From Eledone cirrhosa (taxonomy: Eukaryota): a stretch of 64,000 bases of DNA. The position numbers and the translations under genes were made by a program. The notes under the pieces are model-generated. The model searched no databases, had not been told where the DNA came from, and worked only from the letters and a program-made list of their open reading frames with translations. The DNA lies in contig OZ024743.1 in NCBI GenBank assembly GCA_964016885.1, positions 58,466,001-58,530,000 of the forward strand. Direction: 5' to 3'. Shown in pieces: positions 1 to 64,000 of the stretch (positions are counted from its first letter, which is position 1; the number at the start of each line of letters is the position of its first letter).

Positions 1-228
1 ATATATATTTATTTGGTTCCTTTACCGGTTTCGCAGTTCTTCTGCTTTTCAAAAGGTGAGTTGAGATGGAGGGTCTGTGGTTTTTTGAGAAAAACCACAG
101 ACCCTCCATCTCAACTCACCTTTTGAAAAGCAGAAGAACTGCGAAACCGGTAAAGGAACCAAATAAATATATATATTCAAAAAAAAAATAAGACTTCAGT
201 TGCATTTTCGATTTCATCTCTTTTTCTT

Positions 229-231
<3 letters not shown>
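1..231. mobile_element. Fold-back non-coding PLE terminal-repeat element, family A (left part truncated by window edge)
   Basis: Arms 1-85 and 90-174 are reverse complements (loop TGAG); right arm runs into (TA)n at ~230; same family at 26850-27190 and 35900-36180; HHR in each arm. Confidence 0.8.
119..156 (+). ncRNA. Minimal type I hammerhead ribozyme, U3-A8 core variant
   Basis: CCTT-TTGAAAA-GCAG aagaa CTGC-GAAA-CCGG-TA-AAGG: stem I CCTT/AAGG, stem II GCAG/CTGC, palindromic stem III; mirror copy 19-56 on minus. Confidence 0.75.
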
Positions 232-302
<71 letters not shown>

Positions 303-360
303 TGCGTGTGTGTGTGTGTGTGCGTGTGTGTATGTGTATGTGTATGTGTGTGTGTGTATG

Positions 361-403
<43 letters not shown>
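229..403. repeat. (TA)n/(TG)n compound microsatellite
   Basis: Direct reading. Confidence 0.97.
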
Positions 404-405
<2 letters not shown>

Positions 406-665
406 AAAAGAATGAAACGAAATTTCATTTCTCACTCTTAGTACGGCTGATACCTAAATATAAGTATGTATACGTACATACATATATGTGTACAGACGTA
501 CAGTAGTATGTATATATATACATACATGCACACATATATATATGTAGGTATGGGTTTACCGAACATTTATTATAATGTTCGGTTTGTTTGTAAACAAACA
601 GCCCGAATTACGCCGTACACTACTCGGCAGCCATCGCCGCTCATTTGTTCAACACTGTCGCAGGA

Positions 666-708
666 ACGATGTACAAGTTTCAAGCTTATTATCTATCGTC
701 AGCATCGT
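666..708 (-). ncRNA. Minimal type I hammerhead ribozyme (copy 1)
   Basis: Minus strand ACGATG CTGACGA TAGATAATAAGCTT GAAA CTTG TA CATCGT. Confidence 0.7.
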
Positions 709-1096
709 ATACCTTTCTGTCAGATGATTGAACGTTTGAAAGTATATACTTTCCTTATGCATATTAACGGCTAGCAGCCTAATTTGCATATCGAGTGAGT
801 TAGTCGGCCGGGCGTACCGAAAACGATAAATGGAGAAGAATGAAACGAAATTTCATTTCTCACTCTTAGTACGGCTGATACCTAAATATAAGTATGTTTA
901 CGTACATACATATATGTGTACAGACGTACAGTAGTATGTATATATATACATACATGCACACACATATATATATATGTACGTATGGGTTTACCGAACATTT
1001 ATTATAATGTTCGGTATGTTTGTAAACAAACAGCCGAATTACGCCGTACAGTGCTCGGCAACCATCGTCGCCCTTTCATTCAACACTGACACAGGA

Positions 1097-1139
1097 ACTA
1101 TGTACTAGTTTCAAGCTTATTAGCTATCGTCAGCATCGT
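1097..1139 (-). ncRNA. Minimal type I hammerhead ribozyme (copy 2)
   Basis: Minus strand ACGATG CTGACGA TAGC taataa GCTT GAAA CTAG TA CATAGT. Confidence 0.7.
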
Positions 1140-1323
1140 ATACCTTTCTGTCAGATGATTGAACGTTTGAAAGTATATACTTTCGTTTCATTCTTTTCTG
1201 TTTATCGCATTCGTTACGCCCGGCCGACTAACTCACTCGATATGCAAATTAGGCTGCTCAGCCGTTCATATGCATGAGGAAAGTATATACTTTCAAACGT
1301 TCAATCATCTGACAGAAAGGTAT

Positions 1324-1366
1324 ACGATGCTGACGATAGCTAATAAGCTTGAAACTAGTACGTCGT
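1324..1366 (+). ncRNA. Minimal type I hammerhead ribozyme (copy 3)
   Basis: ACGATG CTGACGA TAGC taataa GCTT GAAA CTAG TA CGTCGT; stem I pairs with one GU; palindromic CTAG stem III. Confidence 0.8.
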
Positions 1367-1564
1367 TCCTGTGTCAGTGTTGAACAAAAGGGCGACGATG
1401 GTTGCCGAGCACTGTACAGCAAATTCGGGCTGTTTGTTTACAAACAAACCGAACATTATAATAAATGTTCGGTAAACTCATACGTACATATATATATGTG
1501 TGCATGTATGTATATATATACATACTACTGTACATCTGTACATATATGTATGTACGTATACATA

Positions 1565-1620
<56 letters not shown>

Positions 1621-2099
1621 AGAGAGATACAGAGAGAGAGAGAGAGAAAGAAAGTGAAAGAAAAAGAGAGAAAGAGTATGTGTGTGTTTGTGTTTGTTTT
1701 TGAGCAACGGATGGTAGAATTAGTAGAGAGTTGTTTTTGTTAACATTCATTTATTACACGTGTTTCACTGTAATTGCGTGTACCTGCATCATTCTAGAGT
1801 GGGATGATACAATGCAGAAAACTGCTGACCACTGTGTTGAGTAAGAATTGTATTACTTGTTCTTCTCTCTAACTTTCACTCTGTAATATATAAATATAAT
1901 ATCATTTTATTTTATCTGGTATACTTGTATAAGAATATTTTAATGAATGGATTTATATGGACGTATTTATTTTATAGTTTAAACACCAAATGCAATGGTT
2001 TTCGTCCGGCCCTCTGTAATCTGGGTTAAAATTCCTCCGAGATTAACTCGATCCTTTATCCATTTGCCGCTCATTACATACAGGAGTGGTTGATTGACG

Positions 2100-2380
2100 G
2101 AATTAGGCAAATCTCTTGCCCGAATACTCATCAAGCCGGTTATTATCACGGTTTCCATGGGGTAAAGCACCTGAGAGTGCAAGACTCTACCCTCGATAGG
2201 ACGCCAGTCCATCGTAGTATTAAACACCCAGCTACTGCTGGTACTCATCTTCAGCTAGCATACAGGAAAACGTAAAATGAAGTGTTTTGGACAAGAACAC
2301 AACACACAATTGAGTCCAAGTACCGAACCAACAACATTATGATCATAATTCGAAAACACTTACACTTTGGCCACGCGCCT
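2100..2380 (-). mobile_element. Degenerate tRNA-derived SINE (family 2)
   Basis: Similar to 52920-53292 (gaagtgttttggacaagaacacaac...ccacgcg). Confidence 0.5.
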
Positions 2381-2717
2381 CGACGGAATTGCAGTGTCTT
2401 TTTCGAATCTATGAGTTTTGTATTCAAATCCTGTTTCCTTTAATCGGAAAAGCGGCCACGCTATTGTCAGAATTTGCGACCGACAGATAGTACACACATT
2501 CCCTAATAGACTGACCTCGTGTGGGGTATAATTAACCTAAAACTCTTCTCAAATACCAATCAAAATATGTTCATGGTTTTATGTATTCTGCAGTAAGCCG
2601 ATGAAAAATGAAGAGGAAAAAGAACGGAACCGAAAGTTATAATAGCTTTTCTCAATTGTTTAAACGCTCGATGCTTCTAATTCAGTAGTTATTACAAATG
2701 ATTATATATTCACAGAT

Positions 2718-2916
2718 TATAATAATAATTGTTTCTACATTTGGCACAAGGCCAGCAATTATCCCAGTGTATTACTGGTACTTTATTTTATCGACCCCGT
2801 AAGGATGAAAGGCAAAGTTAACCTCGGCGGGATTTGAACGCAGATCGTAAAGGAACGTAACTATGCTGGATAGCATGGCGTCCGACCCTCCACCGATACT
2901 GCCAAATAACCGCCCT
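2718..2916 (-). mobile_element. tRNA-derived SINE (family 1)
   Basis: Minus strand A-box TGGCAGTATCGG, B-box GTTCAAATCC, (ATT)n tail; close copies at 34771-34960 and 60034-60212. Confidence 0.8.
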
Positions 2917-3237
2917 ACAGATTATAATAATAATGATTGATAACCATAAATAAAGATTAAATAAAATCGGGAAAAGTATCCCTGGAGACCGTAAGAATTG
3001 GATAGAGACACCTACGGAGGATAGAATTCCCATTTCTCGTATGGCACGTGAGAGTGTGTAAACCATCAATCCAATGTGTTTTCTATGATTAGCAATAAAT
3101 TATTCTAGCTATCTGTATTGTGGGGAATATATTTTCAAAGTGTTAAACATTAGGCCAAACTGTTCTTGACCACTAATTACCCCACATTTTCCAGTACTTC
3201 GCAAATAATTCATGTCTATTTAAATATAACTCTCAAG

Positions 3238-3450
3238 GAGCGTAGTTTTATTGATCAGTGTGTTCAGCTCACGATCGTGACTTTGATTCCGCTCGAAGAG
3301 TGACGTCATTGAGCAAAACACTTGATTTCACCTTGTTCTATTCCACTCAGTCAGCTGGTAGCACCTGCAAGTGTCCTAATGGTGAACTGTCATACGGAGT
3401 GGAGTATCTGGCGCATTGTAAACCTGGCTGAGTCCATTATACTACAGTTC
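3238..3450 (+). mobile_element. Degenerate tRNA-derived SINE (family 2)
   Basis: tRNA-like head then ttgagcaaaacacttgatttcac...ccactcag, shared with 17100-17410. Confidence 0.45.
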
Positions 3451-3608
3451 GAAACATAGTCGATTTCTTCCACAGAGAGAAGGGGGAGAAAGAGATAAGG
3501 GGTAAGAGAAAGGGTTGAGAAAGATATAAGGGTTAGAGAGAGGGAGGGGGAAAGAGGGGGGAAGAGAAAGAGGTGGAGAGAAAGAGAGAAGGGGTAAGAT
3601 AGAGAGAT

Positions 3609-3639
<31 letters not shown>

Positions 3640-3877
3640 TGTTTCTTTATTAGCCACAGGGGCACAAAAGAAGGGGACAAATACAAAGGGGGAGGTTTAC
3701 ATACAATAAAAACGTGTAAAATATTATCACAAATGCAATTTAAAAATTAGTCGATTTTGCCCAATAGGGGGAGACATTACATATGGGTAACACATACACC
3801 CGAAAAAATGTGCAACCCTCATCTCCAGGAGTACGAAGAGTTTGTACCCCTTTCCTCTCCTCCTCTTTTTCCTCAAC

Positions 3878-6800
3878 CTACAGGCTGATATAGAGAGAAG
3901 GCCCATTCACTCGGGTTTCTCGCCACTTTCACCCACCTTTCATAAAACTTGCTGGGGTACAGCACCTCTCTCTCCATCCTGACTCTTCATCAAAACTTGT
4001 ATTTGAAAAAAAGAATCATTTGTTGGCCGGAGAGAAAGGTGTCTGACCTCAGCCCTTTCAACCTTGTCCACCATACAACCTCTTTCGCCATAGCTATCAC
4101 ACAAAGGAAAACCGCCTCTCCTTCGTTTTTGAAGGAGGGTGGCGGTTTGATCATGACAATGGACACGGTGGTCAACCGGAGTGGTCTCACCCGCGACAAT
4201 AGTCGTTCTACATAGCCCCACAGGTCGGTAACGCCCGGGCAGTGTATGAATGCGTGCGCGACGGTTTCTTCGTCTCGCACGCACCTCGGACAGATCTTTT
4301 TCGAAGGGTCCCTGTCCGGGCGCCCATGTCTGTAGAGCTTGTCTCGAACTGGTAGAGCTCCTCGGTAGCACTGCCAGGCCAGGGACTTTTGGAAGTTGTC
4401 CATCGGTCCCGGCGGAAGGTCCTACCGAACAGACTGGCCAGTTCGTCTTCCTCTACGCCTAGAGTTTCACCAAGCGAGTCGTCGCACTTGCTGAGGATCA
4501 ACCCTCTATAGAATGATGAAGTGGAGTCAACACTAATCGCCGGGTCCGCCAGCCAGAGGGCTGTGAGCGCCTGAGCACATTCGATGTGCCAGTCGCCCAT
4601 TTTCCTCGGTCTTTGCTTGACCCAGGACTGCAGCTCCGTCAGCGAGACGAGTCGTGGTAAGGCTCGCCTTACGAACGGGGCTCACACCGGTTGTCCGGTG
4701 AGGAATACGTAGAGATGCCGCAGCCTGAGCGCGTGTTTGCGCATCGTCAGCCACGGCATTCCCAGCCCTCCGTTGGAAGGGTGTTGGCAGTAGATGGATC
4801 TTCTCACCAAAGGAGCCCGCCTCTTCCAAAGGAATTGGAAGAGCGCGCGCTCCATTTTGGTGAGCGTTTTGGCTGGACAAGGCACGATGGTCAAGCGGTA
4901 GTAGATGGCGGACGCTATAAAAGTGTTCGCCACCTCCGCTCGACCTTTCATGGATAGTTTGCACTCGGCCCACTTCTGGGTGAGTGCCATCACCTCGTTC
5001 CAGTTCTTATCCACATGGATATCTTGACCAAAGCAGACCCTGAGCAGCTTTACCGATCCTTCCGTCCAGCGTCCGACGACGCCATCGGAAGGCATCGCTT
5101 TGCCTCTCCACGATCCGATTTGCAAACCGATGGACTTGTCCCGGTTCAGCTTCGCTCCTGTGAAACTTTCCCATTCCCGGTTCCAGAGAGATGCCCTGCA
5201 ATAGCTCCAACTTCCACAGTAGTGGCTCGAGAGTCAGTACGTACAGAAGGGAGGAGAGAGGGCATCACTGTCGAATGGATCGCATGATATAGAATGGCTC
5301 CGAGAGGTAGCCGTTCACCTTGACCTTTGTGCAGATATTGCTGTTGTGCATTGCAGCAATCCAGCCCCTGAACACGGGTCCGAAGCCTAACGCCTCGAGC
5401 ACCGCATCCAGGTAACGATGGTCAACCCTATCGAAAGCCTTAGACTGATCCAAGTTGATCAGGGCCCCACCGAAGCCGGGTTTATACCCTACCCTCTCTA
5501 GGATATATCGCATGAGGTGGAGGTTGTCGTATATGGACCTGGTCGGGATTGCGCATGTCTGCCACCAGGTTCTCGACGACAAGCGTCAGCCTCTTTGCCA
5601 ACACCTTGGCCAAAATCTGTAACTCTGTGTTTAGCAGAGTGATGGGCCGGAAGTTGCCTATGTCATCCCCCTTATTCTCGTCCTTCGTGACTTGTGTGAC
5701 TACGCCCCCGGTCACAGAACTGGGAATTCTCCCGTTCTGCTGCCACTTGCAGTAGACCGCTTCCAGGAGACCAGACAATAAATCCGGCATTGCTACTAAA
5801 ATTCGTAGGGTAGACCGTCGAGACCTGGAGATTTGCGTTTGCCGCATTGGCTCAGTGCGTCCCCTATCTCAGCGGCTGAAATCGGCTTTTCGCAGAACTT
5901 CTCGCTGTCCGAGAGTTGCGGTAGGCCGTCGAGTTATGGACCGAAATCCATAGCCCCTCCTGGCACGCCGCCCTTCCCGAATAGTTGAGCAAAGTGCCAC
6001 TGAAAGGCCGTACACATCTGCTTCGGCTCACGTATCACGCGTCCGTCTTGGTCCTTCGTAGACCGAATCGTGGACATGTTGCCACTTTTTTCCTCCGTCA
6101 CTAGGGCCCAGCTAACGGACTTTGGCCCCCTCGTTACCCAGAGGACGTATTTTGCTCCTGACAACGCAGCCCTCGTGCTTTGCGTCGAAGAACTGGTCCA
6201 ATGCCGTTCTCGTTGCTAGCACGCTGGCTAAGTTGCCACTTCTAATTGCCTCTTCTACATTATCAACCAGTTCCTTCTCTGTCCTATTTCTATCTAACGC
6301 TAATTCTTTACTAAAAACTAACGAGTCTAATCTAACTGCCCTCTTGAGAGAGTACTACCATCTGTTTTTGGCAATGGCCCCTGACAAGTGCTGTTTAACT
6401 AAAGTGCTCATCCGTCTACTGAAGGCTTTGCATGTCGGTTACGACAATTTCCGCTTCCAGTAGCCGGGTCCTTATCTATGTGTTCTATCAAGGTTGACCA
6501 TGCTGCTCACTAGTTTGTGATCTGAATAGGCAACCATGAACATTTGTGGACAGCTTAACATGTCCCTATCCTTATTTCTAACTAGAACCCTATCTAGGTA
6601 CGATCTAGATGTTCCGTTGTAATTAGTCCACAGTGGCACAGTCGGAAAATCTAGTCGATATCTATCGGCCAGGTCAAATCTGCCGATAAACTGTTTGAGG
6701 CTGTTACACCCCCCTTTATCGGGACATGCTTCCACATAGTCCCAACGTGCATCTCTGATTCTATTCCAGTCCCCACTAAAAGCAAGGAGCGGGACGTTCC

Positions 6801-7187
6801 CAGAAAAGTCTCTAGACGTTTGATGACGTCTGGCCGCGGTGTCCCGGATGGGGCATATGCGGCCACCAGCCTGAAGGCTCCAGCTTCGATACCGTCAACG
6901 TCTAGGACCACCAGTCGACCCTCCAGGTCCAGATGTACCGTCTGTATTACGTGGCCCAGGTGTTTCCGCCGTAAAACGGCAATCCCCACTCCCCCCGGCT
7001 GACAGAATGATGCGTAGATCTCAAAGTCATCGAAGATGGGGGCCAGCTGTCGCTCGCTGTGGATCCTGGACTCGCAAATGGCTACTACATCCATACTGTG
7101 CGACCTGAGGTCGTTTAAGAGTTGGCCCTGTTTCCAGGGCATCCCCAGGCCGCGTACATTCACACATCCAACTCTTATATTGGCCAT
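3878..7187 (-). pseudogene. Tx1 ORF2 (APE endonuclease-reverse transcriptase), multiple frameshifts
   Basis: VNVRGL, SRSYLDR, YSDHKLV, NFRPITLLN, LDQSKAFDRVDH, GGLGMP, CPRC..ETVAHAFIHC distributed across frames. Confidence 0.92.
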
Positions 7188-7227
7188 GTTGGTTCTGAAA
7201 AGTTAAAAGAAGAGTAGAAGAAAACAC

Positions 7228-9038
7228 TCACCTCTTCGTCTCCAGGGGATCAGGCCGCATGATTTCCATGGGAGTGTTAGAGGGGTTGTCTGGGTGGGTG
7301 GTGTTTTCCAGCGGGGTGGAGAGGAGATGTTTGGTGGGTTGGGGGTGTCTGGTGGGGTGGGGGTGTCTGGGGTGAGGGTGGGGAAACTTTTTAAAAGGAC
7401 GCGGTTAATGGGTTTAACACAAGGATCACCCATGTCCTTAGGAAAGTTTTCCTTTAAAGACTTATAGGTGTCCGTAGGGACCCTAATCATCTTTAAATTA
7501 GGTTTGTCTACACAGTTCGAAAAAGTTTCCCCTTCGATTTTCACCGAAGGGTCGTTGGAGATGACCTCCATTAAAGTTTTGTTTTTACTCTTTATGTATG
7601 TGTAATGTTCTTGTTGTGTTGCGGTGGTTTTTGTCTGTTGTTCTTGTGGGAGCTTTCGTTTTGTTGTAGGTGTTTGGAGTGATGTCGTGGTTTTGTTTTC
7701 GGGACGGGGGTTTTTTGTTTGTAATGTTTGTGTTGTTTGTGTTGGTGGTTATATGTTTGTAGTGATGTTTGTTATTTTTTTGTTCTTGTGGTTTCTTTTC
7801 TTCTTTCTTTTCGAACGGAGAGGCTCTCCCTCATCGTCACTTGGTGATGATGAGGGGGCCTCGTCCGTTGTGGTGTCTGTGTTATTAGGAAGGGGTATGT
7901 TTTGGGGAGCTGTTGTGTTTGTGGGTGTTTTTGCAGTGGTTTTAGGTGGAGTGGGTTGGGTGGGACTGTGCGTGCAGGTTGGTTTGTTGTTCTTGTTTTG
8001 GTTATGTTTGCGTGTTGTTGTTGTTGTTGTTGCGTGTTGTTGTGGTGGTGGTTGTTGTGTTGTTGTTTTGGGTGTTGGCAGTAGTGCCTCTTTTTTTTTG
8101 TAGTTAACTGAGGACAGTAAGCCTTCAGGTGACCTCTGCTTAAACAGTGGTAACATGAAGGCCGCCTACTCTCAACAGAAATGTTTATGTATGAAATTCC
8201 ATCTAGAGGCACACGTTGAGGTATTTTAGCTATCCGTTCTTGCCTCATTTGGACCAGAACTTCCATGCTTGTACCATTGAATGTGCCTCTGAAGGATTTT
8301 CCCACCGAAATGATGGTGTCTTCGTCGAAATCGATGAAGACAGTTAAAACCCACTAGACGTTTACATTTGGTGCAATGTTCGAAATGTTTATCTTTTGTG
8401 TCCTTTTCCCCATACATGTGGGGAAAAAGGTGTAAAGGGAGGACACAATCGGTGATACAGAATATTTTTGTGCCGTCACTTGGTCTTTCAACAACACTAA
8501 AATGCTTCCAAAAAGTTTCCCTAATTCTTTAGAACCAGTTCAATGTCGTTTTGGGTAAATTGAACTGGTTTTTTCGACACATTTGAAACCATACTAAAAA
8601 TTACTTTTAAGGAGAAGTAATGCTGAAAGCACCACTCTCACCAAAAGTTACATACTGTTTTGCATCGCTTAACATTTCCCTAGCATTGGAAATGTTAAGG
8701 TATGTGAACAGTTCCGTCTTTTGGACTGTTTGAGCAAAGGAAATATTTTCCTTGTTCGTGGAGTTGTTCGTGTTGTTCTTGTTGGTGGTGTTGTTGTTAT
8801 CCTTGTTGCTGTTGTTGTTCTTGTTGTCATTATTGTTATTGTTCTGGTCGGTATTGTTTATATTTTGCATGTTATTGGTGTTTGTGTTAGTGTTGATGTT
8901 ACAATCAACGTCCGACATCGTGTTTGCAAAACTGACGAGATTTTCGATGTCTTTCAATGAGGCGGTGAGAGGAGGTGACTGCGAGCTTAACACTCTTACC
9001 GCCTCTCCACCACTTGTAGTACTGAACTCAGCGTCCAT
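7228..9038 (-). pseudogene. Tx1 ORF1 (Gag-like, zinc knuckle), frameshifted
   Basis: CYHCLSRGHLKAYC; homologous to 13025-14896; C-terminus MEIMRPDPLETKR* matches MEIEQLDLQETKR* of copy 2. Confidence 0.8.
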
Positions 9039-9257
9039 GACTGAATGCAAGATTTGTTTACAATTTTTTCACCGACGAAATTTTTTCAAACGAATATTTC
9101 ACCCCAGGGAGGGGTGAAGATGACTTGACTCACCGTCTGAAAGTCCAGACGTGGGGTCAAGCTATAAAATAGTATCAAATTTAACAATAAATCTTTGATT
9201 TCTTACTTAGAAAATCAACAAAAATTAACCAGAGAACTGGCACAGGTCTCAAGTAAA

Positions 9258-9314
<57 letters not shown>

Positions 9315-9573
9315 TAGATAGATCGATAGATAGATACATTTTTTTTATTTGCCACAAGGGCACATAAGAAAAGGGGACAATACAAAGACATGCCGGGGAT
9401 TTTACATACAGTCGGGTAAAAAATATAAAAACAAAGAATTACAACAATCGAAAGCGCCAATAGGGGGGAAGCGCCACAAATGGGTTGTTTAATACCCCGT
9501 CGATAGAACAACCCTCAACTGCAGGAGCGCGTTGTGCAAGTGCTCCTTTCTTTCTTTTGCTCTCTTCTTCAAC

Positions 9574-12500
9574 CTACAGGCTTATAAACAGAGAAGGCGC
9601 AATCACTCGGGCCATTTTCGCTTCATTCACCTAACTTTCAGTAAATTTACTGGGGTGCAGAGCCTCTCTCTCCACTCTGATTCTCCTTCTAAAGTGATAC
9701 TTAAAGAAGGGAATCAATTGTTGTCCGGAGAGAAAGGCATCTGTCCTCAGTCCTCTCAATCTCGTCCACCATAAAACTTCTTTCACCATGGCCACCGTAC
9801 AAAGGAAAACTGCCTCTCTTTCGTTTTTGAAAGAGGCTGGAGGTTTGATCCTTACTATGGAATCGGCAGTCAACTGGATTTGTCCCATATGCGACAGAAG
9901 TTGTTCTGCATAGTTTCACAGGTCGGTTACGCCCGGGCAGTGTACAATTGCGTGCAGGACTGTTTCAATGTCCTGCGCGCATCTTGGACACGTCCTTTTT
10001 GAAGGATCCCTGCCGGAGCGTCCGTGCCTGTAGATCTTGTCACGAACCGGTAGAGTTCGGTAGCACTGCCAGGCCAGGGACCTCTGGAAGTTGTCCCTAG
10101 GTCCCGGGTGGAAAGTCCTATCAAACAGACTGATGAGCTCATCGTCTTCGACGCCCAGAGTCTCTCCGAGCACGTCATCGCCCTTGTAACGTACAATCCC
10201 TCTATAGAATGTCGAAGTGGAGTCTCCACTGATTGCTGCGCCGGCTTGCCAGAGTACTGTAAGCGCCTGAGCGCATTCACTGTGCCAGGCGCCCATCGAT
10301 TTCGGTCTTTCTTGACCCAGGACTGCAGCTCCGTCAGCGAGACGAGCTGTGGCAAAACCTGTCTCACAAACGGTGCCCACACCGGTTGGGGGTCGGTGAG
10401 GAATACCTGGAGATGCCGCAGCCTCAGCGCATGTTTGCGCATCATCAGCCACGGCATTCCCAGCCCTCCGTTGGAAGGGTGCTGACAGCAGACGGATCTT
10501 CTCACTAGCGGAGCCTGCTTCTTCCACAGAAACTGAAAGAGCATGCGTTCCATCTTGGCGAGGTGTTCACGGGGACAAGGCACGACAGTCAAGCCGTAGT
10601 AGATGACGGACGCTATGAAAGTGTTCGCCACATCCGCTCGACCTTTCAAGGACAGTTTGCACTCTGCCCACTTCTGGGTGAGTGCAAACACCTTGGCCGT
10701 GACCTCGTTCCAGTTTTTTCTACACCTGGAGGTCTAGACCGAACCAGACCCCGAGCAATTTCACCGGTCCGTCCGTCCAGCGTCCAACGACGCTGTCGGA
10801 CGTCATCGGTTTGCCTCTCCACGTAGCGAGTTGCAAACCGACAGACTTGTACGGGTGTAGTTTTGCTCCCGTCAGCGCGTTTCGTATTCTTTCAGTAAGT
10901 TGCCGATCACCCCGTCGGCATAAGCCGACGCCGCTTTGCGCATTCCTGGTTCTAGAGGGATGCCCTAAAACATCTCCAATTTCCGCAGTAGTGGCTCTAG
11001 AGTCAATACATACAGAATTGAGGAGAGAGGGCATCCCTGTCGAATGGAACGTGTGATTGCGAACGGTTCCGATAGGTAGCCGTTCACCTTGACCCTCGAG
11101 AAAATGCTGGTGTGCATCGCCTCGATCCAGCCTCTGAACACGAGACCGAAACCGGCCGACTTGAGAACCGCTTTCAAGTATCGATGGTCGACCCTATCGA
11201 ATGCCTTAGACTGATCCAAATTGATCAGGGCCCCACCGAAGCTGGGTTTACTACCCACCCTCTCTATGATGTATCGCATGAGGTGGAGGTTGTCGTGTAT
11301 GGACCTGGTCGGGATTGCGCACGTTTGCGCTTTCCCTAACAGGTTCTCGACGACAAGCGCCAACCTCGTCGCTAACACCTTGGCTAAAATCTGTAACTCT
11401 GTGTTGAGCAGAGTTATGAGCCTGAAGTTGTTAATTTCGTCCCCCTTGTTCTCGTCTTTCCTGATCAGCGTTACTACGCCCTTGCCTGCAGAATTGGGAA
11501 TTCTCCCGTTCTGCTGCCAATTGCAGTAGACGGCTTCGAGGACGCCAGAGAACAAGTTCGGCATGTCTATGTAAAACTCATAGGGTAGACCATCTAGACC
11601 GGGTGACTTGCGTTTCCCGCAGCGGCCCAGAGCGTCCCGTATCTCAGTGTCCGTGATTGGTCTATCGCAGAATTCGGCGTCCGTGTTCGAGAGACGCGGT
11701 AGGCCGTCGAGGTATGAACTAAAGTCCATTGCCCCGTTCGACTCACCGTCGTTCTGCTCAAACAGTCGCGCAAAGTGCTGCTGAAAGGCCGCGCACATTT
11801 GCTTGGGGTCAAGTAGCACGCGTCCGTTTTGATCTTTCAAAGACCGAATCGTGGACTTGTTGCTACTTTTTGCCTCCGCCACTCGCGCCCAGCTGACAGC
11901 TTTCGCTCCTTCATTTCCTAGAGCAAGTGTTTTTCTTCTGACCACGCAGCCTTCGTGTTTCGCATCGAAGAACTGGTCCAGTGCCGTTCTCGACGCTAAC
12001 ATTCTAGCCGCATTGCCACTTCTAAGTGTCTCTTCTACCTTGGCTTTTAGTTCTCTTTCTAGTTTGTTTTTCTCTAAGGCTAACTCTCTGCTAAAACCTA
12101 TCGATTCTATTCTAATTGCTTTCTTGAGAGAGTACCACCATCTATTGTTGACGATGGTTCCTGTTAACTGTTGCTTGACTAGTTTACTTATCCGTTCACT
12201 ATAAGCTTTACGTGCCGGCAACGACACGTTAAGCTTCCAGTATCCGGGTCCTTGTTTATGTGTTCTAACACGGTTGATTAAGTAGACGACTAATTTGTGA
12301 TCTGAATAGGCAACCATGTACATTCGTCGACAGCTTAACATCTCCTTGTCCCTTTCTCTCATGAAGAACCTATCTAAATACGATCTAGATGTTCCGCTGC
12401 GGTTTGCCCACGTCCACTGTGGTGCAGTCGGGAAATCCAGTAGATACCTATCGGCCAGTTGGAATTGGCCGATTAAAGTTTTGAGGCTGTTGCACCCCGC

Positions 12501-12983
12501 TCTACTGGGACATGCTCCCACATAGTCCCATCGTGCATCTAGGATACCATTCCAGTCCCACACTAAAAGTAAGGAGCGAGACGTTCCCAGAAAGGACTCT
12601 AGACGCTTAAAGAAGTCAGGCCGTGATTGCGATTGCCCGGTCGGGGCATAAACGGCTACCAGTCTGAAGGCTCCACCTCCAATACTGTTCACGTCTAGGA
12701 CTACCAGTCTACCCTCCGGGTCCAAGTGTACTTGCTGTACTTCGACGTCCAGGTTCTTCCGAAACATGACAACCACTCCACCCCCACCTCCTGGCTGACA
12801 GAGAGATGCGTAGATCTCAAAGTCGTCGAAGATGGGGGTTAGTTGCTGCCTGTTGTGGATCCTGAACTCGGTGATGGCTATCACATCCGTACCATGTGAC
12901 CTAAGGTCGTTTAAAAGTTGGCACTGTTTCCAGGGCATCCCTAGGCCACGCACATTCACGCTTCCAACTCGTAAACTAGCCAT
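9574..12983 (-). pseudogene. Tx1 ORF2 (APE-RT); first 672 codons open, then frameshifts and a disrupted YADD region
   Basis: KSPGLDGLPYEFY, LDQSKAFDRVDH, SIRQGCPLS, CPRC..ETVLHAIVHC. Confidence 0.93.
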
Positions 12984-13024
12984 GTTGGTGAAGAAGAGTT
13001 GGTGAAAAAGGGCGAAAGGTGCAC

Positions 13025-14896
13025 TTACCTTTTCGTTTCCTGGAGATCGAGTTGTTCAATCTCCATTTGGGTGCTGGATGGGGTGTTGGGTGGGGTGGGG
13101 AAATATTTTAACAGGACGCGGTTGATGGGTTTCTTGCAGGGGTTGCCCACGTCCTGTGAACATTTATTGTTTAGGTCATTATAGGTTTCCATAGAAACCC
13201 TTATAAGTTTAAGGTGTGGAGACGATTCTGCCTTGACGAAAGTTTTGCCCTCCGTCTCCACCTTGGGGTATTGGGAGATGACCTCCATCAAATCCTTGCT
13301 ATTTGTGTTGATATATGCGTATTGTTGTTTGTGTTTTTGTTGTGTTGTTTTAGTTTGTTGTTCGTCCGGAAGTTTTCTTTTTATGGTGGGTGCTTGTGTT
13401 TGGGGTGGTATTGGTGTTGGTTTTGCTGATAGGAGGATGTTTGACTGTGGTGTTGTTTGTGTTGTTGTTTGTGTCTGTGGTTGTGTATTGGTCTTGGTTA
13501 TTGGAGTTTTGGGGGTTTTGTGGTGTCCCTTTTTTTGTTTTTTAGATTTCCGCGGCTCTCCCTCTTCTTCACTTAAAGAAGGAGAAGCAGCTTCATCCGT
13601 CGATGAATAATCATCGTCAGGTGTGTGGGGTAGGGGTATGTTGTGTGGTGGTAGTGTTTGATGGAGTGGGATGGGGTGGGGCTGTGTCCTTCAGGGGTGT
13701 TGTCTCTGTTTTTTCTGTTGTTGTTGGTTGAGTGTCTGTTTGTTTTGGTGTGGTTGTTCGTTTCGTCTGTCGTTGTACTTGTGGTGGTGGTGGTTGTTTT
13801 GGTGTTGGTGTTGGTAATAGTGTTTTTTTAATGATGTTGTTGTTGTGTATTTGTGAAGGGCAAGAGGCTTTTAGGTGTGCTGTGCTACAACATCGAAAGC
13901 AATGAAATTTTCGTCCTTCTACCGAAATGTTTATTTTGTTTTTGTCATCGATGACGACTTTTTCGGGTATTTTGGAGATTCTCTCCGACCTCATTTGCAA
14001 CAGAATCTCCAAATCAGTACCCGCCCACCTTTGTCGAATAGACTTTCGTATCGAAAGAATCATATCAGTTTCTGGCTCTACGAAGCCAGCCAAGATGTTA
14101 ATGTTTGGGGGTATATTTTTTATTTTTATTTTTTGTGTCCTTTTTCCCATGTATATAGGGAAAAAGATGAATGCTTTTGACACTATTGGTGTCACAGAAT
14201 GTTTTTGGGCGAGTGCCTCGCTTTTAAACAGTACGGAAACACTTCCGTATTGTTTTCCTCGTTGGAGAAAATCGATATTTGCTAGAATTTCCTTGAAAGT
14301 AACATCTATATCTGCTTGACTAACAAATATCGGCTTCCTCGTGGAATTGGACACAGTCTTCCTTTATTTCAAGGGGTGTCTTCCTTTATTTCAAGGGGTG
14401 AGTTAATTCTAAACCCACCATTCTCTTCGAAAGTTACACATGTTCTCCCTTGCTGGAGCATATCTCTTGCATTGGAGATGTCCAGATTTATAAAATCTTG
14501 TTTTTTGTTCACTGTGTCAGCGAAAGACATTTTCTTTTTTTGTGTGGTGTTGCTGTTGTTGTTGTTATCGTTGTTAGCCTCGGTGTTGGAAATCTCAGTT
14601 CATTGACGAGGTGAAACTTTATGTGTAGATGTATCTGTGGAGTTGTTAATGTCTTTTTCATGTGTATGTATGTTAATAGGTTTAATGTCTGTGTTTTCAT
14701 GTGAGTTAGTGTTATTTTTCTCCGCTTCAACGGTAGAAATTGTACAATTTTCGAGTGGTAACATTTTTTCCTCTTTGTTGACAGTCGTATCTATGGCGAC
14801 GTCCATAGTAGCAGAAGCAGATATAATGTTAAAATCTGCCTCTTTCTCTCTCTTTTCTCTATTGACGTTCTCCAGCGTTCTCTTCGTGTTATTCAT
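13025..14896 (-). pseudogene. Tx1 ORF1, interrupted
   Basis: CFRCCSTAHLKASC knuckle; 22-bp tandem duplication at 14357-14400; Thr/Pro-rich linker. Confidence 0.8.
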
Positions 14897-15013
14897 GTTT
14901 TATAGTTTGCAAAATTTGATATTTTAAAATGGGATTACCACCCAGCTGACAATTCAGCTTGGGGGTTAATCTACAAAATAATATGTTTTTACAAACAATT
15001 TGTTCTGTTTTTC

Positions 15014-15176
<163 letters not shown>

Positions 15177-17099
15177 GACTCCAATATCTTACTCGATCGC
15201 TATATATCGACCTCTGAAAGATGAAAACTAAAATTGATCTCGACGGGATTTGAAATCGGTGCGCAATGTGCCGGAACAAATAGCCAAATATATTTATTCC
15301 AACGCCCCTTAACCAATCTGAAATTTCCTCGCCTTCGCATTTTAAACATCAGAAAAATATATCATATTTATGACTTTGAGAGTAATATCCTCTTATATCA
15401 TGTTGCAACAAGAATATTTTTAAAAATAGATATTTCTTCCTGCCAACTTGCTGATTAGATTACGTTATATCTTAGTACAACCGATGATTTTATGTAACAG
15501 CAGCACTTATATAATTATAATAATTAGTTATTAACTAATGATAATTACACCTTTAATGTCTCAGCTTCATTTTAGGCATCACAAAGAGAGACATTCTGAA
15601 AATATATTAATTTATAGTGTGTGGCAAAATAGTCATTAATAACCACGTAGTTTGACAAGGAATACCAGAAAATGAGGAATAAAGGAGGTGAATTTAAAAG
15701 AGCTCTGTTCAAACAACCCCTTAATATGCTCTCTTGATATTTATTTTATGAACAGAAGTAGATGAAAACATACTGAAACAGTTTCCTCTGTCTCTCCATC
15801 ATTATCTCAAACCCTAATCTTCTCATCCGTGTAAAATAAAAATGTATTGATACAATTGTCAGTGATGTACCAGATTTCTTGTTCTTAGAATGAAGGTTTA
15901 TATTAAATATTAATATGTACTGAATATATTTCCATCTACGTAACTTTGATACGGAGTAAAGAATTGTTAATAAGAAAGAATATATGCCTCAAAACCAATG
16001 ACAATATACATTTATACTGAAATATCAGAGAAGCTTCATTTATCTTAGGCATCAATAACAAGTTGCACAATACATAACGCCCACATAGAAAACCAGCACC
16101 TGCCACAAGCAAACTCTTGTTAGCACATTGTTGTGAGATGTTATAGATGTATGATATATTTCTTTATGATTTTCCCAATTAGTGCTAACCCTACACGTTA
16201 AAATACAGGTGATAGAGTATTTAATTCTGTGAATATATTAAAGACCCACGCATGTTTTATATCTGATTTGCCTATCCTGCAATAGTATTCAATATTAAAA
16301 TCTTCAGCAAAATCCTAAATTGAAACTGTAATAACATAGTTTTTAATGAAGAATTGAACGTCGTAGGTTCAAACGTTCACTCTGCTTGGTATCTTGGGCA
16401 GGTGTCACATACAATAGCTTTCAGTTGACATAATCCATGTGAGCGAAATTGTGTATGTCGAAAATGTTCGGTAGCCCGTCAGATAGACTGCACCTATAAA
16501 TCAATTGGTCGGCCCTGTAACACACAGTGTTGTTATGCTAAATGTTTCTCAGTATTACGGTAGAATGGCCCGGACACTTCTAAATTGATTTCATGGGTAG
16601 GGCATCCCGTTCATGGAACAAGCAGAACATTCAATATCAAAACCGGAAGAGGTCCATTTCATTTCATTCTGTGATACATTGATTCTTATGATAGTTTTAA
16701 ATCATAATGTTGAACAATTTTATATTATGTTGGAAAATGTAAAATTGTTGAACAATGTTAAATAATATTGAACAATATTTTTCAAATTTGGTAACAAAAA
16801 AATCATTATTTTTATTCATGTTAGTATCTAGTGACATAATCATAATTAATTGTTGCTATTATTTGGCTCTGTGCATACGCATTTAGCTTTAGCTATGACG
16901 TATATAGATATGGGCATATGGGTTTATGGCTGTGAATGTACGAATTTGAGGTAGGGTGTACGGCTCATTGTCTCAAATTTTCAGTGATGCATTTGGAGTA
17001 TTAATGTTTGTTTTTGTGTAAATCGAGTACGGAAAACAGATAATGAAGATCGTTACCTGAGAGCTTATTGGCAGATATATATCTCAAAAACAAGGTATG

Positions 17100-17410
17100 G
17101 TCCATCCATAGCTTAGTGGTTAGAGTGTTTGGATCAAAATTGTAAGGTCGTGAGTTTGATTCTGGACAGTGCATTCCTCTGTGACCAAGATATTTTATTT
17201 CATGTTGCTTCAGTCCACTCAACTGGCAAAATCAGTTGCAATTCAAAGTGTCAACATTTTTACAAATTGTGTCATGCTGAATCTCCAATGAGAATTATGT
17301 TAAGTGTACACGTACCACTTGAATCCTTGTCCATTTTCACGTTAATTTAACGAGGTGGCTGTTCCGTTGTTCAAAAATCAGTTAAAGCACCTTATAAGCG
17401 ACGAAGATCC
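17100..17410 (+). mobile_element. tRNA-derived SINE (family 2)
   Basis: tagcttagtggttagagtg A-box, gagtttgattc B-box, body similar to reverse complement of 52920-53292. Confidence 0.65.
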
Positions 17411-18009
17411 AAAAATTACAGCAACCTTCAAAATCAATTCGTTTTGTATTTTATTAGATACGAAATCCATGTAAGATTTTATTTTCTAGTAGATGAATCT
17501 AATAGATGTCGCAGTGAATTGAAATCAGGACAATATGAGAAAACAAAACTGTCTTAAACTAAAGTCGGGAACAGAATCGGTCATTACATTTGATAAACAA
17601 TATTTTAAATTGGACATGACGCACTAAGTTCGGAAAATCTTTGTAAGGTGCAAATGAAATATTTTGAGGTTCAGAAGAGATGAAAGTACTGCCATCAATC
17701 GTTCAATCAAATGGACATTTAAAGAAATGGAAGCATTGTGGAACGAATTCTTTTTATCTCTTCATTTATTTAAAAATTTACTCTCCATTTACACAAGCAG
17801 TGCACATAACCTGGATATATACAATTGCAGTACATGAACACACATACAATGATATGCAAACATCAACTTAAATTCGCATAAACACACTCACTCACAAGCA
17901 AACCCCCACACACATTCACATAAATACACATACACACATACATTCACATAAACACACATATATACATACACACAAGCACGCACCAACACACTCACACACA
18001 CCTGCAAAT

Positions 18010-20917
18010 TACGGTAAAGACTCTGGAACTCTGAGAAAAAAGATTAAAAGTGGACAATCTCGCCAACATAACATACGCTAGATATTCCTTTGACCAGACC
18101 ATGAGAAGTAGAAAAACCAGGAGATCATTCTCAAGAGAGACTACTCACAAGGAACGGGAAAACAATCGTAGAATAAGCAGATTCCTTTCAAGATATCAAC
18201 AGAGATTACCCACACAAAACTAGGCAAAAAAACGATCTAAACCAGAAAGCACACCTAGGTCATTTTCCCAGATTGTTAAAAATAATTCTAACAAGAAATG
18301 GAAAAATAATATACATAATACCAAAAATAGAACAAAAAACATAACGAAACTGAATATAATATCAGGACTAAAAGTTCATCAAGCAAACACCAACAGGAAT
18401 ATAAATTCTGAACAGAGAAAAATCCATTTTTTTACGTCAGAACAACAAAAACAGGAAAAATAAAAACTCCAGCAGGAAACATACCCAAAACAATTGAACA
18501 CGTAGATCCTAAAATAATTAATTTATCCAAAAGAGATCTTGACAATGATGAAATGCAAATTCTGTTAAAAGGACGAAATTCACACCGACTCCAACAGTCA
18601 ACCACCAAGAACTAAAGGAGGATACCCAAGAATTCTGTCGTAAATTACAACTTGTAGAATTCTTCGCCGATAAAAGTAATGAGAGTGATGAATCACTAGT
18701 AAAGAATAAATCAAATTTCATCCGCCAAAAGGAATAAATATCTATCTCGACCAACACATTGATATCGTCTAAATTTTCTCTTAGACGTAATACTAATTTT
18801 AGGCCAAACATAACCAAATAGGAAATATCTGCACTTAAACGTATACAAAATGATTAAACAATAATAATTAAACAAGCAGATAAAGGGGGTGCAATTGTTA
18901 TAATGGATGCTGAATACTACAAAGATTTGGTTGAGGAACAACTGAAAGACACATTCTACAATGAAATACCGTCAAATATAGACCACAACATCATGAAGAA
19001 GATCAACAACCTGGCTTCAAAATACTACAACTCACTTACTGATAATGAAAGAGACTACATCACCAATTTTGAGCCAAAACCAAGCAGTGATTCCCACCAG
19101 ATTCACAGTGTGATTTATATTAGATGCAGGCAGACTTAATCGGGAAAACAACACATTCTTCTTCAATGGAAAGAATTACATCCAAATTAGAGGCACGGCG
19201 ATGGAAACGAAGATTGCTTTGCTCCTGTTTACGCGAACTCTGTAATGGGAGACATAGAACAACAACTCTACCAAGAAATAGAGGAAAAATATAGCACTGA
19301 ATTTAGAAAATACATTGAAAAGTCTTGGAAGAGATACCTTGACGATTGTTTCATCATCTGGACAGAATCTCTAGATACTCTGGATGAGTTCAATAGCCTC
19401 CTGAATAACCCACACCCATCTCTCCAATTCACAAAAGAGATGAGTAGTACCAAATTACCATTCCTAGATATAATAGTAATCAAAAACGACACCACCATTA
19501 CCACGGATATATACTATAAACACACAGACAGCCATCAATATCTGAATTTTAAGTCGTGCCATCCACCTCATACAAAACGTAACATCCCATACTGCCTAGC
19601 CAGAAGAATTTGTACCATTGTATAAGATACGAATACCAGGAACAAACGCCTCACAGAACTGAGAGAATTTTGCTCAAACAAAAATACCCATCTCTACTTA
19701 TAGAAAATGGCATACAGCGGGCTATAAAAATACCTATACAACAACTTAGGACAACCCAAGGAAGAAGAAACCAAGAACTGGTCATACCATTTATAATGAC
19801 ACACAACCCATGTCACCAGAATATCTTCAACACTGCCAAAGCAAACCTACCGATCATTGCTCAAGGTAATGAATTAAAAGGTTTAATCACAGACCGAGTT
19901 CTGGTTCTTAGTAAAAGACAGCCGAAAAATTTGAAACAATTACTAACAAAGGCAAAATTTGACCTTAACAACAAAGACCAATCATTCACTGTATCTAAAT
20001 GCAATGATAGTCGATGTGGTACATATCAGTTCATACATACTGGTCAATATATGAACACAAAATGGAAAAATATTCCCAAATGCAAATATGAACTACAAAA
20101 GCAGAAATCTAATTTATTGCATTAAATGCCCGAATTGTGAAGAACTATATGTCGGTCAAACTGGAAATGCACTATCGGAACGTGCACGGGTGCACCGACA
20201 CCAAATCAGAGACCCAAATGTCCGTTAGATACCCCTGAGTAACCATCTAGCAACATGTGGTCAGAAAATATTTATAATATTTCTATTCTACAAACTACAC
20301 AGCCCAAGTGAAATCAAGAGAAAAATTAAAGAAAAGAATTTTATTGATAAATTTCAACCCAAGCTAAATGAACAATAATAATGCTTAGGGGTATTACTTC
20401 TACTATGACTACGCCTACGACTATGTCGACTACCACCACTAGCACAACAACAATAATAAAATAAAAGTGATGTTGATGTTGATGATTACTGAAGATTTTT
20501 TATAAAAAATAGAAAATGCTATTTTCATCATTTCGAAAAATAGCAAAACAATTGATGCTTTGGATAGGATCAAATAGAAGTCGTTAGATATGCTTAACCA
20601 ACCGTGACGCCTAAACCAATCAGCTTTAGTAATCTAGTGAAACCACACACCGATTGGTCGAAATACAGTTTGCAAAACTTTGCATTTTGCAGCCCCTTTT
20701 GATTGTATATAAGGCAGATAATTTAGCCATGTCATTACAGTTGAAAATTGCAAATTTGACTGTCACCAATGAATATTAACCTGAAGATTGCGATAGCATG
20801 AGAATGCTTGTTCAATTAACATTTAATATTCTACCATACTATTTCATTATAATATCATTAAATTTTAAAGGATTGTAAATAAAACGAGTAAATCAGACAA
20901 GGTTTGAATTCCTTTTA

Positions 20918-20920
<3 letters not shown>
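18010..20920 (+). mobile_element. Penelope-like element, Neptune type (RT + GIY-YIG), decayed with internal deletion
   Basis: KFTPTP, IKQADKGGAIV, WKRYLDDCFIIW, YYKHTDSHQYLNFKSCHP, NCKSRNLIYCIKCPNCEELYVGQT; degenerate HHR-like CTGAAGA at ~20781; 3' end at (TA)n; 5' boundary approximate. Confidence 0.88.
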
Positions 20921-24450
<3,530 letters not shown>

Positions 24451-24552
24451 TTCAGTATTGGTTAAAAATCCTTTTGACTGAAGAGTGCTCGATTTAAAAG
24501 GGCTGGAAGATGCCAATCTCATAAAAATGTAGAATATGCTACGATCATTCCC

Positions 24553-24612
24553 TTGGGAACTGTATAAGTATTGAAGTTTCCGTTGAAACAATTTTCAACG
24601 GAAACTTCAATA

Positions 24613-24617
<5 letters not shown>
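24553..24617. repeat. Short fold-back at the Naiad 5' side
   Basis: gtattgaagtttccgttgaaa / tttcaacggaaacttcaatac. Confidence 0.85.
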
Positions 24618-24650
<33 letters not shown>

Positions 24651-24664
24651 TATATATATATATG

Positions 24665-26197
24665 AATAGATCTGGAAGCTCAAACTTGAAAAGACCCCGC
24701 ACTCTCTGGTCTGGTCCGTGGTTAGAAAGGTTCCCCCAGACAGAGGTGGGTCTGGTATTTGCAACCTCTGTCTTAGAGAGACACTTGAGATACTTCATGG
24801 CGGAACCAAACTATTAAACAGAAGGGCCGACTTATTCGGCGTCTGCAGACACCACCTAAGGACGGGAACTTTCCTCAAGCTATATGGATAAACCCCGATT
24901 CTGTCCTCCCACAAGCCCCCCCCCCCCCCCCTGTAGGTCCCCTACACCCCGCACCAATGACCAATGGACTACAACCACCCAAGATTTGTGGTCCCTACGG
25001 TGGATTGTCCACCGGATCCGCTTCTGGTTAGGAGGCAACAAAACCTCGTTTATTGAACCTGAGGACCCCCCCCTCCCGGGAGTGGCCCACACAGGAAGAA
25101 CAATCATACCAAGGCACTAACCCTATACACATGAATGAGTGCCCGCAACCGTTCATAGTGTGTATGCAGACATACTCCTGAGCATAGTGTATGATTGAGG
25201 GGGGGGGTTGTATATGCTCTCTTGTATGAGTGCACATGTGTATATAGACATACACGCGCATCCAGAGGTATAAAAGTGTGGCTGGGTATGTGTATCTGAA
25301 AAAGGGATTCGCCTAAGCTCCAAAGCCCCCAAACTATTGCTGTGAAGATATATATCACATTCTACTTTGTCTAGTCTAAACAATAACTTTTCCAAACACC
25401 CACTTTACTTTTCTTTAAAAATAACACCCACCTACTTTTATGTCTGCCCTATACTTGGATTTGGGGGCCTCTGTCGTATATATATATATGCACTTGTGCG
25501 TCCATGTATATATATACACACCTGTATGGATCTGTGTGTGTGTGTCTGAGGGGGTAGGTGTGAGTGTATGTACAAGTCAACCAACATTGGTCTTTTTATT
25601 TCTAAACTCTCTAAGTATTTGACTCTTACCATAATTTTCAGTATTATCACCCCAGATAAATTCCTCAATTTGTATGTGTGGATCTGTGTGTGTGTCTGTG
25701 GGGGTGGGTGTGAATGTATGTGCAAGTCAACCAACATTAGTCTTTTCATATGTAAATTTTCTAGTATTCTACTCTAACCATAAATTCTTCAATTTAAGAT
25801 TGATCTGTAATATTGAATTTCATGCTATAAATCCAATTGAATATATATCTGACCAGGAATGCTTTTTGTGAAAATCAGTCATATGGAACTATTGTCATCT
25901 TGCCTGATGGTTTGGACTTTACAACACCACCTGCCTCTTTGAGGTCAAATACCAACCTACTACCATCTACACACTGACCAATAAGAATTAAGATTATTCC
26001 TGCTGACAGCATTAAATTATTCCTAACAAGCTCATATGTCCCAAGGCTCTGATACAATCAACACCATAAATAGAGAGCTGGCATATCTAAGAACTGACTA
26101 ACTGCCTGATGAGGTCATAACCACTTAATGGCTATCATCCAAATATATATAGCAGTAAATAAAGGATTATGAGTTCATGCAATTGACTTATGTTTCG

Positions 26198-26200
<3 letters not shown>
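24665..26200 (+). mobile_element. 5'-truncated Naiad-type PLE with 3' UTR and degenerate HHR (26101-26156)
   Basis: EN fragment, then UTR, then ACTGC CTGATGA ... CAAA TATATA TA GCAGT; both ends in (TA)n. Confidence 0.65.
24670..24891 (+). pseudogene. C-terminal GIY-YIG fragment of a second Naiad-type PLE (absent from ORF track)
   Basis: My translation: IWKLKLEKTPHSLVWSVVRKVPPDRGGSGICNLCLRETLEILHGGTKLLNRRADLFGVCRHHLRTGTFLKLYG*; aligns with C-termini at 22487, 31633 and 39235. Confidence 0.85.
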
Positions 26201-26249
<49 letters not shown>

Positions 26250-26255
<6 letters not shown>

Positions 26256-26470
26256 TAACAGATTAAAGTTTAAGCAAAGAATCGCTGCTTTCACCCTCAA
26301 CGGGATCTTCTGAAGATCCCGTTGAGGGTGAAAGCAGCGATTCTTTGCTTAAACTTTAATCTGATATTTTAATAAATATTTGCTCTACGGTTCTTATATA
26401 TTTGATATATATTTATTTATATCGAACCCTCTTTGGATTTTAGTCTTCAAATTTATTATTATTACTATAT
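26250..26470. mobile_element. Fold-back pLTR-like element, family C
   Basis: Palindrome centred on 26311 with ~60-bp arms; CTGAAGA tccc gttga gggt GAAA on the right arm; second copy 42247-42410, tail fragment ~35410-35475. Confidence 0.75.
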
Positions 26471-26690
26471 AGCCGTCGAAACGGCTTGAGCTCTGCCATC
26501 GGGGTCATACTTTTTCCGATTTTCCATTCTACAACACTAAGTATTGGTGCGTTATGGTCCATTTGGTTCTCTGGTGCGTTATGGTCCATTTGGTTCCTTA
26601 CCACAATTCCTTTGTTATATATATATATATATATATATATACTGGTGCGTGTGTTTCTTATGGGCAACATGACCCTCCCAAAGTATAACA

Positions 26691-26775
<85 letters not shown>

Positions 26776-26777
26776 TA

Positions 26778-26849
<72 letters not shown>

Positions 26850-26854
<5 letters not shown>

Positions 26855-27184
26855 GTGAGGTTTTTTTTACAAAATGAAAAATAACCGAGGTGTCCTACAC
26901 GAGTGGAAGTATAAAGAAAAAGAGATGAAATCGAAAATGCAACTGAAGTCTTATTTTTTTTTTAAATATATATATTTATTTGGTTCCTTTACCGGTTTCG
27001 CAGTTCTTCTGCTTTTCAAAAGGTGAGTTGAGATGGAGGGTCTGTGAGAAAAACCACAGACCCTCCATCTCAACTCACCTTTTGAAAAGCAGAAGAACTG
27101 CGAAACCGGTAAAGGAACCAAATAAATATATATATTTTTAAAAAAAATAAGACTTCAGTTGCATTTTCGATTTCATCTCTTTTT

Positions 27185-27190
<6 letters not shown>
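26850..27190. mobile_element. Fold-back element, family A
   Basis: Arms ~26910-27046 and ~27055-27190; left arm has ~60 extra 3' bases; HHR 27078-27115 (+); (TA)n on both sides. Confidence 0.85.
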
Positions 27191-27260
<70 letters not shown>

Positions 27261-27590
27261 ATATATATGTATGTACATATCTCTCTCTCTCTCTTTCTCT
27301 CTATATATATATAGGGAATTTAACTTGGAGTTACTGTAGGTTCACCCGGGTGAGCAGTCGATGTTTAGGTTCACTTCTGTGTCGAGTGTGTCCGTCGAGG
27401 GCTTCGTCGAACTGCAGATTACAGAGTCAGGTAAAGATCGATACAGATCTAATCTTGAGCTGATCAGTGGCGAAACGCGCGTCACCAACCAATAAATGTA
27501 ATGAAGGATTAACCAATCGTCCTTGTTATCTTTTCAATATATATTTACATATATGTATAAATTTATATATATGTATGTATATATTTATAT

Positions 27591-27638
<48 letters not shown>

Positions 27639-27761
27639 CTATTTATGTATGTATATATTATATATGTATATACATGCATGCAAATATATATGTATGTATG
27701 TATGTATATATATATATATGTGTGTATATTTATGTATGTATATATATATATGAAAAATATA

Positions 27762-27807
<46 letters not shown>

Positions 27808-27811
27808 TATA

Positions 27812-28697
27812 TTTGGGATGTGTCTCTCGTCTTCTCGTCAATATTCGCAAGTTCTTATGTTCAAATGAATCAATGACTTGATCTTCTCACGTTTTCTTCT
27901 CTTTACGTTGCCTCGCCATTCACGTTTCTTTACCTGTCTCTCTTTCTCCACCCAAATCTTTTTATCCCCAAACTTATTTTAATTATTGTTCCCGCTTGCC
28001 TGAGGTATCTGGTTTTTAATGCTAAGAAATACCTATGATGGCTAGTAGATCACTGATGATAGATAGTCCTATTTCTTATTCTTCATTTGAATTTGTATAT
28101 CACAATGCAACAACACAACACGCCATTTTTCATTCCTATATGCTTTCCCCTTCGCTGTGACCTGTCTTTTTCTCTTCCCTTATTGTTATCCTCTTTCTCT
28201 CTCCCTCTTCTCTCTCCTTCTTCCTCTTACTTTCATTCACCCCCTCTGCTAGTCACCCTCTCTCTTTCTCACACTTTCACTCACTCACTCTCTGCTACTG
28301 ACCCTCTCTCTCATTTCCTCCATCGTTCCACACCGGGCGTAATTCTTTCCTCGCTTACTTTCGCATGGTTGGGACGTGTCTCTCGTCTTCTCGTCAACAT
28401 TCGCAAGTTCTTATGTTCAAATGAATCATTGACTTGATTTTCTCATTTTTTCATCTCTTTACGTTGCCTCGCCATTCATGTTTGATTAGCTGTCTCTCTT
28501 TCTCCACCCAATTCTTTTTATCCCAATTACTTATTTTAGTTATTGTTCGCGCTTGCCTGAGGTATCTGGTCTTTAATGTGAAGAAATACTTATGATGGCT
28601 AGTAGATCACTGATGATAGATAGTCCTATTTCTTATTCTTCATTTTAATTTGTATATCACATATGCAACAACACAGCACGCCATTTTTCATTCCTAT
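27812..28697 (+). repeat. ~330-bp direct repeat pair (27812-28140, 28369-28697) between (TA)n tracts
   Basis: ttggga..gtgtctctcgtcttctcgtc ... ccatttttcattcctata present twice; strand arbitrary. Confidence 0.85.
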
Positions 28698-28716
28698 ATA
28701 TATATATATATATATC

Positions 28717-28796
<80 letters not shown>

Positions 28797-28881
28797 TAAG
28801 TTATTCCGGGTTGAATCGGAGGTAACCACAGTAAGTAAGGTACTCAATACATAGCAGAGTATACAAGTTTTAATATAGATG

Positions 28882-28932
28882 AGATTCTACAGGACTAGAA
28901 CTGTTTCAATCTTTAGAAATCATCAGGAATCT
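28882..28932 (-). ncRNA. Type I hammerhead ribozyme
   Basis: AGATTC CTGATGA tttctaaagatt GAA ACAG ttctagtc CTGT A GAATCT. Confidence 0.75.
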
Positions 28933-29484
28933 GGCTGTCCAAAATAAATGTTGTGGTATTTATATCTTTTCTGGTGGTAGGAGAGGGTGGGAGTTTGATG
29001 GGTGGAGGTCATTGGTTGAAAGAAAAGGGAATTCATTAAAAGCTAATTCTTTAAGGCTATAATTTATATTGAGAGTGACAAAGGCAAAAAGAATTCTATA
29101 AACAAGTTCAAATTGGGGTGCCACTCCATATTTTTAAGTTTCTCTTAAGCTAACAATGCTTATATTTCAGGTGTCTATAAGATGGTTGGTGGTCGGTCAT
29201 GGTTGATGGATTTAAAGCAAAGTGAAATTGTTTAAAAGCTAATTCTTTAAAGCTCTACTTAGAGTGACAAAGGCGAAGAGAATTCTATAAACCAGTTCAA
29301 ATATTGGGTGCCTATCATTATTGTCATGTTTCTCTTAAGCTATGCTATATTTCAGGTGTCAACGAACAATTTCACATACACACACACATACACACACACA
29401 CACACACATACACATATACTATATATATACAAACACATCTACACATATACACATATACATAACTACATAAATACACATACACAA

Positions 29485-29530
<46 letters not shown>

Positions 29531-29772
29531 GTGTATATATATATATATATATATACACATATATATATACATATATATACATATATATATACACACACAT
29601 ACATACATGTATATATATATATATATACACATATATACATATATATATACATATATATACGCACAGACATATAGAAATTTATATATATATATATACACAC
29701 ACATACATGTATATATATATATACATATATACATATATATATACATATATATATACGCACAGACATATAGAC

Positions 29773-29829
<57 letters not shown>

Positions 29830-59256: not shown

Positions 59257-59530
59257 ATAAATAAGTAAATTAAATTAAATAAAATAAGATAAATAAATAC
59301 ATACACAAGCACATAAACACACACTAGTCACCCAGCAGACACAACACTATACACACTAGTCACACATCACACATAACACTATACACACACGCAAACGCAT
59401 GCGCAAAGAAGACAAAATAAAATAAGATAAACAAACAAGCAAATAAATAAATAAATATATAGACAGACTGAACACAAAAAAAAAAAATGGCGTAGACATA
59501 CAACACAACAGGAGGAACAATGAATATAAC

Positions 59531-59580
59531 ACCACTGACGATGTTGCAGATGTGCAACGAAAGATTTATGTAAATTATGT
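59531..59580 (+). ncRNA. Hammerhead-like motif in PLE 3' repeat (mirror ~53870-53920 minus)
   Basis: CTGACGA tGTTGCA gatg TGCAAC GAAA gATTTA tg TAAAT TA tg; stem I weak. Confidence 0.6.
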
Positions 59581-59830
59581 AAACTATATATATATGTGTT
59601 TGTCTATATTGTATCTGTATTATTTTTGACCGCCGGTCAGTCAATGGCAACATTGAGGACCGAGTAAGTTAGATCGCAGATATATATATATAAAAGACAG
59701 CGAGAAGCGAAAACCAACCAAACAGTGAGTGTGTTCTGTTATTAATTCTGGCAATATTACGCAAATATGACCCTCCCCAAATATAACAATATCTGTTTCG
59801 ACACACGATTTCATATAAAAAACCTCGCAA

Positions 59831-59869
<39 letters not shown>

Positions 59870-60033
59870 TGTGACATAAATTCCCGCCGTTGTTATAAAA
59901 CTTCTTAATAAAAAAGAGTTAAGGATCTTTTGGGCAACCCACTTCAATGCAAATAGGAAAACTAAAAACAAAACAAAACAATAGTTTTTACATTATACCT
60001 CATATTTTGAGGATAGGAAGTTTTTATTAAATG

Positions 60034-60212
60034 ATTGGCAGTATCGGTAGAGGGTCGGACGCCATGCTTTCTAGCATAGTTACGTCCCTTTACGATCTGA
60101 GTTCAAATCCCGCTGAGGTTGACTTTGCCTTTCATCCTTACGGGGTCGATAAAATAAAATACCAGTAATGCACTGGGTAATTGCTGGCCTTGTGCCTAAA
60201 GTAGAAACAATT
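60034..60212 (+). mobile_element. tRNA-derived SINE (family 1)
   Basis: TGGCAGTATCGG A-box, GAGTTCAAATCC B-box. Confidence 0.82.
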
Positions 60213-60719
60213 AAATGAAGAGAAAATTGGATGGACTTGGTTGTTTTATTCATATATATTTTTAATTTTTTACTTATATTTGCATTTTGGGTTACTTTCA
60301 AATACAATCCGGCACTGAAAAGAATATTGCGCTAATTTTAATGACATTAATCTGACAACACTGCAAGGAACAGTGTTAAACCGATACACGGTGGTTTAAG
60401 TCTACCACCCATGAATGTAGGCAGAGGACGGTAATGCTGGAAGAGAGACACGCAGCTTAAATAAATGCCTTGGTATATAAAAAGTAACAATAGAGGTGTA
60501 CAGCGCTTGTATGGAGTGAGAGGTAGGGGAGGTGTGCAGTAAAAATGCGTAGTTGTGAAAGGTGGACAACAATAGCGAGTTAATAATGGAAAATGAACAT
60601 TAAATGATGATGATATATATTATATTGTCACACTACTTCTTACTTGATATAACAACCTTTTACTTCAGCTATGCCTTAAGCGACATACGTTTTGTGTATA
60701 TATTATACTCGCTCTTTTG

Positions 60720-61225
60720 TTGGTAGTAATGCTGTTTGTGAAGCGGTGATGATGTTGTTGGTAGTGAGGTAGTATCGGTGATGGTGGAGTAGTGATTTCA
60801 TTGTTGGTATAGGGAGTATTGGTGTCGGCATAGTGTTGTTGGTATTGATGGTGTTTTTTTTATTTGTTATTGGTTTTAGTGGCTTTGGTGCTGTTGTTGT
60901 TGGTGGTGATGCTAGTGTGGTGGTGGTACTGTGGTTAGCATTAACATTCGTGTTGTGGTTTTTGGTAGTATTTGCTGGTGTTAGGGGGTTGGTAATATTA
61001 GTTTTGTGGTAGTGGTATTAATAGTAGTTCGGTAGTAGTAGTATTGAGGCATGTGACTTTTGTTAGTGGTGATAGTTTTGTAGTAGTAGCGGTGATAGTA
61101 CTGGAACTGTATAATCAATGCTCGTAGTGGTGGTTTAGATATAATGTTAACAAAAATTGGTAGAATATGGGCTGTATGTATGTTATCGTTAATGATATTA
61201 TTATAAAAGCGGTGACAATGGCACT
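60720..61225. repeat. GT-rich low-complexity region
   Basis: Degenerate GGT/GTT/AGT trinucleotides. Confidence 0.75.
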
Positions 61226-61539
61226 GGTATTGCTGAAATGACATCACATCATTATATTTAACTGTTCGTATTATGCACTATAGCTCATACTATATGCAGT
61301 ACAGTAGGGTTAAGACAAGAACAAGAAAAAGGCATTGCTGAATATCTTCTTCTTCTTCTTCTTCTTATTATTATTATTATTATTATTATTATTCTTCTAG
61401 ACGTGATCCTATTCATTCGGTCATTACCGAAGATTCATAACTATAGGTAATGGTTGCCACAAACCACGAATTCAAGATAGTGATTTTTGCTTTTACACCT
61501 ACCTCCCTCCCGCTTCTGATTACCGAACGCTGAAGCTGG

Positions 61540-61900
61540 CGCATTTCTGCACTAGCTCCTGCAATTCTTGCACTTCCTTCAGCCTCCTACCTTCAATAAG
61601 CCGTGTACACGGCCCCGACATACTTGAACTATTCCACCTGCTTTAGTGAAATTCCTATCACAGGTAGACATGTAGAGCGTGGTCTTCATTGAGAGTACAA
61701 GTGTCTCAGTTACTGCAGCGCTTATTTTCATTCCAGCCATGCAGCACTCGGCCTTAAACCTATCAAGTGCAAGTCGGAGATCACCTTTTGTTAAGTTAAG
61801 TAACATAATCTCGTATGCAAATTCCAGCCAACTGATTTTTCAACCTGCCACTCGTAATACCACTTGCAACCTAGTTGCGTATGTCAATCCTGTTCATGAA
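61540..61900 (-). mobile_element. RTE-like RT fragment
   Basis: LRLALDRFKAECCMAGMKISAAVTETLVL followed by FKY in another frame. Confidence 0.55.
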
Positions 61901-61933
61901 AAAAAGTTTGTTCAATACACACATGTGCATATA

Positions 61934-62019
<86 letters not shown>

Positions 62020-62199
62020 GAAAAGTATAGAAATTATTGTAGCAAGAAGCCAACAGTATTCCATAATATATAAGTGACTATAGCGTCAAAATGGAAAAAT
62101 AGTTAACTAAGATGTGGGAAAATAATTCAAACTCAATTCAAAAAGAATCAGGATATAGATTCATCCACAGAATTTGGTGAAATCCAACTATATATATAT

Positions 62200-62533
62200 A
62201 GTTGTTCTCCGGTATTCGCAGAGGTTACGTTCCCAGAACACCCACGAAGAGTGAAAAACCACGTGGTACATAAATATGGCTATAAATGTCAAAATATAAC
62301 GTAAAACATATGAAAACAGAGGGAGCGACTTAGGCGAAGGGACGTCCATTAGTTTGGCAAATTTAGTATATAATAATTTAGAGTTAAAAAAATATATATA
62401 TTGCAACGAAAAAAGCCATAAAATATCGTGGAAGATATTTACGATTCCGCGAATATGCAGTGGTTTCCACGAACAATTATTAGGTTCTAAGAGAAATTCC
62501 GCGAATGTCAGGACCGCAAATACCAGGGGTACA

Positions 62534-62538
<5 letters not shown>
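62200..62538. mobile_element. pogo/Tigger-like MITE in TA
   Basis: Imperfect TIRs (gttgttctccggtattcgc / gcaaataccaggggtacacc) flanked by TA. Confidence 0.5.
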
Positions 62539-62594
<56 letters not shown>

Positions 62595-62642
62595 TAGTGT
62601 AGGTATATTGTCACCAATTTAGCGGAGAGGTATTTAGAGAGT

Positions 62643-63056
62643 TGTAATATTGCCACGAGGAACCAGGTTTGGTAAAAAGATATGATAGGAATATCGACAA
62701 CGACTTTAGCTTGGTTTTACATTATTTATTAACAGAGGTTGAGCTGGCATGCCAAGAGAAATAAAACAAATCAAATAAGATTACAAGAGAAAATACGGTC
62801 GACTGGTTGAAGCGTTTAGCCAGGCCATAGTAATGTTTTGTCGTTACATATTGTTTGTGCTTACGGAGCAAAAGAACAAGTCGTGTTTACATTAGCACGG
62901 TCTAGCTGGAAGTGATAGCGTCCTCAAGTCTTTGCGGGCTATTTCTCCCTCAGAACGCGTAGGGATACATCCTCTTCTACTGGCGCTGATTGGCTGAGCT
63001 GAGCCAAATCACGCACAGAGAATGTATGTGAGCCCGCGGAATGTAGGTCACTACAT
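62643..63056 (-). mobile_element. Possible LTR
   Basis: Minus strand TGTAG...TTACA termini, purine-rich GGAGGTGA directly upstream, AATAAA ~85 nt before the end; no partner LTR or internal ORF. Confidence 0.3.
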
Positions 63057-63542
63057 CACCTCCGAGCAGATTTTTAGCCGAAAATCGTTAACGATGAAGC
63101 CGAGGACCCACAGATTATTGAATCAGCAAGAACAAATGCTGAAAGAGCACATCAGTGAAAAAATAATTGAGCAGAAAGATGGATGCAAGAAAAAAAAATG
63201 AGGCGCGACGGGCCGTGTTGAGCCGCTGTCAAATGACTAGCTGTTTTGTAGTTTATACATGACCACCAACGGTCTACCAGAAAACAGATAAAGTCTGACA
63301 TGGGCGAAGTTGCTGTTCTTGCATTAAATGTTAATGGTAAGTGTTGTACCAGTAGCTGTGGACGAAGCTATTATAGTAGTTTACCAGTGCTGGCAAGAAG
63401 ATGATGGGTAGGCGAGAAAATGTTGGCCTCCCAGATTATTGCCGAATGTGCTAGGGAGCCAGGAAAAAAATGGCTGGTTGCTTTGAAAAGAAAAAAAAGC
63501 AAGTTGAATCTGTAGGTGGGTTGCAGTTCCATAATTCGGACG

Positions 63543-63914
63543 AATAATAAAATAACAGGAGGCTGGACTGGTGTAATTCCTTAAATGTTTATTATACTAT
63601 GAACATTTCAATGACCGGGTTCAGTATGAACCCAGTGACATGAACAGTTATTGGAAATTTAACAAAGGAATATAATAGATACAATCCATGGGGCTTGAAA
63701 AAGCAAAAGGACGAGAAGGCGGCCAAAAAATTAGCAGTTGCCACTCCGATTAGCCGCCTTCAATTACCTTGGATTGTGTCTATTATATTCCTTTGATAAA
63801 TTTCGAATACCTGATGATGTCACCGATTTCGTACTGAACCTGGTCATTGAAATGTTCATAGAATAATAAACCTTTACGGAATTACACCAGTCCAGTCTCC
63901 TGTTATTTTATAAT
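63543..63914. mobile_element. Inverted-repeat pLTR-like element with HHR-like motif at 63806-63865 (+)
   Basis: Arms ~63543-63629 / 63828-63914; CTGATGA ... GAAA TGTTCA TA gaat. Confidence 0.7.
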
Positions 63915-64000
63915 AATTAACTCCGTACTCGCACACCAACAACACAAACGAAGACGGGTGAATTGCATTACGTCGAGCGCTCTCCTTAATATTACATCAA

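Follow-up and report, generated by a model that had tools for sequence, protein, structure and literature searches.

How does a LINE produce its second protein when its first reading frame ends inside a splice donor? This question is raised by a stretch of 64,000 nucleotides from Eledone cirrhosa (hereafter the window), in which the ORF1 stop codon of one LINE copy forms part of the sequence GAG/GTGAGT. The first-pass annotation proposed that a 37-nt intron begins here, and that its removal would delete the stop and fuse ORF1 to ORF2. ORF2 of L1/Tx1-type elements is thought to arise by re-initiation (PMC5972666, available in part).

Results

An L1/Tx1-type LINE in adjacent copies

The window holds two copies of the same LINE clade, with copy B directly upstream of copy A:

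7228..9038, minus strand: copy A ORF1, frameshifted; CCHC knuckle by eye, without a Pfam match
3878..7187, minus strand: copy A ORF2, APE endonuclease and reverse transcriptase (RT) by homology; stops and frameshifts break the frame
3646..3651, minus strand: copy A AATAAA, about 226 nt past the ORF2 stop and followed by (TATC)n
9340..15010, minus strand: copy B

The copies are 77% identical over ORF2. The ORF1 frame of copy A is confirmed by copy 2, which finishes with the homologous ...DLQETKR and a stop. Pfam domains Exo_endo_phos, RVT_1 and zf-RVT were found in the intact relatives L219 and L198, and the best PDB match of ORF2 is human LINE-1 ORF2p (E 1.9e-46). Judged by homology, the element is thus a LINE of the L1/Tx1 type, with an APE endonuclease, an RT and a C-terminal zinc domain in ORF2. 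A CCHC knuckle can be recognised by eye in ORF1 of both window copies; the Pfam search of ORF1 was empty. As to the Tx1 or the L1 clade, the 100 homologues contain no named Tx1 reference, and the label stays "L1/Tx1-type".

By eye, the 3' ends of the elements adjoin (TATC)n, (TA)n or (ATT)n; some Tx1 families target microsatellites. Copies of different subfamilies stand head to tail at a spacing of about 5.8-5.9 kb, with (TA)n or (TATC)n at the joins (window 3600-15010; G000:C1:36526564/36532380, 87922322/87928216, 35255992/35261891 and 15476238/15482068), which suggests repeated insertion into the same microsatellite. Two copies, L196 (D/G) and L203 (E2/D), have 5' and 3' halves from different subfamilies. 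In all subfamilies the 3'UTR carries the conserved blocks CCCCTATTGG and TTTGTA-TTGTCC ahead of AATAAA, which are possible RT recognition signals. Upstream of copy A ORF1, a GTGAGT in the 5'UTR and a TTCAG 2 bases before the ORF1 ATG (9038) would delimit a 93-nt intron (9133-9041, minus strand), and this acceptor could turn ORF1 into an internal exon of host transcripts. Elsewhere in the window are an inverted duplication of 2.46 kb (53598-56045 / 57405-59866; 98.6% identity, weak RT match) and a second inverted pair of 485 nt (38207-38691 / 40541-41025).

The splice donor at the ORF1 stop is conserved

Both copies end ORF1 within a 5' splice site sequence:

7226..7234, minus strand: copy A 5' splice site, GAG/GTGAGT, with the ORF1 stop TGA (7230-7228); based on sequence, clade-wide conservation and splicing seen in the sister copy L022
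13023..13031, minus strand: copy B 5' splice site, AAG/GTAAGT, with the ORF1 stop TAA; first intron base 13028

We picked 110 loci without regard to the donor and scored the 100 junctions with a mapped ORF2 start. A donor matching the consensus at 8 or more of 9 positions lies 28-55 nt upstream of the ORF2 ATG in 86 of the 100, against 37 of 4,660 background windows; since the junction copies share ancestry, roughly a dozen subfamilies count as independent units. At the protein level the endonucleases of these subfamilies are 59-77% identical, and their tree has three clades. The donor falls in phase 2 of ORF1 in A, B, C, G, H, I and J, in phase 1 in D, E2, F, K, L and M, and in phase 0 in E1. 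Since it is kept in all three phases, neither the protein nor the stop codon explains it. Distant L1-like loci from metagenomes lack it (0 of 9). We conclude from this comparison of sequences that the donor is under selection, and it is almost certainly functional; the annotation was right to place the ORF1 stop in a genuine, usable donor.

Three other uses of the donor were considered and rejected. An intron spanning all of ORF2, for which the ORF2 stop would supply the acceptor, fitted A and B, but G and J have TAA in place of the TAG, and D and F have no tract. For a conserved acceptor inside ORF2 or the 3'UTR, the best columns were shared by only 14 of 24 copies, in mixed frames. Copies starting exactly at the donor, as from first-step cleavage or a lariat template, gave 26 matches against 27 in the control, and none of the 26 then shows an ORF2-start match.

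The proposed fusion intron

The sequence of copy A is as the annotation described it. On the minus strand, the ends GT (7231-7230) and CAG (ending at 7195) enclose a pyrimidine tract and the branch-like motif TTTAAC (7207-7202), and excision of 7231-7195 (37 nt) would read ETKR-TN-MANI in frame, with the ORF2 ATG at 7187.

7188..7231, minus strand: inter-ORF spacer, 44 nt, pyrimidine-rich; holds the proposed intron 7231-7195 with its subfamily-specific CAG

These signals are well kept within subfamily A. Among its 30 copies GT is retained in 29 and AG in all 30 (29 by script and L028 by eye), at a GT..AG length of 31 nt (6 copies), 34 nt (16), 36 nt (1) or 37 nt (7); one further copy has a length of 28 nt. 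None of the 30 subfamily-B copies, all with a perfect donor, has an AG in the spacer before the ORF2 ATG, as in copy B, where no AG lies between the donor and the ATG at 12983. The spacer AG is likewise absent from C, D, F, G, H and K. Seven lineages have one, and the first AG preserves the frame in three of them (A, E1 at 30 nt, and I) and breaks it in E2, J, L and M. Hence, of the conservation that would mark an intron, the GT holds across the family; the AG and the frame are subfamily-specific, and chance could account for them.

Spliced human L1 RNAs leave genomic copies (PMC5860796, available in part). A pattern for the joined form had no match in the whole genome, against 1,411 matches to the same flanks with a gap of 20-50 nt; a pattern for the ORF2 start gave 1,930 further junctions, of which we read 50. 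We also read all 107 A and B copies that depart from the donor after the ORF1 end (46, 11, 26 and 24 matches). Nearly all are point changes or small deletions, and none is a clean splice join to ORF2. In one copy, L073, a deletion to ORF2 codon 28 breaks at the donor, one base off a splice join; another, L156, passes at the donor position into simple-repeat DNA. The lack of intronless copies argues strongly against the fusion, because the RNA from which ORF2p is made would be expected to serve as the preferred template. Animal introns at their shortest usually measure 50-90 nt (PMC13644364, available in part). In the contigs of one run, X4, whose kind is not on record, none of the 13 that cover 7090-7400 has a 31-37-nt joint, and those shown extending upstream of the ORF2 start enter unspliced spacers.

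The removal of an intron of 31-37 nt, or of 50-60 nt ending in the first codons of ORF2, is thus largely refuted, with no intronless copy against 1,411 and the AG missing in most sister subfamilies. In its favour, subfamily A has a fitting GT, tract, branch-like motif, AG and frame, and the frame suits E1 and I as well; we nevertheless regard such an intron as highly improbable, and the 37-nt fusion as very probably not the route to ORF2p.

Some related routes were tried and rejected. A short intron ending at the first AG inside ORF2 gave mixed frames and no joined copies. Frameshift or readthrough across the A spacer would run into a TAA in the ORF2 frame, and ORF1 itself is in another frame. 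The search for ORF2-only copies spliced into the A acceptor gave one match, a small deletion. A separate observation concerns two E1 copies (L198 and L199), in which ORF1 and ORF2 share one frame, divided only by a TAG inside a predicted duplex (below), and readthrough or A-to-I editing of this TAG would fuse them.

Splicing of a sister copy to a sulfotransferase exon

One X4 contig, at depth 115, follows ORF1 up to the donor and then passes into foreign letters (28 on the exon side). These letters occur once in the genome, where they are preceded by a pyrimidine tract and a CAG acceptor and open a 375-codon sulfotransferase exon, on the same strand as the subfamily-A copy L022 and 22,483 nt downstream of it. 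Alone among 30 A copies, L022 has all nine of the nine variants of the contig. The exact joining of this sister copy to a GT-AG acceptor identifies the donor as a functional U2-type 5' splice site, on the evidence of a single contig in a single run. This spliced join is the sole reason to treat X4 as RNA; the run differs in profile from the DNA-like run X1.

L022 is a 5'-truncated A copy standing between two sulfotransferase-like exons (G000:C3:34980313-35005900; L022, L234, L236-L239), a locus in which we found no first exon belonging to the host gene itself. The join is out of frame, and the ORF1 frame stops one codon past it.

We considered whether the donor is a valve that skips ORF2, by which ORF1 would be spliced to any downstream acceptor to give an ORF1-only mRNA and so limit the endonuclease, for example in the soma, with the duplex protecting the replicative form. 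The sole splice seen is of this kind, its ORF1 frame stopping right after the join. The summed depth of X4 contigs, a poor measure, is also higher over ORF1 than over the 5' bins of ORF2, opposite to X1. However, no acceptor is conserved in the element (the best columns reaching 14 of 24 copies in mixed frames), G and J end ORF2 with TAA instead of TAG, and a donor that relies on flanking host acceptors would be hard to select. We consider the valve quite unlikely.

A predicted duplex between the ends of ORF2

The start of the 3'UTR is the reverse complement of the spacer. The two arms, 3.3 kb apart, would form a duplex of about 50 bp:

7182..7252, minus strand: copy A 5' arm (ORF1 end, donor, spacer and ORF2 ATG), predicted pairing
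3818..3886, minus strand: copy A 3' arm (ORF2 stop TAG 3880-3878 and purine-rich 3'UTR start), predicted pairing
12977..13046, minus strand: copy B 5' arm, -57.1 kcal/mol
9512..9583, minus strand: copy B 3' arm (ORF2 stop TAG 9576-9574 and 3'UTR start), predicted pairing

The duplex of copy A has a predicted energy of -63.1 kcal/mol, with 49 Watson-Crick and 5 G-U pairs. The pyrimidine tract that the annotation took for an intron signal is better explained as one arm of this pairing, and the proposed acceptor CAG sits in a bulge.

Of 42 elements examined, 24 passed our filter, with ORF2 start and stop both mapped. In 21 of the 24, the ORF2 stop and the next 60 nt are the best partner of the junction in the whole element, and in 22 no more than 1 of 100 dinucleotide shuffles attains the energy. 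The two exceptions are L196, the cross-clade D/G mosaic, which is without the duplex, and L216, in which 6 of 100 shuffles reach the energy and which may belong genuinely to subfamily J and have a weak duplex. As presumed mosaics, L196 was left out of a 23-copy comparison and L196, L203 and L216 out of a 21-copy set. Mean pairing energy is -62.8 kcal/mol for arms of the same subfamily, -55.9 within a clade and -46.1 between clades; a junction pairs best within its own clade in 22 of 23 cases, but within its own subfamily in only 12. The register is constant, with the AUG context opposite the ORF2 stop and the donor opposite +31 to +40. Comparable pairing is absent from all eight distant L1-like loci.

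Two-sided changes occur in 18 of 32 shared column pairs across the 21 copies, and paired cells amount to 78%, against 71±1% when partners are re-dealt (maximum 75% in 1,000). The clearest two-sided changes flank the AUG: in G, G-C becomes A-T at +3 and C-G becomes T-A at -5, and in E1, C-G becomes T-A at -1. As the copies are related and the low-complexity middle of the alignment is uncertain, we take this covariation as support rather than proof. Global folding of 3.7-3.9 kb recovers the duplex in four of five elements; in window copy A it favours a local hairpin, and none of the 73 arm bases joins the duplex. Hairpins formed locally over the donor, considered separately and rejected, recur by eye and are not significant (z -3.4 to +0.8). 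In subfamily F, the spacers of L204, L206, L210 and L211 contain a donor complement of 7-9 nt that would offer a local hairpin alternative to the long duplex.

The complementarity could in principle have come from template switching between the ORF2 ends at the DNA level and, like the donor, be carried along without function. Purine-rich and pyrimidine-rich tracts pair readily, and non-cognate pairs reach about -46 kcal/mol. Against this, three deep clades with different arm sequences keep one register, shuffles matched in composition are far weaker, the G-U bias makes the sense duplex more stable than the antisense in 20 of 23 copies, and the donor outlasts the changes of ORF1 frame. We consider a functionless origin very unlikely. 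Pairing above shuffles, with compensatory changes among related copies, supports a predicted long-range RNA duplex that is conserved, and probably one selected at the RNA level.

This predicted duplex would cover the donor. In 20 of 21 copies its 3' arm would mask 5-8 of the 9 donor bases, and in B, F and G the arm contains an anti-donor sequence; part of the donor core is left unpaired in A3, C, D and H. These features bear on the possibility that the duplex is a cytoplasmic translation device only and the donor is kept for a separate reason. Such a device might mask the ORF2 AUG until ribosomes on ORF1 open the duplex, or might return ribosomes that reach the ORF2 stop to the ORF2 start and so aid cis-preference. 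The most constant part of the duplex, the AUG context with the ORF2 stop (16-19 of 21 copies), speaks for such a device, and structure-dependent termination-reinitiation has been described for SART1 and proposed for LINE-1 (PMC5972666, available in part). Against it, the 3' arm extends over and beyond the donor, with an anti-donor in B, F and G, and the conservation of the donor in three phases is left unexplained. We think this explanation unlikely, while granting it some weight.

A possible joint role for the donor and the duplex

We reasoned that the donor in the spacer and the complementarity at the ORF2 end may together be a timed switch rather than a 37-nt intron, and we put the probability of this at roughly 45%. 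During transcription of the 3.3 kb of ORF2 the donor would be exposed, and U1 snRNP may bind it and hold off premature cleavage. Once transcribed, the 3' arm would pair over the donor, closing ORF2 into a predicted loop with the ORF2 AUG set against the ORF2 stop. Masking of the donor would then free the element's own AATAAA, which lies 190-310 nt past the ORF2 stop in most copies, and leave the bicistronic RNA unspliced. Ribosomes that finish ORF1 in the cytoplasm would unwind the duplex, thereby limiting re-initiation at ORF2. Where U1 wins, as in copies within host genes, ORF1 would be spliced to a host exon.

The anatomy fits a switch between U1 binding and RNA structure at a poly(A) signal, like that of foamy virus. 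There, U1 binding without productive splicing suppresses polyadenylation, and an alternative RNA structure that blocks U1 permits it (PMC3694450, available in part). That case concerns a retroviral LTR with a local structure and a donor near the signal, as far as the available text goes, whereas here a LINE has a predicted 3.3-kb duplex with a putative function of this kind. Some findings count against the switch. The donor is 3.6 kb from AATAAA, and the hexamers to be guarded within ORF2 are few (0-2 in each of 24 copies). L022, whose predicted duplex is intact (-63.3 kcal/mol), was nonetheless spliced beyond the poly(A) signal that it carries. Separately, ORF1 holds 0-8 poly(A) hexamers per 2 kb, by our estimate about what its A-richness leads one to expect. 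That U1 binding followed by duplex formation is the reason for both donor and duplex seems to us a tentative reading, at somewhat less than even odds. Evasion of HUSH, another candidate role for the donor, was rejected; that protection does not need a 5' splice site (PMC8770142, available in part).

Discussion

Like other L1/Tx1 LINEs, this element has a bicistronic layout of ORF1 and an APE-RT-zinc ORF2, a short spacer and a 3' end with AATAAA. Unlike them, it has a near-perfect donor at the ORF1 stop across subfamilies, and a predicted duplex that encloses ORF2. Functional donors in LINE RNA are familiar from human L1, where splicing damages the template and yields SpIREs; those sites lie within the 5'UTR and ORF1, and their spliced products persist as genomic copies (PMC5860796, in its available part). 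Here, by contrast, the donor is at the end of ORF1 and has no set acceptor, and our reading of the copies turned up no clean spliced one. RNA structure at the border of ORF1 and ORF2 affects ORF2 output in SART1 as well, through an overlapping stop-start and a downstream structure (PMC5972666, again in part), whereas the 28-55-nt spacer described here is predicted to pair with the far end of ORF2. Finally, Lyosin-type exons resemble the L022 transcript in that an exon derived from L1 ORF1 is joined to a host exon. They are in-frame domesticated isoforms (PMC12129022, available in part); the L022-sulfotransferase join is out of frame, and its donor is built into every copy. Our search, which left most subscription journals and the Repbase reports outside its scope, found no report of a conserved donor at the ORF1 stop or of a duplex enclosing ORF2 in LINEs, and priority is not established.

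It is a long-standing question in the field how a bicistronic LINE RNA avoids being spliced or polyadenylated too early, and how its ORF2 comes to be translated sparingly and in cis. A predicted duplex that sets the ORF2 start against its stop, over a conserved donor, is a compact cis-element that could link those steps. A fuller proposal, which we offer as speculation with the odds well against it as a whole, is that this clade evolved a U1 docking site at the ORF1 stop and a U1-mimicking anti-donor in the 3'UTR, such that completion of ORF2 would close a 3.3-kb loop, switch the RNA from a spliceosome-engaged to an export-ready state and control the translation of ORF2. Thousands of copies would, incidentally, be donors ready to graft ORF1 onto host exons. 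The donor makes these copies, in a 3-Gb genome, potential exon traps, with one case, in a sulfotransferase cluster.

Follow-up and report, generated by a model that had tools for sequence, protein, structure and literature searches.

How ORF2 is translated from the RNA of a two-gene LINE is presented as a still open question in the available part of PMC3894237. For SART1, the same part describes translational coupling of ORF1 and ORF2 at a UAAUG together with a downstream RNA structure (PMC3894237). For human L1, the available part of PMC5860796 describes spliced RNAs that leave retrotransposed copies (SpIREs). In Octopus vulgaris, 13 recently active L1-Tx1 families are listed (PMC13282606, available part). 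No description of a donor-like motif on an ORF1 stop or of a long-range helix was found in the literature searched.

The element described here is copy 2 of a two-ORF LINE on the minus strand of a 64-kb stretch of Eledone cirrhosa DNA (OZ024743.1, 58,466,001–58,530,000), hereafter the window; positions are counted from its first letter. It resembles the coleoid L1-Tx1 LINEs, as far as these are covered by the available part of PMC13282606, in having two ORFs with an APE endonuclease and a reverse transcriptase in ORF2. The 3′ part of ORF1 (13025–13690, minus strand; tblastn) consists of 221 open codons ending in QETKR and the stop TAA (13027–13025). ORF2 (10965–12983, minus strand) starts at its own ATG, stays open for 672 codons and is then broken, with remnants running on in other frames to about 9634; PF03372 (residues 32–253) is followed by PF00078 (residues 538–694). 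The order of APE-type endonuclease and reverse transcriptase in ORF2, and a separate upstream ORF1 next to an ORF2 with its own start, are as in the L1/Tx1 clade. The label Tx1-type was given by the first-pass annotation and is used here presumptively, as a name and not as a placement among reference elements on a tree. The nearest named ORF2 proteins are from Argonauta hians (61–65% identity) and a cuttlefish. Young copies of this LINE group number thousands in the genome; (TA)n and (TC)n runs border them, and they are arranged head to tail. Many Tx1 elements insert sequence-specifically, into microsatellite or multicopy-gene targets. A repeat search over the whole window was dominated by short-period repeats.

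The first-pass annotation had placed a splice donor over the ORF1 stop of copy 2 and an in-frame acceptor shortly downstream. Its reading of the minus strand (GAA ACG AAA AGG TAA GTG) was verified, as were the letters that follow. The donor-like AG|GTAAGT (13023–13030, minus strand) is built from the Arg codon AGG, the stop TAA and the following GT, and was kept in 30 of 30 close copies; with the preceding base it matches the 5′ splice-site consensus MAG|GTRAGT perfectly (AAG|GTAAGT, 13031–13023). The stretch 13022–12978 is free of AG and pyrimidine-rich (33 of 45 bases), the first AG lies at 12977–12976, the interval 13028–12976 measures 53 nt, and joining AAA AG to T TTA CGA gives ETKS-LRVG in the ORF2 frame.

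The start of ORF2 had been missed in that first reading. ATG GCT AGT (12983–12975) opens copy-2 ORF2 (ATG at 12981–12983, minus strand, context ACCAACATGGC; protein start MASLRVGSVNVRGL), so the proposed acceptor AG (12976–12977) begins ORF2 codon 3 (AGT), and the ATG falls inside the proposed 53-nt intron. The stop and the ATG are separated by a pyrimidine-rich spacer of 41 nt (12984–13024, minus strand). This start codon is conserved: 61 of 70 sampled copies have an ATG at the corresponding position, and all 21 distant full-length homologues (26–42% identity) start 4–11 residues before an N..G[LF] motif. In one of four A2 copies ORF2 is open for 1148 codons from its own ATG. The 12 bases preceding the copy-2 AG are purine-rich (caacatggctAG).

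The junction of copy 1, which belongs to family B (7185–7233, minus strand; AGGTGAGT), reads AAG AGG TGA GTG ... TTTTCAG|AACCAACATGG. The motif (7233–7226) is again a perfect donor, GAG|GTGAGT; the first AG lies at 7196–7195 after a gap of 37 nt, and the ORF2 ATG (7187–7185) sits 7 nt past it. Copy 2 had been taken to preserve this arrangement independently of copy 1; the two spacers are in fact homologous, with ACTCTTCTT and ACCAACATGGC in common.

The junction is probably that of an ordinary Tx1-type LINE, in which ORF1 terminates at its TAA and a separate ATG, 41 bases on, opens ORF2, and the 53-nt interval is likely not a working in-frame intron, because the ATG lies inside it, neither the position nor the phase of the AG is conserved and intronless copies were not found among the candidates inspected. 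The GT after the stop is conserved in related subfamilies, namely in the eight lineages A, B (with B2 and B3) and C–H, with TAA, TGA or TAG as the stop. The proposal that AG|GTRAGT itself is kept stood in part: all eight lineages keep a donor-like motif over the ORF1 stop, but family G has TAG and hence GTAGGT (17 of 19 copies). In family H two frames are open upstream of the motif, and its stop on the motif is therefore putative. AGG–stop–GTG is invariant across all lineages and the next three bases vary; the GTG after the stop is not accounted for by coding alone.

The in-frame acceptor was not found to be conserved. From 70 copies sampled in position order, 59 could be scored; the first AG kept the frame in 25 of them and broke it in 34. 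Measured against the refuting condition set by the first-pass annotation, its phase behaves as unconstrained, while the GT after the stop is kept; the donor-like motif is retained far outside the pair of window copies. Counted by lineage, 8 of 13 (A1, B, B3, C, E, F, G and H) have an in-frame first AG, a share above one third; these eight collapse to three AG positions shared by descent. The places are not homologous: family B has its first AG ahead of the ATG, A1 and F have theirs within codon 3, and C, E, G and H within codon 5. A2, A3 and A4 carry GG, GA or AA instead of the AG, and no pyrimidine tract leading up to a YAG is conserved among the relatives. Out-of-frame arrangements are found in A2 (GCT GGT) and in B2, where the donor phase has moved by one base (20 copies; AAG GGT GAG TGA, donor phase 1). 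Both are the youngest lineages, with pairwise identities of 97.8% (A2) and 95.8% (B2) against 90–92% in A1, B and B3, as estimated from 3–6 copies per lineage. The gap to the first AG is 28–37 nt in B-type copies; to our knowledge, the shortest animal introns measure about 40 nt or more, by which the B-type gaps would fall below the minimum and the 53 nt of A1 would be borderline.

The transcripts of this element and the spliced human L1 RNAs (PMC5860796, available part) both carry splice-site-like signals, which, where used, would leave intronless copies behind. The element differs from the SpIREs in that no intronless copies occurred among the candidates (0/26, 0/20 and 0/42). A 17-mer ending in AAAAG and followed by a base other than G gave 62 matches, of which 50 were inspected, including all 26 that continue with T; none was AAAAG|TTTACGAG. 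The other 12 continue with A and cannot be the proposed spliced form, because this must continue with T. Copies unspliced at the junction (continuing with GTA) numbered 773. For B-type copies, none of all 42 B-anchor matches was spliced. Copies lacking ORF2 were sought among the 20 genomic copies in which the 17-mer is followed by GT and a base other than A; none was of this form, all being point mutants or members of other families. Contigs of unknown kind from four sequencing runs on 5100–14400 (15 of 323 joints displayed), and from one of these runs on 9300–13500, contained no joint at 13028/12976 or 13028/~9579, which is uninformative either way, and a database search for longer fused ORF1–ORF2 proteins gave only remote matches (≤29% identity), equally uninformative.

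The minimum-energy fold of a 3711-nt stretch contains 60 pairs between 13061–12978 and 9502–9582, which take in the stop, the donor letters and the ORF2 ATG. The 5′ arm of this predicted helix (12975–13090, minus strand) comprises the end of ORF1, the stop, the spacer and the start of ORF2; the predicted 3′ arm (9455–9582, minus strand) is a GA-rich segment of the 3′ UTR that starts CCTGTAGGTTGA and lies about 3450 nt downstream of the donor-like motif. The copy-2 duplex has an energy of −85.9 kcal/mol, compared with −42.8 ± 4.7 in 200 dinucleotide shuffles (z = −9.1), and the 3′-UTR site was the best of 186 partner windows over the element (median −37.1). The helix is also predicted for copy 1 (−87.5 kcal/mol) and in copies of A, B, B2, B3, D, E and G (−56 to −114 kcal/mol), seven lineages whose central helix sequences differ. 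In 30 copies 96.4% of cells were paired, against 46–58% with the partner slid by 1–3 columns. In family C the 3′ arm was not found in the one copy looked at (L080), and one E copy (L157), for which the wrong 3′ arm had been picked, was left out of the pairing, energy and covariation sets.

Bases 2 and 3 of the stop codon covary with the partner arm. A-type copies have an A-U pair at position +3, where E (3/3) and B3 (2/2) have G-C; at position +4, a G-C pair is found in family G (6 of 7 copies). A further segment reads GAACAACCC/GGGTTGTTC in A and D and GTGCRGCC/GGGTTGCAC in B. Double changes exceeded the slid controls by a modest margin (10 of 26 pairs versus 4–8). The donor letters are fully paired in the predicted helix in A, E and B3 and partly paired in B, B2 and D. 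The arm energies fail to discriminate cognate from non-cognate partners, cross-family duplexes being as good as within-family ones; the arms pair across families because one is CT-rich and the other GA-rich.

In the model suggested by these predictions, roughly the last 60 bases of ORF1, the stop, the whole spacer and the ORF2 start would form one arm of an approximately 60-bp helix, and the GA-rich 3′-UTR segment 3.45 kb downstream would form the other, looping ORF2 out. Such pairing would explain why the spacer is pyrimidine-rich and free of AG and why bases 2 and 3 of the stop codon change along with the partner arm. The helix would likely couple ORF2 initiation to ORF1 termination: the ORF2 AUG, hidden in one arm, would be exposed when ribosomes ending ORF1 open that arm, and reverse transcription from the 3′ end may shut off translation via the helix. 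The donor-like letters would represent an Arg codon, a stop codon and their helix or termination context, and not a used 5′ splice site. We put forward only tentatively, as possible rather than probable, the full proposal that a cephalopod LINE group loops out its 3.4-kb reverse-transcriptase gene by a 60-bp helix burying the ORF1 stop and ORF2 start, this being a switch by which only ribosomes finishing ORF1 would start ORF2 and which would be undone by reverse transcription entering from the 3′ end. If true, retrotransposons would have in this switch their first counterpart to the translational controls that act over long distances in RNA phages and plant RNA viruses.

The model resembles SART1 (PMC3894237, available part), where ORF2 is likewise started by ribosomes just off ORF1 with the help of RNA structure, as would be the case here. 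It differs from the SART1 UAAUG in that stop and start neither overlap nor abut, with 41 nt between TAA and ATG, and in that the predicted structure is long-range (3.45 kb) and not local. In the long-distance recoding elements of plant RNA viruses, pairing links a stop-proximal element ahead of the polymerase gene to the 3′ UTR several kilobases away, and the 60 pairs predicted here over 3.45 kb would do likewise; the present element differs from these in being a retrotransposon and in that no fusion by readthrough or frameshifting is involved. Readthrough cannot work here because ORF2 lies in a different frame and the family B spacer contains an ORF2-frame stop. A −1 frameshift was considered, since the ORF2 frame of copy 2 is open as far back as 13055, giving a 10-codon overlap with ORF1, and was rejected: there is no slippery heptamer or other slippery site at the copy-2 stop, and in B a TAA lies in the ORF2 frame 18 nt before the ATG.

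The first alternative is that the motif reflects only descent and coding in close relatives (AGG, a stop and three undiverged bases), the helix being a by-product of CT- and GA-rich low-complexity tracts. A and B are about 80% identical, at which eight fixed bases would survive by chance with a probability of about 0.17, two of the three stop codons yield GTRAGT automatically, and the duplex energies are not specific to cognate arms. Against this, the single best partner site of the element is that in the 3′ UTR, whose pairing is retained in the 3.7-kb minimum-energy fold, segments that are not of low complexity pair and covary, and the helix is kept in seven lineages despite their different central sequences. 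We consider this reading unlikely.

Rather improbable, too, is that the donor is real and is joined to a distant acceptor, the conserved CCTGTAG|G opening the 3′ arm (about 9575), with the helix bringing the two sites together and ORF2 removed to leave an ORF1-only message. LTR elements of the copia/Ty1 type make a gag-only subgenomic RNA by splicing, and a donor ending the first gene could likewise remove the polymerase gene here; the present case differs in that no spliced form was seen among the genome copies and in that the acceptor is only conjectural. The donor-like motif kept in eight lineages would fit, as would the predicted helix connecting both regions and the retention of CCTGTAGGT at the start of the 3′ arm in A, B, D, E and G after a short pyrimidine run; yet CCTGTAGGT is explained as well by pairing with the ORF2 start region. 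The ORF2-less form is absent from the 20 genomic candidates, the GTAGGT of family G is weaker, and A, E and B3 have every donor letter paired in the predicted helix.

It is very unlikely that the motif binds U1 snRNP without splicing, which might suppress premature polyadenylation in ORF2 or affect nuclear retention. A consensus U1 site does head a 3.4-kb ORF and is kept across lineages, both its left and right halves surviving the frame shift in B2, but G carries GTAGGT and the covariation at +3 and +4 favours pairing with the element's own 3′ arm over U1. Fusion of ORF1 to ORF2 in frame by a GT–AG intron (53 nt; 37 nt in copy 1) from the ORF1 stop to the first AG, for which the perfect donor consensus, the AG-free pyrimidine-rich tract and the frame in both window copies and 8 of 13 lineages would speak, is hardly credible in view of the ORF2 ATG, the inconstant AG, the short gaps and the genomic copies described above.

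On the preferred reading, the conserved predicted helix at the junction makes a concrete candidate, open to testing, for an element controlling ORF2 in a young and abundant LINE group. The junction also carries a warning, in that an Arg codon, a stop and structural context can together produce a perfect donor match over a stop, where false introns would easily be called by gene predictors. In the window, AGGTRAGT was commoner than expected, with 13 matches against 3.9 ± 2.2 in shuffles.

The ORF1/ORF2 junction of the second Tx1-type LINE copy reads CAG GAA ACG AAA AGG TAA GTG CAC C on the minus strand. On this strand lie the open frame that ends ORF1 in QETKR-stop (13690-13025) and the ORF2 frame, identified by domain matches to an APE endonuclease and a reverse transcriptase (13055 down to 10965). 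A donor-like AG|GTAAGT (13030-13023) overlies the ORF1 stop TAA (13027-13025); 33 of the 45 bases following the motif are pyrimidines and no AG occurs among those 45. Joining at the first AG (12977-12976, the proposed acceptor) leaves a gap of 53 nt and restores the ORF2 frame (ETKS-LRVG). The first-pass annotation had described a donor over the stop, an AG-free pyrimidine-rich spacer and a 53-nt in-frame gap, all correctly. The ORF2 ATG (12983-12981, minus strand), within caccaacATGGCTAGT and opening MASLRVGSVNVRGL, the usual N-terminal beginning of this endonuclease, is inside the proposed intron and would thus be spliced away, the acceptor AG being bases 1-2 of ORF2 codon 3.

Copies were sampled from the same genome, from which all of the lineages compared were taken. 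An 18-mer of the ORF2 N-terminus common to both window copies occurs 1567 times (reversed control, 0), and its first 70 places along contig 1 were used as a junction-blind sample. The 3.0-Gb genome holds at least 2183 candidate junction copies, the best 40 at 95-100% identity; GTAAGT, the entire spacer and the ATG (or a single-base variant) were kept in all 30 aligned rows (window plus 29 others). Of the 70 sampled copies, 61 have the ATG at the expected place, in the context ACCAACATGGC. A Met start 4-11 residues before N..G[LF] is also found in 21/21 full-length distant homologues (26-42% identity, 1143-1177 residues), the distance in the window ORF2 being 10; this evidence is only moderate, since the starts were set by a gene caller. 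Among named proteins, the closest belong to Argonauta hians (61-65% identity) and a cuttlefish.

A diverged second copy (copy 1, family B) was located by tblastn just downstream of copy 2. Its junction (7233-7185) reads AAG AGG TGA GTG ttttcttctactcttcttttaacttttcag AACCAACATGGCC, and its GT-to-AG gap is only 37 nt. As ACTCTTCTT and ACCAACATGGC are common to both spacers, these are homologous and the description of the arrangement as independently preserved in the two copies was too strong.

All lineages seen carry AGG-stop-GTG. TAA serves as the stop in A (which includes copy 2, of type A1), C, D and F and, with an ambiguous ORF1 frame, in H; B and E use TGA, and G uses TAG, so that its motif becomes GTAGGT (17 of 19 copies). 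B2 keeps the motif despite a frame shift. The proposed conservation of GTRAGT therefore holds for the GT after the stop in all lineages seen and fails for the full hexamer in G. Conservation of the eight bases is not significant per se, because two of the three stop codons yield GTRAGT between AGG and GT and because A and B are ~80% identical. Even so, the GTG 3' of the stop is invariant across lineages, whereas the following three bases are variable. AGGTRAGT occurs 13 times in the window (expected 3.9 +/- 2.2). A literature search, with subscription papers mostly outside it, returned no description of such a motif, or of the helix described below, in LINEs. Family H (L245, L247, L252) carries a ~75-nt tandem duplication of the ORF1 end; a 21-nt stretch separates a B-type ORF1 end from AGGTAAGTG, and its GT-to-ATG spacer is only 29 nt.

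The phase of the first AG could be scored in 59 of the 70 sampled copies (six had a mutated donor hexamer or 5' truncation and five had no locatable anchor codons). The ORF2 frame was restored in 25 and broken in 34, and a conserved in-frame first AG was thus not borne out. The gap is in frame in A1 (GCT AGT; 53 nt, 7-10 copies) and in B and B3, where the AG is upstream of the ATG (28-37 nt, 12 copies). It is out of frame in B2 (33-34 nt, 20 copies), which is one base shorter ahead of the motif (AAG GGT GAG TGA; stop 5 nt later, donor phase 1), and in A2 (61 nt, 9-11 copies), in which ATG GCT GGT in place of GCT AGT has lost the AG and the next is that of CGAG. The phases of A3, A4 and C-H were read by hand from sequences found by pattern search: A3 (GCT GAC), A4 (GCT AAT) and D (MATIQ) have an out-of-frame gap; C, E and G are in frame through a single AG that belongs to the conserved I/L-R-V-G motif (Arg codon AGA), and H joins them provided that the TAA of its donor-like motif is the stop; F is in frame via AGT, like A1. 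By lineage, 8 of 13 are in frame through three AG positions shared by descent, the site differing between groups. Judged from pairwise identity over 4.6 kb (A2 97.8%, B2 95.8%; A1 90.2%, B 92.1%, B3 92.2%), the youngest lineages are the out-of-frame A2 and B2, which argues that loss of the in-frame arrangement did not stop multiplication. One of four A2 copies retains an ORF2 of 1148 open codons, counted from its own ATG.

If spliced RNA encoded working proteins, gap-free genomic copies would be expected; human L1 SpIREs provide a precedent for genomic copies of spliced LINE RNA (PMC5860796). A 17-mer ending in AAAAG is followed by GTA at 773 places and by a non-G base at 62. The form AAAAG|TTTACGAG was absent from the 50 of these 62 inspected, including all 26 continuing with T; the remaining 12 continue with A, which makes the 53-nt-spliced form impossible. 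Point mutations and deletions (1-nt or small) accounted for the inspected matches, together with one truncation and one ~120-nt deletion lacking clean GT..AG ends. No spliced B-type junction was seen among 42/42 matches inspected. In a single copy on contig 2 (L099), AAAAG is joined straight to TCACACGG in ORF2 by a ~120-nt deletion starting exactly at the donor-like motif; its ends do not form a clean GT..AG.

The 13090-12975 stretch spans the last ~60 bases of ORF1 through the ORF2 start and has its complement in a GA-rich 3' UTR stretch (9582-9455) that begins with CCTGTAGGTTGA ~3450 nt downstream. The duplex energy was -85.9 kcal/mol for the window copy, compared with -42.8 +/- 4.7 for 200 dinucleotide-shuffled partners (minimum -56.0; z = -9.1), and the 3' UTR site ranked first among 186 partner windows along the element (median -37.1). 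In the minimum-energy fold of the whole 3711 nt, 60 pairs link 13061-12978 to 9502-9582; the stop and donor letters (13028-13021) and the ATG are among the bases predicted to pair. The helix was predicted in copies of A1-A4, B, B2, B3, D, E and G (-56 to -114 kcal/mol) and was absent from predictions for copies with the 3' part missing or disrupted. RNAalifold on 30 copies retained 26 long-range pairs, with 96.4% of cells paired versus 46-58% when the partner was slid by 1-3 columns; double changes affected 10 of the 26 pairs, the slid controls giving 4-8. Beyond the low-complexity part, B has GTGCRGCC/GGGTTGCAC where A and D have GAACAACCC/GGGTTGTTC. The variable positions of the donor-like motif change together with the partner arm: +3 is A-U in A-type copies and G-C in E (3/3) and B3 (2/2), and +4 is A-U in A, E and B3 and G-C in G (6/7); +3 and +4 are unpaired in B2, as is +4 in D. 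As a point against the predicted helix, duplexes between families have energies as good as those within a family, a consequence of the CT-rich and GA-rich composition of the arms. The distal end of the 3' arm (GGGTTGTTC; 9505-9455, minus strand) can also form a local hairpin with AACAACCC ~20 nt downstream; the two sides of this hairpin likewise change together from family to family (GGGTTGCACA...TGTGTTACCC in B), and it may therefore compete with the long-range helix.

The AG-free pyrimidine-rich 'intron body' makes better sense as one strand of this predicted helix, with the purine-rich stretch as its partner, and the donor-like letters as an Arg codon, a stop codon and helix or termination context. 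Most likely, the helix would couple ORF2 initiation to ORF1 termination and tie translation to 3'-end events, a role that we infer because the ORF1 stop and the ORF2 AUG both lie within it. In phage MS2 a long-distance interaction couples coat and replicase translation, a close analogue of the proposed role. The SART1 junction structure is a close analogue of the coupling (PMC3894237), and tombusvirus long-distance interactions are one of the predicted helix (PMC3234231). It is possible instead that a genuine donor pairs with the conserved CCTGTAG|G heading the 3' arm to give an ORF1-only RNA, but this join is absent from all 20 genomic copies able to show it.

Full-length elements lie head to tail on the minus strand of the window (3400-15200), a family-A copy followed directly by a family-B copy, and many same-strand pairs of the ORF2 18-mer are 5.5-6.0 kb apart along contig 1 (A-B, A2-A2, B2-B2). 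Such an arrangement points to recurrent insertion, either at one kind of target or beside an earlier copy. (TC)n and (TA)n microsatellite runs border each copy (15188-14892 and 9514-9218, minus strand; SLSLSL and YIYIYI in translation), which would fit the microsatellite targeting known for some Tx1 elements. Over 5100-14400, in runs of unrecorded kind, summed contig depth, a poor measure, peaks over the ORF1 regions in run X4 and climbs toward the 3' ends in runs X1-X3, as expected of 5'-truncated DNA copies.

Elsewhere in the window, a large inverted repeat (53965-59486) has arms at 54409-56045 and 57405-59041 that are 99% complementary and outer arms (53965-54433 and 59018-59486) that are 100% complementary; the ORFs inside it weakly match a reverse transcriptase. 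The stretches 178-600, 21690 onward and 43086-46353 hold long arrays with an 8-10-nt period (~355 register matches) and a nested inverted-repeat block at 43086-44769 whose partners are at 45918-46353.
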